A stretch of 64,000 nucleotides of DNA from contig JAFATB010000014.1 of NCBI GenBank assembly GCA_019244185.1, forward strand, positions 352,001-416,000. The letters run 5' to 3'. The position numbers and the translations under genes were made by a program. Below the pieces are notes generated by a model, which made no database searches, was not told the DNA's origin, and worked only from the letters and a program-made list of their open reading frames with translations. Positions 1-64,000 of the stretch are shown piece after piece. The stretch comes from Acidobacteriota bacterium. GTDB taxonomy: Bacteria; Acidobacteriota; Thermoanaerobaculia; Gp7-AA8. How positions within the stretch are numbered: the stretch's first letter is position 1; the number at the start of each line of letters is the position of its first letter.

Positions 1-638
<638 letters not shown>

Positions 639-642
<4 letters not shown>

Positions 643-1694
643 ACCGCGCGCTCGCGGCCGCCGTCGTGCTGCTCGCGGCGCTGCCGCTGCACGCGCACGA
701 TGACGACGCGCCGCGCGCGGATCCGAAGATCGTTGCGTACGCGCTGAGCTCACCCGAGCGCGCGTGGAACTTCATCACGGCGCCGGAGTCGGCATACGCG
801 GAGCGGCTCGCGGTCGCGCGCGAGGCGGCGACGAAGTTTCCTCTGGCGGCGTTAGTGCCGCGTTACTTCGAAACCAGCGGCGTGACGGCGGAGCGGTATC
901 CGGAAGAGCGGCCGAATGGCGTGCACAGCTACGAGGTCCGCGCGGACGTCACTCCGGTGATCGACCTCGCTCCGCATGTGGTGTCTTCGCGGTCGACCGG
1001 TCGTCCGCTGACGTTCGCCGAACGCGCGCGCCAGCCGTGGCAGCAACAGGTCTCCGACGCCGCAGCCGCGTACTGGCAGACGCTGCAGCGCACGCGGACG
1101 GCGGACGACTGGTACGCGTACGCGCGCACGCTGCCGTGCCGCTCGCGCGTGGACGTGGCCCGTTTCCGCCAAGTCGTGCGAGCCGGGGCCATCCATGCGG
1201 ACGTTCCTCCCGACGACATCGCCGGCGCGTGGCGCAATCTCATCCGCCGCTCCGGCGCCGAGGTGGAGTGGTCGGCCGATGACGTCTTCCGCAATCCGCG
1301 CGGTCGCGAAGCGATGGCGGCGCTGCTGCTGCTCGAGCTGGTGAAACGCGATCACGTCTACGAGGCCGCGTTCTACACCGGCTACATGACCGGCATCCCC
1401 GCCGCGGAGCCGCTGCGCGATGCGGTCGCGTACGAGGCCGGCCGGCGCATTCTCGCGAACAGCGAGATCCGTTCGTACGAGCGCGCCACGGGCGGCTTTC
1501 TGCTCGCGAAGATGTACGGCGACATGCTCGCGCCGTACGACGACACGCTGTTCGAAGCGAAGCACGCAGCGCTGATCGCCGCTTTCACGCGTTGGTTCGC
1601 CGCGCACGAGGAGACGCTCGCCGCACGCGCGCGCCTTGCAGCGCCGGCTATCGCCGCCGCGGAGGCGCGCTACACCTCGGAGCTCTGCAAATGA
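639..1694 (+). CDS. Secreted hypothetical protein, tandem paralog A
   Basis: GTG at 639 overlaps the moxR TGA (GTGA). Signal peptide MNRALAAAVVLLAALPLHA. Clearly homologous to the next gene. Confidence 0.85.
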
Positions 1695-2749
1695 GACGCG
1701 CGCTCGCGGCCGTCTTCGTGATCCTCGCGGCGCTGCCGCTGCACGCGCAGGATGACGATGCGTCGCGCGCGGATCCGAAGATCGTCGCGTACGCGCTGAG
1801 CTCCACGGAGCGGGCGTGGAACTTCATCACGGCGCCGGAGTCCGGCTACGCGGAACGGCTCGCCGTCGCGCGCAAGGCCGCGCTCGCGCTGCCGCTGTCG
1901 TACCTTCCGCGATACTTCGCGGCGCGCGACGCGACCAACGGCCGCTGGTACGTGCAGATGCCGCCGGAAAGCGCCTTTGCCACGGTCTACATTCCTCAGC
2001 CGCACGGCACGATCGAGGTCCTCGGACATCTGTTCCAGGTGCCGGAGAAGCTGATTCCGTTTCCGAGGACATTCGAAGAGCGCGCGCGTACGCCGTGGCC
2101 GTGGCAGGTCTCCCGCGCGCTGGCGGAGTACTGGCAGGAGCTCGTCCGCCATCGGCCCGCGGACGAACTGTTCGCGTACGCGCGCACGATGCCGTGTCGG
2201 TCGGACGAGGAGCAGCGGCGGTTCCTCGACATCACGTATCTCTCGCTCGTTTTTCCGGCGGTCGCGCCGGACGACATCGAAGGTGCGTGGCGCAACATCG
2301 TGCGCCGTCAGGAGGGCGGTGCCGCGATCCTCGTCAACGGCGCGATTCCGGCACAGGGACGGGAGATGCTCGTCGCGCTCGTTGCGCTGGAGCTCGCGCG
2401 GCAGGACAAGGTCAGCACCGCCGCGTTCCATCTGAAAACGCTCGTTTCGGATGTGGATGATGCGGACGTACGCGACTTTCTCGCCTACGAGATCGGCCGC
2501 CGCATCGTTGCCAATCGCGCCATCTCTCTCGACGAGAGAGCCGACGCCGGCTTCATGGTCGCTTGGACGTACGACGACAAGCTCATTCCGCTCGAGAAGC
2601 GCTACAGCAAAGAACTGTACCCGGCGCTGATCGCCGCGTTCACGCAATGGTTCGCCGCGCACGAGGAGACGCTCGCCGCACGTGCGCGACTCGCGGCGCC
2701 GGCCATCGCCGCCGCGGAGGCGCGCTACACGTCGGAGCTCTGCAAGTGA
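1569..2749 (+). repeat. Near-identical direct repeats at paralog 3' ends (1569-1694 and 2624-2749); 5' ends also repeated (about 639-830 and 1691-1882)
   Basis: gcgctgatcgccgc...ttcgccgcgcacgaggagacgctcgccgca...cggagctctgcaa-tga occurs twice with mostly synonymous differences. Confidence 0.9.
1691..2749 (+). CDS. Secreted hypothetical protein, tandem paralog B
   Basis: ATGA overlap with paralog A. Signal peptide MRRALAAVFVILAALPLHA. Last 33 aa identical to paralog A. Confidence 0.85.
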   Translation: MRRALAAVFVILAALPLHAQDDDASRADPKIVAYALSSTERAWNFITAPESGYAERLAVARKAALALPLSYLPRYFAARDATNGRWYVQMPPESAFATVYIPQPHGTIEVLGHLFQVPEKLIPFPRTFEERARTPWPWQVSRALAEYWQELVRHRPADELFAYARTMPCRSDEEQRRFLDITYLSLVFPAVAPDDIEGAWRNIVRRQEGGAAILVNGAIPAQGREMLVALVALELARQDKVSTAAFHLKTLVSDVDDADVRDFLAYEIGRRIVANRAISLDERADAGFMVAWTYDDKLIPLEKRYSKELYPALIAAFTQWFAAHEETLAARARLAAPAIAAAEARYTSELCK

Positions 2750-3735
2750 GCTTCGAGTTCAACGGCGTCGTGCGCCTCACGCGCATCGGCACGACCTACA
2801 TCCTCTCCACGATCGTCCTCGCCGTGGCCGCGCTGAACACGGGCAACAACGCGCTCTACATCGCCGTGTCGTTCATGCTCGGCTGCCTGCTGCTCTCCGG
2901 CATGGCCTCGCGCGGCGGACTGAAAAGCATCACCGTCGAAGTCGGCGGCATCGGCGAGGCGTGGGCGGAACATCCCGCCGACGGCACGCTGCGCGTCCGC
3001 AACCGCTCGCGCATCTGGAACGTGCGCGACGTCGTGCTCGTCTCCGACAGCCTCGCCGCGCCGGTGCTGATCCCGCTCCTGCCGCGCCGCGCCGAACGGC
3101 TCGTGCCCGCGTCGTTCCTCTTCCATCGCCGCGGCCTCGCGCGCGTCACCGCCGTCGACTCGTACACGCGCTATCCGTTCGGCTTCTTTCTCAAGAAGCG
3201 CCGCCTGCGCGTCGCCAGCGAAGTGGTCGTCTTTCCGAAGATCCTCGCGAACGCGGCACTCGAAGAACGCTACCGCGCCGTCGCGGGCGAGGACGCGGGC
3301 TCGCAGCGTCCCGGCGCCGGCTCGGAGATCCACGCGTTCCGCGAGTACACGCGCGGCGACTCGCTGCGTCACGTGCACTGGAAAAAGTCCGCGAGCCTCG
3401 GCCGCTGGATCATGAAGCAGACCGAGCTCGAGTCCGCGCGCTCGGTGCACGTGGTCGTCGATCCGTACAAGCCGCGCGAGGTCAGCGACGCGGCGTTCGA
3501 GGAGATGATCAGCGCCGCGGCGACATTCCTCCTCGATGCCTCGCGCCGCGGCGCCGACGTCACGCTCTCGCTGCCGCGCGTCGACCTCCGCGCGCGCTCC
3601 GGCGAGTCCGCCGCGCCGCTCTTCCGCGCGCTCGCGCTCCTCGAGCCGCGCTTCGAGCCGCTGCACGCGACCATCGATCGCGACACCGTCTTCTTCTCGG
3701 CCGCCGGAGGGACTCGTGTCCAGCAAAGCGCGTGA
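2746..3735 (+). CDS. DUF58 domain-containing protein
   Basis: GTGA overlap. AALNTGNN, TRYPFGFF and REYTRGDSLRHVHWKKSA (DUF58 signature). Lies between moxR and a transglutaminase. Confidence 0.92.
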   Translation: MSFEFNGVVRLTRIGTTYILSTIVLAVAALNTGNNALYIAVSFMLGCLLLSGMASRGGLKSITVEVGGIGEAWAEHPADGTLRVRNRSRIWNVRDVVLVSDSLAAPVLIPLLPRRAERLVPASFLFHRRGLARVTAVDSYTRYPFGFFLKKRRLRVASEVVVFPKILANAALEERYRAVAGEDAGSQRPGAGSEIHAFREYTRGDSLRHVHWKKSASLGRWIMKQTELESARSVHVVVDPYKPREVSDAAFEEMISAAATFLLDASRRGADVTLSLPRVDLRARSGESAAPLFRALALLEPRFEPLHATIDRDTVFFSAAGGTRVQQSA

Positions 3736-5692
3736 GCTCGAGGCGCTGGCGCTGCCGACGTTCGCCGCGGTGCCGCTGTATCTCACGGCCGCGATCGGCG
3801 TGCTGCCGCTGATTTTCTTCCACGTGGTGATGCTCGGCATCGCCGTGCGCGTCGCCTCCGGACGCGGACCCGATCTCTTCCCCGCGCGCCTCATGCGCTG
3901 GATCGCCGTCGCCTACGTGCCGTTCTACGTCGTCGACGCGGCCGTGCTCTCGCGCAGCGCGATCGCGGCGTCGACGCACCTCGTGCTCTTCATCGCCGCG
4001 TATCAGCCGAGCGAGTCGGTGCTCCGCCAGAACCACGCGCAGCGGATGCTCACCGCCGCGCTCATCGCCGTGGCAAGCCTCGCGACGTCGACGCACATCA
4101 CGGTGGTGCTGTTCGTGATCGGCTTCGCGTTCCTGATGTTCCGCCAGCTCGTCTTCGCGAGCCACGCGGAAACGATGCGCTCCCTCGGCCGCACCTACGA
4201 GGACGCGCCGTCCGGCCGCGCGGCGCTCTTCTATCTCACCGGCGCGACGCTCATCGGCGCACTGCTCTTTCCGCTCCTGCCGCGCGTGCGCAATCCGTTC
4301 ATGCAAGGCATCACCGGCTCGCTGCCCGGCGCGACGACCGCGCTCAGCGAGACGATCGATTTCCGCGAGCCGCGCGTGACGCCGGGCGATGCCACCGTCG
4401 TCGCGCGCATCTGGATGAACGAGCGCACCGCCGCGCTGTTCACGCCCGTGCGCCTGCGCGGGACGCTGTACGACCACTGGGACGGCGGCGAATGGATCCA
4501 GTCGTTCCGCGGCCTGCGCGAGGTCGTGCCGCACGGCGGCGTCTATCAGGTCGAGAAACCCGGCGGCGAAGTCCGCGACGCGGTGATCCAGCTGCGCCCG
4601 CAGCAGGGCCGCCTTTATCTCCCGTCCGGCACGTTTGCGATGACGGGCATCAACAGCCTCTACGAAGGTCCCACGCGCGGCGCGTACTACACGTACCAGA
4701 ACGGCACGCTGAATTTCGATCTGCGCCTCGCCACGGAAACCGCGCCGCTGCGCCCGCAACGCATCCGCCCCACCGGTTATCCCATTCGCCCGGAGATCGC
4801 CGCGCTCGCTCACGGGATCATTGGCAACGAGCAGCGCCCCGAACGCCGCGCGCGCCTCATCGAGCAGTGGATGCTCCGCAACTTCCGCTACGTGCCGAAC
4901 CCCGCGACGCCCGACCACCCGATGACGGTCGACGATTTTCTGCTGCACGTCCGCGCCGGCCACTGCGAGTACTTCGCCGCGGGTATGGTCGTGCTGCTGA
5001 CCGCCGTCGACGTGCCCGCGCGCATCGCCGGCGGTTTCTACGGCGGCCGCTACAACCCGCTCGCGCGCTACTACACGCTGCGCCGCGAGGACGCGCACGC
5101 ATGGACGGAAGTGTGGGACGGCGCGCGCTGGCAGACGTTCGACTCGACCCCGCCCTCCCTCCGCCCCGGCAGCGACGCGCCGTCCGCTCTCCGCGCGTAT
5201 TTCGCCGCGCTCGCCGATTCGGTCACCTACGTCTGGGACCGCTACGTCCTCACCTTCGGTCTCTCGGATCAGATCGCACTCTTCTCCGACCTCTTCACGT
5301 GGATCCGCGACGCCGCCGCGGTCGTCCGCCTGCACGCGATGACGGCGACCGAATCGGCCTCGTCTCTCGCCTTACCTCTCACCGCACTCGCATTGCTCGC
5401 TCTCGCAACGACGCTCCTGCTCCGCCGCCGGCGCGGCGTCTTCGATCTCCTTGCCCGCGCCCTCGCCGAACGCGGCGTCGCCATCACGCCGTCGATGACG
5501 GTCGAAGACGCACTGCGCGAACTGCGCACCCGCGACAAAGCATCCGCCGACGCGCTTACTCCGCTCGCCGCCCTCTACGAACAAGCCAAGTTCTCGCGCG
5601 ATCCTGCGCGCGTACGCCGCCGCGACTTCCGACGGAGGCTGGAAGCCGACGAGGAGCGCCTCCGGCGGGCCGGCGCGGCCGGCAGCGCTTAG
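3716..5692 (+). CDS. Membrane transglutaminase-like protein (TgpA/DUF3488 family)
   Basis: N-terminal TM helices, LFPLLPR, catalytic GHCEYFA, PARIAGGFYGG and DAHAWTEVW...FDSTP. Confidence 0.92.
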   Translation: MSSKARELEALALPTFAAVPLYLTAAIGVLPLIFFHVVMLGIAVRVASGRGPDLFPARLMRWIAVAYVPFYVVDAAVLSRSAIAASTHLVLFIAAYQPSESVLRQNHAQRMLTAALIAVASLATSTHITVVLFVIGFAFLMFRQLVFASHAETMRSLGRTYEDAPSGRAALFYLTGATLIGALLFPLLPRVRNPFMQGITGSLPGATTALSETIDFREPRVTPGDATVVARIWMNERTAALFTPVRLRGTLYDHWDGGEWIQSFRGLREVVPHGGVYQVEKPGGEVRDAVIQLRPQQGRLYLPSGTFAMTGINSLYEGPTRGAYYTYQNGTLNFDLRLATETAPLRPQRIRPTGYPIRPEIAALAHGIIGNEQRPERRARLIEQWMLRNFRYVPNPATPDHPMTVDDFLLHVRAGHCEYFAAGMVVLLTAVDVPARIAGGFYGGRYNPLARYYTLRREDAHAWTEVWDGARWQTFDSTPPSLRPGSDAPSALRAYFAALADSVTYVWDRYVLTFGLSDQIALFSDLFTWIRDAAAVVRLHAMTATESASSLALPLTALALLALATTLLLRRRRGVFDLLARALAERGVAITPSMTVEDALRELRTRDKASADALTPLAALYEQAKFSRDPARVRRRDFRRRLEADEERLRRAGAAGSA

Positions 5693-5805
5693 GGCTTAGC
5701 CAGTACTCACGTGCGGCTGCGATCAACGTCGTTCACGGCAGCCGCACGTGCGGATCGGCTAAGCCCTAAGCGCTGCCGGCCGCGCCGGCCCGCCGGAGGC
5801 GCTCC
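5653..5805. repeat. 153-bp nested palindromic (REP/MITE-like) element, copy 1
   Basis: Perfect 49-bp inverted repeat 5653-5701/5757-5805, plus inner perfect 13-bp IR 5708-5720/5738-5750. Confidence 0.9.
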
Positions 5806-5817
5806 CGGTCGGTCTCC

Positions 5818-6555
5818 CTACGTCCCGCGTGGCAGTCGGCGCGGGTTGCGCATCAACGTGGCCATTTCGCGGACGGCGGCTTCGAGGCCGACGAGGGACG
5901 CGCGGGCGATGATCGAGTGGCCGATGTTCAGCTCCTCGATCTCGGCGATTGTGGCGATGCCGTCGATGTTGCGGTAGTTCAGGCCGTGGCCCGCGTAGAC
6001 GGTGAGGCCGAGTTTTTTGGCGGCGCGCGCGGCGGTCGCGATTTTCTCGAGCTCGGGCGCCCACGCGCCGCTTTTCCACGCGTCCGCGTACTTGCCGGTA
6101 TTGATCTCGATTTTAGGAGCGCGGAGCTTGTGGCAGTGGCGGATCTGGTCGATCGACGGATCGACGAAGACGGAGACATCGATGCGCGCGTCGAGCAGCT
6201 GGTTGATCGCCTTCTCGATGTTGCCGGAGTGCAGCATCACATCGAGCCCGCCCTCGGTCGTGATCTCGTCCTTGCGTTCGGGGACGAGGGTCACCTGATG
6301 CGGTTTGATCGTTTGGGCGATGCGCATCATCTCCGTGGTCGCGGCCATCTCGACGTTGAGGTGCGTCGCGACCGTCTTGCGCAGCAGTTCCACGTCGCGG
6401 TCCTGGATGTGGCGGCGGTCGCCGCGCAGATGGACCGTGATGCCTTGTGCCCCGGCGAGCTCGCAGAGGACGGCGGCGGCGACGGGATCGGGCTCGTCGG
6501 TCTTGCGGGCTTCGCGGATCGTGGCGATGTGATCGATATTGACGGCCAGGCGCAT
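5818..6555 (-). CDS. pdxJ: Pyridoxine 5'-phosphate synthase
   Basis: LAVNIDHIATIREAR, ITVHLRGDRRHIQDRD, AGHGLNY and ELNIGHSII. Confidence 0.97.
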   Translation of the reverse strand: MRLAVNIDHIATIREARKTDEPDPVAAAVLCELAGAQGITVHLRGDRRHIQDRDVELLRKTVATHLNVEMAATTEMMRIAQTIKPHQVTLVPERKDEITTEGGLDVMLHSGNIEKAINQLLDARIDVSVFVDPSIDQIRHCHKLRAPKIEINTGKYADAWKSGAWAPELEKIATAARAAKKLGLTVYAGHGLNYRNIDGIATIAEIEELNIGHSIIARASLVGLEAAVREMATLMRNPRRLPRGT

Positions 6556-6597
6556 GACGGCAGGGTAGCGCGTGCTGCATGCGTCATAGACGCGCTG

Positions 6598-8085
6598 TCA
6601 TAGTGGCGGCGCGGGCGGTTGCACGTCGAGATCGGCGCGCGTGAAGCCGAGGGAATCGCCGGCTTGGAGGATCACCTTGCAGACGTACTTGCCGGGTGGG
6701 AGCGTCAGCGGCTCCTCGACCACCACGTTCGCGCGCGCGGCGGAGGTGACGTGCAGGCGTTTCGCGTCGTAGCGCACGGCGGCGCCGTGCTCGTCGAAGA
6801 TGTACAGCATCAGCGTTGCGTCGACCTCACGCGTGCCGAACTGCGCGACGAGATCCAGCACGGGGACTTCGACGCGGAGCCGGCCCGCGGACGACGATAG
6901 GGTCGCGGCGAGACCGGTCTGCGGAATGTCGTTCTGCAGAATGTCGGCGATGCGGAGCGCGTCGTTGCCGGAGGACGCGTTGATGTGCGTCGAGAAGCCG
7001 CGGCGGAAGGAGACGTTCGCGCCGCGCGGCAGATTGCGGATGCGCACCTCGATCGTGTTGTCGCCCTTCTTCGCGTTGGCCGGAACGGTGAAGCCGAGGC
7101 GATAGCCGGCGGCGGAAGAAGTCACGACGCGGTTGAGGGCGGTCTTGAAATTGTTCTCGTGCTGGACGAAGAGACCGCCGGTCTGTTGCGCGTAATAGGC
7201 GAGGCCCTCGTTCGCGCCGAGCATACGGTCGCCGCCGACGTCGATCGTATCGATCACCGCGCCCGCGGCGTGGAACGCCTTCACCATCTTCTGCAGCGAT
7301 TCCACGAGGCGCGCGTCGGGCGTGTACGCGTTCGAGTAAACGAGATCCGTATTGAAGCCGGTCGAGAAGACGAGGACGTGTTTGTAGCCTTCGAGCGCGC
7401 CGAGGCGTGAGGCGATGGCGCCGAAGCTGTCGAGCTGATTCTCGATGAGGCGCTTCTCCGGCATGCTCGCGTTGGTCACGCCGATGCTGAGCGCCTCCTG
7501 CGTGAGGACCATCGGCTGGTCGATGAACTCGTCGTCGTCAGGGCGCGTGTCGACGGTCACGACCGGCGCGACGAGCGCCGCGCGTTCCGACGGCGACACC
7601 GCCAGCGACAGCGGATCGTGCGCCTCCGATGCGCTGAGCGTGAGCGCCGCGTGCGTCGCGACGGCGTGGTCGTTCGTGAACGGCACGATGAACTGCGCGC
7701 CGCGCTGCGGCGTGAACGTCGCGACGGCGAAGTAGTCGCTCGGCGGCGCGTGCTCGATCATCGCCATGGCGGCGCGTCGCGCGCGGTCGAGCGCGAGCGG
7801 CTTCGTGAACGCGAGATCGAACATGAGCAGGAACAGGCGCCGCTCGCGGCGGTCCGCCGACGGCGCGCCCGCGTCCGCGAAGTCGATCGTGTCGAAGTAA
7901 TCGATCGGCTGCTTCCTGCCGTTGACCAGGAGCGTGAAGTCCTCGCGCGTGAGATTGCGCACGGGCTGATTGTTCAGCGTGACGTAGACCGGCACGTCGA
8001 CGACGTTCACCGTGACGCTCTCGCGCGTCTGCGCGGCCGCGACGCCGGCCCAGGCGGCGAGGAACAGCAGCATGCGGAAGTTCAT
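6598..8085 (-). CDS. Secreted VWA domain protein, Acidobacterial type
   Basis: Signal peptide, ESVTVNVVDVPVYVT...PVRNLTREDF, GYKHVLVFSTGF, LAYYAQQTGG and YRLGF. Confidence 0.8.
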   Translation of the reverse strand: MNFRMLLFLAAWAGVAAAQTRESVTVNVVDVPVYVTLNNQPVRNLTREDFTLLVNGRKQPIDYFDTIDFADAGAPSADRRERRLFLLMFDLAFTKPLALDRARRAAMAMIEHAPPSDYFAVATFTPQRGAQFIVPFTNDHAVATHAALTLSASEAHDPLSLAVSPSERAALVAPVVTVDTRPDDDEFIDQPMVLTQEALSIGVTNASMPEKRLIENQLDSFGAIASRLGALEGYKHVLVFSTGFNTDLVYSNAYTPDARLVESLQKMVKAFHAAGAVIDTIDVGGDRMLGANEGLAYYAQQTGGLFVQHENNFKTALNRVVTSSAAGYRLGFTVPANAKKGDNTIEVRIRNLPRGANVSFRRGFSTHINASSGNDALRIADILQNDIPQTGLAATLSSSAGRLRVEVPVLDLVAQFGTREVDATLMLYIFDEHGAAVRYDAKRLHVTSAARANVVVEEPLTLPPGKYVCKVILQAGDSLGFTRADLDVQPPAPPL

Positions 8086-8121
8086 CGCCGCAGAATAACG
8101 GCCGGTCCACTGGTTTGGCGA

Positions 8122-8934
8122 ATGCGCATGCGACAGCGGATCGCTCTCGTCCTCGCGCTGCTCTTCCTCGTGGCGGGCGGCGCGCTGTTCGTGTTCGGCC
8201 GCGGCCTGTGGCTGCCGCTGCTCATGCGCATCACCGGCGAGCGCACGGTCGCCGACGTGCTGGCGAAGATCGGGCCGGCGGCGCGCGCGCAGCTGCGGCC
8301 GTCATTCGCGCACGCGGGCGTCGCGTATCCGCCGCGCGAGCTCGCGCTGCTCGTCTTCAAGCGCGAGCGCCGCGTCGCCGTATGGGCACGCGATGCCGGT
8401 GCGTGGCGTTTCATCCGCGCGTATCCCGTCTTCGCCGCCAGCGGACATGCGGGCCCGAAGCTGCGCGAAGGGGACTACCAGGTGCCCGAAGGGCTGTACC
8501 GCTTCGCGTGGCTCAATCCGAACAGCAGCTAGCACCTCTCGATGAAGGTGAGCTACCCGAACGCCTTCGATCTGGCGATGGCCAAACGCGACGGCCGCAC
8601 GCGCCTCGGCGGCGACATCTTCATGCACGGCAATGCGCTGTCGATCGGCTGCATCGCGGTGGGGGACGCCGCGATCGAACAGCTCTTCACGCTGGTGGCG
8701 GATACCGGTCTCGCGCGGACGCGCCTCGTGATCGCGCCGAACGATCTCCGCGTGGGCGGTGCGATCATCGACGACGGCGCGCCGCCGTGGGTGGGGCAGC
8801 TGTATCGCACCATCGCCGCCGCCCTCGCGGAGTTCCCCGTCGCGCTGGAATCGAACAGCGCCGTGCGCGTCGACGGGTCGGCCCGGCCGACAAACGCTAA
8901 AGACCTAGTCCTTTCCCACGTGCGGCTGCCTTGA
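8122..8934 (+). pseudogene. L,D-transpeptidase (YkuD-like) family protein interrupted by an in-frame TAG at 8530-8532
   Basis: VFKRERR, GPKLREGDYQVPEGLY, NPNSS*HLSMKVSYPN and GGDIFMHG...SIGCIAV all lie in one frame across the stop. Confidence 0.8.
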
Positions 8935-9025
8935 ATGTCATTGAGGGCCAACCGCACGTGCGGATAGGCTGTGCCCTTAGCGCAGCCGGCCGTGCCGGCC
9001 CGGCAGGAATGGCTGGAGGCGCTCC
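8871..9025. repeat. Degenerate copy 2 of the palindromic element
   Basis: Shares cacgtgcggctgc...ccgcacgtgcggat-ggct...ccct-agcgc-gccggccg-gccggccc...ggaggcgctcc with 5708-5805; left arm decayed. Confidence 0.8.
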
Positions 9026-9044
9026 TCCACTTCTAGGCTCCGGC

Positions 9045-11024
9045 ATGCTCTATCGCTTCGACAACGTCGAGAAAAGTTACGGGCCGCACGACGTCCTCAA
9101 AGGCGTCACGTGGCAGCACAACCCGGGGCAGCACGTCGGCCTCGTCGGCCGCAACGGCGCGGGGAAGACCACGCTCTTCCGCCTGCTGCTCAAGCAGGAA
9201 GAACCCGATCGCGGGCAGATCCTCCGCTCGTCGGGACTGACGGTCGGCCACGTCGGCCAGCACCTCGACGCCGAGCCGGGCCTGTCGCTCTTCGACTTCG
9301 TCGAGACGGCGTTCGCGGAGGTGCAGCGCATCGAGCGGAAGATGCGCGCGATCGAGCACGACCTCGCCGACACCACGCGCGCGGATCACGAGCGGCTGCT
9401 CGAAAAGTACGCGGAGCTGCAGCACGACTACGAGCATGCAGACGGCTACACGCTGCACGCGGAGGTCGAGCGCGTGCTGACCGGCGTCGGGTTTTCGGAC
9501 AAGTCGGAGTGGGAGCGCCCGATTCACGAGTTCAGCGGCGGCCAGCAGAACCGGGCCATGCTCGCGCGCGTGCTGCTGACGCGCGTCGATTTGCTGCTCC
9601 TCGACGAGCCGACGAACCACCTCGACCTGAAGGGCATCGAGTTCCTCGAAGAGTTCCTGCAGGACTTCAAGGGCAGCTACCTGCTCATCTCGCACGACCG
9701 CACGTTTCTCAATCGGACCGTGTCGACGATCGTCGAGCTCGCGCACGGAAAGCTCGTCGAGTACCACGGCAACTACGAGCGCTTCCTCCAGCTCCGCGCC
9801 GAGCGGATGGAGAAGATGGCGAAGGACTACGAGCGGCAGCAGGAGTACATCGCCGAGACGCAGGAGTTCATCCGCCGCAACCTCGCCGGCCAGAAGACCA
9901 AGCAGGCGAAGTCGCGGCGCAAGATGCTCGACAAGCTCGACGAGTTCGAGCGTCCCGAGACCGACGAGACGCTGGCGAAGTTCACGCTCGACGGCGGCGC
10001 GCGTTCCGGCGCGGTGGCGCTGACGATCGATCGCATCTCGGCGGGCTACGGCGCGAAGCGCGTCGTGACCGACTTCTCGTGGCAGATCCGCCGCGGCGAA
10101 CGCTACGCGATCATGGGGCCGAACGGCTCCGGCAAGTCGACGTTGCTCAAGACGCTCGCGTCGCGCATCGCGCCGCTGTCCGGCACGGTCGCGTACGGCC
10201 AGAACGTGCAAATCGGCTACTACGACCAGACCCTCGGCGATCTCAAGCCCAACGGCATCGTCATCGACGAGGTGTGGGACCTCGACCATACGCAAACCGA
10301 GGAGGAAGTGCGGTCGTATCTGGCGCGCTTCTCGTTTTTCGGCGAAGACGTGTTCAAGAAAACGCGCGATCTCTCCGGCGGCGAGAAGGGCCGGCTCGCG
10401 CTCGCGAAGATCATGTATGCCGGCGGCAACGTCATGCTCCTCGACGAGCCGACCAACCACCTCGACGTCTACACGCGCGAGGCGCTCGAAGAGGCACTGG
10501 AGAACTTCACCGGCGCGCTGATCGTCGTCTCGCACGACCGCTACTTCGTCGACCGCGTCGCCGAGAACATCATCGTCGTCGAAGAAGGACTGGCCGAGGT
10601 TTACAGCGGTAACTACAGCGAGCTCGTGGCGCGGACGAAGGAAGGGACGGCGAAGCCGCTGACCGCGCCGGTGATCATGACCATCGCTGCGCCGGTGGCG
10701 CCGCCGCCGAAACGCGAGGAACCGGCGAAGCGCGACGAAGCGCCGAAGGTCATTCCCGATCGCACCGAGCAGCGCAAGCGCGACAAGCGCATCAAGAAGA
10801 TCGACGAGGAAGTCGCGCAGCTCGAGACGCGCATCGCCGCGGCGGAAGCGGAGCGCGAGCGCAACGATCTGCTGCTCTGTTCGCAGGAAGTCTTCCGCGA
10901 CGGAGAGCGCGTGAAGAAGATCCAGCAGCAGAATCACGATCTGAAGGCGATGATCGACCTGCTGTACGGCAAGTGGGAATCGCTCGCCAAAGAAAAAGAA
11001 GAGCTGGAAGGCGCGGTCGCATGA
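9045..11024 (+). CDS. ABC-F family ATP-binding protein (Uup/YheS-like)
   Basis: Two ABC domains (GRNGAGKT, FSGGQ, LLLDEPTNHLD; GPNGSGKS, LSGGE), no TM segments, C-terminal coiled coil. Confidence 0.95.
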   Translation: MLYRFDNVEKSYGPHDVLKGVTWQHNPGQHVGLVGRNGAGKTTLFRLLLKQEEPDRGQILRSSGLTVGHVGQHLDAEPGLSLFDFVETAFAEVQRIERKMRAIEHDLADTTRADHERLLEKYAELQHDYEHADGYTLHAEVERVLTGVGFSDKSEWERPIHEFSGGQQNRAMLARVLLTRVDLLLLDEPTNHLDLKGIEFLEEFLQDFKGSYLLISHDRTFLNRTVSTIVELAHGKLVEYHGNYERFLQLRAERMEKMAKDYERQQEYIAETQEFIRRNLAGQKTKQAKSRRKMLDKLDEFERPETDETLAKFTLDGGARSGAVALTIDRISAGYGAKRVVTDFSWQIRRGERYAIMGPNGSGKSTLLKTLASRIAPLSGTVAYGQNVQIGYYDQTLGDLKPNGIVIDEVWDLDHTQTEEEVRSYLARFSFFGEDVFKKTRDLSGGEKGRLALAKIMYAGGNVMLLDEPTNHLDVYTREALEEALENFTGALIVVSHDRYFVDRVAENIIVVEEGLAEVYSGNYSELVARTKEGTAKPLTAPVIMTIAAPVAPPPKREEPAKRDEAPKVIPDRTEQRKRDKRIKKIDEEVAQLETRIAAAEAERERNDLLLCSQEVFRDGERVKKIQQQNHDLKAMIDLLYGKWESLAKEKEELEGAVA

Positions 11025-12262
11025 ATGCAGCCATTCTCGCCATCGGTTCCGAGATGCTCGGACCGACGCGCGTCGACACGAACTCGCTGAAGATCACGAC
11101 CGCGCTCGAACGCTACGGCATCGCGCTCGCGCGCAAGTCCGTCGTCGGCGATCTCCTCGGCGATCTCGTCGACGAGATCCGCTACGCCATCGCGCGCGTC
11201 GACTTCCTGATCATCACGGGCGGCCTCGGCCCCACCGAAGACGATCTCACGCGCGAGGCCCTCGCCGCGGCGTTCGGTCTCACGCTGCGCGTCGAGCAGT
11301 CGATCATCGACAAGATCGAGGCGCGCTTCGCCGCGCGCGGCTGGAAGATGCCGGACGTCAACAAACGGCAGGCGAACGTCTTCGTCGATCAGCAATGGCT
11401 GCCGAACGAACGCGGCACCGCGCCGGGCTTTCACCTGCAGGTCGACGGCGGCAAGCACGTGTGGGTCTTTCCCGGCGTGCCGCACGAGCTCGAGTGGATG
11501 CTCGCGACGTACTTCGTGCCGTGGCTCGAGGAGCTGAGCGGCGGACGCTCGCGTTACCGCCGCATCCTCAAGATCGCGGGACTCACCGAGTCGGGCGTCG
11601 AGGAGAAGCTGAAGCCGTACTACGAGCATCATCCCGGCGAGCTCGTGACGATCCTCGCCACGAGCGCCGCGATCGAAGTGCATCTCATCGGCGAAGGCGA
11701 CGAAGCCGCCGCGAAGGCGCAGCTCGCGACGCGCGAGCGCGAGCTCCTCGACATCTTCGGCCAGCGGGTCTTCGGCTACGACGACGACACGATCGAGAGC
11801 GTGCTCGGCGCGCTGCTCGCCTCGCGCAACGAAACGCTCGCCACCGCGGAGTCGTGCACCGGCGGTCTCCTCGGCTCGCGTATCACCGATATCTCAGGCA
11901 GCTCCCGCTACTACCTCGGCGGCGCCGTCTGCTACACCGCCGCCGCGAAGAGCGCGCTCGCGAACGTCGACGCGGCGCTCATCCGCGAGCACGGCGAAGT
12001 TTCGGAAGAGGTTGCGGTGGCGCTCGCGCAGGGCATCCGCGCGCGCTTCGGCGCCACGTACGGCGTCGGCATCACCGGCATCGCCGGCCCCACCGGCGGC
12101 ACGCCCGAGAAGCCGGTCGGCACCGTGCACATCGCCGTCGCGACCGCCGACGCCCACCACCACCGCAAGCTCTTCTCGCAAGGCCCGCGCACGATCGTGA
12201 AGTGGTATTCGACGCAACAGGCGCTCGACCTGCTGCGCCGCGTGATCCTCGGCGCGATCTGA
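11021..12262 (+). CDS. cinA: CinA family protein (MoCF-like domain plus PncC nicotinamide-nucleotide amidohydrolase)
   Basis: IGSEML, DTNS, TGGLGPTEDDLT, GTAPG, TAESCTGG and GITGIAGPTGG..KPVGTV. Confidence 0.95.
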   Translation: MNAAILAIGSEMLGPTRVDTNSLKITTALERYGIALARKSVVGDLLGDLVDEIRYAIARVDFLIITGGLGPTEDDLTREALAAAFGLTLRVEQSIIDKIEARFAARGWKMPDVNKRQANVFVDQQWLPNERGTAPGFHLQVDGGKHVWVFPGVPHELEWMLATYFVPWLEELSGGRSRYRRILKIAGLTESGVEEKLKPYYEHHPGELVTILATSAAIEVHLIGEGDEAAAKAQLATRERELLDIFGQRVFGYDDDTIESVLGALLASRNETLATAESCTGGLLGSRITDISGSSRYYLGGAVCYTAAAKSALANVDAALIREHGEVSEEVAVALAQGIRARFGATYGVGITGIAGPTGGTPEKPVGTVHIAVATADAHHHRKLFSQGPRTIVKWYSTQQALDLLRRVILGAI

Positions 12263-12293
12263 CGATCATTGCGGACATCCGGAACGATGGCTA

Positions 12294-12497
12294 TCATGCC
12301 GCGGCTCCCGGTCCGTTGCGCCAGCGATCGATCTCGTCGTCCACGTCGCGTGCGAGCTCGTCGATCGTCCGGCGAAGCCAGGCCGAGATGCGCAGGGCGA
12401 AGCGGATGATCGTCTCGATTCCGTGTACCACGAGCACGACGGCGATGAAGCCGCCGATCACGACATCGAACACGTCTTTGGTCCCGTTGAGCGTCAT
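12294..12497 (-). CDS. Small hypothetical membrane protein (67 aa)
   Basis: GGAGA Shine-Dalgarno before the ATG; one hydrophobic segment VVIGGFIAVVLVV. Confidence 0.55.
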   Translation of the reverse strand: MTLNGTKDVFDVVIGGFIAVVLVVHGIETIIRFALRISAWLRRTIDELARDVDDEIDRWRNGPGAAA

Positions 12498-12548
12498 GAT
12501 TCAGGTCTCCTGGAAGCGAGCTCTCAGCGCAACCGGGAGGCCAGCCGT

Positions 12549-12607
12549 AAATCGCGATTTGCCAAGACTTACGGAGCGTTACGTAAGGATCGGTAAAGGT
12601 TGTCAAC
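12549..12607. promoter_or_regulatory. Cluster of palindromes in a divergent intergenic region (candidate operators)
   Basis: AAATCGCGATTT (12549-12560), CTTACG-N8-CGTAAG (12568-12587) and GTTG-T-CAAC (12599-12607). Confidence 0.4.
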
Positions 12608-12675
12608 GTTTAGCCGCCGCATAGTCGTTCGGCGCAATTTGTCGGTCGGAGTGCCGCAGGTTGGCAGGAGGATGA

Positions 12676-14118
12676 ATGCCGCTTTTCGCGGTGAAGGCTG
12701 AAGAGATCGCGCTCATCGACGCGCTGCCGGTGCCGGAGCATCCGTCGACGACGTTCGACGATGAACGTTACCGCGCGCTGATCGCGCGATCCTTCTCCAT
12801 TACTGCCGACGAGAAGCGGAGCATCCTCGAAAGCACCCCGAAATTCACGCAACATCAGGTTGACGAGCTGTTTCGCATTCTGGAGGAAGAGCGGCAGAAG
12901 TTTTCGGAGCTGAATGCACGGCACGAAGCGCGGATGGTGAGAATTGCCGAGGAGCGGGGGCAGGTCGTGATGACCTCCGTGGCGCGTTCTCAGACGACAC
13001 AACTCACGAATCAAGAGAAGGCTGCGCTGGTGCGCGAATCCATTCCGGATCTCGTGGCGCCGCTCGGTGGAAAGGCGCTCAGTTGCATGCGCGCATTTTT
13101 GGCGCGTTTCGCGGACCGCATCGAACAGACCGGGGAGACTTCGATCGAGGGGACCCTCGATGACCTCTTCTCTGACGAACTGCGGAACGCTGACCTCAAC
13201 GCGCAGCACGCGGACTGCAAGGCCGATCCCACCTTCATCAAGAACACCATTCATCCCATGCTCTCGAACCTTCGTCCGCGGACGGAGAGCGCGCGCTATG
13301 CAGGCGGGAGTCGTCACATCATCAGTCTGGTGCTCGACGAGGCGAAGGCGCCGCGCGGCCGCGTCAAGGCGCAGCATCGCTTCTCGATCCTGATCCGTCC
13401 GGACATGCCTCCGGCACTGGCAGCGGAGAACCTGCGCACGCAGATCCTGCGGGCCGCGATCGAAGGCGTGTATGCAGTGGGTGTCGAACAGTGTCTCGAC
13501 CGCGACGTGCTACGGCATTTCGGCACGATCGCGCGGCGGATCGCGGAAGACGAAAAGCCTTCGACCAACACGCAACGTGTTTACCTCCAAATCACCGGAT
13601 TACTGGCGACGACGGAGAGCATCGTGCGGTTGCTGCCGGGCGATCGCATTCCTTTTCTCACGGCTCTGTTCCGCTTCGAGCTTCGCAGTCGTCACGACCC
13701 GACGCGAGCCGCGGAGTACTTCGACGCCTGGTTCATCGATGCCGCGAAGGAGATCGGTATCGAAGCCGAAGCGGACGGCGAGCGCGCGTTCAAAGATCAG
13801 CTGACCGCGTACGGACAGTTCTCGTTTCCCGAGAAGCTGCTGGTGCTGAAGGCGTGGCTCGTGGGAGACGAGAAACGGCGCGAAGAACTCTCTCAGCTGA
13901 TGGCCCGAACGTCGCTGCCGTCGCCACCGAAGCAGGAGCCGTACGTCATTCGTCCCGGGGTGTTCGACGTCGAGAGCGCGGTCGCGGCGTGTCTTGGGAG
14001 TGCCGCCGACGGCTTCGACCTCATCGTCGACCTCAAGACGCGCGAGGCGGTCGAATCGCTGCAGGTGCGCGGCGAGCTCGCCCGCCTCCTCACGCCGTCG
14101 GCGGTCACCCGTTCCTGA
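12676..14118 (+). CDS. Hypothetical protein (480 aa), visibly more AT-rich codon usage
   Basis: Strong SD (GGAGGA) before the ATG; globular-looking ORF; 3' end overlaps the rseP 3' end by 14 nt. Confidence 0.8.
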   Translation: MPLFAVKAEEIALIDALPVPEHPSTTFDDERYRALIARSFSITADEKRSILESTPKFTQHQVDELFRILEEERQKFSELNARHEARMVRIAEERGQVVMTSVARSQTTQLTNQEKAALVRESIPDLVAPLGGKALSCMRAFLARFADRIEQTGETSIEGTLDDLFSDELRNADLNAQHADCKADPTFIKNTIHPMLSNLRPRTESARYAGGSRHIISLVLDEAKAPRGRVKAQHRFSILIRPDMPPALAAENLRTQILRAAIEGVYAVGVEQCLDRDVLRHFGTIARRIAEDEKPSTNTQRVYLQITGLLATTESIVRLLPGDRIPFLTALFRFELRSRHDPTRAAEYFDAWFIDAAKEIGIEAEADGERAFKDQLTAYGQFSFPEKLLVLKAWLVGDEKRREELSQLMARTSLPSPPKQEPYVIRPGVFDVESAVAACLGSAADGFDLIVDLKTREAVESLQVRGELARLLTPSAVTRS

Positions 14119-15421
14119 ACCGCAGCACGTTCGAGATCACGTCGTTGTAGAGGACGACGATCATGAGCGTGGCGAGGACGGCGAAGCCGAGTTGCTGGAT
14201 GCGTTCTTTGACGCGGAGCGAGAGCTCGCGGCGGGCGATGCCTTCGATGACCAGGATCATGAGGTGGCCGCCGTCGAGGACGGGGATCGGCAGCAGGTTC
14301 ATGAAGCCGAGTTGCAGGGAGATCGTGGCCATGAGGCCGATGACGTTCATCCAGCCGTGGCGGAGCGCTTCGCCGGAGATGCGGGCGATGTTGATCGGGC
14401 CGCTGAGCTCCTTGACGCTGCCTTCGGCGCGGAAGAGGCGGCCGAGGGCGGAGACGGTGAGCTTGAGCATCTCCCAGTTGTCGTTGACGCTGTAGCGCAG
14501 CGCGGCGATGAGCGGGAGCTTGAGGAACTTGGACGGCGAATAGATGCCGCGGCCGATGTCTTCGTTCGGCGCGAAGGCGAGCGTGGTGGTGATTGCGCGT
14601 CCGGCGCGGTCGACGGTGAGCGGGAGCGGCTTGCCGTCGAACGGCGTGACGGCTTTGACGAACTCGGAGAGCGTGCGGATCGGCTTGCCGGCGACGGCGG
14701 TGATGCGGTCGCCGGACTGCAGTCCCGCCTTCGCGGCGGGGGAGCCGGGCTTCACGCCGCCGACGAGCGCCTCGCCGCCGTAGGTGATGTTCGCGCGGCC
14801 GATCTGGCCGAAGTCTCCGGCCTCGCGGTCGGGCGTGAGGGTGGTCTCGTGGCGGACGCCGTTGCGCAGGTAGACGACGTGCAGCGGCGTGCCGGCGTTC
14901 ATCGAGACGAGCATGCGGACGTCCTCGAAATCCTCGATCGGCTCGCCTTTGATGCTGACGATGCGGTCGCCGGTCTGCAGGCCGGCGCGGGCGCCCGCCT
15001 TGCCGGGCGTGACGTCGCCGACGATCGGCGTCGACACGGGCCGGTCGAAGCCGACCATGACCAGCGCGGCGACGAAGGCGACGGCGATGACGAGGTTCAT
15101 CAGCGGTCCGGCGACCAGGATCAGGAACCGCTGCCATTTCGGTTTGGAGAGAAATTCATCCGGATTGCCGGAGACGTTTTCTTCCGGAGAATCGCCGGCC
15201 ATGCGCACGTAGCCGCCGAGGGGGATGAGGGAGACGCGGTAGTCGGTCGAGCCGCGGCGGAAACCGAAGAGGCGTTTGCCGAAGCCGAAGGAGAAGACCA
15301 GCACGCGCACGCGGAACAGCTTCGCGAAGAAGAAGTGTCCCGACTCGTGGGCGAAGATCAGGAATCCGAGGACGATGACGAACGCGAACGCGTTCGTGAC
15401 GAGGTCTTGCGCGTGAGCCAT
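14105..15421 (-). CDS. rseP: RIP metalloprotease RseP with two PDZ domains
   Basis: HESGH, IPLGGYVRM, AGPLMN and NLLPIPVLDGGH; downstream of dxr. Confidence 0.96.
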   Translation of the reverse strand: MAHAQDLVTNAFAFVIVLGFLIFAHESGHFFFAKLFRVRVLVFSFGFGKRLFGFRRGSTDYRVSLIPLGGYVRMAGDSPEENVSGNPDEFLSKPKWQRFLILVAGPLMNLVIAVAFVAALVMVGFDRPVSTPIVGDVTPGKAGARAGLQTGDRIVSIKGEPIEDFEDVRMLVSMNAGTPLHVVYLRNGVRHETTLTPDREAGDFGQIGRANITYGGEALVGGVKPGSPAAKAGLQSGDRITAVAGKPIRTLSEFVKAVTPFDGKPLPLTVDRAGRAITTTLAFAPNEDIGRGIYSPSKFLKLPLIAALRYSVNDNWEMLKLTVSALGRLFRAEGSVKELSGPINIARISGEALRHGWMNVIGLMATISLQLGFMNLLPIPVLDGGHLMILVIEGIARRELSLRVKERIQQLGFAVLATLMIVVLYNDVISNVLRFRNG

Positions 15422-15427
15422 AAGGTT

Positions 15428-16591
15428 TTACCGTCGGACTGCAACATCGATTCCGCGGGCTTCGTTCCGCGCCCAGCGGTCCCACGCCAGCGCGTCGTCG
15501 ACGGACGCGATCGGGTGGACGTCGCCGGCGTGGCGGTCGAGCACGCGCTTCACGATGTCTACGATTGACGTGAAGGGAAGTTCTCCGGCGAGGAAACGCT
15601 CGACCGCGATCTCGTTCGCGGCGTTGAGCACCGCGGGCATCGAGCCGCCGGCGCGGCAGGCGGCGTACGCGAGCTCCACGGCGGGGAAGCGGCGCGGGTC
15701 GACGGGCAGGAACTCGAGCGTGCGGATCTTCGCGAAGTCGAGCCGCGCGAACGGCGCGGCGACGCGCTCGGGGTAGAGCAGCGCGTACTGGATCGGGAAC
15801 TTCATGTCGGTCGTCGACAGCTGCGCGATGATCGAGCCGTCGACGTACTCGACCATCGAATGCACGATCGACTGCGGGTGGATGACGATGTCGATGCGGT
15901 CCGCGGGCTGGTCGAAGAGATGATGCGCCTCGATGACCTCGAGGCCTTTGTTCATCATCGTGGCCGAGTCGATGGAGATCTTGTTGCCCATCCGCCAGGT
16001 CGGATGCGCGAGCGCGGCGTCGATGGTGATGGCGTCGAACGTCGCCAGGTCGCGATGGAGGAACGGGCCGCCGGACGCGGTGAGAATGATGCGCTGCAGT
16101 TCGGGATGCGTCCCGCAGCGGATGGCCTGGTGCACGGCGTTGTGCTCGGAGTCGACCGGGAGGATCTCGCCGCCGCATTCGCGCGCGGTGCGGGTCATGA
16201 CGTCGCCGGCCGCGACGAGCACTTCCTTGTTCGCGATGCCGACGCGCTTGCCCTTGCGCAGCGCGGCGTAGACGGGCGGGATGCCGGCGGCGCCGACGAT
16301 CGCGGCGATGACCGCATCGGCCGAGGCCATCGATGCGACCGCGCACGCGCCCTCGATGCCGGGGACGATCTCCGGTGCGTCGGAGAGGAGCGCGCGCAGT
16401 TTGTGCGCGTCGTCTTCGCCGCGGACGGAGACGAGCTCGGGGCGGTACTTCGCGATCTGTTCGGCGAGCAGCTCGACGTTCGCGCCGGCGGCGAGACCGA
16501 CCACGCGCAGCTCGTCGGGAAAGGCATCGACGACGCCGAGGGTGCTGCGGCCGATGGAACCGGTGGATCCGAGGATGGAGATCGCGCGCAC
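15428..16591 (-). CDS. dxr: 1-deoxy-D-xylulose-5-phosphate reductoisomerase
   Basis: ILGSTGSIG, ANKE, LPVDSEHNA, LTASGGPF and HPTWRMGNKISIDSATMMNKGLEVIEA. Confidence 0.98.
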   Translation of the reverse strand: MRAISILGSTGSIGRSTLGVVDAFPDELRVVGLAAGANVELLAEQIAKYRPELVSVRGEDDAHKLRALLSDAPEIVPGIEGACAVASMASADAVIAAIVGAAGIPPVYAALRKGKRVGIANKEVLVAAGDVMTRTARECGGEILPVDSEHNAVHQAIRCGTHPELQRIILTASGGPFLHRDLATFDAITIDAALAHPTWRMGNKISIDSATMMNKGLEVIEAHHLFDQPADRIDIVIHPQSIVHSMVEYVDGSIIAQLSTTDMKFPIQYALLYPERVAAPFARLDFAKIRTLEFLPVDPRRFPAVELAYAACRAGGSMPAVLNAANEIAVERFLAGELPFTSIVDIVKRVLDRHAGDVHPIASVDDALAWDRWARNEARGIDVAVRR

Positions 16592-16594
16592 GGG

Positions 16595-17425
16595 TCAGCC
16601 CTGCATGATGTTCAGCGTGCGGAAGCCGTGCACGATGAGCGTCCAGTAGCAATAGAGAATCGGAGTGGTGAAGAAGATCGAGTCGAAGCGGTCGAGCATG
16701 CCGCCGTGTCCCGGGAGCAGCGTCCCGGAGTCTTTCACGTCGGCCGAGCGCTTCCACATCGACTCGGTGAGGTCGCCGATCATGCCGGCGATCGAGAGGA
16801 TCACGCCGGCGATGATCGCGTGCAGCAGCGGGAACGCGGGGAAGAACGTGAAGTGGATGATGACCGCGGCGACGACGGAGGTGAAGACGCCGCCGATGCC
16901 GCCTTCGATGGTCTTCTTCGGGCTGATGCGCGGCGACATCTTGTGGCGGCCGAACGCGCGGCCGAAGTAGTAGGCGCCGGTGTCGCCCATCCAGACGACG
17001 AGGAGCAGGAAGAAGACGAGCTTCGCGCCGTCGGGGAAGTCGTTGCGCAGGCGGATGAGCGAGCCGCCGAGCATGCCGACGTAGGTCGTGGCGAGCACGG
17101 AGACGGCGCTCGACGGCAGCGAGTCATCGAGCGGACGCGCGCCGAGGACGTACCACGCGGGGATCACGAGCAGCGCGACGAAGACTCCGAGTTCGACGGA
17201 GAGCTGGGGGAGGATGAACGCCGTCATGAGGATGAGCGTGACGACGACGCAGAGCGGGATCGGGATGTCGTAGCCTTTGCGGCGGCCGAGGGTGAGGAAC
17301 TCGATCATGGCCAGGATGCCGATCGCGGCGACGGCGACGTCGAAGACGTAGGCGTGGCTCCAGCCGACGATCCAGACCGCGACCGGCGCGGCGATGAGGG
17401 CGGTGATTTCGCGGGCGAAGCGCAT
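16595..17425 (-). CDS. cdsA: Phosphatidate cytidylyltransferase
   Basis: DTGAYYFG, SPKKTIEG and KDSGTLLPGHGGMLDRFDS. Confidence 0.97.
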   Translation of the reverse strand: MRFAREITALIAAPVAVWIVGWSHAYVFDVAVAAIGILAMIEFLTLGRRKGYDIPIPLCVVVTLILMTAFILPQLSVELGVFVALLVIPAWYVLGARPLDDSLPSSAVSVLATTYVGMLGGSLIRLRNDFPDGAKLVFFLLLVVWMGDTGAYYFGRAFGRHKMSPRISPKKTIEGGIGGVFTSVVAAVIIHFTFFPAFPLLHAIIAGVILSIAGMIGDLTESMWKRSADVKDSGTLLPGHGGMLDRFDSIFFTTPILYCYWTLIVHGFRTLNIMQG

Positions 17426-17439
17426 TCGTCAGGATGGCG

Positions 17440-18258
17440 TCACGACGAGGCGGCGTCGTCCGCCTCGATGAACATCTCCGCTTCCGCGCCTTCGACGCCG
17501 CCGTAGCGGCGCTCGCGCGACTGGAAGTCGATGATGGCCTCGAAGAGGTTGCGGCGGCGGAAGTCGGGCCAGAGCACTTTCGTGACGTGGATCTCGGCGT
17601 ACGCGATCTGCCAGAGCAGGAAGTTCGAGACGCGCAGCTCGCCGCTCGTGCGGATGAGGAGATCGGGATCGTCGACGTTCGCGGTGTAGAGGTGGCCGGC
17701 GAAGAAGTCCTCGTCGATGACCGCGTCGCTCATCTCCTTCTCGCGGAGGATGCTCATGATGCGGTTGCAGGTGTCGACGATCTCGGCGCGCCCGCCGTAG
17801 TTGAGCGCGATCTGAAAGAGGAGGCCGCTGTTCTCCGCGGTCTTCTCTTCCGCATAGCGAAGCTCGCGCTGCACGCTCGGATCGAGTCCGTCGACGCGGC
17901 CGATCGGCGTGAAGCGGATGTTGTTCTCCATCAGCGTCTGCAGCTCTTTGCGGAGGTACTCCTTGAGCAGCATCATGAGCGTGGCCACTTCGTAGCGCGG
18001 GCGCTTCCAGTTTTCGACGGAGAATGCGTAGAGCGTGATGACGCCGAGCTCGAGGCGCGCGGCGGTCTCGACGATCTCGCGTACGGAGGCGATGCCGGAG
18101 CGGTGGCCTTCGACGCGCGGCAGGTTGCGCGCGCGTGCCCAGCGGCCGTTGCCGTCCATGATCACGGCGACGTGGCGCGGCAGGCGTTTGAGGTCGATCC
18201 GTTCGAGGAGCGTCTCCTCGATCGAGCCCGGCTCGGCCAGCTTGCGCACGTCGATCAC
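17440..18258 (-). CDS. uppS: Undecaprenyl diphosphate synthase
   Basis: PRHVAVIMDGNGRWA, YAFSVENWKRP and DPDLLIRTSGELRVSNFLLWQ. Confidence 0.98.
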   Translation of the reverse strand: MIDVRKLAEPGSIEETLLERIDLKRLPRHVAVIMDGNGRWARARNLPRVEGHRSGIASVREIVETAARLELGVITLYAFSVENWKRPRYEVATLMMLLKEYLRKELQTLMENNIRFTPIGRVDGLDPSVQRELRYAEEKTAENSGLLFQIALNYGGRAEIVDTCNRIMSILREKEMSDAVIDEDFFAGHLYTANVDDPDLLIRTSGELRVSNFLLWQIAYAEIHVTKVLWPDFRRRNLFEAIIDFQSRERRYGGVEGAEAEMFIEADDAASS

Positions 18259-18275
18259 AGGTGCGGGATGTTATC

Positions 18276-18983
18276 TCAATACCGCACGTCGATGAGCACC
18301 AACCCCCGCGCCGGCGCGGTCCAGCGCGCGTCGTCGAAGAGCGCTGCCGCGTCGAGGCGTCCACGCCCCACTTCGATGAGCGAGCCGGCGATGCGGCGCA
18401 CCATGTAGCGGAGGAAGCCGTCGGCGGTGACGGTGATGCGGATGCGCTGCGCGTCGCGCACGACCTGCAATGATTCGATCGTTCGCGTCGTCGATGCGAC
18501 CTCGGGATCGGCGACCGTGAACGGCGCGAAGTCGTGCGTGCCGACGAGCGCCCGCGCGGCGGCGTCCATCGCGTTCGCGTCGAGGTAGCGCGTGACGTGC
18601 GCGTGCGTTTCGGCGGCGAAGACGTCGGCGACCTCGTCGTTCCAGATGCGGTACTCGTACGTCTTGGCTTTCGCGGAGAAGCGCGCGTGGAAGTCGTCCG
18701 CGACCGGCTCGGCGCGCGTCACGCGGACGTCGGGCGGCAGCAGTTGATTGAGGCCGAGGACGAGGCCGCGCGGCGGGATCTCGAAGGGGACGTCGGCGTG
18801 CGCGCGCTGCGCCGCGGCGTGGACGCCGGCGTCGGTGCGGCCGGCGCCGTGGAGGCGGACCGGCGTGTCGAAGAGCTGCGCGAGCGCTTCCTCGACGACC
18901 TGCTGGATGCCGAGCGCGTTGGTCTGCGCCTGCCAGCCGCCGTAGCGGGTGCCGAGGTATTGGAGGGTGAAGAGGAGGCGCAG
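18276..18983 (-). CDS. truA: tRNA pseudouridine(38-40) synthase, probable CTG start
   Basis: Frame reads LRLLFTLQYLGTRYGGWQAQ...GAGRTDAGVHA...FHARFSA...GTHDF...GFLRYMVR...TAPARGL; GGAGG lies 5 nt before CTG. Confidence 0.92.
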   Translation of the reverse strand: MRLLFTLQYLGTRYGGWQAQTNALGIQQVVEEALAQLFDTPVRLHGAGRTDAGVHAAAQRAHADVPFEIPPRGLVLGLNQLLPPDVRVTRAEPVADDFHARFSAKAKTYEYRIWNDEVADVFAAETHAHVTRYLDANAMDAAARALVGTHDFAPFTVADPEVASTTRTIESLQVVRDAQRIRITVTADGFLRYMVRRIAGSLIEVGRGRLDAAALFDDARWTAPARGLVLIDVRY

Positions 18984-18993
18984 GCGCGCCTCC

Positions 18994-20661
18994 TCAATCT
19001 TGAGCGATGATCTGTTCGCGCCGGAAGCCGGTCGTGTTCGACACCGAGTCGATGACGCCGATGGAGATCTTGTTGAGGCCCTTCTCCATCAGCAGCTCGA
19101 GGCTGTACGTGTAGTACTTGCCCGAGGTCGACTTCATGTCCGCGGCGGGCACGTGGATCTGGTGCGTCTTGCGCGCGACGTCGGACATGTCGTTGTTCTT
19201 GTTGGCGACGGCGACGTAGAGGTCGAAGCCGCCGGCGAACTCGGTGGTGCCCTGCGGCACGAACGTGAGCGAGTCCATCGGGATCTGCACGTCGACCGGC
19301 ACTTTGTAGAGGCCGTCGTCGGTGGGGCGCGGGCGGCCGACGCGGGCGAGCAGTTTGAGGTCGTTGTCCTTGGTCGAGTAGAGGAGGTTCGCGATGACGC
19401 GGTCGCTCATCTCGGCGAAGACGGACTTCTCGACGAACGTCTGGCGGTTGCGGACGGTGTAGTCCTTGTGGTTCTTGACGCGCACGCGGAGGTAGCGCTG
19501 GCGGTCGACGCGCTCGGTGCCGGCGCGGTAGCCGAGCGAGTAGTAGGACTCGAGGTCGCGCTGGATGCGCTGGAAGGCCGCGGCGAAGTTGTTCGTCTGC
19601 ACGGAGGCCTCGCCGCCGGTCATCTCCGCCATCAGCTGCATCGACTCGGTGGTGTTCTGCATCGCCGCCGAAGTGACGGCGTACGAGATCGGCTGCTGGC
19701 GCTCGGCGGACATGTCGTTCGAGCCGATGAGGCCGCCCGCGTGGATCGTGTAGAGGGTGATGTTGTTCGCGTTCGCGGTGCGCCCGACCGACTGCACGAG
19801 CGTGGTGTCGTCGAAGGTCATGCCCTCGAGCAGCGTGCCGCCGTTGTTCCAGCCTTTGTCCTTGGCCACTTCCTCGATGAAGTAGTACGCCTCGCGGCCG
19901 GGCTGCATCGGGAAGCCTTCGCTGGTGAGCACGAGGACCTTCTTGCCCTCGATGCCCGCGAGCGTCGACATGAGCGCGTTGAGCGAGGCCACGCTGGTGC
20001 GGAGGTCGTGCTCGACCGACTGCGCGTACGTGCGCGCCTGCGCCGAGGCCTCGTCGTAGCTCTGCGCGTCGCGGATGCGGTCCTGCGTGGTCTGCCATTC
20101 GCTCTTGGCGGCGACGCCGAGGCCGGACTCGGTGCGGAGCGAGTCGAGCATGGAGATGATGGCGTTCTTGTCGCGCGTGAACGGCACGCGCACTTTCATG
20201 CTGCGGTTGTAGGTGGCGATCATGGCCTCGTCGCCGGGGCGCATGGCGTCGTTGACGAACTTCTTCATCTGCTCGAAGACGCGGTTGCGGTTGAACGGCG
20301 CGAGCGAGAGGTTGTCGACGTAGAAGACGATGCGGCGCTTGAGGCTCTCGGGGATCTCCTGCTTCGCGCCGGGTGCGAGCTCGGGCGCGGGCGTCTCGCC
20401 GACGACGTTCTTCGGCGTGCCGCCTTCGACCTCGTAGAAGTTCGAGATCGTCTTCGGCACGTTGTTCTCGAGGAGCTCGAAGTCGTCCTGCGTGAGGCCG
20501 CGGACCGGATTGCCTTTGCGGTCGGTGACGACGACGTCGACGTTGATGACGCGCACGTCGATGTTCTCGACGAGGCGCGGCGGCTCGGGATCGACCTGTT
20601 TCTGCGCGTAGACGGCGCCGCTGGACGCGAGCGCGAGGATCAGGGCCAGGATGCGTTTCAA
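18994..20661 (-). CDS. Secreted VWA domain protein, Acidobacterial type
   Basis: TTG start with GGAGG SD, signal peptide, IDVRVINVDVVVTDRKGNPVRGLTQDDF, KKVLVLTSEGF, MAEMTGG and YYSLGY. Confidence 0.85.
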   Translation of the reverse strand: MKRILALILALASSGAVYAQKQVDPEPPRLVENIDVRVINVDVVVTDRKGNPVRGLTQDDFELLENNVPKTISNFYEVEGGTPKNVVGETPAPELAPGAKQEIPESLKRRIVFYVDNLSLAPFNRNRVFEQMKKFVNDAMRPGDEAMIATYNRSMKVRVPFTRDKNAIISMLDSLRTESGLGVAAKSEWQTTQDRIRDAQSYDEASAQARTYAQSVEHDLRTSVASLNALMSTLAGIEGKKVLVLTSEGFPMQPGREAYYFIEEVAKDKGWNNGGTLLEGMTFDDTTLVQSVGRTANANNITLYTIHAGGLIGSNDMSAERQQPISYAVTSAAMQNTTESMQLMAEMTGGEASVQTNNFAAAFQRIQRDLESYYSLGYRAGTERVDRQRYLRVRVKNHKDYTVRNRQTFVEKSVFAEMSDRVIANLLYSTKDNDLKLLARVGRPRPTDDGLYKVPVDVQIPMDSLTFVPQGTTEFAGGFDLYVAVANKNNDMSDVARKTHQIHVPAADMKSTSGKYYTYSLELLMEKGLNKISIGVIDSVSNTTGFRREQIIAQD

Positions 20662-20802
20662 GGTGGTGCCTCCGGGACGTTCGACGATTGCGGTCCGCCG
20701 CACGTTCCGCGCGAGGTGGCGCGCGTCATGCGAAAATACAGGACCGCCGGAAGGAAACCGGTGCGCCCGCGCAAAACTTCCGGTGTCGAAGAGGCCGCAC
20801 AA

Positions 20803-21696
20803 GTGCAACCGTCCAAACAAGATGCGCTCGGATTCGCCAAGATGGCCGGAGGCGGCAACGACTTCGTGGTGGTCGACAACCGCGCCGCGAAGATCGCCGA
20901 CGCGGGCGAGCTGACCCGCCGCATCGCCACGCGCGCCCTCTCGGTCGGCGCCGACGGCCTCATTCTCGTCGAGAGCTCCGCGCGCGCGACGTTCCGCATG
21001 CGCTACTACAACTCCGACGGCGGCCTGGCCGCGTTCTGCGCGAACGGCACCCGCTGCGCCGCGCGCTTCGCGTTCCTCAACGTCATCGCCGGACGGAAGA
21101 TGACCATCGAGACCGACGCGGGCATCGTCGGCGCGGAGATCGGCGACGGCGGCGCGGTCACGCTCTCGCTGCCGGCGCCGTACGAGTTCCGCCCGCGGCG
21201 TCCGCTCGCGGTCGGCGCGACGACGGTGCACGGCAGCTCGATCCTGGTCGGCGTGCCGCATTACGTCGCGTTCCTGAACGGCGAGCTCTGGCCGCACGAC
21301 ATCGTGCCGATCGGACGCGCGCTGCGCACGCATCGCGACCTTGCGCCCGACGGCGCGAACGTGAACTTCGTCAGCATCCGCGACCGGCACTCGATCGACG
21401 TGCGCACGTACGAGCGCGGCGTGGAAGGGGAGACGCTGTCCTGCGGCTCCGGCGTCGTGGCCTCGGCCGTCGTCAGCGCGCTCTTCGGACGCGTCGAGGC
21501 GCCGGTGTCGGTGCGCACGCGCAGCGGCATCGTGCTGGAGGTGTCGTTCCGCATCGACGGCGGGCATGCCGAGGACGTGCGGCTGAAGGGTGACGCCCGG
21601 CTCATCTATCGCGCTACCATCACGCCCGAGACTCTCGAAGGGTTCGATCCCGAGTTCGTCCGCGATCCCGCCGCGAGAGTCACGGTCTCTTCGTGA
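20803..21696 (+). CDS. dapF: Diaminopimelate epimerase (start could be 20728)
   Basis: FAKMAGGGNDF, VGADG, FCANGTRC, GVPH, GANVNF and RTYERGVEGETLSCGSG. Confidence 0.95.
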   Translation: MQPSKQDALGFAKMAGGGNDFVVVDNRAAKIADAGELTRRIATRALSVGADGLILVESSARATFRMRYYNSDGGLAAFCANGTRCAARFAFLNVIAGRKMTIETDAGIVGAEIGDGGAVTLSLPAPYEFRPRRPLAVGATTVHGSSILVGVPHYVAFLNGELWPHDIVPIGRALRTHRDLAPDGANVNFVSIRDRHSIDVRTYERGVEGETLSCGSGVVASAVVSALFGRVEAPVSVRTRSGIVLEVSFRIDGGHAEDVRLKGDARLIYRATITPETLEGFDPEFVRDPAARVTVSS

Positions 21697-22742
21697 AGGA
21701 AGACTCGCTCTCGCCCGCCGGCTGGATCGCCGCGGCCGCGCTCTCGGCCTGGGCTTGTCATCTCGCCGTTCGCTTCACGACGCCGATCGACTCGGCGTTG
21801 CCGTTCGTGGCCGTGCTGGTGACGCTCCTCGCGTGGGTTGCGGATCCCGCGTTGATGCTGGCGACGCCGCTGCTGATCGCGGCGGAGCTCGCGCTGCCGG
21901 ACGAGGGCGTGCGGCTGCTCGCAGTCGGTGCGATCGTGGCGGTGGCGTTCGCGTGCGCGGTCGTGCGCTCGCCGTTGCGCGCGGATGTGCTGGCGGTGAT
22001 CGCGCTGCTGTTGCTGCGCTGGATTCCGCGGCCCGCGCAGATCGGACGCGAGCTCGCGTTGCTCGTGCTGGCGCTGGTCATCGTGTACGTCCTCGGCCGC
22101 ACGCCATTCGCGATGGCGGTGGGCGTGGCGGCGGCGTTCTTCACGCCCGCGTTTCCGCTGCGGACGCTCGCGCTGCCGCTGGCGGTGCTCGTCGTGGCGA
22201 TGGCGGCGCGCGTGTTCGGGATGCCGGAACTGCGGCTGACGATCCCGTCGTTTGCAGCGGTGGCCTTCGCGCTGACGTTCTTCGCGTGGAGCGGACTCGT
22301 CGCGCGCGCGTTGCCGTACTTTTTGCGGCCGCCGTCGCGCGAGCCGGTGCGATTCATCGTCAATCGCGCGCTGGCCGCGAATCAGGCGCTGCAGCTCGCG
22401 GTGCCGGACGGCGCTCGCGCGCTCGTGCTCTCCGGCGCCAACGTGCCGCACTTCCGCCGCGGCGCGGTCGTCGGGCACATCGATCCGGGACACCTCACCG
22501 TGCGCATCGGTGACGTCGCCGATTGGGGCTACCTCCGCCGTGAGACGTACTACGCCTCGCACAATCCGCTGCCGCGCGATGCGGCGGGAAAACTCCGCGG
22601 CTACGGCTACGACGCGTGGCTCGACGGTGCCGGCCGCGTCGCGCTGCCGCGCGGCGCGCCCGTGGTGACCGTGACCGCCGACGCGTCGCTGCCGGCCGGC
22701 GCGTCGCTGCAAGTCGAAGGATTCGAGCTCGCGCCGCGATGA
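21693..22742 (+). CDS. Hypothetical multi-pass membrane protein
   Basis: GTGA overlap with dapF; many hydrophobic helices followed by a soluble C-terminal domain. Confidence 0.75.
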   Translation: MKEDSLSPAGWIAAAALSAWACHLAVRFTTPIDSALPFVAVLVTLLAWVADPALMLATPLLIAAELALPDEGVRLLAVGAIVAVAFACAVVRSPLRADVLAVIALLLLRWIPRPAQIGRELALLVLALVIVYVLGRTPFAMAVGVAAAFFTPAFPLRTLALPLAVLVVAMAARVFGMPELRLTIPSFAAVAFALTFFAWSGLVARALPYFLRPPSREPVRFIVNRALAANQALQLAVPDGARALVLSGANVPHFRRGAVVGHIDPGHLTVRIGDVADWGYLRRETYYASHNPLPRDAAGKLRGYGYDAWLDGAGRVALPRGAPVVTVTADASLPAGASLQVEGFELAPR

Positions 22743-24613
22743 GTTTCTTCGTCGTCGCCGCCGCGCTGCTCGTCCTCCCGCTCGTCGCTCTGCGCGGCCG
22801 GACGCTCGTGCGCTGCTACGTCGCGATCGGCGGTCTCTGGCTCTTCGCCGCACTGCTGCATCTCCGCATCCCCGACTTCGATCCCTACCTCGGCAACGTC
22901 AGCGTCGCCGTGCTCACGTTCGCGGTCTTCGCGCTGTTCCTCGCGCGCGGCGAACACGTGCGCTGGTCGGCGAATCGCGCCGCGGCGATCGCCGCGATCG
23001 TCTATGCCTGCACGATCCCGGCGATGCTGCGCACGCCGATCGATGGCGACGAGCCGTTCTATCTGCTCGTTACGGAGTCGCTCGCGCACGACGGCGATCT
23101 CGATCTCGCGAATCAGTACCGCACGCTCGCGACCTCGCAGACCGGGCGCCGCGATCTCGCGCCGCAGCCGGGCGATCCGCGCGGCCCGCACGGCGAGCAA
23201 TACTCGCGGCAGGAGCCGTTTCTCTCGCTGCTGCTGCTGCCCGGCTACGCACTGGCGGGGCTCTACGGCGCGCTCGCGACGATCGCGCTGTTCGGCGTGC
23301 TCCTCGTGCGCTCGACGATCCGCTGGATGGAAGACGAAGGCGTGCCCGACGACGCCGCGCGGGCGGTGTTTCCGCTCTTCGCGTTCGCGCCGCCGGTGCT
23401 CTTCTACGCGACGCGCATCTGGCCGGAAGTGCCCGCGGCGTTCTTCTTCGTCGAGGCGATGCGCGGCGTGCGCAATCAACGCCTGAAGCGCTGGCTGCCG
23501 TCGCTCTTCGGCCTGGTGATGCTGAAGCTCCGCTTCGTGCTCGTGGCCATCGGCGTCGTCGCGACCACGCTGCGGCGCACGCGCGCGCGACTTCTCGCGC
23601 TCGGCATCGTGGTGATCCCGCTCGTCGTGATGTGGCTGATCAGCGGCCGCGCGACGAACGTCCACGCGTGGAGCGAGATCCTGCCGACGACGCCGATGAA
23701 GTACGTGGTCGGCCTCGCGGGGCTGCTCGCGGACGGCATGAGCGGGATCGCGTTCCAGGCGCCGTTCTATCTTTTCGGACTCTTCGCGCTGACGCGCTGG
23801 CGCCACACGCCGCGCGGCTTTCGCCTCGGCATCCTCGCCAGCCTCCTCTACATCCTCTATCTATTGCCGCGTCCCGAATGGTTCGGCGGCTGGGCGCCGC
23901 CGCTGCGCTACGTCGTCTTCGTGATGCCGGTCCTCGCGCTCGGCATCGCGTCGCAGTGGGAGCGGCTCTCGCGCGGCGCGCTCGCCGTCGTCGCGCTCTG
24001 GACGGTCGCGCTGGCGATCCACGGCCTCGCGTATCCGTGGCGGCTCTTCCACATCGCGAACGGCGAGAACGCGCTCGGCGAGTGGCTGTCGTCGCTCGCG
24101 CGCGCCGACGTCTCGCGCATGTTCCCGAGCTTCATCCGCATGAACCATGCGGCGTGGCTCGGCGCGGGCGCCGTCGTGCTGCTCGCGTTCGCGCTGCGCC
24201 GCACGCGCAACGATCTCGCCGTGCCGCTCTTCGCGCTCGCGCTCGCGGCGGGCTTCGCGTACGCGCAGCAGCCGGGGCCGCGCGTCGAGTTCGAGGACAT
24301 CCATGTCGAACATCACGGCGGCACGCTGTACCCCGAGCTCTACGCCGTCATGCGCGTCACGTATCGCGGCGGCTGGACGCTGAACGCCGGCGACTCGCTG
24401 ACGTTCCTCGCGCGCGGCGGGCCGTCGACGCTGCACTACATCACCGGCCCCGGCGCGACCATCGAGCTTGCCGGCCGGGCGTATCACCTCCCGCCGGCTC
24501 CCGCGTACACGACGGCGCGCGTCGTGATCCCGCGCGCGGGCCGCGTCACGCTGCGCTGTCTCGACGGCGCGGTGAATCTGGACAGAATGGACCATGACGA
24601 CGACAGACGTTGA
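22739..24613 (+). CDS. Polytopic membrane protein, probable GT-C (ArnT/PMT-like) glycosyltransferase
   Basis: DGDEPFYLL (acidic DE loop after TM), WPEVP and W.GGWAPPLRY; sits in a glycosyltransferase operon. Confidence 0.6.
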   Translation: MSFFVVAAALLVLPLVALRGRTLVRCYVAIGGLWLFAALLHLRIPDFDPYLGNVSVAVLTFAVFALFLARGEHVRWSANRAAAIAAIVYACTIPAMLRTPIDGDEPFYLLVTESLAHDGDLDLANQYRTLATSQTGRRDLAPQPGDPRGPHGEQYSRQEPFLSLLLLPGYALAGLYGALATIALFGVLLVRSTIRWMEDEGVPDDAARAVFPLFAFAPPVLFYATRIWPEVPAAFFFVEAMRGVRNQRLKRWLPSLFGLVMLKLRFVLVAIGVVATTLRRTRARLLALGIVVIPLVVMWLISGRATNVHAWSEILPTTPMKYVVGLAGLLADGMSGIAFQAPFYLFGLFALTRWRHTPRGFRLGILASLLYILYLLPRPEWFGGWAPPLRYVVFVMPVLALGIASQWERLSRGALAVVALWTVALAIHGLAYPWRLFHIANGENALGEWLSSLARADVSRMFPSFIRMNHAAWLGAGAVVLLAFALRRTRNDLAVPLFALALAAGFAYAQQPGPRVEFEDIHVEHHGGTLYPELYAVMRVTYRGGWTLNAGDSLTFLARGGPSTLHYITGPGATIELAGRAYHLPPAPAYTTARVVIPRAGRVTLRCLDGAVNLDRMDHDDDRR

Positions 24614-25391
24614 TGTCATCGTTCTCGACCTCGACGGCGGCGCGATGCTGCGCGACTGCTTGGGCTCGATCCACGCGCAGAGCGTGCCGCCGCGGCGCAT
24701 CGTCGTCTTCGACAACGGGTCGCGCGTGCCGGTCGAAGTCCCCGGCGCGGTCATCCTGCGCAGCGACACCAACCTCGGCTTCGCGCGCGGCGTGAACGAG
24801 GCGTTCGCGCGCACGTCCGCGCCGTACGTCGCGCTGATCAACAACGACGTGGTGCTCGATCGCGACTGGCTCGCGACCGTGCGCGACGCGCTCGATCGCG
24901 ACGAACGCCTCGCCGCCGTGCAGACGCTCATCCGCCGCCCGGACGGTCTCCTCGACGGCGCGGGCATCGACATCAGCGACGGCACCTATCGTCAGATCGG
25001 TCACGCGCAGCCGGTCGGCGCGCCGCTCGCGGTGCCGTGGGGCGTCTCCGCCACCGCCACGCTCTACCGCCGCGCCGCCCTCGGCGCGCGCGTGTTCGAC
25101 GAGCGTTTCTTCGCGTACTACGAAGACGTCGAGCTCTGCGCGCGTCTGCGCCGCGACGGTTGGCGCCTCGCGGTGCTGCCGTTCGTCGAGGCGACGCATC
25201 GCGGCTCCGCGACCGGCGCAAAGCTCGGCGCGCGCGCGCTGCGCCTCCGCACGCGCAACCGCTACTTCGTCGCGCGCCTGCACCGCGGCGTCGGACGCAT
25301 CCGCGCGCTGCTGTGGGAAGATGCGCGGCTCGCGCTGCGCGGCCGTACCTCGCCGCGCGGCGTCGTCGAAGGCCTATGGTCCAGGTTGTAG
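24594..25391 (+). CDS. Glycosyltransferase family 2
   Basis: VVFDNGS, NLGFARGVN, LINNDV and FDERFFAYYEDVELC. Confidence 0.92.
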   Translation: MTTTDVDVIVLDLDGGAMLRDCLGSIHAQSVPPRRIVVFDNGSRVPVEVPGAVILRSDTNLGFARGVNEAFARTSAPYVALINNDVVLDRDWLATVRDALDRDERLAAVQTLIRRPDGLLDGAGIDISDGTYRQIGHAQPVGAPLAVPWGVSATATLYRRAALGARVFDERFFAYYEDVELCARLRRDGWRLAVLPFVEATHRGSATGAKLGARALRLRTRNRYFVARLHRGVGRIRALLWEDARLALRGRTSPRGVVEGLWSRL

Positions 25392-26464
25392 TTCACACTC
25401 CCGACGTCGTCGGCGCGCGCATGGCCGGTCCGGGCATCCGCGCGTGGCATCTCTCGCGCGAGCTCGCGAAGCATTTCCCGACGACGCTCATCGCGCGGCG
25501 CGAAGGCGACGGGCACGCCGCCATCGTCGAACACGGCAGCGACGCCGCGCGGCGTGCGTTGCGTGACGCGGACGTCCTCATCGGCCAGCCCGCGCGCGGC
25601 TTTCGCAAGCGCCGTCGCGCGCAGCGCATCGTGTACGACCTCTTCGATCCGACGGTGCTCGAGCTCCGCGAGTTGTACGGCCACGCGCCGTCGCCGCGGC
25701 AGCGCGTGCATCTCGCCGCGGAATGGTGGCGTCTCGCCGAGGCGCTGCTGCGCGCGGATCTGCTGATGTGCGCGGCGCGGAAGCAGCGCGCGTTCTACGA
25801 GACGCTGCAAGGCGGGGAAGCGCGCTGGATCGAAGTGCCGTTCGGCATCGACCTCGAAGACGCCCGTGCGTGCGCGAAGCCGCAGGACAACATCGTGGTG
25901 TGGGGCGGCGGGGTGTGGGAGTGGCTCGATCCGGCGACCGCCGTCGACGCCATCGTCCGCGTGAACGCGCACGGCACGCGCGCGCGCCTCCTCTTCCTCG
26001 GGCGCGCGCGGCCGAATCGCAATCTCGTGGATCGCAGACGCGACGATCGCTTCGACGCGCTGCTCGCCCGCGGGCGCGGGCTCGTCTCGGCGAACGAAGA
26101 GTGGATTCCGTACGGCGAGCGGCTCGCGTGGCTGCGCGCGGGCAAAGTCGCTATCATGCTCCACCGTCGTACGGCGGAAGCCGAGTACTCGATCCGCACG
26201 CGCCTGTTCGATGCGATCGCCGCGGCCGTGCCGGTCGTGGCCACGGAAGGCGGGTTCGCGGCGGAGCTGGTCGCGCGCGAGGGTCTGGGGATCGTCGTGC
26301 CGGCCGAGGACGTCGCGGCGGTCGCGGAAGCGGTGCGGCGGCTGCTGACGGACGACGGTCTGCACTCCGCGTGCGTAGAGAATCTCGAGCGCATCCGGCC
26401 GCGCTTCGCGTGGGAGGTCGTCACGCAACCGCTGGTCGATGCCATCATGCAATGGCAAACCTGA
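25376..26464 (+). CDS. Glycosyltransferase (GT-B/GT4-like)
   Basis: MAGPGIRAW, VVWGGGVWEWLDP, RTRLFD and GLGIVVPAEDV. Confidence 0.8.
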   Translation: MVQVVVHTPDVVGARMAGPGIRAWHLSRELAKHFPTTLIARREGDGHAAIVEHGSDAARRALRDADVLIGQPARGFRKRRRAQRIVYDLFDPTVLELRELYGHAPSPRQRVHLAAEWWRLAEALLRADLLMCAARKQRAFYETLQGGEARWIEVPFGIDLEDARACAKPQDNIVVWGGGVWEWLDPATAVDAIVRVNAHGTRARLLFLGRARPNRNLVDRRRDDRFDALLARGRGLVSANEEWIPYGERLAWLRAGKVAIMLHRRTAEAEYSIRTRLFDAIAAAVPVVATEGGFAAELVAREGLGIVVPAEDVAAVAEAVRRLLTDDGLHSACVENLERIRPRFAWEVVTQPLVDAIMQWQT

Positions 26465-27462
26465 TGATGGATGCTCTTCACGAGCCGGTCACGCAGCCGC
26501 GCACGCGCGCGCTCGACCTCTCCGTGCTCATCGTGACGTGGAACAGCGAGCGCTGGATCGAGCGCTGTCTCCGCGCGCTTCCGGCCGCGTGCGACGGACT
26601 CGACTACGAGGTGCTGATCGCCGACAACGCGTCGACCGATGCCACGCTCGCGCTGGTCGAGACCTCCGACGCGCAGGTATTGCGCGCGCCGAGCAACGAG
26701 GGCTTCGCGAAGGGCACGAACCGCGCGCTGCATGCCGCGCGCGGACGCTACGTCTTCCTGCTCAATCCCGACTGCGAGCTCGCGCCGCGCGCGCTCACGC
26801 AGCTCTTCGACTGGCTCGAGCGCCATCCGCACGCCGCGGGCGCGGTGCCGCTGCTGCTCGATGATGGCGGCGACTCGCAGCGCGAGTTTCAGCTGCGCCG
26901 CCTTCCGACGCTCGGCACGTTCATCGCCGAGGTGCTGCTCCTCGGCAAGGTGTTCCCGAGGAACCGCACGACGGCAAGGTATCGCTATCGCGACCTCGAT
27001 CTCACGGAGCCGCGGCGCATCGAACAGCCGGCGGCGGCGGCGCTGCTGCTGCGGCGCGACGTCGTCGACGCGGTGGGACCGTTCGACGAGCAGTTCACGC
27101 CGGCGTGGTTCGAGGACGTCGACTACTGCCGGCGCCTCGCGAACGGGCGGAAGGAAATCTGGGTCGTGCCGTCGGCGGAGGCGCGGCATTTCGGCGGCGC
27201 GAGCCTCGAGCATCTCTCATTCGTGCACTTCGCCGACATCTGGTACGCGAACATGTGGCGCTACGCGCGCAAGTGGCTGCGGCCCGCGCAGGCGGAAGCG
27301 CTGCGCTGGGCGATCATCGCCGGGATGCTGCTGCGCTGCGCGGCGGGATTGCTCGGCCTGCGCCCGGAAGGCGTCGCGCGCGCGGAGGCGTTTCGCGCGT
27401 ACGCCGGCGTCCTGAGGAGAGCCTTCGAACGATGGGACGACTCGTCTCGGTCGTCCTCGTAA
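26452..27462 (+). CDS. Glycosyltransferase family 2 (WbbL/rhamnosyltransferase-like)
   Basis: LSVLIVTWNS, DNASTD, LLNPD and FDEQF...WFEDVDYCRR. Confidence 0.92.
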   Translation: MANLMMDALHEPVTQPRTRALDLSVLIVTWNSERWIERCLRALPAACDGLDYEVLIADNASTDATLALVETSDAQVLRAPSNEGFAKGTNRALHAARGRYVFLLNPDCELAPRALTQLFDWLERHPHAAGAVPLLLDDGGDSQREFQLRRLPTLGTFIAEVLLLGKVFPRNRTTARYRYRDLDLTEPRRIEQPAAAALLLRRDVVDAVGPFDEQFTPAWFEDVDYCRRLANGRKEIWVVPSAEARHFGGASLEHLSFVHFADIWYANMWRYARKWLRPAQAEALRWAIIAGMLLRCAAGLLGLRPEGVARAEAFRAYAGVLRRAFERWDDSSRSSS

Positions 27463-28361
27463 CGTGGAACAGCGCGCCGTATCTGCGCCGCTGCCTGGAA
27501 GGGCTCGCGGGGCAGACGTATCGCGAGACGGAGCTGATCGTCGTCGACAACGCGTCGAGCGATGACTCGGCCGCGATCGTCGCGGCGCATGCGACGCGCG
27601 TCATCCGCAACGATGTGAACCGCGGCTTCAGCGCGGCCGTGAATCAGGCTGTCGCAGTTGCGCGCGGCGAGTACGTGCAGCTCGTCAATCCCGACTGTTT
27701 TCTCACGCCGGACTACATCGCGATGCTCGTCGACGCGCTCGAACGCGCGCCGGGCTTCGGAAGCGCGACCGGCAAGCTCGTACGCGCGCGCGGCTTCGCC
27801 ATCGAGCCGGCGGAGGGCATCGACTCGATGGGCATGCGCATGACGCGCAGCGGACGGCATCTGGACATCGAGGAAGACGGCGCAGGCGGCGAGGTCTTCG
27901 GCGTCTCCGGCGCGGCGGCGCTTTATCGGATGTCGTTTCTCCGCGACACCGGCGGCTTCGACGAAGACTTTTTCGCGTACCGCGAGGACGCGGACCTCGC
28001 GTGGCGCGGCCGGCTTTTCGGCTGGCGCGCGCTCTGCGAGCCGCGCGCGGTCGCGTATCACGTGCGCCGAGTGACGCCGGAGACGCGGCGCGCACTGCCG
28101 CCCGAGATCAACTTTCATTCGGTGAAGAATCGTTTTCTGCTGCGACTCAAAAACGAAGGCGCGTACCTCGCGCTGCGCAACGCGCCCTTCGAGCTCGCGC
28201 GCGATCTCGTCGTCCTCGGCGCGGCGCTGACGATCGAGCGCACATCGCTGCCGGCGTTCGCGTGGCTCTGGCGCAATCGCAAACGCATCGCTGGGAAACG
28301 CCGCGCGATTCAGTCGCGGCGTGTCGTCACCGATCGCGAGCTGGCGAGGTGGTTCCGATGA
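27432..28361 (+). CDS. Glycosyltransferase family 2
   Basis: VSVVLVTWNS, VVDNASSD, VNPD and FDEDFFAYREDADLAWR. Confidence 0.92.
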   Translation: MGRLVSVVLVTWNSAPYLRRCLEGLAGQTYRETELIVVDNASSDDSAAIVAAHATRVIRNDVNRGFSAAVNQAVAVARGEYVQLVNPDCFLTPDYIAMLVDALERAPGFGSATGKLVRARGFAIEPAEGIDSMGMRMTRSGRHLDIEEDGAGGEVFGVSGAAALYRMSFLRDTGGFDEDFFAYREDADLAWRGRLFGWRALCEPRAVAYHVRRVTPETRRALPPEINFHSVKNRFLLRLKNEGAYLALRNAPFELARDLVVLGAALTIERTSLPAFAWLWRNRKRIAGKRRAIQSRRVVTDRELARWFR

Positions 28362-29434
28362 GGCTCGCGATTCTCGGCACGCGCGGCGTGCCGCCGAACT
28401 ACGGCGGCTTCGAGACGTTCGCCGCGGAGCTGTCGACGCGGCTCGTCGCGCGCGGACACGAGGTGTTCGTTTACTGCCGCGAGCGCGGCGAACCAACATG
28501 GAACGGCGTGCATCGCATCGAGCTGCCGGCGATCGGCCACAAGTACCTCGAGACGGTTTCGCACGCGTGGCTCTCCGCGGTCGATGCGCTGCGCAGAAAC
28601 TTCGACGCGGTGCTGGTCTGCAACGCCGCGAACGCGTTCGTGCTGCCGCTGCTGCGCGCCGCGCGCATCCCGGCCGCGATCAACGTGGACGGCATCGAGC
28701 GCCGCCGCCGCAAGTGGAACCTCCTCGGGCGCGCGGTGTACGCGATCGGCGAGGCGTTCTCCGTCAGCTTCGCGAACGCCGTCATCGCGGACGCGGAGGT
28801 CATCGCGAGCTACTACCGCGAACAGTACGGCGCCGCGCCGATCGTGATTCCGTACGGCTCGGAGTTCCCGCGCGAGGAAGACTCCGACGTGCTGGCGCGG
28901 CTCGGGCTGCGTCCGCGCGAGTACGTGCTGTACGTCAGCCGCTTCGAGCCGGAGAACAATCCGCTCGAGGTGGTGCAGGCGTTTGCGCGTCTCAAGGGCG
29001 CGCCGCCGCTGGTGATGGTCGGCAAGGCGCTCTACGCACCCGCGCTTGCCGCCGAGCTTGCGCGCCATGCAAACGAGCGCGTTCGTTTCCCCGGCGCACT
29101 CTACGGTGCCGACTACCGGACGCTGCAGCGGAACGCGCTGCTGTACATCCAGGCCACGGAAGTCGGCGGCACGCATCCGGCGCTCATCGAGGCGATGGCC
29201 TCGGGCGGCGCCGTGCTCGCGCACGATACGCCGGAGAACCGGGAAGTCGGCGGCGATGCCGTCGGTTACTTCCGGCTCCGGCCCGTCGAGACGCTCTCCG
29301 GCACACTTCAGGAATGGCTCTCGAACCCGACGCACCGCGAGCGGTTCCGCTCGCTGGCGCGCGCGCGGGCAGCGGAGCGATACTCCTGGGAACGCGTCAC
29401 GGACGCCTACGAACGGCTCTTCGAGAGCCTCTAG
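28358..29434 (+). CDS. Glycosyltransferase family 4 (DUF1972-type N-terminus)
   Basis: ILGTRGVPPNYGGFET, NVDGIE, SRFEPENN and EVGGTHPALIEAM. Confidence 0.92.
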   Translation: MRLAILGTRGVPPNYGGFETFAAELSTRLVARGHEVFVYCRERGEPTWNGVHRIELPAIGHKYLETVSHAWLSAVDALRRNFDAVLVCNAANAFVLPLLRAARIPAAINVDGIERRRRKWNLLGRAVYAIGEAFSVSFANAVIADAEVIASYYREQYGAAPIVIPYGSEFPREEDSDVLARLGLRPREYVLYVSRFEPENNPLEVVQAFARLKGAPPLVMVGKALYAPALAAELARHANERVRFPGALYGADYRTLQRNALLYIQATEVGGTHPALIEAMASGGAVLAHDTPENREVGGDAVGYFRLRPVETLSGTLQEWLSNPTHRERFRSLARARAAERYSWERVTDAYERLFESL

Positions 29435-29472
29435 ACGTTCCGCTGCCGCGTTGCGTATAGAGAAACGACGGC

Positions 29473-30918
29473 ATGCTGAAGCAGAAAGCGCGGATGGTGG
29501 CGAGGATCGTTTACGCGAGCGATCTCGCGCTGACGACGGTCGCCTTCTTCACCGCGTTTTTCCTGCGCGACCTCCTGCTTCCGCGCCTCGCTCCCGGCCA
29601 GTTCCCCACCGGCCTCTTTCCGCTCACCGACTACCTCAAGATCTACCCATTGGTGCTGATCATCTGGTCGGTGCTGCTGTTCACCTACGACAGCTATCAC
29701 TCGCATCGCACCGTGCCGCTGACGCGCGAGGCGCTGACGACGGTGCGCGTCGTCATCTCGGGCAACGTCATCCTGGCCACGCTCGCGTACCTCCTGCCGC
29801 TGCGGCAGCTCTCGCGCTCGTGGTTCGTGCTCTTCGGCGTGCTGGCGGCGACGCTGCTCGTGGCCGAGAAGATCGGCGTGCGCGCGCTGGCGCGGTGGGT
29901 CCGCTCGAAGGGTCTCAACTATCGAACGGTGCTCATCGTCGGCACCGGCCGCCGCGCCACCGACATCGCGCGCATGATCGTCGGCCACAAGTACTGGGGC
30001 TACAAGATCCTCGGATTCGTCTCCGACGGCCACCATCTGTCGAACGGCTGGACGCGCTACCGCATCTTCGGCAGCGTCCCCGATCTGCGCCGCATCCTCG
30101 AAACGAGCGAGATCCCCGAGCCGATCGACGAAGTCGTCTTCGCCGTCACGCGCAAGAAGCTCGACGAGATGAAGCAGATCTTCCTGCTCTGCGAGGAGCT
30201 CGGCATCCGCACGCGCGTGGCGATGAACATCTTCCACAACCGCGTCGCGCGCGTGGAGCTCGAAGAGCTGGAAGGCGTTCCGTTCCTCACGTTCACGACC
30301 ACGCCGTCGAACGAGACGCAGCTCGCCGCGAAGCGCGCGCTCGACATCGCCATCTCGCTGATGCTGCTCGTGCTCACCGGTCCGGTGATCGCGATCGCTG
30401 CTCTCGCGATCCGGCTCTCGTCGCCCGGCTCGATCGTCTTCCGGCAGAAGCGCATCGGTCTCAACGGTCGCAGCTTCACGCTCTACAAGTTCCGCACGAT
30501 GATCGAGGACGCGCACGCGCGCCGCGAAGAAGTCGCGCACCTCAACGCGATGAACGGCCCGGTCTTCAAGGCGAAGGACGACCCGCGCGTGACGCCGGTC
30601 GGGCGTTGGTTACGAAGGTTCTCGCTCGACGAGCTGCCGCAGCTCTGGAACGTGCTCAAAGGCGACATGAGCCTCGTCGGCCCGCGCCCGCCCATCCCCG
30701 AGGAAGTGGCGTCGTATCACCGCTGGCACCGCCGGCGGCTGTCGATGAAGCCGGGACTCACGTGCCTCTGGCAGATCAGCGGCCGCAACGAGATCGCCGA
30801 CTTCGATCGCTGGATGCAGCTCGACCTGCAGTACATCGACAACTGGTCGCCGTCGCTCGATCTCAAGATCCTGCTGCGGACCATTCCCGCGGTGCTCTCC
30901 GGAAAAGGCGCGTCATAA
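29473..30918 (+). CDS. Polyprenyl-phosphate sugar phosphotransferase (priming GT, WcaJ/WbaP-like)
   Basis: KRALD, YKFRTM, DDPRVT, SLDELPQLWNVLKGDMSLVGPRP and KPGLTCLWQISGRN. Confidence 0.95.
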   Translation: MLKQKARMVARIVYASDLALTTVAFFTAFFLRDLLLPRLAPGQFPTGLFPLTDYLKIYPLVLIIWSVLLFTYDSYHSHRTVPLTREALTTVRVVISGNVILATLAYLLPLRQLSRSWFVLFGVLAATLLVAEKIGVRALARWVRSKGLNYRTVLIVGTGRRATDIARMIVGHKYWGYKILGFVSDGHHLSNGWTRYRIFGSVPDLRRILETSEIPEPIDEVVFAVTRKKLDEMKQIFLLCEELGIRTRVAMNIFHNRVARVELEELEGVPFLTFTTTPSNETQLAAKRALDIAISLMLLVLTGPVIAIAALAIRLSSPGSIVFRQKRIGLNGRSFTLYKFRTMIEDAHARREEVAHLNAMNGPVFKAKDDPRVTPVGRWLRRFSLDELPQLWNVLKGDMSLVGPRPPIPEEVASYHRWHRRRLSMKPGLTCLWQISGRNEIADFDRWMQLDLQYIDNWSPSLDLKILLRTIPAVLSGKGAS

Positions 30919-30927
30919 TCGCGCCTC

Positions 30928-32313
30928 ATGAAGCTCGATCCAACCTCTGACGAGTTCCGCGCCGCCGCTCACCGCGCGGTCGACTGGATCGCCGACTACC
31001 TCGATCACATCCGCGACTACGACGTGCTCTCGCGCGTGCAGCCGGGTGACATTGAGAAGCAGTTCGCGGCGCAAGCGTCCGAGGATGGCAAGCCGTACGA
31101 CGAGCTGCTGCGCGACTTCGAGACGAAGATCGTTCCCGGCATCACCCACTGGAACCATCCCGCGTTCTTCGCCTACTTCAGCAACACCGGCTCGCAAGCC
31201 GGCATCCTCGGCGAGCTGCTCTGCGCCGCGCTCAACGGCAACGGCATGCTCTGGAAGACATCGCCGTCGCTGACCGAGCTCGAGACGCTGTCCTTGCGCT
31301 GGCTGCGCGACGCGCTCGGCCTGCCGAACGATCTCTTCGGGATCATCAACGATACCGCGTCGATCAACGTGTTTTTCGCGCTCGCGGCGGCCCGCGAAGC
31401 GTTGGGTCTCGACATCCGCGGCAAAGGGATGACCGGCCGCGATCTGCCGCCGCTGCGCGTGTACTGCTCGGAGCACGCGCATTCGTCCGTCGACAAAGCC
31501 GCGCTCGCGCTCGGCTTCGGGCAGACCGCGATCGTGCACATCGCCAGCGGTGACGACTTCCGCATGCGTCCCGAAATGCTCGCGGAAGCGATCGCGCGCG
31601 ACCGTGCGGCGGGCGCGCTGCCGTGCGCGGTCGTGGCGACGCTCGGCACGACGTCGACGGTCGCCATCGATCCGCTGCCGGAGATCGCCGCCATCGCGAA
31701 GCGCGAGCATTGCTGGCTGCACGTCGACGCCGCGTACGCCGGCTCCGCCGCGATCGTGCCGGAGTTTCAGTGGCTGTGGCGCGGCATCGAGCACGCCGAC
31801 TCGATCGTCGTGAATCCGCACAAGTGGCTCTTCACGCCGATGGACTGCAGCGTCCTCTACACGAAGCGCCCGGACGTGCTGCGGCAGACGTTCTCGCTCG
31901 TGCCGGAGTATCTGAAGACAACCGACACCGCCGAGATCAACTACATGGACTACGGCCTGCAGCTCGGCCGCCGCTTCCGGGCGTTGAAACTCTGGCTCGT
32001 CCTCGAGCACTACGGCCTCGAGCGGATGCGCAACACGCTGCGCGATCACGTGCGCTTCGCCGAGCGCCTCGCGGACGAGCTGCGCAAACGCAACGACGTC
32101 GAACTGCTCGCGCCGCAGTCGTTCAGCGTGGTCGTGTTCCGTCTCAAAGCGGGCGACGACGCGACGATGCAGCTGATGGAACGCATGAACGCCACCGGCA
32201 AGCTGTTCGTCTCGCACACGAAGATGCGCGGCCAGTACGGGATCCGTGTCGCGATCGGCAACGGTGCGACGGAATGGGAGGACGTCGCGCAGGTCCTCGC
32301 GTTTTTGGGCTGA
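30928..32313 (+). CDS. PLP-dependent group II (aromatic-L-amino-acid-type) decarboxylase
   Basis: PGITHWNHPAFFAYF, HSSVDKA, LHVDAAYAG, NPHKW and LGRRFRALKLW. Confidence 0.93.
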   Translation: MKLDPTSDEFRAAAHRAVDWIADYLDHIRDYDVLSRVQPGDIEKQFAAQASEDGKPYDELLRDFETKIVPGITHWNHPAFFAYFSNTGSQAGILGELLCAALNGNGMLWKTSPSLTELETLSLRWLRDALGLPNDLFGIINDTASINVFFALAAAREALGLDIRGKGMTGRDLPPLRVYCSEHAHSSVDKAALALGFGQTAIVHIASGDDFRMRPEMLAEAIARDRAAGALPCAVVATLGTTSTVAIDPLPEIAAIAKREHCWLHVDAAYAGSAAIVPEFQWLWRGIEHADSIVVNPHKWLFTPMDCSVLYTKRPDVLRQTFSLVPEYLKTTDTAEINYMDYGLQLGRRFRALKLWLVLEHYGLERMRNTLRDHVRFAERLADELRKRNDVELLAPQSFSVVVFRLKAGDDATMQLMERMNATGKLFVSHTKMRGQYGIRVAIGNGATEWEDVAQVLAFLG

Positions 32314-32322
32314 CGCCCCGCG

Positions 32323-34158
32323 CTACGGCGCCGCTTCCGCGTGCGCCGCGATCTGCGCGATCACCGCGTCGCCGAACGCCTCCAGCTTCGCGTCGCCGAT
32401 GCCGTAGATGCCGCGCAATTCGTAGCGCGTCGTCGGGCGGGCGCGGGCGAGCTCGCGCAGCGTTTTGTCGCTGAAGATTACATACGGCGGCACGCCGCGC
32501 TCTTCCGCCTCGGAACGGCGCCACGCGCGGAGCACGTTGAAGAGATCCCGATCGTACGGGCCGTCATCCACCGCGGGACGCCGCGCCGGCGACGAGGACG
32601 CCGAGCCGGCGACGCGATCTTTCTTCCGCACCGCCGGCTGCCGCAGCTTCACTTCCGCGTAGCCTTTGAGCACGTCGCGCGCGCGGCTGCCGAGGCGGAG
32701 CGTGGGGTATTCGGCGTTCGTCTGGAACAGGAAATCCTGCGCGATCAGCTGGTAGATCCATTCGCGCACGTCGTGGCGCGTGCAGCCTTTCAAGAGTCCA
32801 TACGTCGACAGTTGATCGTGCCCGCGGTCGCGGATCTTTTCCGTGTCTTCGCCGCGGAGGATGCTCACCACGTGCGCGACGCCGAACGACTCGCGCACGC
32901 GATAGACGCACGACACGATCTTCTGCGCGACCACGAGCGCGTCCTGCACCTCCTCGGTCTCGCCGAGGCAGAGATCGCAGGCGTTGCAGCGCTCGGCGTC
33001 GTAGGACTGGCCGAAGTATTCGACGAGAGCGCGGTGGCGGCACGTCGCGCCGGCGCAGTAGCGGTCGATGTCCTGCAGATGCCGCAGCGTCGACGCCGCA
33101 TGCTGCGGATCGGCCGCGGTGTCTCCGAGCATCGACTTCCACGTCATGAAGTCGGCGCCCGAGTAGAGCAGCACGCACTCCGCCTCTAGACCGTCGCGTC
33201 CCGCGCGTCCCGATTCCTGCTGGTAGTGCTCGATCGACTTCGGCATCGCCGTATGCAGCACGAAGCGCACGTTCGAGCGGTCGATGCCCATTCCGAATGC
33301 AACCGTCGCCACGACGAGATCGCACTTTTCATTCGAGAACCTGTCCTGCGCCTCGCGTCGCTCGTCCTGCGAGAGTCCCGCGTGATACGCGACGGCGTCG
33401 TGGCCGCGGCGGCGCAACTTCTCGGCGAGCGAGTCGACGTCCCGGCGGCGCATGCAGTAGATGATGCCGGCCTCGCCGCGGTGGCGCTCGATCACGTCGA
33501 CGACCTGCTTCGCCTCGTCTTCGCGCGCGAGGACGCGATACGTGAGATTCGGCCGGTCGAAATCGCCGACGAGCTCCAGCGGCTCGCGCAGGCTGAGCTC
33601 GTTCGCGATGTCGCGCCGCACCTCGGGCGTCGCGGTCGCGGTGTACGCGTGCACGGCGGCGCCGGGAAACTCCTCGCGGATCGCGCGCAACTGCCGGTAC
33701 TCAGGACGGAAGTCGTGTCCCCAGTGGCTGATGCAGTGCGCCTCGTCGATGGCGAACGTCTTCACGTTGGCGATGCGCAGCAGCTCGCGGAACTGCGGCG
33801 TGGCCAGGCGTTCCGGCGAGACGAAGAGCAGCTTCGCGCGGCCGGCGAGCACGTCGCGCTCGGTCGCGCGGAGCTCGTCGAGCGACTGCGAGCTGTTCAG
33901 CTGCGCCGCGTGCACGCCGCATTCGCGCAGGCCGTCGACCTGGTCTTTCATCAGCGAGATGAGCGGCGAGACGACGACGGTGACGGACTCCTGCAGCAGC
34001 GCCGGCGCTTGGTAGCAGAGCGACTTGCCGCCGCCGGTCGGCATGACCACGAGCGCGTCGCGGCCGGACAGCGCGGCCAGCATCGCTTCCTCCTGTAGAG
34101 GTCGCAACGACGAGTAGCCCCAGTGCTTTTGGATGACGTCGAGGAGGCGGGCCTTCAC
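32323..34158 (-). CDS. recQ: ATP-dependent DNA helicase RecQ
   Basis: MPTGGGKSLCYQ, DEAHCISHWGHDFRP and YQQESGRAGRDG, with RQC Cys cluster and HRDC domain. Confidence 0.97.
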   Translation of the reverse strand: MKARLLDVIQKHWGYSSLRPLQEEAMLAALSGRDALVVMPTGGGKSLCYQAPALLQESVTVVVSPLISLMKDQVDGLRECGVHAAQLNSSQSLDELRATERDVLAGRAKLLFVSPERLATPQFRELLRIANVKTFAIDEAHCISHWGHDFRPEYRQLRAIREEFPGAAVHAYTATATPEVRRDIANELSLREPLELVGDFDRPNLTYRVLAREDEAKQVVDVIERHRGEAGIIYCMRRRDVDSLAEKLRRRGHDAVAYHAGLSQDERREAQDRFSNEKCDLVVATVAFGMGIDRSNVRFVLHTAMPKSIEHYQQESGRAGRDGLEAECVLLYSGADFMTWKSMLGDTAADPQHAASTLRHLQDIDRYCAGATCRHRALVEYFGQSYDAERCNACDLCLGETEEVQDALVVAQKIVSCVYRVRESFGVAHVVSILRGEDTEKIRDRGHDQLSTYGLLKGCTRHDVREWIYQLIAQDFLFQTNAEYPTLRLGSRARDVLKGYAEVKLRQPAVRKKDRVAGSASSSPARRPAVDDGPYDRDLFNVLRAWRRSEAEERGVPPYVIFSDKTLRELARARPTTRYELRGIYGIGDAKLEAFGDAVIAQIAAHAEAAP

Positions 34159-34178
34159 TGGCGACGATTATCGCATCT

Positions 34179-34736
34179 GTGCTATTTGTCGCCGCCGTGC
34201 AGACCCTTCTCGCGAACGCGCGCTACACGCGAGCCATCGACGCGGTCGCCGAACTGCTCGCGCGGCTGCGCGTCGACGCGATCTTCGTCGGCAACATCGC
34301 CCGCGCGGCGTGGCTCGGCGGCGAAGTCGAATCCGGCACCATCGACGTCCTCGTGCTGATGGCCGAGCCGCAGAAGAATCAGCTGGCGATGATGGCGTCG
34401 AACCGCGGCTTCCGCGTCGAGCGCGAGGAACTGCAGGCCGCCGACGAGCTCGACCTCGTGCCGATCGGTTTCCGCGACGACGAGGGCGAGGTGCGCGTGT
34501 TCGTGCTGCTCGCCACGAATGCGCTCTACGCGAAGATGGTGACGGCGGGACGCGAGACGATGTTCGGCGAGCGCCTGCTGCGCGTCCCGGCGCCGGAGGA
34601 TCTCGCGCTGATGCTGATGATGGCCGAGGATGACGGCACGCTGCGCAGTCTCACGGAGTTGCCGGAGTTCGACCTCGCCGCGTTTCGCGAACGGCTGACG
34701 TCGATCGGATTGGGCGGACGGGTGGCGGCCGAATGA
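34179..34736 (+). CDS. Hypothetical protein, possible degenerate nucleotidyltransferase fold (start could be 34197)
   Basis: IFVGNIARAAW...TIDVLV and RVPAPEDLALM resemble NTase-superfamily proteins; ATGA overlap with rnd. Confidence 0.65.
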   Translation: MLFVAAVQTLLANARYTRAIDAVAELLARLRVDAIFVGNIARAAWLGGEVESGTIDVLVLMAEPQKNQLAMMASNRGFRVEREELQAADELDLVPIGFRDDEGEVRVFVLLATNALYAKMVTAGRETMFGERLLRVPAPEDLALMLMMAEDDGTLRSLTELPEFDLAAFRERLTSIGLGGRVAAE

Positions 34737-35851
34737 AGTGGATCGATCGTCAGGACGCGCTCGATGCCGCGCTCGCACGGGTCGGCGCGCAGAGCGAGAT
34801 CGCCGTCGATACCGAGGCGGACTCGCTGCATTCGTACTTTGACAAAGTCTGCCTCGTGCAGATCTCGCTGCCGGATGAAGACCTGATCGTCGATCCGCTG
34901 GCGGGCATCAACCTCTCGAAGTTCGGCGAGGTGCTCGCCAATCCCGCGGTGACGAAGATCTTCCACGGCGGCGACTACGACCTGCGCATCATGAACCGCG
35001 ACTTCAACTTCACGGTGCGCAATCTCGTCGACACCTCCGTCTGCGCGCAGCTCCTCGGATACGAAGGCATCGGCCTCGCCGCGCTGCTCGACCGCCACTT
35101 CGGTTTGAAGCTGAACAAAACGCATCAGCGCGCCGACTGGTCGATGCGTCCGCTGCCGCCCGACATGCTCGAGTACGCGTCGACGGATACGCACTATCTC
35201 GCCGCGCTCGCCGCGAAGCTGCGCGAGGAACTGGTCGCGCTGGGGCGGTGGGAGTGGGCGCTCGAGGAGTTCGCGCGCCTCGAGAACGTTCGCTACAAGG
35301 AGAGCGAGGACGACGGCGAGTCGTGGCGCAAGGTCAAGAACATCGGCGCGCTCGACCGGCGCTCGCTGGCGATCGTGCGCGATCTCTACCGCTGGCGCGA
35401 TGCGCTGGCGCGGAAGGCCGATCGTCCGCCGTTCAAGGTCCTCGGCAACGACGCGCTCGTCGAGCTCGCGCGCGTGAAGCCCCCGTCGCTGCGCGAGCTC
35501 GCGGCGGTGAAAGGCCTGCCGCGCTATCACGTCGACCGCTACGGCCGCGAGCTCGTGAACCTCATCCGTCGCGCGATGGAGATCCCGGAAGCCGAGCTGC
35601 CGGAGAAGAACGAGCCGAAGCCGTGGATCCGCGACAAAGCGCTGGAAGGCCGCATCGAACGTCTGAAGCGCGTGCGCGACAAGTTCGCGAAGGAGCTGAA
35701 GATCGACGGCTCGGTACTAGCACCGCGCCACATCCTCGCCGCCGTCGCGACGACCGGCTCCCTCGACGCCCCCGCGATGCGCGAGTGGCAGAAGAAGCTC
35801 CTCGGCGACGCGTTCCTCGACGCGCTGAAGCCCGAAGCCAAGCTGTTCTGA
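34733..35851 (+). CDS. rnd: Ribonuclease D (DEDDy exonuclease plus HRDC)
   Basis: AVDTEADS, CLVQIS, KIFHGGDYDL and DWSMRPL...YASTDT, plus an HRDC domain. Confidence 0.92.
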   Translation: MKWIDRQDALDAALARVGAQSEIAVDTEADSLHSYFDKVCLVQISLPDEDLIVDPLAGINLSKFGEVLANPAVTKIFHGGDYDLRIMNRDFNFTVRNLVDTSVCAQLLGYEGIGLAALLDRHFGLKLNKTHQRADWSMRPLPPDMLEYASTDTHYLAALAAKLREELVALGRWEWALEEFARLENVRYKESEDDGESWRKVKNIGALDRRSLAIVRDLYRWRDALARKADRPPFKVLGNDALVELARVKPPSLRELAAVKGLPRYHVDRYGRELVNLIRRAMEIPEAELPEKNEPKPWIRDKALEGRIERLKRVRDKFAKELKIDGSVLAPRHILAAVATTGSLDAPAMREWQKKLLGDAFLDALKPEAKLF

Positions 35852-35875
35852 CGCGCGCGTTACAATGCGCGCCGC

Positions 35876-36877
35876 ATGGAACGGGAACGCGTTACCGACT
35901 ATCAGGTCATCATCATCGGATCGGGGCCGGCCGGTTGCACGGCCGCGCTGTATCTCTCGCGCGCGAACATCAAGGCGATCGTGCTCGAAGGGCTGCAGCC
36001 CGGCGGACAGCTGACGATCACGACGGACGTCGAGAACTATCCCGGATTTCCGGAAGGCATTCTCGGGCCGAAGCTGATGGACCTCATGCGCCAGCAGGCC
36101 GAGCGTTTCGGCGCGGTCTTCCGCGCGCTGGAGCCGGTCGAGAACGTGAACTTCCGCACGCATCCGTTCGAAGTGCAGACCGATCAGCGCTTGTATGTGG
36201 CGCCCGCGGTCATCGTCGCGTCCGGCGCGTCGGCGAAGCAGATCGGGCTGCCGTCCGAGCAGGCGCTGCAGGGCTTCGGCGTGTCGTACTGCGCGACGTG
36301 CGACGGTTTTTTCTTCAAGAACAAAGAGATCGTCGTCGTCGGCGGCGGCGACTCGGCGATGGAAGAGGCGACCTTCCTCACGAAATTCGCGAGCAAGGTC
36401 ACGGTCATCCACCGCCGCGAGGAGCTGCGCGCGTCGAAGATCATGCAGGAGCGCGCGCTGTCGAACTCGAAGATCGAGTTCGTGTTCAACACGACCGTCG
36501 ACGAGGTGATCGGCACGAAGGAGAACGGCGTCACCTCGCTCAAGCTCCGCAACCTCAACACGAACGAGGTCACGGACTTTGCGACGCAGGGCCTCTTCGT
36601 CGCCATCGGCCACACGCCGAACACCGCGCCGTATGTCGGCCAGCTCGAGCTCGATCAGGCGGGCTACATCTGCCTGCCGCATCGCCATTCGACGGTGACG
36701 AACATCCAGGGCGTCTTCGCCTGCGGCGACGTCGTCGACCACATCTACCGGCAGGCGATCACCGCCGCAGGCAGCGGCTGCCAGGCCGCGCTCGACTGCG
36801 AGCGCTGGCTCACGCACCAGCGCATCACCGAGCGCTGGGGCCTCGCGCAGGGCGAGGAAGAGCGCGTCGACACGTAG
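35876..36877 (+). CDS. trxB: Thioredoxin-disulfide reductase
   Basis: IIGSGPAG, GGQL, VSYCATCDG, VGGGDSAMEEA and YRQAITAAGSGC. Confidence 0.97.
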   Translation: MERERVTDYQVIIIGSGPAGCTAALYLSRANIKAIVLEGLQPGGQLTITTDVENYPGFPEGILGPKLMDLMRQQAERFGAVFRALEPVENVNFRTHPFEVQTDQRLYVAPAVIVASGASAKQIGLPSEQALQGFGVSYCATCDGFFFKNKEIVVVGGGDSAMEEATFLTKFASKVTVIHRREELRASKIMQERALSNSKIEFVFNTTVDEVIGTKENGVTSLKLRNLNTNEVTDFATQGLFVAIGHTPNTAPYVGQLELDQAGYICLPHRHSTVTNIQGVFACGDVVDHIYRQAITAAGSGCQAALDCERWLTHQRITERWGLAQGEEERVDT

Positions 36878-36955
36878 GCGGAAACGCAGCCCCCCGTTCG
36901 GCAGGTCGTGAAACGCTTCAGCCCTCGCTCGCACTAATGAGGTGGAGGTGTGAGC

Positions 36956-37291
36956 ATGAGAATGAGGCTTGTTGTGATCTCTTTAGCGGCGATCGCGTTG
37001 GTGACGCGCGATGCATCGGCAAAGTGGATGGCGTGCTGCACGAACGGCATCGCGTACACGGCAGACACGCTGAGCGGCCAGTGGACACCGGCGGGTGGAT
37101 GTGCGGACGGACCGTGGATGATCGAATATCGCGCCATCCCCAGTGGTGGCGGGAAGAAGGTCGACATCCTCAAGCAGACGGTTGGATCGTTGCCCGTCGC
37201 GCTCGAACGTCAGCGTGCGAATGACACGTTCACGAAGCCCAAGAACAGGAAAGAGTGGGTCGCTCGGCTGCAGGAGCGGGGCAAACCGTAA
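36956..37291 (+). CDS. Small secreted Cys-containing hypothetical protein
   Basis: GGAGG SD at 36944-36948; signal peptide ending DASA; mature N-terminus KWMACC. Confidence 0.7.
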   Translation: MRMRLVVISLAAIALVTRDASAKWMACCTNGIAYTADTLSGQWTPAGGCADGPWMIEYRAIPSGGGKKVDILKQTVGSLPVALERQRANDTFTKPKNRKEWVARLQERGKP

Positions 37292-37320
37292 CAGCGTCCA
37301 CGGCGAGCGCCACGTCCTTC

Positions 37321-37351
37321 AAACAAAAAAGGCCGCCCTCGCGGGCGGCCT
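37321..37351 (-). terminator. Rho-independent terminator of the M23 gene
   Basis: Stem aggccgccc/gggcggcct followed on the minus strand by a T-run. Confidence 0.85.
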
Positions 37352-37374
37352 CGCTCCTTGCGTGAGCGACTGGT

Positions 37375-38247
37375 TCAGAACGCGTTGAGGATGTACTCGA
37401 GCGGGTTCACCGGGTTGTTGTTCACGCGGACCTCGTAGTGGAGGTGCGGGCCGGTGGAGCGGCCGGTCGTGCCGACGAAGCCGATGATGTCGCCGCGCTT
37501 GACGTGCTGGCCGGGGTGGGCGTTGAAGCTGGAGAGGTGGCCGTAGCGCGTCGAGTAGCCGTAGCCGTGGGAGATGTAGATCACGTTGCCGTAGCCGTTC
37601 GCCCATTCGGCCTTGATCACGATGCCGTCGGCCGGCGCGCGCACGGCCTGGCCGATGGCGGAGGAGATGTCGACGGCGTTGTGCTGGCCCGGCTCACCGG
37701 TGAACGGATCGCTGCGGCCGCCGAAGCCGTCGGTGAGAATGCCGCGCACGGGCGCGATCGACGGCGTGGAGGAGAGGAGCTGCGACTGCGCGACGAACTT
37801 CTGTTCGAGCACCGCGAGATCCTTCTGCAGGTTGCGCGAGCGGAAGCTCATCTTGTCGATGTCGTCGCGGTACGGATTGTTCGAGTCGTCGTTGCGCACA
37901 CCGCCCGAGCCGCCCTGGCTGGTCTCGTCGAGCGTGGTGATGCCGGCGATGATGGCCAGCTTGCGGGTGCGGTCTTCGACGGTGTGGAGCTGGCCGCGGA
38001 GCGATTCGACCGAGCGGCTGAACTGTTCGTTGGCGGTCTGCAGCTCTTTGTTCTCGCGGCGCAGCTTCGAGAGCTCGTGCGTCTGCGAGAGAGAGGTGAA
38101 GTACTGCACCGAGAAGAACGTCGAGAGGCAGAGCGAGGAAGTGACGACCGAGATCAGCGAGAAGAGCAACCGGTGGGACACCTTCAACTTTCGGAACTTG
38201 GCCCGCGCGTGCGGGACAAAAATGATCGTTGAATAGCGCTTATCCAT
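37375..38247 (-). CDS. M23 family peptidoglycan metalloendopeptidase with coiled coil
   Basis: HNAVD, YGN, STRYGHL and GRSTGPHLHYEV; N-terminal TM anchor. Confidence 0.94.
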   Translation of the reverse strand: MDKRYSTIIFVPHARAKFRKLKVSHRLLFSLISVVTSSLCLSTFFSVQYFTSLSQTHELSKLRRENKELQTANEQFSRSVESLRGQLHTVEDRTRKLAIIAGITTLDETSQGGSGGVRNDDSNNPYRDDIDKMSFRSRNLQKDLAVLEQKFVAQSQLLSSTPSIAPVRGILTDGFGGRSDPFTGEPGQHNAVDISSAIGQAVRAPADGIVIKAEWANGYGNVIYISHGYGYSTRYGHLSSFNAHPGQHVKRGDIIGFVGTTGRSTGPHLHYEVRVNNNPVNPLEYILNAF

Positions 38248-38514
38248 GCGTGCTCCCCGTGAACGAATTAGTGAACTGGGCCGTTCGTGAGCGCGTATTC
38301 TGGTCAAGTCGGGCGGGGGAGTCAACCTCAAAACCGCCCTATTACGGAAGGTGCCGGCATGGAGGTAAACCCTCGAAAAACAAGCACTTGTCGGCACGAT
38401 TTATGGCGAAACCGCATATTCGTCCGCGATTCCGGCTTGTTCTCGTCCATATACGCAAATAACACTCGGAGCGCACGAAACGTCTCCACGACCGATGCTA
38501 GAATCCCGCGCCTC

Positions 38515-38940
38515 ATGCGAGCGGACTGGCACACGTACTTCATGGGCATCGCCTCCCAGGCGGCCACGCGCGCGACCTGCCTCCGCAAGCACGTCGGCGC
38601 GGTGATCGTCCGCGACCGCACCGTGCTCTCGACCGGCTATAACGGCTCGGTGCGCGGTTTACCGCACTGCGAAGACGTCGGCTGCGTGATGGAAGACGGC
38701 CACTGCGTGACGACCGTGCACGCCGAGGCGAACGCGATCCTGCAGGCGGCAAAGAACGGCGTCTCGGTCGACGGCGCGGAGCTCTACACGACCGCCTCGC
38801 CGTGCTGGAACTGCTTCAAGCTGATCGCGAACGCCGGCATCCGCAAGATCTACTACGGCGAGTTCTATCGCGACGAGCGCTCGCGCGAGACGGCCGAGAA
38901 GATCGGCATCGAGCTCGTCGACCTGAAGATGAAGGCGTGA
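38515..38940 (+). CDS. dCMP deaminase / ComEB family protein
   Basis: W..YFM.IA...ATRATC, VGAVIV, STGYNG, HAEANA and SPCWNC. Confidence 0.92.
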   Translation: MRADWHTYFMGIASQAATRATCLRKHVGAVIVRDRTVLSTGYNGSVRGLPHCEDVGCVMEDGHCVTTVHAEANAILQAAKNGVSVDGAELYTTASPCWNCFKLIANAGIRKIYYGEFYRDERSRETAEKIGIELVDLKMKA

Positions 38941-39542
38941 GCGCGATGCTCGTCCTCGCCGCCGACACGTCGCTCCCGATCCTCTCCGTCGCGCTCATCA
39001 ACGATGAAGCGCTGATCGGCGCGCTCGCGCTCGAAGGGCGCGGCTCGCGCAACGAGAAGCTGCTCCCCGCGATCGACTGGCTGCTCAGCGAAAACGGCAT
39101 CGACCGCCGCGCGATCGAGCTCTTCGCCGTCACGCGCGGCCCGGGCTCCTTCACCGGCGTCCGCATCGGCCTCGCCACGATGCAGGGACTCGCGCTCGCA
39201 CTCGGCAAGCCGGTCTGCGCGATGTCGACGCACGAGGCGCTGGCGTACGGCGAGAGCGGCCGCGTGGCGGTCGTCGACGACGCGGGCCGCGGCGAGTCGT
39301 ACGTCTCCGTCTTCGACGAGGCCCGCGAAGTCCTCGCCCCGCACCTCGGCACGCCGCCCGCCGATGCGCGCGTCGTGCACGCGAACGAGCTGCTGCAGCG
39401 CGACAACGTTGCGCTCCGCTGCGCGCGGCGCGCGCTGGCGATCGAGCGCGCGGGCGACGGCGCGCGCTACCGCGACGTGACGCCGATCTACGTGCGGCTC
39501 GCGGAGGCCGACGTCAAACTGCAGCAGAAGCAGAATGCCTGA
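38937..39542 (+). CDS. tsaB: tRNA threonylcarbamoyladenosine biosynthesis protein TsaB
   Basis: LAADTS, GPGSFTGVRIG and PIYVR; next to rimI. Confidence 0.92.
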   Translation: MSAMLVLAADTSLPILSVALINDEALIGALALEGRGSRNEKLLPAIDWLLSENGIDRRAIELFAVTRGPGSFTGVRIGLATMQGLALALGKPVCAMSTHEALAYGESGRVAVVDDAGRGESYVSVFDEAREVLAPHLGTPPADARVVHANELLQRDNVALRCARRALAIERAGDGARYRDVTPIYVRLAEADVKLQQKQNA

Positions 39543-39978
39543 CGCGCTCACGATCGGGCCCGCGACGCGTGCCGATCTCGACGCCGTGCATGGGTTGGAG
39601 ACCGAGGCGTTTCCGGCGCCGTGGCGCCGCGAGTTCTTCGACAGCGAGCTCGCCGCCGACTGGCGCTTCAATCTCGTGGCGCGGCGCGACGGCGCGCTGG
39701 TCGGCTACCTCTTCGCGATGTGGCTCTTCGACGAGATGCACGTGAACAAGATCGCGGTCGCGGAGTGGGCGCGAAGGCAGGGGATCGCCGGCGCACTGAT
39801 GGCGCGCTGCTTCACGTTCGCGCGCGAGCACGGCGTGAAGACGATCTCGCTCGAGGTGCGGCGCTCGAATCACGGCGCGCAGGATTTCTACCGGCAGCTC
39901 GACTTCAAGCCGTCATACGTGCGGCCGCGCTACTACCCCGACGGCGAAGCCGCGGTCGTGATGACGCGCGACCTGTGA
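39535..39978 (+). CDS. rimI: Ribosomal-protein-alanine N-acetyltransferase
   Basis: FPAPW, RRQGIAG, LEVRRSN and RPRYYPDGEAAVVM. Confidence 0.92.
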   Translation: MPDALTIGPATRADLDAVHGLETEAFPAPWRREFFDSELAADWRFNLVARRDGALVGYLFAMWLFDEMHVNKIAVAEWARRQGIAGALMARCFTFAREHGVKTISLEVRRSNHGAQDFYRQLDFKPSYVRPRYYPDGEAAVVMTRDL

Positions 39979-39981
39979 TCG

Positions 39982-40992
39982 TCAATCCGGCCAGCGCAGC
40001 GAATACTGCTTCGGCCGCACGAGCTGCGCGCGCACCGCGTCTTCGACTTCGGTCGCGCTGACGATGACGTTCGCGTGGCGCTCCGCGTGCGCGAGCTGCT
40101 CGGACGTGATCTTGTCGTCGCGCAGCACCGCCGCGAGCGGATCGGGCTGGATCCAGCGGCCTTCCAGCGCGGCGATGCCGGCGAAGAGATCGACCGGCTC
40201 GATGGTGAGCTCCTGTTTGTCCGGCGCGTGAATGACGATGCGCGCCGGGAAGGGGTTGTAGACGAGGTCCGCCTCCTCGGCGAACGTCGTCGCGCGGCCC
40301 TCACTCGCATCGAGCTTGTCGGCGAGCGTCTCCATCGCGTGGCGCACGTTCTCGACGAGCGGCTGCTCGTCCTCCGTCACCATCGGATCGTTCCCTGCCT
40401 CGTCTTTCTCATCGAGCACCGCGGCGAAGACGTAGCGCGCGCGGTCGGAATGTTTGTCGAGATACGAGTAGAGGTGCTGCACGGCGTTGAAGTAGTGCGC
40501 GACGTCGCCGCTCCACGCCGACAGCGCCTCCTCGAACTCGCGCCGCTGTTCGCGCGTCGCGCGGGAGCTCGTGCCGGGATAGAGCGTCAGCTCGCGCCAG
40601 CCGTCGCCGCGGACGAGACTCACCGTCACGTTCATGTCGGAGAAGATGCGCTGCAGATCGTCGGCGGGGATGCGCACCGCGCGCGTGACGCGATCGAGCG
40701 TGCCGCGGCTGCGATCGAACGTGAGTCGCTCCGATTCCGGCGAGAGTCGCGCGAAGCGCGCGGACCACGCGTCGGTGCCGGCCACCGCGGCATCGCGCGC
40801 GGTGTCGATGCGCGTGCGCATGGCGCTGTTCGCCGGCTGCGACAGGAAGTCCGTCTGCACGGTGACGCTCACGAGGTCGCCGTCGCGCGAATCGGCGAAG
40901 TCGATCGTCACCTCGTCGCTGACCGGCACGCGCGCGCACGCGGTGATGACGGCGAGCAGCGCAACGAGCGCGAGTCCGAGTCGCCGGCGCAT
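39982..40992 (-). CDS. Hypothetical lipoprotein
   Basis: MRRRLGLALVALLAVITAC lipobox; start overlaps the stop of the lolC/E-like gene. Confidence 0.8.
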   Translation of the reverse strand: MRRRLGLALVALLAVITACARVPVSDEVTIDFADSRDGDLVSVTVQTDFLSQPANSAMRTRIDTARDAAVAGTDAWSARFARLSPESERLTFDRSRGTLDRVTRAVRIPADDLQRIFSDMNVTVSLVRGDGWRELTLYPGTSSRATREQRREFEEALSAWSGDVAHYFNAVQHLYSYLDKHSDRARYVFAAVLDEKDEAGNDPMVTEDEQPLVENVRHAMETLADKLDASEGRATTFAEEADLVYNPFPARIVIHAPDKQELTIEPVDLFAGIAALEGRWIQPDPLAAVLRDDKITSEQLAHAERHANVIVSATEVEDAVRAQLVRPKQYSLRWPD

Positions 40993-42191
40993 CAGTCCTC
41001 CTTGATCGCGGAGATCGGATCGAGCCGCGAGGCGATGCGCGCCGGGTACCACGTGGCGATGACGGAGAGAAGAATCGCGACGATGTTCACGCCCACGATG
41101 TCTTCGACGTCGAGCTGGAAGGGAAGGTAACTGAGAAAGTAGATGTCGGGCGGCAGTGGCACGAGGTGAAAGCGGTTCGCGGCCCACGCCGCGCCGAGGC
41201 CGAAGAGGTTGCCGAGAAGCGTGCCGGTGAGGCCGATGAGCAGGCCGACCTGCATGAAGAGCGAGAGGATGTTGCGCTCCGTCGCGCCGAGGGTACGCAG
41301 CACGCCGACGGAGGGACGCTTCTCGAGGATGAGCATCGACAGCGACGAGACGAGATTCAGCGCGGCCACGAAGATGATCAGCGAGATGGTCGCGAACATC
41401 ACGATCTTCTCGAGCCGCAGCGCGAGGAAGAGCGGGCGGTTGATCTCTTTCCACGTCTTGAACTGCGCGCCGGTGAAGCGCGCCTGCAGCGCCGCCTGCG
41501 CCGGCTCCGCGCGATCCGCCTGTCCGTACATCTCGATCGCGGTCGGCTCGCCGTTCGTGCCGAAGAGGTGGGCGGCTTCGTTCGGATCGAGCCAAGCGTC
41601 GGTCGACGCTTCGTCGCTTTCGGGGAGCACGAGACGCGTGATGCGGTACTTCTTCATCACAGGCACGGGGCCGAACGGCGTGAGGCGCGTGCGCGGCGCG
41701 ACGACGGTGAGCGCGTCGCCGAGGTCGAGGCCGAGGGACGCGGCGTAGCCGCGCGCGAGAAAGACCTGCGGCTCGTTCGGGTTCCAGGCGCGTTTGCGCG
41801 CCGACGCCGTGTCCGGTGCGGGCTCGTGTCCGCGCGCGTACGAGCGCACGCGCATCGGGCGCCCCTGGCGCAGCCGCTCGTTGCCGCCCCAGGCGATGCC
41901 GCTGACGAACGGCCGCACGTCGGTGAGGCCGAGCTGGCGCGCGGCGGCGACGATCGCGTTCGCGTCGGCGATCGTGTTGCGTCCCGCGGGCTCGACGAGC
42001 AGCTGCGGACTCGACTCGATCAGCCGCGCCTTGATCTGTCCCTGCATGCCGGAAAGCAGCGCGATCGACAGCAGCAGCGTGAACACGCCGACCGCGAGGC
42101 CGAGCATGCTGATCGACGAGAGAAACGCCGTATGCGCCTGCTTGCGCGCGGCCCAGAGGTAACGGCGGGCGATGCGGGTCTCGATCGGCAT
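40992..42191 (-). CDS. LolC/E-family lipoprotein-releasing ABC permease
   Basis: IARRYL, ISMLGLAVGV, TWKEINRPLFLALRLEK, VAALNLVSSL and ATWYPARIASRLDP. Confidence 0.9.
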   Translation of the reverse strand: MPIETRIARRYLWAARKQAHTAFLSSISMLGLAVGVFTLLLSIALLSGMQGQIKARLIESSPQLLVEPAGRNTIADANAIVAAARQLGLTDVRPFVSGIAWGGNERLRQGRPMRVRSYARGHEPAPDTASARKRAWNPNEPQVFLARGYAASLGLDLGDALTVVAPRTRLTPFGPVPVMKKYRITRLVLPESDEASTDAWLDPNEAAHLFGTNGEPTAIEMYGQADRAEPAQAALQARFTGAQFKTWKEINRPLFLALRLEKIVMFATISLIIFVAALNLVSSLSMLILEKRPSVGVLRTLGATERNILSLFMQVGLLIGLTGTLLGNLFGLGAAWAANRFHLVPLPPDIYFLSYLPFQLDVEDIVGVNIVAILLSVIATWYPARIASRLDPISAIKED

Positions 42192-42202
42192 CGGCGCGCC
42201 GA

Positions 42203-43354
42203 CTATAGCGCGCGAAGCGCGTCGACCGCTTCTTCGAGCACTTCCATCGAAGTCGAGAACGACATCCGCAGATGCCCTTCTCCCTCGGGGCCGAAGACGA
42301 CGCCCGGCACCGACGCGATCGACGTCCGCTCGAGCAGCGTCTCCATCGCCCGCCACGAGTCGTTGCCGAGGCACGCGCGGACGTCGGGGAACGTGTAGAA
42401 CGCGCCGGGAGGCGTGAGGCAGTCGAAGCCGGCGTTGCGGAAGCCGCCGACGAGCAGATCGCGGCGGCGGCGGTACTCCTCGCGCAAACCGTCGAACGCG
42501 TGTGGATCGTCCGTGACCGCCGCGAGCGCGGCGAACTGCGTCGGCGTCGAGACGCCGTTCACGCTGTTGAGCACGAGCTTGCGCAGGAACTCCATGAACA
42601 GCGGCGGCGCGGCGACGTAGCCGATGCGCCAGCCGGTCATCGAGAAGCTCTTCGAAAACGTGAACACCGTCAACGTCCGCTCGAACATCCCCGGGAGCGA
42701 CGCCATCGAGACGTGCTCGCCGTCGTAGACGAGGTCTTCGTACGCTTCGTCGGCGATGACGGTGAGGTCGTGCGCCTTCGCAAACGCGGCGATCGATTCG
42801 AGCTGCGTGCGCGTGAGGAGGTCGCCGGTCGGATTCGCGGGCGAGTTTACGTAGATCACGCGCAGGCGGTCGGTGCGGTGCGACTCGAGGACGTCGCGGA
42901 TGTCGTCGCGGCCGCGGACGTCGTCCCACGGCACGCGCACGGCGACGCCGCCCGCGAAGCGCACCTGGTCGCGGATCGGCGTCCAGTACGGGGAGAAGAA
43001 CATCACCTCGTCGCCCGGATCGACGCTCGCCTGGAACGCGCAGAAGAGCCCGTGCGCGCCGCCGGAGGTGACGATGAGATCGCCGGTTGCGAGCTCGATG
43101 TGGTTCTTCGCGGCGAGCTTCGCGCGCAGCGCCTCGAGGAGTTGCGGGATGCCGGACGACGGCGCGTAGCGCGTCTGGTTCGCGGCGAGCGCATCGCGCA
43201 TCGCGTCCTTTACCACGTCGGCCGTCGGCATGAACGGCTCGCCGCCTTCGAGCTGCAGGACTTTGCGTCCCTGCGCGCGCAGGTCGAGCACGCGGTTGCG
43301 GATGCGAACGATGTCGGAGAACCCGAGAAGCGAGGCGCGGTCGGCGAGCTTCAA
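42203..43354 (-). CDS. Class I/II PLP aminotransferase (aspartate aminotransferase-like)
   Basis: GEP, YAPSSG, NSPANPTG, DEAY and FSKSFSMTGWRIG; TTG start inferred. Confidence 0.93.
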   Translation of the reverse strand: MKLADRASLLGFSDIVRIRNRVLDLRAQGRKVLQLEGGEPFMPTADVVKDAMRDALAANQTRYAPSSGIPQLLEALRAKLAAKNHIELATGDLIVTSGGAHGLFCAFQASVDPGDEVMFFSPYWTPIRDQVRFAGGVAVRVPWDDVRGRDDIRDVLESHRTDRLRVIYVNSPANPTGDLLTRTQLESIAAFAKAHDLTVIADEAYEDLVYDGEHVSMASLPGMFERTLTVFTFSKSFSMTGWRIGYVAAPPLFMEFLRKLVLNSVNGVSTPTQFAALAAVTDDPHAFDGLREEYRRRRDLLVGGFRNAGFDCLTPPGAFYTFPDVRACLGNDSWRAMETLLERTSIASVPGVVFGPEGEGHLRMSFSTSMEVLEEAVDALRAL

Positions 43355-43382
43355 AACGCGCGGATTGTATGTGAGGTCATGC

Positions 43383-43417
43383 GGAACGCGCGGCGTGCAG
43401 CGCACGCCGCGCGTTCC
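43383..43417. terminator. Perfect 16-bp hairpin without U-tract (terminator or RNA-stabilising stem)
   Basis: ggaacgcgcggcgtgc-agc-gcacgccgcgcgttcc, just after the TPR gene stop. Confidence 0.55.
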
Positions 43418-43427
43418 AGATGCGCGC

Positions 43428-44387
43428 TCATTGCGGCGGATTCGTGGTCGTGTTGGGCGGCTGCTGACTGGCCGGTGGTTGCTCCGGCGCGGTGTTCGCC
43501 GGCTTCGGAAGCAGCGGCGGCTTCGTCGCCGCGCGGCGGCGGAGCTCTTCCTGGCGCGCGGCGCGCGCGGCACGCACCGCGGCGGGATCCCTCGGCTGCG
43601 CCGTTTGCGTGGCGGGCTGCGGCGGCTGCGCGGTGTTGCTCGACGGCGGCACCGGGATCACGACCGCCTGTCCCGGCGGATGCGACTGCATCGACGGATC
43701 GGTGACCGGCGCGCCCGGCGTGACGACGTTGCGCGGCGCCGCCTGCGGCGAAGGCGCCTCGGGTGCCGTCCGCTCGCGCACCGCGACCGGCGCGCCCTGG
43801 AACTGCATACTCGCGCGCGAATGCGCCTGCGGATACGCCTGCAGCAGCGCGGCGTCCGTCAGATGCGAGTCGAGGATGCGCGGGTTGACGTCGACGTCGA
43901 GCAGCGCCGGATTGATCGAGAACGCCTTCGCGTAAAAGTGCATGGCGCGGTCGATGTTCTGGCGCTGCTCTTCGATGAGGCCGAGCTGGAAGAGCGCGGC
44001 GGCGTGGCCGGGCTTGAGGTCGACCGTGCGGTAGAACGCGCGGCGCGCGCCGATGCGGTCGCCGTTCGCGGCGCGCACGAGGCCGAGGTTGTACCAGCCG
44101 GCGTAGTAGTGGCGGTCGGCGTCGACGGAGCGCTCGAACTCGCGTTCGGCGTCGCGCGGGAAGCCCTTCTGCACCAGGAGCGAACCGAGCTGGTTGTGCA
44201 GCGGCGCGGACTCCGGCGTTTGCCGCAGCGCGTCGAGCGTGCGCTGGATCTGCGCGTCGAGTGCGCTGCCGGTGTTGAGGTACTTCGCGTAGAACGGATT
44301 CTCGTACGGGTTCTTCGCCTGCCGCGCGAACGCGGACGAGGCGGCGACGAGCGCGGCGAGAGTGACGATGGGGAGCAAACGTTTCAT
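43428..44387 (-). CDS. Secreted TPR protein with Pro/Gln-rich tail
   Basis: Signal peptide MKRLLPIVTLAALVAASSAFA; TPR motifs HNQLG, WYNLG and LFQLG. Confidence 0.85.
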   Translation of the reverse strand: MKRLLPIVTLAALVAASSAFARQAKNPYENPFYAKYLNTGSALDAQIQRTLDALRQTPESAPLHNQLGSLLVQKGFPRDAEREFERSVDADRHYYAGWYNLGLVRAANGDRIGARRAFYRTVDLKPGHAAALFQLGLIEEQRQNIDRAMHFYAKAFSINPALLDVDVNPRILDSHLTDAALLQAYPQAHSRASMQFQGAPVAVRERTAPEAPSPQAAPRNVVTPGAPVTDPSMQSHPPGQAVVIPVPPSSNTAQPPQPATQTAQPRDPAAVRAARAARQEELRRRAATKPPLLPKPANTAPEQPPASQQPPNTTTNPPQ

Positions 44388-44395
44388 GGTCGGGC

Positions 44396-44995
44396 TCAAT
44401 CCTGCAGTGGTTTCGCTTTCAGTTTCACCTTCCCGTCGACGGTCTCGACGCGGAAGGCGACGGTGTGGACATGGTACTTGTCGCGCACGATCTCGGTCTG
44501 CTTCTGCACCATCACGGCGAGCTGTTCGAGCGTGAGGTTCGGCAGCTTGCCGAGCTTGGCGTGCTCGCGCTCGATCGCGTCGAAGAGCTGGCGGATCTGT
44601 TCGCCGTTCGCACCCGGCGTCATCCTTACATACGGATCGGCCGCGCCCGACGTTACGCGCGGCGGCGGCGGCGCGTGCCTCTCGCGCTCCGGCTCCGGCG
44701 CGCTGAGCGCGGCCTGGCGGCGGCGGTAGTCGAGCGGACCTTCCTCGCGCTCGCGCATCTTCCGCGCCCACATCTCGCGGAACTGGTTGTAGCGCGACAG
44801 GACGGTGTTGAAGCGGAAGCGGCGCGTGTTGTCGCGCATCTTCTGCTTGCTCAGCTCGTGGATGTAGGACTCCAGCTGATGCCGCTCGAAGCTGGGCGGA
44901 ATCTTGATGATGCCGGTGAAGAACTGGTCGTACTTGTTCTTCAGCTTCCGGATGTCTTCCTCGAGCTTGTCGAGCTCCTCGTCCTGTTTGATCAC
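44396..44995 (-). CDS. Hypothetical protein resembling MXAN_5187 C-terminal-domain proteins
   Basis: YDQFF.G...PP, FRFNT..SRY...W, and C-terminal KY....VAFRV...DGKVKLKAKP (recognised from memory). Confidence 0.7.
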   Translation of the reverse strand: MIKQDEELDKLEEDIRKLKNKYDQFFTGIIKIPPSFERHQLESYIHELSKQKMRDNTRRFRFNTVLSRYNQFREMWARKMREREEGPLDYRRRQAALSAPEPERERHAPPPPRVTSGAADPYVRMTPGANGEQIRQLFDAIEREHAKLGKLPNLTLEQLAVMVQKQTEIVRDKYHVHTVAFRVETVDGKVKLKAKPLQD

Positions 44996-45023
44996 GGTAG
45001 GCTCGGACTAAACTAACGCAACA

Positions 45024-46391
45024 ATGGCTAAAGCGCCTGCCGGGGCCGCTCATTCCGACGCCGCCGCGAGCCTGCGGGCCATCCCTTCCGTCGAGCGAAT
45101 CCTTTCCGCTGCACGCTTTGCGCCGCTGATCGCGGAGTGGGGACGCGAGCCGGTGAAAGCCGCCGTCGTCGCGCATCTCGACGCGTTGCGCGCGGATGCC
45201 GTCGCGTGGAACGAGGACGACGCGCTGCACGCGATCGGCGCGACGCTCGCCGCCTCGCTCGCGTCGACCCTGCGTCCGGCGATCAACGCTTCCGGCATCA
45301 TCATCCACACGAACCTCGGCCGCGCGCCGATCGACGACGGCATCTGGGCCGACGCCGCTGCCATCGTCACCGGCTACTCGAACCTCGAGTTCGATCTCGA
45401 GGCAGGAGAGCGCGGCGCGCGCGACGAACATCTCTCCGCGCTCTGCCGCACGCTCTTCGGCTGCGAGGCCGCAGTGCTGACGAACAACAACGCAGCGGGG
45501 ACGATGCTCCTCCTCGCGGCGACGGCCGCGGGACGCGAGGTCATCGTCTCGCGCGGAGAGCTCGTCGAGATCGGCGGCGCGTTCCGCGTCCCGGACGTCA
45601 TCCAGCAGGGCGGCGCGAAACTGCGCGAAGTCGGCACGACGAACCGCACGCGCGCCCGCGACTACGCCGACGCGATCGGTAAGAAAACCGCCGCGATCCT
45701 GCGCGTGCATCGTTCGAACTTCGACATCGTCGGCTTCACCGAAACGCCGGAGGTCGCGGAGCTCGTCGAGGTCGCGCGCGCGAAGCGCGTGCCGTTGCTC
45801 TACGACGAAGGCTCGGGACGCGCGGTCGATCTCGCGCGCTACGGTTTCGCGCCGCGCGCGACGTTGCGCGAGCTCCTCACGCAAGGCGTCGACGCGATCA
45901 CCTGCTCGACCGACAAGCTCCTCGGCGCGACGCAAGGCGGTCTCATTCTCGGTTCGGAAGCGATCGTCGCGCGCTGCCGCAAACATCCGCTGATGCGCGC
46001 GGTGCGCGCGGGGAAGGAGACGTACGCCGTCGTCGCCGCGACGCTGCGCGCGTTCGCGAGCGGCAAGCACGAGGAGCGCATCGCGATCTATCGCATGCTG
46101 GCGACGCCGATCGAGGAACTGCGCGCGCGTGCCGAGCGTCTCGTTCGCGGTACGCGCGTGCGCGTCGTCGAGACGCGTTGCGCCCTCGGCGGCGGGACCA
46201 CGCCGACGGAGACGATCGCGTCGATCGGCATCGAGGTTCCCGGCGACGCGAACGCGCTGCAGACGCGCTTCCTGCGCAACGATCCGCCGATCGTCGGCCG
46301 CATCCACGACGGCCGTTTCACGCTCGATGTGCGCACGCTGCTGGAGCGCGATCTCGGCGCCGTAGCGCGCGCTCTCAGCGCGGAACCGTGA
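45024..46391 (+). CDS. selA: L-seryl-tRNA(Sec) selenium transferase
   Basis: INASGIIIHTNLGRAP, YSNLEFDL..GERG, NNNAA, SRGELVEIGGAFRVP, EVGTTNRT and DKLLG. Confidence 0.95.
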   Translation: MAKAPAGAAHSDAAASLRAIPSVERILSAARFAPLIAEWGREPVKAAVVAHLDALRADAVAWNEDDALHAIGATLAASLASTLRPAINASGIIIHTNLGRAPIDDGIWADAAAIVTGYSNLEFDLEAGERGARDEHLSALCRTLFGCEAAVLTNNNAAGTMLLLAATAAGREVIVSRGELVEIGGAFRVPDVIQQGGAKLREVGTTNRTRARDYADAIGKKTAAILRVHRSNFDIVGFTETPEVAELVEVARAKRVPLLYDEGSGRAVDLARYGFAPRATLRELLTQGVDAITCSTDKLLGATQGGLILGSEAIVARCRKHPLMRAVRAGKETYAVVAATLRAFASGKHEERIAIYRMLATPIEELRARAERLVRGTRVRVVETRCALGGGTTPTETIASIGIEVPGDANALQTRFLRNDPPIVGRIHDGRFTLDVRTLLERDLGAVARALSAEP

Positions 46392-47082
46392 GCATCGACT
46401 CGATCTGCGCGCGCGACTCGTTCGCGAGCCGCTCCTTGTCGCGCAGCGAGAGTCCGGCGGTCGCGATCGGCGTGCCGATGCGCACGGTCACGACGCCCGG
46501 TTTCACCTGCAGCGTCCGCGCGGAGAGCACGTCGTACGTGCCGTCGATCGCGATCGGCACGATCGGCTGCTCGGACTTCAGCGCGAGCAGGAACGCGCCG
46601 CGCTGAAAGGGACGCATCTCGCGGTCGCGCGAGCGTCCTTCCTCGGGGAAGATCACGATCGTGTTGCCCTTGCGAATGCGGTCCGCGGCGAGGTCGAACG
46701 ACTTCACCGCGGTGCGGCGGTTCTTGCGGTCGATCGGGATGAAGCCGGCGCGGCCGATGGCCCAGCCGAAGATCGGGATCTTGAACAGACTGCTCTTGGC
46801 CATGAAACGGATCGGCTGCGGCACCGCCGCGAAGACGCACGGGATGTCGAGGTAGCTGTGATGGTTCGCGACGAGGATGTAGCGCTGCTTCGGGTCGAGC
46901 GTTTCCATCCGCTCGGTGCGCAGCTCGATGCCGGCGGCGCGGACGATCGCGCGCGCCCAGAAGCGGATCACCGGCTCGATGAGCGGCGACGTCGAACGGA
47001 CGAGCGCGATGGCGATCGTGAGGGACGCGCAGGGAATCGTGACGATGATCGCGACGATCGCGACCCAGGCGGTGCGCAACAT
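46375..47082 (-). CDS. plsC: 1-acyl-sn-glycerol-3-phosphate acyltransferase
   Basis: ANHHSYLD, FIPIDR and IFPEEGRS. Confidence 0.88.
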   Translation of the reverse strand: MLRTAWVAIVAIIVTIPCASLTIAIALVRSTSPLIEPVIRFWARAIVRAAGIELRTERMETLDPKQRYILVANHHSYLDIPCVFAAVPQPIRFMAKSSLFKIPIFGWAIGRAGFIPIDRKNRRTAVKSFDLAADRIRKGNTIVIFPEEGRSRDREMRPFQRGAFLLALKSEQPIVPIAIDGTYDVLSARTLQVKPGVVTVRIGTPIATAGLSLRDKERLANESRAQIESMLTVPR

Positions 47083-47144
47083 CCGCGCATGATAGAGGAT
47101 GCTTCGCGCAACTCCGCGCGGCCGCATTCAGCGGCGGCGCCCCG

Positions 47145-48002
47145 TCATTCGCGGCGCAGATAGAGGTCGTCGAACCACGCGTCGAACGGCGGCGCGGCGG
47201 CGAGACTGGCGATCACGAACAGCAGGCTGCGCGTCGACGCGCCGGTGCGGAAGCGGAAGTCGTAGCGCTGCCACGTGAGCGGCGCGTTCGCGCGGAAGCG
47301 GTTCTCGTTGTCGCGCGTGAAGTCGCCGCCGCAAGCCGGCTGGTCGTATTCGAGCACGGCGATGGCCTCCTGCCCGCCTTCGCGCGAGGCCGCGCGCACC
47401 ACGCCGCCGTACGCGTAGATCACGCCCGATTCGGCGTCGACGCACTGCAGCCGCTGAAAGCCGCGCGTCGTGCCGGTGCTGCGCATGAGGATCGAGCCAG
47501 ACGCCGCGCTGCCGTTCGCGTCTTCGGTGCTCCACAGCGCCTCACCCGGTCCGTTCGGATAACGATCCTGCCAGCCCCACGGCTCGAGGCCGTGGTCGAA
47601 GTGGCCGTTGACGAGGAGGCTCGTCTCGACCGGCGGCGAGACGACGACGTTCGCGTCCTGCGCCACGAGATACGGCTGCCCGGCGATGCGCAGCGTCGCG
47701 GAACGCGGCAACTGCGTCGGATTCGGCGCGATGTTGACGAAGAGCTGCGACCCCGACGGCTGCAGCACGATCCAGTCGACCGGCGAGAACGCCAGCCACG
47801 ACGTGCACGTCGCGCTCGCCCCTTCGACCGTGACGACCCGCACCTCTCCGCTCGAAGGCACCGCATCCGCGGACGCCATGAGCGTGAACGAGCAATCCGA
47901 CGGCACGCGGACCGCGCGTTGTTTCGCGGCATGCAGCGGGAGCGCAACGACGAGAACAAGGGGAGCGACGAGCAGCGATACGCGCGGGAACCGGAGAGCC
48001 AT
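47145..48002 (-). CDS. Secreted beta-rich protein (BACON-like plus carbohydrate-binding-like module)
   Basis: Signal peptide; C...W...S.VDWI...PN....RSATLRIAG...V.Q; LLVNGHFD...W...WFDDL. Confidence 0.7.
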   Translation of the reverse strand: MALRFPRVSLLVAPLVLVVALPLHAAKQRAVRVPSDCSFTLMASADAVPSSGEVRVVTVEGASATCTSWLAFSPVDWIVLQPSGSQLFVNIAPNPTQLPRSATLRIAGQPYLVAQDANVVVSPPVETSLLVNGHFDHGLEPWGWQDRYPNGPGEALWSTEDANGSAASGSILMRSTGTTRGFQRLQCVDAESGVIYAYGGVVRAASREGGQEAIAVLEYDQPACGGDFTRDNENRFRANAPLTWQRYDFRFRTGASTRSLLFVIASLAAAPPFDAWFDDLYLRRE

Positions 48003-48038
48003 GACCGCGGCGAGAGTACCAGAGTTGCGGCGCGAGCC

Positions 48039-49142
48039 TCACTGCGCGAACGGCGATTCGTTCGTCGGTTCTCCTTTGAGTTGCTTGTAGAGGTTCGCGA
48101 CGGCCGGCTCCTCGAAGTACTCCGCGAAGTGGCGCTTCCGCGACGCGATGCCTTGCGTGAGCGCGTCGGCGTAGGTCCGGATGTCCATGCGCTTGCGCGT
48201 CTCTTCGAGCGTGAGGCCGGCGTTCACCGCCGCCTGCACCTGGGCGACGACGCTTTCGAGCAGGCGCGTCAACGCGTGCAGATGCTCCTCGTCGTGTTCG
48301 ACGGCGCCGTGTCCGGGGACGATCGACGTCGCGTCCATCGCATCGAGTTTCTTCAGCGCCGCGATCCATTCCGGCAGATACGAGCCGGTGGCGAACGGAA
48401 TCGGCGCGACGAGCAGATCGCCGGTGACGAGCACTTTCGCGTCGGGGACGTAGACGATCGCGTCGCCGGCGGTGTTCGCGCGGCCGAGGAAGCGGACCTG
48501 GATTTCGCGGCGCCCGAGGTGGATGGTGAGCGCGTCGGTGAACGTCACGTTGGGCAGCTCCATGCGCGCGGTGAGGAACTGCGGCATCGCCTTCTCGACG
48601 TCGGAGACGAGCGCGCGCTGCGCGTCGAGCTGCTCCGACGTCATCGGCGTGCCGTCGGTGTTCTTGCGGCTGTCGAGCTGTGCGCGCAGTTTCTCCGCCA
48701 TGGCCATGCCGCGCTGCTGATAGCCGGTGAGGATCTTCGCGTCGAAGTCCGCCATCGCCTCGCGCGTGAACGGCGTCGAGAGGATGGTCACGCCGGGGAA
48801 CGCGTCGCGATAGACGAAGTTGCCCATGTTGTGATCGTTGTGCCAGTGCGTGTTGACGATGTAGCGCACGGGCTTGCCCGTCTTCGCGCGGATCTCGTCG
48901 ATCATCCGTTTCGCGAGCGACGGGATCATCCCGGTGTCGACGACGAGCACGCCGTCGTCGCCGGCGATGGCCACCGAGTTGCCGCTCGCGAGCGCCGACT
49001 TCGGCTCCGGCGCGATGAACGCCCAGATGCCGTCGGCGACCTTCGTCGTGGTGTAGTCGGAGGTCACGTCGCCGCTTTGCGCAACGCTGTTTTGCGCGAG
49101 GAGCGCCGGCGCGAGCAGCAGAGCGAGGAGCAGTGTCTTCAT
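48039..49142 (-). CDS. Secreted MBL-fold metallo-hydrolase
   Basis: Signal peptide MKTLLLALLLAPALLA; VDTG, NTHWHNDH, TGDL and VPGHG. Confidence 0.9.
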   Translation of the reverse strand: MKTLLLALLLAPALLAQNSVAQSGDVTSDYTTTKVADGIWAFIAPEPKSALASGNSVAIAGDDGVLVVDTGMIPSLAKRMIDEIRAKTGKPVRYIVNTHWHNDHNMGNFVYRDAFPGVTILSTPFTREAMADFDAKILTGYQQRGMAMAEKLRAQLDSRKNTDGTPMTSEQLDAQRALVSDVEKAMPQFLTARMELPNVTFTDALTIHLGRREIQVRFLGRANTAGDAIVYVPDAKVLVTGDLLVAPIPFATGSYLPEWIAALKKLDAMDATSIVPGHGAVEHDEEHLHALTRLLESVVAQVQAAVNAGLTLEETRKRMDIRTYADALTQGIASRKRHFAEYFEEPAVANLYKQLKGEPTNESPFAQ

Positions 49143-49173
49143 GCGCGCAGTGTCGGCGAAGCGTCGCATCGTC

Positions 49174-49190
49174 CGCTTTCAGATTCTTGC
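49174..49190 (-). promoter_or_regulatory. Putative AraC box 1 (GCAAGAATCTGAAAGCG)
   Basis: 31 nt upstream of the MBL ATG; matches boxes 2 and 3 at 11 of 17 positions. Confidence 0.7.
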
Positions 49191-50039
49191 GGCGGCGCGG
49201 TGAGCGGCTGACGTCAGCTCGGCGATGAACCGCGTCGGACTCGCGTCGAAGAGCGCGCGGAAGCAGCTCGTGAAATGGCTGTGGCTCGAATAGCCGAGCT
49301 CCAATGCGAGGTCTGTCACCTGTCCCTCATAAGCGGGGAGCAGGTCGAGCGAGGAGACGAGGCGCAGCCGCTGGCGGAAGTCGCTCATCGTCAGTCCGGT
49401 CGCGGCGTGAAACACGCGGCTGAGGTACGCGGGCGACGCGCCGGTGTGCCGCGCGAGCGCGCGCAGCGTCACGGGCGCGGAGAAGTTGACGAGGAGGCAG
49501 CGGATCGCGCGATGGACGAGCTGCTCGTTCGGACGCGGCGCGGGCGGCGGCACGGCCGCGGCGCGCGCGACGAGCTCGCGCGTCAGGCTCACGAGCTCCT
49601 CTTCGACGGCCAGCGCCTCGGTGGGCGTTCCGCGGAGCAGGCGGCCGAGGAGGCGGCGCTGGCGGTAGATCGTCGCGGGAGGGACGACGGTCTGCTGCGC
49701 GCGAAAGCAGCGCTCGCGGACGTGCGCGTCGCGCAGGATCTCGTCGAGCAGCTCGTCCGCCAGCGTGTACCACGTCGCGTACGTGCCGCGCGAGGAGATG
49801 ACCTCGCGGCGGTACTCCTCGCCGCGGTTGAAGAACGACACCGCGGTCGGGTTCTCGAGCATGGCCGGACGGCCGCGCCGCAGGATGCGCGTCGACGTCG
49901 ACGGAAAGACCACGCAGTGCGCGTTGGACGGACCGGAGTCGGCGTACAGCGGCTCGTCGGGCGTGCAGGCGAACTCCGCGACGAGCGCGAGCTCGCTGCG
50001 GAAGAGCGGCCGTTCCATTGGTTTGAGGGGCACGTCCAT
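49179..50039 (-). CDS. AraC-family transcriptional regulator (paralog 1)
   Basis: C-terminal double HTH: LARHTGASPAYLSRVF...LALELGYSSHSHFTSCFR. Confidence 0.93.
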   Translation of the reverse strand: MDVPLKPMERPLFRSELALVAEFACTPDEPLYADSGPSNAHCVVFPSTSTRILRRGRPAMLENPTAVSFFNRGEEYRREVISSRGTYATWYTLADELLDEILRDAHVRERCFRAQQTVVPPATIYRQRRLLGRLLRGTPTEALAVEEELVSLTRELVARAAAVPPPAPRPNEQLVHRAIRCLLVNFSAPVTLRALARHTGASPAYLSRVFHAATGLTMSDFRQRLRLVSSLDLLPAYEGQVTDLALELGYSSHSHFTSCFRALFDASPTRFIAELTSAAHRAAARI

Positions 50040-50085
50040 CGACTCGATTGAACGACGGAACGCCCTGAAAGTTTATGGACGATGC

Positions 50086-50102
50086 GCAACGATTTGATAG
50101 CG
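50086..50102 (+). promoter_or_regulatory. Putative AraC box 2 (GCAACGATTTGATAGCG)
   Basis: 31 nt upstream of ATG 50134. Confidence 0.7.
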
Positions 50103-50133
50103 GCACGTTGCGGCTGCCGGCACGCTGGTCGGC

Positions 50134-51022
50134 ATGAGAGTCGTGCTCGCGTGGATCGTGCTGAGTGTCGCCGCGACGAACGCGTTCGCGGCGGCGCGGC
50201 ATACGAAGCCGTTCTGGAAAGCGATCGTCGACAGCGGCTTCGCGGTGCCGGCCGGCGAGCAGCCGGGCGCGCTGGTGATGGAGCTGACGGCGGACTTCTC
50301 GTCGCCGGATCCCGTGCTGCGCGACGACTACGCGTACTCGATCCTCGCGCAGTGGGTGTACGCGAAACGGCTCTTCACGCCCGCGGAGCTTCGTTCCTTC
50401 ATCGCCGCGTGGACGGCCAGGCTGCGCGTCGGACTCGACGATCATCGCGTGAGCGCGGTGCTCGGCCGCTCGTTCTCCGCGCTCGCGCTCTCGACCGTCG
50501 CCGCGCTCGACAACGAGCAGCCGTTTCTCGAGAAACTGGAGTTCGACGCGCTGCTCGGCCACGCGCTCGCGTACCTGCACGACGAGCGCGATCTCCGCGG
50601 CTTCGACGACCGCGCCGGCTGGCTCCACGCTACCGCGCACACCGCCGACCTCCTGAAGTTCCTCGCGCGCAGCCGGCACCTCGATCCCGAACAACAGCCG
50701 CGCATCTTCGCGGCGCTCGTCGCGAGGCTCGACTCCGCGGACGTCGCGTTCGCGCACGGCGAGGAGACGCGGCTCGCGCGTGCGGCACTCTCGCTGTTTG
50801 TGCGCGCGGACTTCGACGCCACGGTGGGGCACGAAGTGGATCGACGCGATCGCCGTTCCAAAGTACGCGGCGGACGAGCGCGTGCTCGTACGGCGCGGCA
50901 ACCTCGAACGCTTTCTCACCGCGCTCTACGTCCTCATCGCCACTGATCCGCGACTCGGCGACGCACCGCAGGCGCGCCAGCTGCGCGCGTCGATCGACGC
51001 GGCTCTCGTCCAGCTCCGGTGA
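50134..51022 (+). pseudogene. DUF2785-like secreted protein with a +1 frameshift near the G4 run 50826-50829
   Basis: SPDPVLRDD, RSFSAL, ERDLRGF...GWLHATAHTAD and GEETRLA. Protein-like sequence continues in the shifted frame (TKWIDA...LVQLR), whose TGA overlaps the next GTG. Confidence 0.75.
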
Positions 51023-51420
51023 GTCCCATGCGTTCGTTCGACGACACGCCGTTCAATCGCGAGCTCGGCTTCACGCTCGTCGAATATGGCGACGGCCGCG
51101 CGTCCGTGGCCGCTGGCGTGTCGCCGTGGTTCCTGCAGGAGAACGGCGTCGTGCACGGCGGCGTGCTCGCGGCGCTCGCCGATACGGCCGGCGTCTACGC
51201 GCTGCGCGGCGACGCGCGCTTCAGCGGAGCACTGACCGGGGTCGAGCTCAAGATCAACTTTCTCGAAGCCGCGCGTCCCGACCGCGGTCCGCTCGTCGCC
51301 ACCGCGCGCGTCCTCCGCCGCGGCCGCACCCTCGGCATCTGCGAGGCGAATGTGAAGCAACGCGAAATCCTCGTCGCGACGGCGCTGCTCACGTATTTGT
51401 TCCTCGCGCGGCGGCAGTAG
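51019..51420 (+). CDS. PaaI-family hotdog thioesterase
   Basis: PFNRELG, NGVVHGGVLAALADTA and ELKINFL. Confidence 0.9.
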   Translation: MSPMRSFDDTPFNRELGFTLVEYGDGRASVAAGVSPWFLQENGVVHGGVLAALADTAGVYALRGDARFSGALTGVELKINFLEAARPDRGPLVATARVLRRGRTLGICEANVKQREILVATALLTYLFLARRQ

Positions 51421-51421
51421 C

Positions 51422-52267
51422 ATGTACGCCATGATCGACCGCACGATCTACGAGACGAGCTCGGTGCAGATCGGCGTCTTCCGCTGCTCGGCCGACGATC
51501 CGTCGTTCGGCGATTCCGGTCCGATCGAGACGTTCTGCTTCGTCTTCCCGCGCTCGTCGGTCGTGATCGAACATCGCGAGGGCACGCCGTTCGTCGCCGA
51601 TCCGAACGTCGTCGTGCTGTACAACCGCGGGCAGCTCTACCGGCGCAAAGCGGTGAGCGCGGACGGCGATCGCTGCGACTGGTTCGCGGTGTCGGAAGCG
51701 GTGATGCGTGACGCGGTCGGCCGCTACGATGCGCGCGCTGCCGAAGCGAGCGAACGGCCGGTGCGCTTCGCGCGCGTCGCGTCGGACTCGCGGCTCTATC
51801 GCGAGCAGCGCGAGCTGTTCGTGGCCGTGCGCGAACGGCGCGCCGATCCGCTCGACGTCGAAGAGCGCGTCGTCGGCATGCTCGCGCGTCTCCTGCGCAG
51901 CGCGTATGACGCGTCGCCGCGATCGACGGCCGCGAACGCGCGCGCCGACTCCGAGCTCGTTCACGCCGCGCGCGCGTTTCTCGGACGGCACTTCGCCGAA
52001 CCGCTCGCGCTCGCGGACGTCGCTTCCGGGGTGCACGCGTCGGTCTTTCATCTCTGCCGCACGTTCCGGCGCCAGACCGGGATGACGCTGCACGCGTATC
52101 GCGAACAGCTGCGGCTGCGCGCATCGATCGAGGCCATCGAGCGAACGAGCGATCTCACCGAGGTCGCACTCGATCACGGGTACTCGAGCCATAGCCATTA
52201 CACGGCTCGCTTCCGGAGAACATTCGGACTCGCGCCGTCCGCGTTGCGGCGCGCGATCGGCAACTGA
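51422..52267 (+). CDS. AraC-family transcriptional regulator (paralog 2)
   Basis: SVFHLCRTFRRQTG...VALDHGYSSHSHYTARFRRTFG; N-terminal domain homologous to paralog 1. Confidence 0.93.
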   Translation: MYAMIDRTIYETSSVQIGVFRCSADDPSFGDSGPIETFCFVFPRSSVVIEHREGTPFVADPNVVVLYNRGQLYRRKAVSADGDRCDWFAVSEAVMRDAVGRYDARAAEASERPVRFARVASDSRLYREQRELFVAVRERRADPLDVEERVVGMLARLLRSAYDASPRSTAANARADSELVHAARAFLGRHFAEPLALADVASGVHASVFHLCRTFRRQTGMTLHAYREQLRLRASIEAIERTSDLTEVALDHGYSSHSHYTARFRRTFGLAPSALRRAIGN

Positions 52268-52284
52268 GCAAGATGGTGATAGCG
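52268..52284 (+). promoter_or_regulatory. Putative AraC box 3 (GCAAGATGGTGATAGCG)
   Basis: Immediately after the AraC2 stop, 31 nt upstream of ATG 52316. Confidence 0.7.
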
Positions 52285-52315
52285 ACGGTGCGCGCCGCGC
52301 CGCTAGAACGGAGCG

Positions 52316-53992
52316 ATGTTCACGATCGTCGCGCTCGTTCTCGCCGCCGTGCTCGCGCAGGCCGTTCCGCCGCCCGCCACGCCTCCCGGATTGCAGGAAG
52401 GTCTCGCGTTTGCGCAAGCGAAAGACTGGACGCACGCGGCTGAGGTGCTGCGCGGCGTGACCGCGCGCGAGCCGAAGAACGCGCTCGCGTTTCGCGTCCT
52501 CGCGCTCTCGCTCATCCGCCTCGGCAAGTACGACGACGCGCTGACGGCGCTCGCGACCGCACGCACGCTCGATCCGCGCTCCGGCGCGGCGATCTACAAC
52601 ACCGCCGTCGCGTACGCGCTGTCAGGACGGACGGACGATGCGATCGCGTGGCTGCGGGAGGCGAAGGCATCGCGTCGCGTCGACCTCACGGGAGCCGCGG
52701 CGGACAACGATCTCGCATCGCTGCACAACGACGCGCGGTTCGTCGCGCTGCTGCCGAAGCCCGAAGACTTCGCACAGCCGTTCGTCGAGCACGTGAAGGT
52801 GATCCGCGAATGGGACGGCGAACATGCGGAGGATCAATTCGGCTGGATCGCGCGGCCGATCGGCGACGTCGACGGCGACCGCGTGCCCGACTTCGTCACG
52901 TCTGCGCCGACCTCCGGCGCGAACGGCACGAACGCCGGCCGCATCTACGTCTACTCGACGAAATCGGGCGCGCTGCTCTGGAAGGCCGACGGCGAGGCGG
53001 AAGACCAGCTGGGCACCGGCGTCGAGGCCGCGGGCGACACGAACAAAGACGGCATTCCGGATGTCATCGCCGCCGCACCCGGCCACTCGAAGGCATTCGT
53101 TTATTCAGGCAGAGACGGCGCGGTGCTCTTCACGATGCATGGAGAGAAGGAAGACGACGAGTTCGGGAACCACGCCTCGGGATGCGGTGACGTCGACGGC
53201 GACGGCTACGCGGACGTGCTCGTCGGCGCGCCGGGCAACGACGCCGCGGGCGCTGACGCGGGACGCGCGTACGTCTACTCCGGGAAAGATGGACATCCAT
53301 TGTTCGTCTTCACCGGCGAGCGCGCCGGCGATCGCTTCGGCAGCACCGTCGCCGGCGCGACGAACGGCAAGCAGCGGTTCCTGCTCGTCGGCGCGCCCAA
53401 AGCCGGTCCGCGCAAGACCGGCCGCACGTATGTCTACGACGCGCTCTCCGACAAGCCGAGGTTCGTCATCGACTCCGACGCCACCGGCAATGCGCTTGGC
53501 CTCATGTTCCTCTCCGTACTCGGCGACACGAACGGCGACGGCATCGCCGACGTCTACGCCTCCGACTGGTCGAATGCCGCGAACGGCGCGTCCACGGGCC
53601 GCGTCTACGTGCACTCCGGCGCCGACGGCGCGCGCCTCCTCACGCTCACCGGCGAAACGGCGGGCGAGGGATTCGGAACGTGTCCCGCGAAAGCAGGCGA
53701 CGTGGATGGCGACGGACGCGCGGACCTCATCGTCGGCGCGTGGCAGTACGCCGGTGCCGCGGTTTCCGGCGGACGCATCTCGCTCTACTCGGGTCGCGAT
53801 GGCCATCGCATGCGCACGTACACCTCGCGCGTGCCGGGCGAGACGCTCGGCTTCGACGCGCAAGGGATGGGCGATGTCGACGGCGATGGCACGGTGGATT
53901 TTCTCGTGACGTCCGGCTGGAGCGGCGTGCACGGCCATCACAGCGGACGCGTCTTCGTGATCTCCAGCGGCGTGAAAGCGAAGCGGCGCTAG
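52316..53992 (+). CDS. Secreted TPR plus FG-GAP (integrin-alpha-like beta-propeller) protein
   Basis: Signal peptide, TPR helices, and repeated FG...GDVDGDG..D...GAP...GR.YVYSG. Confidence 0.9.
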   Translation: MFTIVALVLAAVLAQAVPPPATPPGLQEGLAFAQAKDWTHAAEVLRGVTAREPKNALAFRVLALSLIRLGKYDDALTALATARTLDPRSGAAIYNTAVAYALSGRTDDAIAWLREAKASRRVDLTGAAADNDLASLHNDARFVALLPKPEDFAQPFVEHVKVIREWDGEHAEDQFGWIARPIGDVDGDRVPDFVTSAPTSGANGTNAGRIYVYSTKSGALLWKADGEAEDQLGTGVEAAGDTNKDGIPDVIAAAPGHSKAFVYSGRDGAVLFTMHGEKEDDEFGNHASGCGDVDGDGYADVLVGAPGNDAAGADAGRAYVYSGKDGHPLFVFTGERAGDRFGSTVAGATNGKQRFLLVGAPKAGPRKTGRTYVYDALSDKPRFVIDSDATGNALGLMFLSVLGDTNGDGIADVYASDWSNAANGASTGRVYVHSGADGARLLTLTGETAGEGFGTCPAKAGDVDGDGRADLIVGAWQYAGAAVSGGRISLYSGRDGHRMRTYTSRVPGETLGFDAQGMGDVDGDGTVDFLVTSGWSGVHGHHSGRVFVISSGVKAKRR

Positions 53993-54093
53993 TCGATCGC
54001 GGCCGTCACCTTCACCGAAGGTTTTCGACGAGACTCCGGCCGCACCGGCTACATTGGCCGACGCCCAAATCGGAACACGGATGGAGTGAGACG

Positions 54094-56157
54094 ATGACGA
54101 TCAGCCGCCGGGATTTCATCAAAACTGCTGCAGCCCTTGGTGCTTCGCTCGCGTGGGTCGGACCGGCCCATGGCTCGAGCGTCAACTGGCGCGAGCGGCG
54201 CGATCTGTATCCGCAAGGAGTCGCCTCGGGCGATCCCGACGCGCACAGCGTCATCCTCTGGACCCGGCGTCCGTTCACCGAGGGCGAACGGCATGTCCTG
54301 ACCGTGGAGGTCGCGGAGGATCAGGCGTTCCACCGCGTCATTGCGCACGCGCAGGCACCGGTCGCAAGCGCGTCCGATTGGACCACGCGCGTGTTGATCG
54401 GCGCACTGAAGCCGGCGCACACGTACTGGTATCGATTCACCGATGCCGACGGAAACGGCAGCCGCGTCGGCCGCACGATCACCGCGCCGTTGCCCGACGA
54501 TCCGCGCACGGTGACCTTCGCATTCGTGAGCTGTCAGGACGTCAACGAGGGCAAGCTCAACGCCTACCGGCGGATGATTTACGAAGACGAGCGCGCGCCG
54601 GCGGACAAGCAACTCGACTTCGTGCTGCACCTCGGCGATTTCATCTACGAGGTCGTCGAATACCCGGAGGAAGTCAAGACGCGCTACGACCGCACGATCT
54701 ATGAAGTCGCGCGCTTCACGGACGGCTTGAAGGGTGGCAACTTCCACGTCCCGCTGACGGTCGACGGCTACCGCGCGGTCTATAAAGGCTATCTCGCGGA
54801 TCCCGACCTTCAGGACGCGCGCGCGCGCTGGCCGTTCATCCCGATCTGGGACAACCACGAATTTTCGTGGATGGGCTGGCAAAGCATCGTGAAGGGCAGC
54901 GGCTATGAACAGCCGGGCCAGAGTGTCAAGATCGCGGCGAATCAGGCGTGGTTCGAGTATCTGCCCGCACGCGTCGCTCCGCCGAGCGGATCGCTCGATC
55001 ACTTCGGGCCGCCCGCGGTGAAGAACGTCGCGATCACGCAGTTCGACAGCAACGGTCTTGGGACGGAGCCGAACAATCTGATCGCGATCAACAGCCTGAA
55101 GGCTTACCGGGCATTACGCTACGGCCGCAACCTCGACCTGATCCTCACGGACCAGCATAGCTATCGGAACGCCGATCCGTTCAGCGATCCCTCGCTCGCT
55201 AAGCTCGGCGGCGACGAGTTCATCGGCATGTCTCCCGAACCTCTCATGCAGGTGCTCGACGGCGGGCGCGCGTACAACGGCGGCAACCCGCCCGCGGAAG
55301 TCAGCTTCAACGACGCGCACGTCCCCAATCCGCAGCGGAACGCGCCGCCGCAGACGATTCTTGGGGCGGAGCAGAAGGCATGGTTCAAAGAGAAGCTCAA
55401 GAGCTCGACGGCGACCTGGAAAATCTGGGGGAACTCGCAGGGCGCTCTCGATGCGCGCTCCGATCCGCAAAACCTGCCCCCGGGTCTCACCAAGGAATCG
55501 TGGCCGGCCAACACGTACGCCTTCATGGGCGCGAGTGATTACGGCGCCGCGTACATGGAGCGCGCGGAGATCTACGGCCTCGTGCGCGACGCAAAAATCA
55601 CAGGCTTCGGCATCGTCTCGGGCGATCGCCACAGCTTCTGGGCCGGCTACGCGACTTCCGAGCTTCCGCCGGGAAAATTCGATCCGGTCGGTCTGAGCTT
55701 CGTCGGCGCGTCACTCTCCAGCCCCGGCACCATGGAAGCGCTCGAGCATCGATTTCCGAAAGATTCCCCGCTGCGGCCGTTGTTTCTGGTGGACAAGCCG
55801 GGCGGCGGCCCGCCGGACTGGACTCACAACATGCTGCTGAGGCACGGCGTGCGTTCCTGCCTCGAATACGCGAAGAGCTTCGACCTGAAGCGCGCGCGGG
55901 CGCTGTCGAACCCCGATGTGGCTCCGCACCTCGAGTTCATCGATCTCGGCGGCCACGGTTACGCGACGGTCCGGTTGTCTCCGGCGGAGATGCGCACCGA
56001 GTTCGTCTGCATTCCGCGTCCTATCACGCGCAGCGAACGACCGGACGGCGGGCCGCTGCGGTATCGCGTCGTCCACACCGCTGCACTGTGGAAGCACGGA
56101 GAGCGGCCGCGGCTGAAACCGTCGGTGCTCGAAGGCGACGTCGGACTGTCGATCTGA
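54094..56157 (+). CDS. phoD: Alkaline phosphatase D family protein, Tat-exported
   Basis: SRRDFIK Tat signal, GVASGDP, LHLGDFIYE, WDNHE, ILGAEQKAW and SGDRH. Confidence 0.92.
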   Translation: MTISRRDFIKTAAALGASLAWVGPAHGSSVNWRERRDLYPQGVASGDPDAHSVILWTRRPFTEGERHVLTVEVAEDQAFHRVIAHAQAPVASASDWTTRVLIGALKPAHTYWYRFTDADGNGSRVGRTITAPLPDDPRTVTFAFVSCQDVNEGKLNAYRRMIYEDERAPADKQLDFVLHLGDFIYEVVEYPEEVKTRYDRTIYEVARFTDGLKGGNFHVPLTVDGYRAVYKGYLADPDLQDARARWPFIPIWDNHEFSWMGWQSIVKGSGYEQPGQSVKIAANQAWFEYLPARVAPPSGSLDHFGPPAVKNVAITQFDSNGLGTEPNNLIAINSLKAYRALRYGRNLDLILTDQHSYRNADPFSDPSLAKLGGDEFIGMSPEPLMQVLDGGRAYNGGNPPAEVSFNDAHVPNPQRNAPPQTILGAEQKAWFKEKLKSSTATWKIWGNSQGALDARSDPQNLPPGLTKESWPANTYAFMGASDYGAAYMERAEIYGLVRDAKITGFGIVSGDRHSFWAGYATSELPPGKFDPVGLSFVGASLSSPGTMEALEHRFPKDSPLRPLFLVDKPGGGPPDWTHNMLLRHGVRSCLEYAKSFDLKRARALSNPDVAPHLEFIDLGGHGYATVRLSPAEMRTEFVCIPRPITRSERPDGGPLRYRVVHTAALWKHGERPRLKPSVLEGDVGLSI

Positions 56158-56182
56158 CTCGCTGACGGCTGGTTCTTCTTCG

Positions 56183-56222
56183 GCGCGGCAGAGCCGGTTT
56201 CGGCCGGTTCTCCGCGCTTTTT
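56183..56222 (+). terminator. Rho-independent terminator after phoD
   Basis: GC-rich stem with TTCG loop followed by T5. Confidence 0.8.
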
Positions 56223-56312
56223 GGTGGGTGGGAGTACAATGACGGCTCCCAGAAAAATGGAATCTTCCGTCCCACCGGTATGTCCACTTCCCAGAGACAT
56301 AAGGAGACCAAC

Positions 56313-58265
56313 GTGTCCGAGACCCTGATCGCGGCGGACCCCGCCGAAGCTGTGGGCGCGGGCGCGGAACCGATCGTCAACGACTTGACCATTCATGTCG
56401 CGACGGTCAACGGTTCCGGCTCGCAATCGTCGAACAATGTTCTGATGCGGTCCATCTTCCAGATGGGCGTGCCGGTGAGCGGGAAGAACATGTTCCCCTC
56501 GAACATCGCCGGTCTCCCGACCTGGTTCACGATCCGCGCGAACAAGGACGGCTGGATCGGCCGCAAGAAGGAAGTCGACCTGATGGTCTGCATGAACGCG
56601 CAGACCGCGCGGGAAGACGTCGACGCGTTGCAGCCGGGCGCGCTCTGCATCTACGACGCGCCGCTCAACTGCAAGACCTTCCGCAACGACATTCACTTCT
56701 TCGAGGTGCCGTTCGCGAAGCTCGCCGCCGATCTCGCCGAGGACTCGAAGCTGCGCAAGCTGCTGACGAACATGATCTACGTCGGCATCGTCGCGGAGCT
56801 CATCGGCATCGACCGCGCGGAGATCGTCACCGCGATCACGAAGCAGTTCAAAGGCAAGAAGAAGGCGATCGATCCGAACGTCGCCGCGATCGACAAAGGC
56901 TTCGCGTACGCGCAGGCGAACCTGCCGCGGCAGAACCGCTGGCGCATCGAGCGGATGCACGCGACGGAAGGGAAGATCATCATCGACGGCAACGCCGCCG
57001 CCGCCATCGGCGCGATGTTCGGCGGCGTCACGGTCGTGACGTGGTATCCGATCACGCCGTCGTCGTCGCTCTGCGAGTCGCTCATCGACTACATGAAGGA
57101 GTACCGCATCGAGGAGGACGGCAAGGCGACGTTCGCAATCGTGCAAGCCGAAGACGAGCTCGCGGCCATCGGCATGGTCCTCGGCGCCGGCTGGGCGGGC
57201 GCGCGTTCGATGACGTCGACAGCCGGTCCCGGCGTCTCGCTCATGGCCGAGTTCATCGGCCTCGGCTACTTCGCCGAACTGCCCGGCGTGATCTGGGACA
57301 TCCAGCGCGTCGGTCCGTCGACCGGACTGCCGACGCGCACCGCGCAAGGCGACGTCAATCAGGTCGCGTATCTCTCGCACGGCGACACGCAGCACATCGT
57401 GCTGATCCCGTCGAGCGTCGGCGAGTGTTTCGAGTTCGCCAGTGAAGCGCTCGATCTCGCCGAGGAGTTCCAGACGCCCATCTTCGTGCTGAGCGATCTC
57501 GACCTCGGCATGAACAACTGGATGTCGGACCCGTTCCCGTATCCGACCAAGCCGATCAAGCGCGGCAAAGTGCTGAACGCGGAACGGCTCACGGAGCTGC
57601 AGGGCAAGTGGGGACGCTATGCGGACGTCGACGGCGACGGCATTGCGTGGCGCACGCTGCCCGGCACCGATCATCCGTTCGCGTCGTACTTCACGCGCGG
57701 CTCGGGCCACGACGCGCAGGGGCGCTACTCCGAGAAGCCGCAGGACTACAAGGACACGGTCGATCGTCTCGCGAAAAAGTACGAGACGGCGAAGCTTTTC
57801 GTGCCGCAGCCGGTCGTCGATCGCCGCGAGAACGCGAAGATCGGATTCATCGCGTACGGCACGACCACGTGGGCGCTCGAGGAGTCGCGCGATCAGCTGC
57901 GCCGCGAGCGCGGCATCGAGACGAGCTACTTCCGCCTGCGCGCGCTGCCGTTCACGGACGAGCTCAACGCGTTCATCGCCGCGCACGACCGCGTCTACAT
58001 CGTCGAGCAGAACCGCGACGGCCAGATGGGGGACATGATCCGCCTCGCCGCCGGCGAGGACCAGCGCAAGCTGCGGAAGATCCTGCACTACACCGGACTG
58101 CCGTGCGACGCGCGCACGATCACCGACGCCGTGCTGCAGATGGAGTCGACCATCGAGCTGCCGGAGCCGCTGCTGCTCGTGCGCGCCGAGGCGCGCCTCA
58201 CCGGCAGCGCCGTCGCGTTCGTTCCCGGCGCCGTCCCGCAGCGCGAAGTGCGGGTGGAGGACTAG
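56313..58265 (+). CDS. korA: 2-oxoacid:ferredoxin oxidoreductase, alpha (gamma-alpha fused) subunit
   Basis: NGSGS, WYPITPSS, QAEDELAA, TSTAGPG and QRVGPSTGLPTR; AAGGAG SD before GTG. Confidence 0.93.
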   Translation: MSETLIAADPAEAVGAGAEPIVNDLTIHVATVNGSGSQSSNNVLMRSIFQMGVPVSGKNMFPSNIAGLPTWFTIRANKDGWIGRKKEVDLMVCMNAQTAREDVDALQPGALCIYDAPLNCKTFRNDIHFFEVPFAKLAADLAEDSKLRKLLTNMIYVGIVAELIGIDRAEIVTAITKQFKGKKKAIDPNVAAIDKGFAYAQANLPRQNRWRIERMHATEGKIIIDGNAAAAIGAMFGGVTVVTWYPITPSSSLCESLIDYMKEYRIEEDGKATFAIVQAEDELAAIGMVLGAGWAGARSMTSTAGPGVSLMAEFIGLGYFAELPGVIWDIQRVGPSTGLPTRTAQGDVNQVAYLSHGDTQHIVLIPSSVGECFEFASEALDLAEEFQTPIFVLSDLDLGMNNWMSDPFPYPTKPIKRGKVLNAERLTELQGKWGRYADVDGDGIAWRTLPGTDHPFASYFTRGSGHDAQGRYSEKPQDYKDTVDRLAKKYETAKLFVPQPVVDRRENAKIGFIAYGTTTWALEESRDQLRRERGIETSYFRLRALPFTDELNAFIAAHDRVYIVEQNRDGQMGDMIRLAAGEDQRKLRKILHYTGLPCDARTITDAVLQMESTIELPEPLLLVRAEARLTGSAVAFVPGAVPQREVRVED

Positions 58266-58267
58266 TC

Positions 58268-59323
58268 ATGGCGGACAGCACACTGAAAATCGGCGCGGCC
58301 ACGGTTCCGACCGAGAACCGCCTCGGCCTCAAGGCGACGGATTATCACGGCGGCAAGTCGACGCTCTGCGCCGGCTGCGGCCACGACGCGATCAGCAACC
58401 AGATCATCCGCGCGTTCTACGAAATGAGCGTCAAGCCCGAGAGCGTGGCGAAGTTCTCCGGCATCGGCTGCTCGTCGAAAACGCCCGCGTACTTTCTACA
58501 GCGCTCGCACGGCTTCAACGCTGTGCACGGACGCATGCCCGCGATCGCGACCGGCGCGATCCTCGCGAATCACAAGCTGCAGGCCATCGGCGTGTCCGGC
58601 GACGGCGACACCGCCTCGATCGGCCTCGGCCAGTTCATGCACATGGTCCGGCGCAACATCCCGATGATCTACATCATCGAGAACAACGGCGTGTACGGCC
58701 TCACCAAAGGGCAGTTCTCCGCGACCGCGGATGAAGGCTCGCGTCTCAAGACCGGCGTCGTCAACGATCTGCCGCCGATGGATCTCTGCGCGCTCGCCGT
58801 GGAGCTCGGATGCGGCTTCGTCGCCCGCGGCTTCGCCGGCGATCCGAAGCAGATGGTGAACATCCTCAAGGCCGCCATCGCGCACGACGGACTCTCCGTC
58901 ATCGACGTCATCTCGCCCTGCGTCACGTTCAACAACCACGACTCGTCGACGAAGAGCTACACGTACGCGAAAGAGCACCAGGAGCTGCTGCACCAGATCG
59001 GCTTCGTGCCCGAGTACGAGCAGATCGAAGTCGATTACGAGGCCGGCACCGTGCGCGAGGTCGAGCTGCACGACGGCTCGAAGATCGTGCTCAAGAAGCT
59101 CGAGGAAGACTACGACCCGAGCGACGACGTGATGGCGCTGCAGCGCCTGCACCGCGCCGTCCGCGACGGCCACATGCTCACCGGCATCGTCCACCTCCGC
59201 CCCGAAAAGAAGAGCTTCATGCAGCTGCTCAACGTCGTCGACGAGCCGCTCACCACGCTGCCGCTCGAGCGCACGCGTCCTCCCCAGGAAGCGCTCGACG
59301 CGATCATGCGCGACCTGATGTAG
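58268..59323 (+). CDS. korB: 2-oxoacid:ferredoxin oxidoreductase, beta subunit
   Basis: CAGCGH, SGIGCSS, HGR, SGDGD, NNGVYGLTKGQ and SPCVTFN. Confidence 0.94.
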   Translation: MADSTLKIGAATVPTENRLGLKATDYHGGKSTLCAGCGHDAISNQIIRAFYEMSVKPESVAKFSGIGCSSKTPAYFLQRSHGFNAVHGRMPAIATGAILANHKLQAIGVSGDGDTASIGLGQFMHMVRRNIPMIYIIENNGVYGLTKGQFSATADEGSRLKTGVVNDLPPMDLCALAVELGCGFVARGFAGDPKQMVNILKAAIAHDGLSVIDVISPCVTFNNHDSSTKSYTYAKEHQELLHQIGFVPEYEQIEVDYEAGTVREVELHDGSKIVLKKLEEDYDPSDDVMALQRLHRAVRDGHMLTGIVHLRPEKKSFMQLLNVVDEPLTTLPLERTRPPQEALDAIMRDLM

Positions 59324-59334
59324 GCCTGCTTCCC

Positions 59335-59374
59335 CGTGGGATGCGCGCAAAAAAAAATTCGCGCGCATCCCACG
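59335..59374. other. Perfect 14-bp hairpin with an A9-containing loop
   Basis: cgtgggatgcgcgc-aaaaaaaaattc-gcgcgcatcccacg. Confidence 0.7.
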
Positions 59375-59415
59375 AAAATCGCGCGTCCGTGTCCGTCTCA
59401 TTCGGGGGAGATGGT

Positions 59416-59652
59416 GTGGCGCTGTACAAACGCAGGCCGTACGTTCTGGACTCCGATCTAGCCGTCTTCGAGGTTCGCCATGCGCCGGCGACGCGCGTGG
59501 CGAATCCCGGCATCTATCGCTGCACGGGCTGCGGTGAGGAGGTGCCTGTCGCGAAGGGACACCTGCTGCCGCGCGGCGAGCAGCACGAGCATGGGCCGGA
59601 AGACGGCAAAGTGGAGTGGCAGCTGATCGTGTTCGCGCAACAGAAGCGCTGA
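59416..59652 (+). CDS. Small Zn-ribbon-like protein (YjzC / 'protein L'-like), 78 aa
   Basis: GGGGGAG SD; MALYK...PGIYRCTGCGEE...LP...HEH...WQLIV. Confidence 0.7.
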   Translation: MALYKRRPYVLDSDLAVFEVRHAPATRVANPGIYRCTGCGEEVPVAKGHLLPRGEQHEHGPEDGKVEWQLIVFAQQKR

Positions 59653-59674
59653 CGCGGGCGTCGCGCGCGGATCG

Positions 59675-61123
59675 TCAGCGCTTGCGCAGCGCGTCGAGCC
59701 GCGACCGCGCCTGCGGATGATCGGGCGCGATCTTGAGCACGTCCTCGTAGCACGTCTGCGCGCGCGAGGCGAGGCCTTCCGCTTTGTAGAGATCGCCGAG
59801 GGAGATCATCGCGTCGACGAGATTCGGATCCGCCGACAGCGCGCGCTGGAAGCTCTCCGCCGCCTCCCGCCGCCAGCGCGGATTGCGTTCCTGACATGCG
59901 CCGAGGAGATGCCACGCCTCGGCGTGATCGGGGAGGAACTGGACGGCTTGTTTCAAAAGCACGATCGCGCCGTAGTAGTCGCCCTGCGCGCTGAGCTCCT
60001 TCGCTTTGGCGAAGTTATGCTCGGCGATGGAGCGCTGGTTCATGCGCTGCTGAATGGCGATCTCGCCGCCGCGCAACTCGCCCGTGCGCGTGGTGAGCAG
60101 CTTGTCGTATGCGCCGCGCCGCGCCGCGTCCTTGAGCACGTTCACCGCCTCGTCGACGCGGCGGTGGATGGTTTGGATCGCGTCGCGCACGATCGCCGGA
60201 TACGTCGCGGCGTCGTAGCGCTTGCGGAGCGCGTCGGCGGCGGCGACGAGCTGTTGCCGCGTCGCGGCGCGCGGCACGTCGAGCACCTGATAGTGATCGA
60301 GCGTCGACAGCCGGCGCGAGAATGCCACCGCGCGCAGCGAGCGCTGGTCCGACGAGCCGATCGCCGCGAGCAGCTCGAGATCGCGCTGCATGTCGTCCGC
60401 GCTCGCGGGCGGCTCGTCGCGCACCTGCTCTTCGACCGCGGTGAAGGTGCCGACCGCGAGCAGCGCCACGACGACTTTCGCCGCGACGAGCGAATGCGCG
60501 GAGAAGTGGCGCAGGAACGATTCGGTCGCCACCGGCTCGTGCAGCGCCGCCGCGATCGCGCGCTCCTGTTCGCCGAGCGGCAGCGCCTCGATCGGAAAAC
60601 GCGGATTGCGCGCGGGCTGGATCGGGCGTTTGAGATCGCCGAGCGAGCGCCGCAGCACGAGACCGTTCGTGATCGAGCGCACGCCGTCGACGATCAGCGC
60701 CGCCGTCGACTGCAGGAAGATCCGCTTCTCCGGCGGCAGCGCTTCCTCGTCCGTGAACGCGGACGTGCCTTCGTCCAGCGAGAAGAGCGGGAGGAACTGC
60801 GATGTCAGCCATTCGCGCAGCAGCGTCTGGCGCGCGGAGAGATCGAGCAAGCCCGACTCGTGCAGCCGCGCCACGACGTCGTTCGGATCGTCGCCGAAGA
60901 GTTGCAGCGCGCGATCGGCCGGTACCGCGCCGCGGCGCACGAGAAAATCGGCGAGCGAATCGTGCGGCTCCGCCGACGCCGCCATCACCAGCTCGCCCTG
61001 CGACCAGTACAGCACTTTGCGCATCGGCGGCTTGAGGATCGTCAGCGAGCCGGTCCTGCGTTGTTGCAGGACTTCTCCCACGATCACGGCAACCGGGGTG
61101 ATCTCGATCCGCTCCAGACTCAC
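59675..61123 (-). CDS. DUF4388-like domain plus degenerate J-domain plus TPR protein
   Basis: RRTGSLT...K.LYW.QG (DUF4388-like), DHYQVLDV...EAVNVLKD..RR.AYD (J-like), and C-terminal TPRs. Confidence 0.75.
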   Translation of the reverse strand: MSLERIEITPVAVIVGEVLQQRRTGSLTILKPPMRKVLYWSQGELVMAASAEPHDSLADFLVRRGAVPADRALQLFGDDPNDVVARLHESGLLDLSARQTLLREWLTSQFLPLFSLDEGTSAFTDEEALPPEKRIFLQSTAALIVDGVRSITNGLVLRRSLGDLKRPIQPARNPRFPIEALPLGEQERAIAAALHEPVATESFLRHFSAHSLVAAKVVVALLAVGTFTAVEEQVRDEPPASADDMQRDLELLAAIGSSDQRSLRAVAFSRRLSTLDHYQVLDVPRAATRQQLVAAADALRKRYDAATYPAIVRDAIQTIHRRVDEAVNVLKDAARRGAYDKLLTTRTGELRGGEIAIQQRMNQRSIAEHNFAKAKELSAQGDYYGAIVLLKQAVQFLPDHAEAWHLLGACQERNPRWRREAAESFQRALSADPNLVDAMISLGDLYKAEGLASRAQTCYEDVLKIAPDHPQARSRLDALRKR

Positions 61124-61276
61124 GCGCGCACAGGCCTTTCACACGCTTTTAGCACATTCGACACCTGTTTATTGACGGTGCGTCCAATACTGGCGAGGCG
61201 CCGATGCGTTTGGCACGGTTGCGGCTCAAGAATGCGCGGGGCGCGCCCTGCTGTTCACTTCCGATCGAGTACTGAC

Positions 61277-63187
61277 ATGAAAATCCTGAAAGCTTCCTCG
61301 CTGGTCCTGCTCGCGGCGCTGCTCGTTCCCGCCGTGGCACGCGCCCAGGAGTTCCCCGCTGAACCGTACGAGTTCCTCCAGGCCAAGCTCGCCGCCGAGG
61401 AAGGGCACTTCGATGAGGCGCTCAAGATCCTCGACCGCATCATCGAGAAGAACGCCGCCGATCCCGTGCTGCGCTACGAGCGCGCAATGGTGCTCATCGA
61501 CGCCGGCAACGTCGCGCGCGCCGAGACCGAGCTTCGCGCCGTCGTGAAGACGAATCCCGATTTCTACGACGCGAACCGCGTCCTCGGCCGCCTGCTGCTC
61601 GACCGCTCGAACAACGACCGCACGAAAGTCGACGAGGCGCTCGGCTATCTGCAGGCCGCCTTCAAGGCGAACCCCGACGATCTGTCGACCGGACTCGCCG
61701 TCACGCAGATCCTCACCTCCGCCGGACGCAACGCCGACGCCGAGCGCGTGATGGCCACGATGCTCGAACGCGCGCCCGATCAGCGCGCGCTCAACTACAA
61801 CTACGCGCTCATCCTCACGAAGCTCGGACGCGGCAACGAGTCGCGCCAGTACCTCGAGCGCGCCCTCGCCGCCGATCCGACCTTCAGCCCCGCCATCCAG
61901 CAGCTGCTCGAGATCTATCAGCAGCAGAACGACTGGGGCAAAGCCGCCGAAACGCTGCAGCCGCTCATCGAGGAAGATCCGATGAACCTCGACCTGCAGC
62001 GGCAGCAGGCCGTCTTCTATCTGCGCGCCGGCGACGCCGAGAAGGCGCGCGACCGCTTCAAGACGCTCGCCGCCGCCGATCCGAAAGACACGCGCTCGCA
62101 GTACTACCTCGCCGAATCGCTCAACGATCTCGAGGAGTACGCGGAGAGCGAGAAGATCTTCCGCCAGCTCCTCGCCGCGACGCCGAACGACGCCGATCTT
62201 CTGGCGAGCTTCGGCCTCAGCCTCACCGGTCAGAAGAAGTGGGACGACGCGGCGAAGACGTTCAACGCGTTGCTCGCCGTGCAGGACGTCCCTGAGAATC
62301 TCGCCGCGCTCGCGCGCACGCAGCTCGCGTATATCGATCTGCAGAAGGGCAACTACGAGGCCGCGTACGCGACCGCGAAGGCCGTGCTGACGTTCGGCAA
62401 CAAGCCGAATCCGCAGGCGGTGAACATCGCCCTCGAAGCGCTGAAGAAACTGAACCGCGGGAACGACGCCGTGGCGCTGCTGCAGCCGCTCGCGACGACG
62501 TACGACAGCGATCCGTTCATCGCCGCGCGCACGATCGAGGCGCTCTCGCGCGCGAACCAGAAGCCGGTCGCGCAGCGTCTCGCGCTCACGCAGGTGAAGC
62601 TCGGCACGCGCAACGCCATCGCCGCGACCGAGGCGTACGTGCAGGCCGGCGACTCGACCGCGGCCATCGCGCTGATGAAGTACGCGACCGACGCGAAGCC
62701 CGACGATCTCGATCTCCTCTTCGAGCTCGGCTCGGTGTACGAGCGCGCCGGCGACCGCAAGTCCGCCGAGGCGACGTTCCTCGAGGTGCTGAAGAAGAAT
62801 CCGGAGCACGCGCCGACACTCAACTACCTCGGATACATGTGGGCCGAGAGCGGCGTCAATCTCGACCGCGCGCACGACATGCTCAGCCGCGCCGTCACCC
62901 AGGAGCCGAACAACGGCGCGTACGTCGATTCGCTCGGTTGGGTCTACTTCCGTCTCGGACAGCTCGATCTCGCCGAGAAGTATCTGACCGACGCCGCCAA
63001 GCTGCTGCCGCGCGACGCCACCGTGCACGAGCACCTCGGCGACGTGCTCGCCAAGCGCGGCGACGCCGAGCGCGCGCTGCAGCTCTACCGCACCGCGATC
63101 ACGCTCGATCCCGACGCGAAGGAAGTGGAGAAGATCCGCTCCAAGATCGCGGAGCTCGAGCACCGCAACCAAACGTCGCAGCGATGA
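61277..63187 (+). CDS. Secreted multi-TPR protein
   Basis: Signal peptide; many TPRs ending LNYLGYMWA...YVDSLGWVYFRLG...EHLGDV. Confidence 0.92.
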   Translation: MKILKASSLVLLAALLVPAVARAQEFPAEPYEFLQAKLAAEEGHFDEALKILDRIIEKNAADPVLRYERAMVLIDAGNVARAETELRAVVKTNPDFYDANRVLGRLLLDRSNNDRTKVDEALGYLQAAFKANPDDLSTGLAVTQILTSAGRNADAERVMATMLERAPDQRALNYNYALILTKLGRGNESRQYLERALAADPTFSPAIQQLLEIYQQQNDWGKAAETLQPLIEEDPMNLDLQRQQAVFYLRAGDAEKARDRFKTLAAADPKDTRSQYYLAESLNDLEEYAESEKIFRQLLAATPNDADLLASFGLSLTGQKKWDDAAKTFNALLAVQDVPENLAALARTQLAYIDLQKGNYEAAYATAKAVLTFGNKPNPQAVNIALEALKKLNRGNDAVALLQPLATTYDSDPFIAARTIEALSRANQKPVAQRLALTQVKLGTRNAIAATEAYVQAGDSTAAIALMKYATDAKPDDLDLLFELGSVYERAGDRKSAEATFLEVLKKNPEHAPTLNYLGYMWAESGVNLDRAHDMLSRAVTQEPNNGAYVDSLGWVYFRLGQLDLAEKYLTDAAKLLPRDATVHEHLGDVLAKRGDAERALQLYRTAITLDPDAKEVEKIRSKIAELEHRNQTSQR

Positions 63188-63771
63188 GCCTTCGGCGTTC
63201 GCTTCGTTTCCTCGCGGCCGCGCTGTTTGCGGCCGCGATCGTTTCGTGCAAGAGCACGCATCCGAGCGGCACGCCCGTCGCGACGATCCCGTCGTCGACG
63301 CCGGAGCAGACCGCGCAGCAGCTCCGCGCGTTGCGCGCGAGCTTCCACGGCATGAAGAGCCTCATGCACGTGCGCGCGACGACCGGCGGCAAGACGCAGT
63401 CGTTCCGCGCGCAGCTCATCGTGCACGACGCGCGGCGCATGGAGCTCATCGCGTACACGCCCGTCGGCACGACCGCGCTGACGATGAAGGCGGACGGCGA
63501 TGCGATCACGACCGATCCCGCCGTCGCGCCGGAGTCGTTCGCGTTTCTCCGCGCCGCCGGACTCACGCCCGCCGAGACCGGCATGCTGCTCCTCGGCATC
63601 CCGCCGCGCGACGACGTCCGCGTGACCTACGGCGCCGGCGGGCTTTCCTCGGCGAATGCCGGCGAGATCGCGGTGACGTTCGAGCCGCCGGCGTTCCCCG
63701 CGAAGCGCATCGTGATCGCGCGCGGCGACGACCGCATCGAGCTCGAGCACCTCGAGGTCGTGTCGGAGTGA
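63184..63771 (+). CDS. Lipoprotein, possible LolB-like outer-membrane lipoprotein
   Basis: Lipobox IVSC; beta-rich sequence with YTPVGTT; lies between the TPR gene and ispE. Confidence 0.6.
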   Translation: MSLRRSLRFLAAALFAAAIVSCKSTHPSGTPVATIPSSTPEQTAQQLRALRASFHGMKSLMHVRATTGGKTQSFRAQLIVHDARRMELIAYTPVGTTALTMKADGDAITTDPAVAPESFAFLRAAGLTPAETGMLLLGIPPRDDVRVTYGAGGLSSANAGEIAVTFEPPAFPAKRIVIARGDDRIELEHLEVVSE

Positions 63772-64000
63772 TGCAGGTCGAGGCGTACGCGAAGATCAAC
63801 TGGTCGCTGCGCATCACCGGCAAACGCGCGGACGGGTTTCACGATCTCGAGACGCTCTTTCAAACGATCTCGCTGCACGACACGCTGACCTTTCGCGAAT
63901 CGGATTGCCTCACGCTGACATGCGACGACCCATCGATTCCGACCGACGAGACGAACCTCGTGCTCCGCGCCGCGCGCGCGCTCGGCGCGCCGCCCGTCGC
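63771..64000 (+). CDS. ispE: 4-diphosphocytidyl-2-C-methyl-D-erythritol kinase (3' truncated by window edge)
   Basis: AYAKINWSLRITGKRADGFHDLETLFQTISLHD and TNLVLRAA. Confidence 0.93.
   Translation, partial: MQVEAYAKINWSLRITGKRADGFHDLETLFQTISLHDTLTFRESDCLTLTCDDPSIPTDETNLVLRAARALGAPPV

What the first reader, a model, noticed from the sequence alone, without database searches (positions are those of the whole stretch)
639..2749. Tandem secreted paralogs with fixed ends and variable cores inside the moxR-DUF58-transglutaminase operon
Seen: two ~350-aa signal-peptide proteins are coupled by 4-nt overlaps to moxR, to each other and to DUF58. Their first ~60 aa are nearly identical. Their last 33 aa (WFAAHEETLAARARLAAPAIAAAEARYTSELCK) are identical despite synonymous DNA changes. 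The middles are homologous but much more diverged, with indels. Both keep one internal Cys (PCRS) and a penultimate Cys. Established: moxR-DUF58-TgpA is normally a contiguous three-gene unit. Inference: this is a diversifying cassette in which conserved ends act as recombination anchors or an invariant docking signal. The proteins could be clients of the periplasmic transglutaminase (terminal Lys as amine donor) or immunity-like proteins.
Basis: partly seen in the sequence, partly recalled or inferred. Interest (0 to 1): 0.72.

Follow-up and report, generated by a model that had tools for sequence, protein, structure and literature searches.

The report
Duplicated exported gene inside MoxR operon
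Two diverged copies of a gene for an exported helical-repeat protein from an undescribed family sit inside an otherwise standard MoxR-DUF58-transglutaminase operon in one soil-bacterium lineage; the pattern is real, but what the proteins do is still unknown.

Summary
Genes A (639-1694) and B (1691-2749) are 53% identical exported proteins. They are joined to moxR, to each other and to DUF58 by 4-nt stop/start overlaps. Their ends are near-identical and their middles have diverged.

They belong to an unnamed family: 144 representative clusters, with no Pfam, NCBIfam, PADLOC or PDB sequence match. The family is marked by a PWPWQ motif and a co-varying cysteine pair, and has a confident HEAT/ARM-like solenoid model.

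The pair is an insertion. In 8 of 8 congeners examined, moxR abuts DUF58. No family member was found in 40 relatives or in 400 genomes of the phylum. A related strain's contig carries one A-type copy, so copy number is 0, 1 or 2.

A and B are sister genes, also for the middle alone. B keeps the family motifs; A has lost them.

Synonymous divergence is lower at the ends. This points to gene conversion on top of structural constraint.

Three distant family members lie nowhere near moxR or TgpA. The link to the transglutaminase is therefore lineage-specific and untested, because the complex predictor was unavailable. I found no support for a multi-allele diversifying cassette or for a terminal-lysine donor role.

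Verdict: a moderately interesting new variant of a known operon, with function unknown.

The parts
1..642 (+). 3' part of moxR. The full gene is 320 aa and starts 320 bases before the window. It is the first gene of the operon.
   Evidence: AAA_3 E 3.2e-31 and AAA_lid_2 on the window part. The full gene at L239:7680-8642 scores AAA_3 1.3e-63, and the genes upstream lie on the other strand.
639..1694 (+). Paralog A (P0001, 351 aa): the derived copy of the exported solenoid protein.
   Evidence: A carries PWQQQ in place of the family's PWPWQ and has lost the L-G and P positions of the hairpin. The model has pLDDT 87.3, with residues 84-119 under 50.
1691..2749 (+). Paralog B (P0002, 352 aa): the copy that keeps the family consensus.
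   Evidence: The model has pLDDT 91.3 and pTM 0.86.
639..830 (+). N-terminal conserved block of A. Its counterpart in B is 1691-1880. It covers the signal peptide and the first conserved helices.
   Evidence: 89% DNA identity, dS 0.22, dN 0.09 over 62 codons. Exact matches of 16-29 nt.
1593..1694 (+). Tail of A: the last 33 codons plus the stop. It contains a 35-nt stretch (1593-1627) that is identical to 2648-2682.
   Evidence: Public-run contigs break exactly at this repeat.
2648..2749 (+). Tail of B. It encodes the same protein sequence as the tail of A, with 7 synonymous differences.
1940..2110 (+). Hairpin plus PWPWQ module of B (residues 84-140), the family hallmark.
   Evidence: Strands at 107-110 and 113-116 in the model. 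These are the highest family conservation values.
888..1052 (+). The corresponding module of A, which is degenerate and hypervariable between strains.
   Evidence: pLDDT is under 50 for residues 84-119. 14 of the 26 differences from the ortholog P0003 fall in residues 89-121.
1137..1139 (+). Internal Cys codon of A (C167). Its partner is C350 at 1686-1688.
2195..2197 (+). Internal Cys codon of B (C169). Its partner is C351 at 2741-2743.
2746..3735 (+). DUF58 gene (329 aa), with hydrophobic N-terminal segments.
   Evidence: PF01882 E 1.4e-5, 24.8 bits against a cut-off of 23.4. Hydrophobic segments. It is 64-73% identical to congener orthologs.
3716..5692 (+). TgpA-type membrane transglutaminase (658 aa). 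The exported domain is about residues 190-546.
   Evidence: TgpA_N, Transglut_core (2.2e-20) and DUF4129. Hydrophobic segments. Residues 359-478 match PDB 6g49_A at E 3e-16.

Best explanation
A and B are two exported proteins with no recognisable catalytic signature, each probably stapled by a disulfide. They belong to an unnamed, patchily distributed family. Family members have a signal peptide, a conserved N-terminal helical segment, a beta-hairpin with a PWPWQ motif, a HEAT/ARM-like solenoid, and a long C-terminal helix ending in Cys.

One gene of this family entered the short moxR-DUF58 spacer in the ancestor of this lineage. A related strain carries a single A-type copy there.

The gene then doubled exactly gene-for-gene. 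Each unit runs from one start/stop overlap tetranucleotide (GTGA) to the next, so an unequal exchange at that microhomology would give the present layout. This step is inferred.

Afterwards the middles diverged. B kept the ancestral hairpin/PWPWQ module. A lost it, and A's loop now changes fastest between strains.

Both ends stayed alike for two reasons. They are part of the family's conserved core. They were also homogenised by gene conversion, as the lower synonymous divergence shows.

The tight overlaps keep translation flowing into the genome's only DUF58-TgpA copy.

Function is inferred, not shown. I take both to be periplasmic binding or scaffold proteins co-made with the operon. Whether they act on the periplasmic TgpA domain is open.
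For: An insertion:
- moxR and DUF58 are adjacent in 8 of 8 congener loci, none of which has an A/B match.
- No family member was found in 40 of 40 relatives or in 400 of 400 other genomes of the phylum.
- TgpA is present in 30 of 30 congeners.

A real family:
- A profile search finds 144 representatives at E<=1e-3 and 84 at E<=1e-10.
- The shared motifs appear.
- 47 of 58 aligned members have a hydrophobic N-terminus.

Disulfide. Of 58 members, 30 have both the internal and the C-terminal Cys, 18 have neither, 10 have the internal Cys only, and 0 have the C-terminal Cys only.

Fold. The B model has pLDDT 91.3. Its best structural matches are helical-repeat proteins, at Z 9.8 or below.

Sister genes:
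- A (with P0003) and B group at 100/100 on the full length.
- They group at 100/99 on the middle alone. There the A branch is 0.96 and the B branch 0.65.

A is the derived copy.

The ends:
- dS is 0.22 and 0.33 at the ends against 0.92 in the middle.
- Synonymous differences at same-residue codons are 14/85 against 38/98, p 0.001.
- 17 of 5000 permutations reach the scan statistic.
- Family-wide conservation alone does not predict the pattern. Residues 121-140 are as conserved family-wide as 41-60, yet A/B identity there is 0.55 against 0.95.

Copy number. A 4232-base contig in run X5 goes from A's body straight into the tail-plus-DUF58 region, skipping 1055 bases. Its length equals that of P0003's contig.

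The tandem is real:
- Contigs in X1 and X2 tile 400-1622, 1598-2677 and 2653-3000 at equal depth: 36.2/37.1/38.0 in X1 and 74.9/85/75.9 in X2.
- Run X4, which is not flagged as a possible source, holds identical pieces of both A and B.
- P0002 is on record on 3 contigs, the longest 2.36 Mb.

This is the only TgpA locus in the genome.
Against: - No function is shown for any family member.
- Lower synonymous divergence at the ends could also come from nucleotide-level constraint. Signal-peptide codons and the ribosome-binding site of the next gene lie in the last ~15 nt. dS in the middle is near saturation, and some of its windows are poorly aligned.
- The single copy in X5 can be read in two ways. 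It may be the state before duplication, in which case B came later from elsewhere. It may equally be a later loss of B by tail-to-tail recombination. I could not read that contig's letters.
- Composition gives no clear sign of foreign origin. GC3 is 0.85-0.86 against 0.89-0.93 in the flanks, and codon-usage distance is within the range of the neighbours.
- The phylum-wide searches scored only 4-6 candidates per genome, so weak members could have been missed.
- The equal-depth tiling comes from runs that may be the source of this assembly.
Confidence: 0.6

Rival explanations
1. A and/or B are dedicated periplasmic partners of the TgpA transglutaminase domain, acting as substrate, regulator or inhibitor. 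The insertion into the operon would then reflect a functional link.
For: - The genes sit inside the operon with stop/start overlaps at all three junctions.
- The insertion is retained in two diverged strains, and here as two copies.
- A and B are exported, like the TgpA domain at residues 190-546.
- The homologous P. aeruginosa domain is periplasmic and active in vitro (PMC3507681, passages read).
- There is precedent for an extracytoplasmic, fast-evolving protein attached to the same trio: the bifidobacterial PFNA cluster (PMC6803598, passages read).
- One distant family member lies beside a papain-like peptidase, and another lies directly behind an M90 peptidase. This is a thin hint of a link to hydrolase-type enzymes.
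Against: - 0 of 3 distant family members examined lie near moxR, DUF58 or TgpA.
- 30 of 30 congeners keep TgpA, and none of the 24 congeners searched with the A/B profile has a family member.
- The terminal Lys is not conserved in the nearest relatives.
- The overlaps can be explained by the need not to interrupt expression of the only DUF58-TgpA copy.
Confidence: 0.3
2. The site is a diversifying cassette. Conserved ends serve as recombination anchors that let different middles be swapped or stacked between strains. A and B would then be alleles brought together rather than an in-place duplication.
For: - The profile is mosaic, with abrupt drops in identity near residues 64 and 316.
- Synonymous divergence is lower at the ends.
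- Copy number is 0, 1 or 2.
- The join in X5 lies inside the shared tail.
- The loop of A is hypervariable between strains, with 14 of 26 differences in 33 residues.
Against: - Only two body types are known.
- The genome has no further copies (2 matches).
- No other B-like or third-type protein was found, whether full-length or fragment, in the 5.8-billion-cluster collection.
- The middles of A and B are sisters at 100/99.
- No recombinase or reverse transcriptase was seen in the genes scanned next to the operon.
Confidence: 0.15
3. A and B are immunity-like or inhibitor proteins against an incoming periplasm-acting enzyme. They would be kept as a small array of diverged paralogs and would merely use the operon for expression.
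For: - Tandem diverged paralogs that are exported.
- A patchy, island-like distribution of the family: next to an AbiEii toxin gene in one genome, and next to an integrase and a papain-like peptidase in another.
- 2 of 351 genomes of Planctomycetota hold a member, both from one order of 17.
Against: - No toxin or effector gene lies beside A/B.
- No PADLOC model matches.
- I recall repeat-protein immunity families only from memory and did not test them.
- The family's conserved hairpin motif is lost in A.
Confidence: 0.1
4. The duplication is an assembly artefact caused by collapsed or chimeric repeats.
For: Short contigs of public runs break at the 35-nt repeat, and no single listed piece spans the whole stretch.
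Against: - The two bodies differ by 45% in DNA, so they cannot be collapsed copies.
- The three pieces have equal depth in two runs.
- The middle piece carries A's tail variant joined to B's start, and the last piece carries B's tail variant joined to DUF58.
- Identical pieces of both bodies are in run X4.
- The protein is on record on 3 contigs, up to 2.36 Mb.
Confidence: 0.03

Closest known systems
MoxR (MRP subgroup)-DUF58-TgpA operon, e.g. P. aeruginosa PA2875-PA2874-PA2873 (tgpA). PMC3507681, passages read; the gene-order statement is cited to Wong and Houry 2012 in PMC6803598, passage read.
   Same: - The same three families occur in the same order.
- TgpA has the same layout: membrane N-terminus, exported transglutaminase domain, C-terminal DUF4129.
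- TgpA matches the solved P. aeruginosa domain 6g49 at E 3e-16.
- It is the sole copy in the genome.
   Different: Two extra exported-protein genes are wedged between moxR and DUF58 and are coupled by overlaps. This is not seen in 8 of 8 congeners.
Bifidobacterial PFNA cluster (pkb2-fn3-aaa_atp-duf58-tgm). PMC6803598 and PMC12067865, passages read.
   Same: A lineage-specific, fast-evolving extracytoplasmic protein is encoded together with the MoxR-DUF58-transglutaminase trio.
   Different: - The accessory protein there is an FN3-domain adhesin placed upstream of the ATPase, with a Ser/Thr kinase.
- Here it is a helical-repeat protein of another family, placed between the ATPase and DUF58, and duplicated.
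- No kinase or FN3 domain was found in the neighbours scanned.
HEAT/ARM alpha-solenoid repeat proteins (best structural matches: Kap95p 2bku_B, CAND1 4a0c_A, designed helical repeats)
   Same: - Residues ~150-325 of the B model superpose on helical-repeat proteins. The best match has Z 9.8, rmsd 4.4 A and 160 residues aligned.
- Atlas feature neighbours of a family member are HEAT-annotated clusters, at scores 0.89-0.91.
   Different: - There is no Pfam HEAT/ARM match.
- Z values are in the range the tool calls common for helical repeats.
- The N-terminal segment, the hairpin/PWPWQ module and the Cys pair have no counterpart in the matches.
Tandem arrays of diverged exported paralogs such as orphan immunity genes (recalled, not tested)
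   Same: Adjacent diverged paralogs that are exported, from a family with a patchy distribution.
   Different: There is no neighbouring effector and no match to defence or immunity models. There are only two copies.

Membership tests
MoxR-DUF58-TgpA operon | MoxR-type AAA+ ATPase as first gene | tested here: met
   AAA_3 at 1.3e-63 and AAA_lid_2 on the full gene. The genes upstream are on the other strand.
MoxR-DUF58-TgpA operon | DUF58 protein encoded downstream | tested here: met
   PF01882 at 24.8 bits against a cut-off of 23.4. It is 64-73% identical to congener orthologs.
MoxR-DUF58-TgpA operon | Membrane transglutaminase with TgpA_N, Transglut_core and DUF4129 | tested here: met
   All three Pfam families are above cut-off. 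It matches 6g49_A at E 3e-16. I read the Cys/His/Asp triad (C417, H461, D476) by eye against a recalled motif.
MoxR-DUF58-TgpA operon | moxR directly followed by DUF58 | tested here: not met
   2.1 kb with two genes lies between them here. They are adjacent in 8 of 8 congeners.
Unnamed PWPWQ exported-solenoid family (defined here) | N-terminal export signal | tested here: met
   Both A and B have one. 47 of 58 aligned members have a hydrophobic N-terminus. This rests on a hydrophobicity scan, not a dedicated predictor.
Unnamed PWPWQ exported-solenoid family (defined here) | Profile match over the full length | tested here: met
   With the A2 profile, B scores 6.7e-89 and A 2.0e-69.
Unnamed PWPWQ exported-solenoid family (defined here) | Hairpin L-G-H..W..P and PWPWQ motif | tested here: met
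   Met by B. Not met by A or by its ortholog P0003, which carry PWQQQ and lack the L-G and P positions.
Unnamed PWPWQ exported-solenoid family (defined here) | Internal Cys (L-P-C) paired with a C-terminal Cys | tested here: met
   Both A and B have the pair. Family co-variation is 30 both, 18 neither, 10 internal only, 0 C-terminal only. The bond itself is inferred.
HEAT/ARM repeat proteins | Sequence match to HEAT/ARM repeat models | tested here: not met
   No such Pfam hit for A or B at E<=1, nor for the 34 relatives at E<=0.01.
HEAT/ARM repeat proteins | Alpha-solenoid fold | tested here: inconclusive
   The best match has Z 9.8, rmsd 4.4 A and 160 residues aligned. The tool warns that Z under about 13 is common for helical repeats. 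Foldseek found nothing at E<=1e-3.
Bifidobacterial PFNA-type cluster | FN3 protein and Ser/Thr kinase beside the trio | tested here: not met
   No FN3 or kinase domain was found in A, B or the neighbours scanned.
Antigenic-variation or diversifying cassette systems | Further silent or variant copies in the genome or population | tested here: not met
   Only the two copies occur in the genome. No third type was found in the protein collections.
Anti-phage defence or immunity systems | Match to a known defence or immunity model, or an adjacent effector | tested here: not met
   No PADLOC hits for A, B or 4 relatives. No effector-like neighbour was seen.

The most novel reading that the evidence does not exclude
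A and B are lineage-specific periplasmic partners of the essential-type TgpA transglutaminase. B would dock through its hairpin/PWPWQ face, and A would be a decoy or altered-specificity copy. The shared ends would be both the common docking core and the substrate for recombination that changes copy number between strains. If this is right, the locus gives a natural handle on the still-unknown substrate or regulation of TgpA-type enzymes.
Probability: 0.2. Interest if true: 0.65.

Novelty: new variant of a known kind. Interest (0 to 1): 0.42.

Why it matters
The MoxR-DUF58-TgpA trio is widespread. In P. aeruginosa, tgpA is reported to be critical for viability (PMC3507681, abstract and passages read), yet the passages I read name no cellular substrate or partner.

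A lineage in which two exported proteins have been built into the operon, with copy number varying between close strains, offers a concrete pair of candidates to test against the periplasmic enzyme domain.

Independently of that, the work defines a protein family that no library I searched describes. It has about 144 representative clusters, a confident fold model, a hallmark motif and a probable disulfide.

The pair is also a clean small example of paralogs whose ends are kept alike while their middles diverge.

If the proteins turn out to be passengers, the finding is an ordinary case of gain and duplication of an accessory gene.

Tried and rejected
Complex prediction
The tool was then declared unavailable. 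Nothing was folded, so binding remains untested.

Expression
- No RNA holder was listed among the sequencing runs.

Searching for related loci
- The search for related loci on genome contigs with A1 matched 27 pattern stretches, none of them a relative.
- A2, A3 and A4 were too diverse for that tool.
- The motif scan of metagenome contigs gave 1 true member among 80 loci fetched with flanks. Two 620-base fragments without context also matched.
- The longer motif scan of genome contigs gave 94 stretches and 0 true members among the loci held.
- The viral-contig scan gave 0 members in 19 loci.
- No fragments were found among shorter proteins.

Family and structure libraries
- No match in NCBIfam or PADLOC.
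- A PDB sequence profile search gave a best E of 0.11, to vimentin, which I take as chance.
- Foldseek against the PDB gave nothing at E<=1e-3.
- Atlas feature search for B gave no usable hit. Atlas structure rows had TM<=0.41 by query.

Other checks
- The promoter and terminator scans found nothing above shuffles.
- Composition gave no clear foreign signal.
- The phylum of the Bryobacterales genome (Acidobacteriota) gave 0 of 301. The tool notes that an empty answer there shows little.
- A joint from 1385 to 2488 in X1/X2 has only 21 letters on one side. I take it as a secondary placement between paralogous stretches.
- The joint from 642 to 2758 in X4 (side 24, 17 letters between) fits a relative without the insertion but is weak.
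- Earlier-findings look-ups by place and by sequence returned nothing.
- A literature search for the motif found only unrelated papers.

I could not see the contigs of the nearer relatives P0005, P0006, P0151 and P0008.
Full report
**What is there**

The first 5.7 kb of the window carry five co-directional genes:
- the 3' part of moxR (1-642);
- gene A (639-1694);
- gene B (1691-2749);
- a DUF58 gene (2746-3735);
- a TgpA-type membrane transglutaminase (3716-5692).

The full moxR gene is 320 codons long, and the genes before it lie on the other strand. moxR therefore opens the operon. pdxJ follows on the opposite strand.

Three successive junctions are 4-nt stop/start overlaps: GTGA, ATGA and GTGA. 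The third base of A's last Lys codon is also the first base of B's start codon. A single synonymous change therefore separates ATGA from GTGA.

**The observation**

A and B are 53% identical (188/354, E 1e-97). Identity is very uneven along the gene:

| Region | Protein identity | DNA identity |
|---|---|---|
| First 62 codons | 84% | 89% |
| Middle 251 codons | 40% | 55% |
| Last 36 codons | 97% | 92% |

The last 33 residues are identical, with seven synonymous differences. Both proteins have an N-terminal hydrophobic export signal, one internal Cys and a penultimate Cys.

**A new family, not orphans**

Neither protein matches Pfam or NCBIfam. A word-based search found only two other proteins: P0003, which is 93% identical to A, and P0004 at 33%.

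A profile search of 1.84 billion representatives found 144 proteins at E<=1e-3 and 84 at E<=1e-10. Most are about 400 residues long.

I scanned 34 of these against Pfam. None has a family over the shared region, and only accessory domains appear in a few longer ones.

The alignment shows:
- a conserved N-terminal segment;
- a hairpin motif;
- a near-invariant PWPWQ motif. Of the 152 proteins held, 107 carry the PW[P/Q]xQ pattern, and only A, its ortholog P0003 and one weak hit have Q in place of the second Pro;
- an L-P-C motif, a W-R-N motif, and a C-terminal helix starting W-F.

Of the 58 aligned members, 47 have a hydrophobic N-terminus and three have a lipobox-like motif. Most of the rest look truncated at the N-terminus.

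The internal Cys and a Cys in the last 15 residues co-vary: 30 members have both, 18 neither, 10 the internal one only, and none the C-terminal one only. Relatedness inflates such counts. Even so, the pattern fits a disulfide that pins the C-terminal tail, which suits an exported protein.

**Fold**

With the 58-sequence alignment, B folds with mean pLDDT 91.3 and pTM 0.86. The model has N-terminal helices, a beta-hairpin at 107-116, a run of paired helices, and a 39-residue C-terminal helix.

Foldseek finds nothing at E<=1e-3. An exhaustive structural comparison gives only helical-repeat proteins. The best is Kap95p, with Z 9.8, rmsd 4.4 A and 160 residues aligned, covering model residues 151-324. 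The tool itself calls that range common for repeat proteins.

A PDB sequence profile search and PADLOC are blank.

No typical catalytic residues stand out among the most conserved columns, which are mostly Trp, Pro, Gly, Arg and Gln. I therefore read the family as binding or scaffold proteins. That is an inference.

**An insertion**

- A TgpA ortholog exists in 30 of 30 congeners.
- None of the 24 congeners searched with the A/B profile, nor any of 16 further relatives, has a family member. Those tallies include the unpublished genomes G002 and G024.
- In 8 of 8 congener loci that I cut out, moxR is followed by DUF58 after a short spacer, with no A/B-like sequence. None of these eight comes from the unpublished genomes.
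- A sample of 400 other genomes of the phylum has no member, though only four candidates per genome were scored.
- A literature passage states that MRP-type moxR genes are often followed by DUF58 and a transglutaminase (PMC6803598, passage read).
- In P. aeruginosa, PA2875-PA2874-tgpA are co-transcribed, and the periplasmic domain 180-544 has transglutaminase activity in vitro (PMC3507681, passages read).
- The window's TgpA has its exported domain at about residues 190-546 and matches the solved P. aeruginosa domain.

**Where the family lives otherwise**

- It is rare in genomes.
  - A specific motif scan of 185,579 species representatives returned no true member.
  - The phylum of a Pirellulaceae genome (Planctomycetota) gave 2 of 351, both in one order of 17 genomes.
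  - The phylum of a Bryobacterales genome gave 0 of 301.
  - Viral contigs gave none.
- I could examine three contexts. None holds moxR, DUF58 or TgpA.
  - L070: the member follows a TatD-like gene and an M90 peptidase on the same strand.
  - G660: it lies near an AbiEii toxin gene and a topoisomerase.
  - G529: it is a lipoprotein, placed divergently from a papain-like peptidase and followed by an integrase.
- The link to the operon is therefore specific to this lineage. The family looks like a mobile accessory gene.
- Composition of A and B is close to the flanks, so any transfer is not recent.

**Copy number and reality of the tandem**

Three runs hold the whole stretch but may be its source. 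A fourth run, X4, from another study, holds identical pieces of both A and B at low depth.

In X1 and X2, contigs tile 400-1622, 1598-2677 and 2653-3000 with no differences and at equal depth. They break exactly at the 35-nt stretch shared by the two tails. The middle piece joins A's tail variant to B's start, and the last piece joins B's tail variant to DUF58.

The protein is on record on three contigs, up to 2.36 Mb. An assembly artefact is very unlikely.

In run X5, a 4232-base contig has the same length as the contig of P0003. It matches 400-1591 with 70 differences and 8 gaps, then continues at 2647-3000 with 9 differences. That related strain therefore has one A-type gene between moxR and DUF58.

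The site thus occurs with zero, one or two copies.

Between the two strains, A differs far more than its neighbours do. Half of the protein differences (14 of 26) lie in residues 89-121.

**History of the pair**

A (with P0003) and B are sisters with full support, both on the whole length and on the middle alone. A's branch is the longer one.

B keeps every family hallmark. A has replaced five of the most conserved positions in the hairpin/PWPWQ module, and that region of its model is unstructured.

The repeat unit runs exactly from one overlap tetranucleotide to the next. There is no similarity upstream of the start codons. I infer from this an unequal exchange at that microhomology.

Synonymous divergence:
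- It is 0.22 and 0.33 at the two ends against 0.92 in the middle.
- At codons that encode the same residue, 14 of 85 differ at the ends against 38 of 98 in the middle (p 0.001).
- A scan over all end sizes is matched by 17 of 5000 permutations.

Family-wide constraint explains part of the conservation at the ends, but not all of it. Residues 121-140 are as conserved family-wide as residues 41-60, yet they are only 55% identical between A and B against 95%. Residues 21-40 and 341-352 are weakly conserved family-wide, yet 90-100% identical between A and B.

Gene conversion of the ends after an old duplication, on top of purifying selection, is the simplest account.

Whether X5 lost B by tail-to-tail recombination or never had it cannot be decided without that contig's letters.

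**Function**

Nothing here shows what the proteins do.

The operon position, the maintained coupling, retention in two strains and the shared compartment argue for a link to the periplasmic TgpA domain.

Three points argue against it. The family elsewhere has unrelated contexts. The congeners do without it. And any insert into the only DUF58-TgpA operon would have to preserve downstream translation anyway.

I put the dedicated-partner reading at about 0.3. The complex prediction that could have shifted this was not available.

The terminal Lys proposed as amine donor is not conserved in the nearest relatives. A multi-allele cassette is not supported.

**Earlier notes and verdict**

Earlier notes of this scan describe other TgpA/DUF58 modules that are accompanied by lineage-specific orphan genes. 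I treat these as leads only.

Verdict: a real and well-characterised local variant of a known operon, carrying a duplicated member of an undescribed exported protein family. It is moderately interesting.

Noticed in passing
window 6598-8085 (-): A 495-aa ORF with a signal-peptide-like N-terminus and no Pfam match at E<=1e-4. It lies just beyond pdxJ, downstream of the operon.
   Followed up: partly
L243:6802-7797 (-) and L243:7889-9340 (+): In genome G529, a family member with a lipobox-like N-terminus lies divergently next to a papain-like cysteine peptidase (PF00112, 24.4 bits) and is followed by a phage-type integrase. This suggests an island context.
   Followed up: partly
L070:5130-8296 (-): On this metagenome contig, a TatD-like gene, an M90 (MtfA-type) peptidase and a family member follow one another on the same strand, with 117 bases between the last two. 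An ECF-type sigma factor with a long extension lies 2.4 kb away.
   Followed up: partly
window 1705-1878, 2314-2400, 2575-2661: Run X5, whose main contig has only the A-type gene, also holds short pieces at least 85% alike on parts of B. They run on into unlike sequence (loose ends at 1713, 1858, 2397, 2641). They could be other organisms' genes or a further relative of B.
   Followed up: no
window 888-1004 (A residues 84-122): Between this genome and the X5 strain, this loop of A has clustered substitutions and small indels. moxR (3 listed differences in 400-642) and the start of DUF58 are far more alike between the two strains.
   Followed up: partly
alignment A2, N-terminal region before the first conserved helix: A subgroup of family members carries an extra pair of cysteines about 8-10 residues apart, just before a G-A-D motif. 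This suggests a second disulfide in that subgroup. A and B lack it.
   Followed up: no
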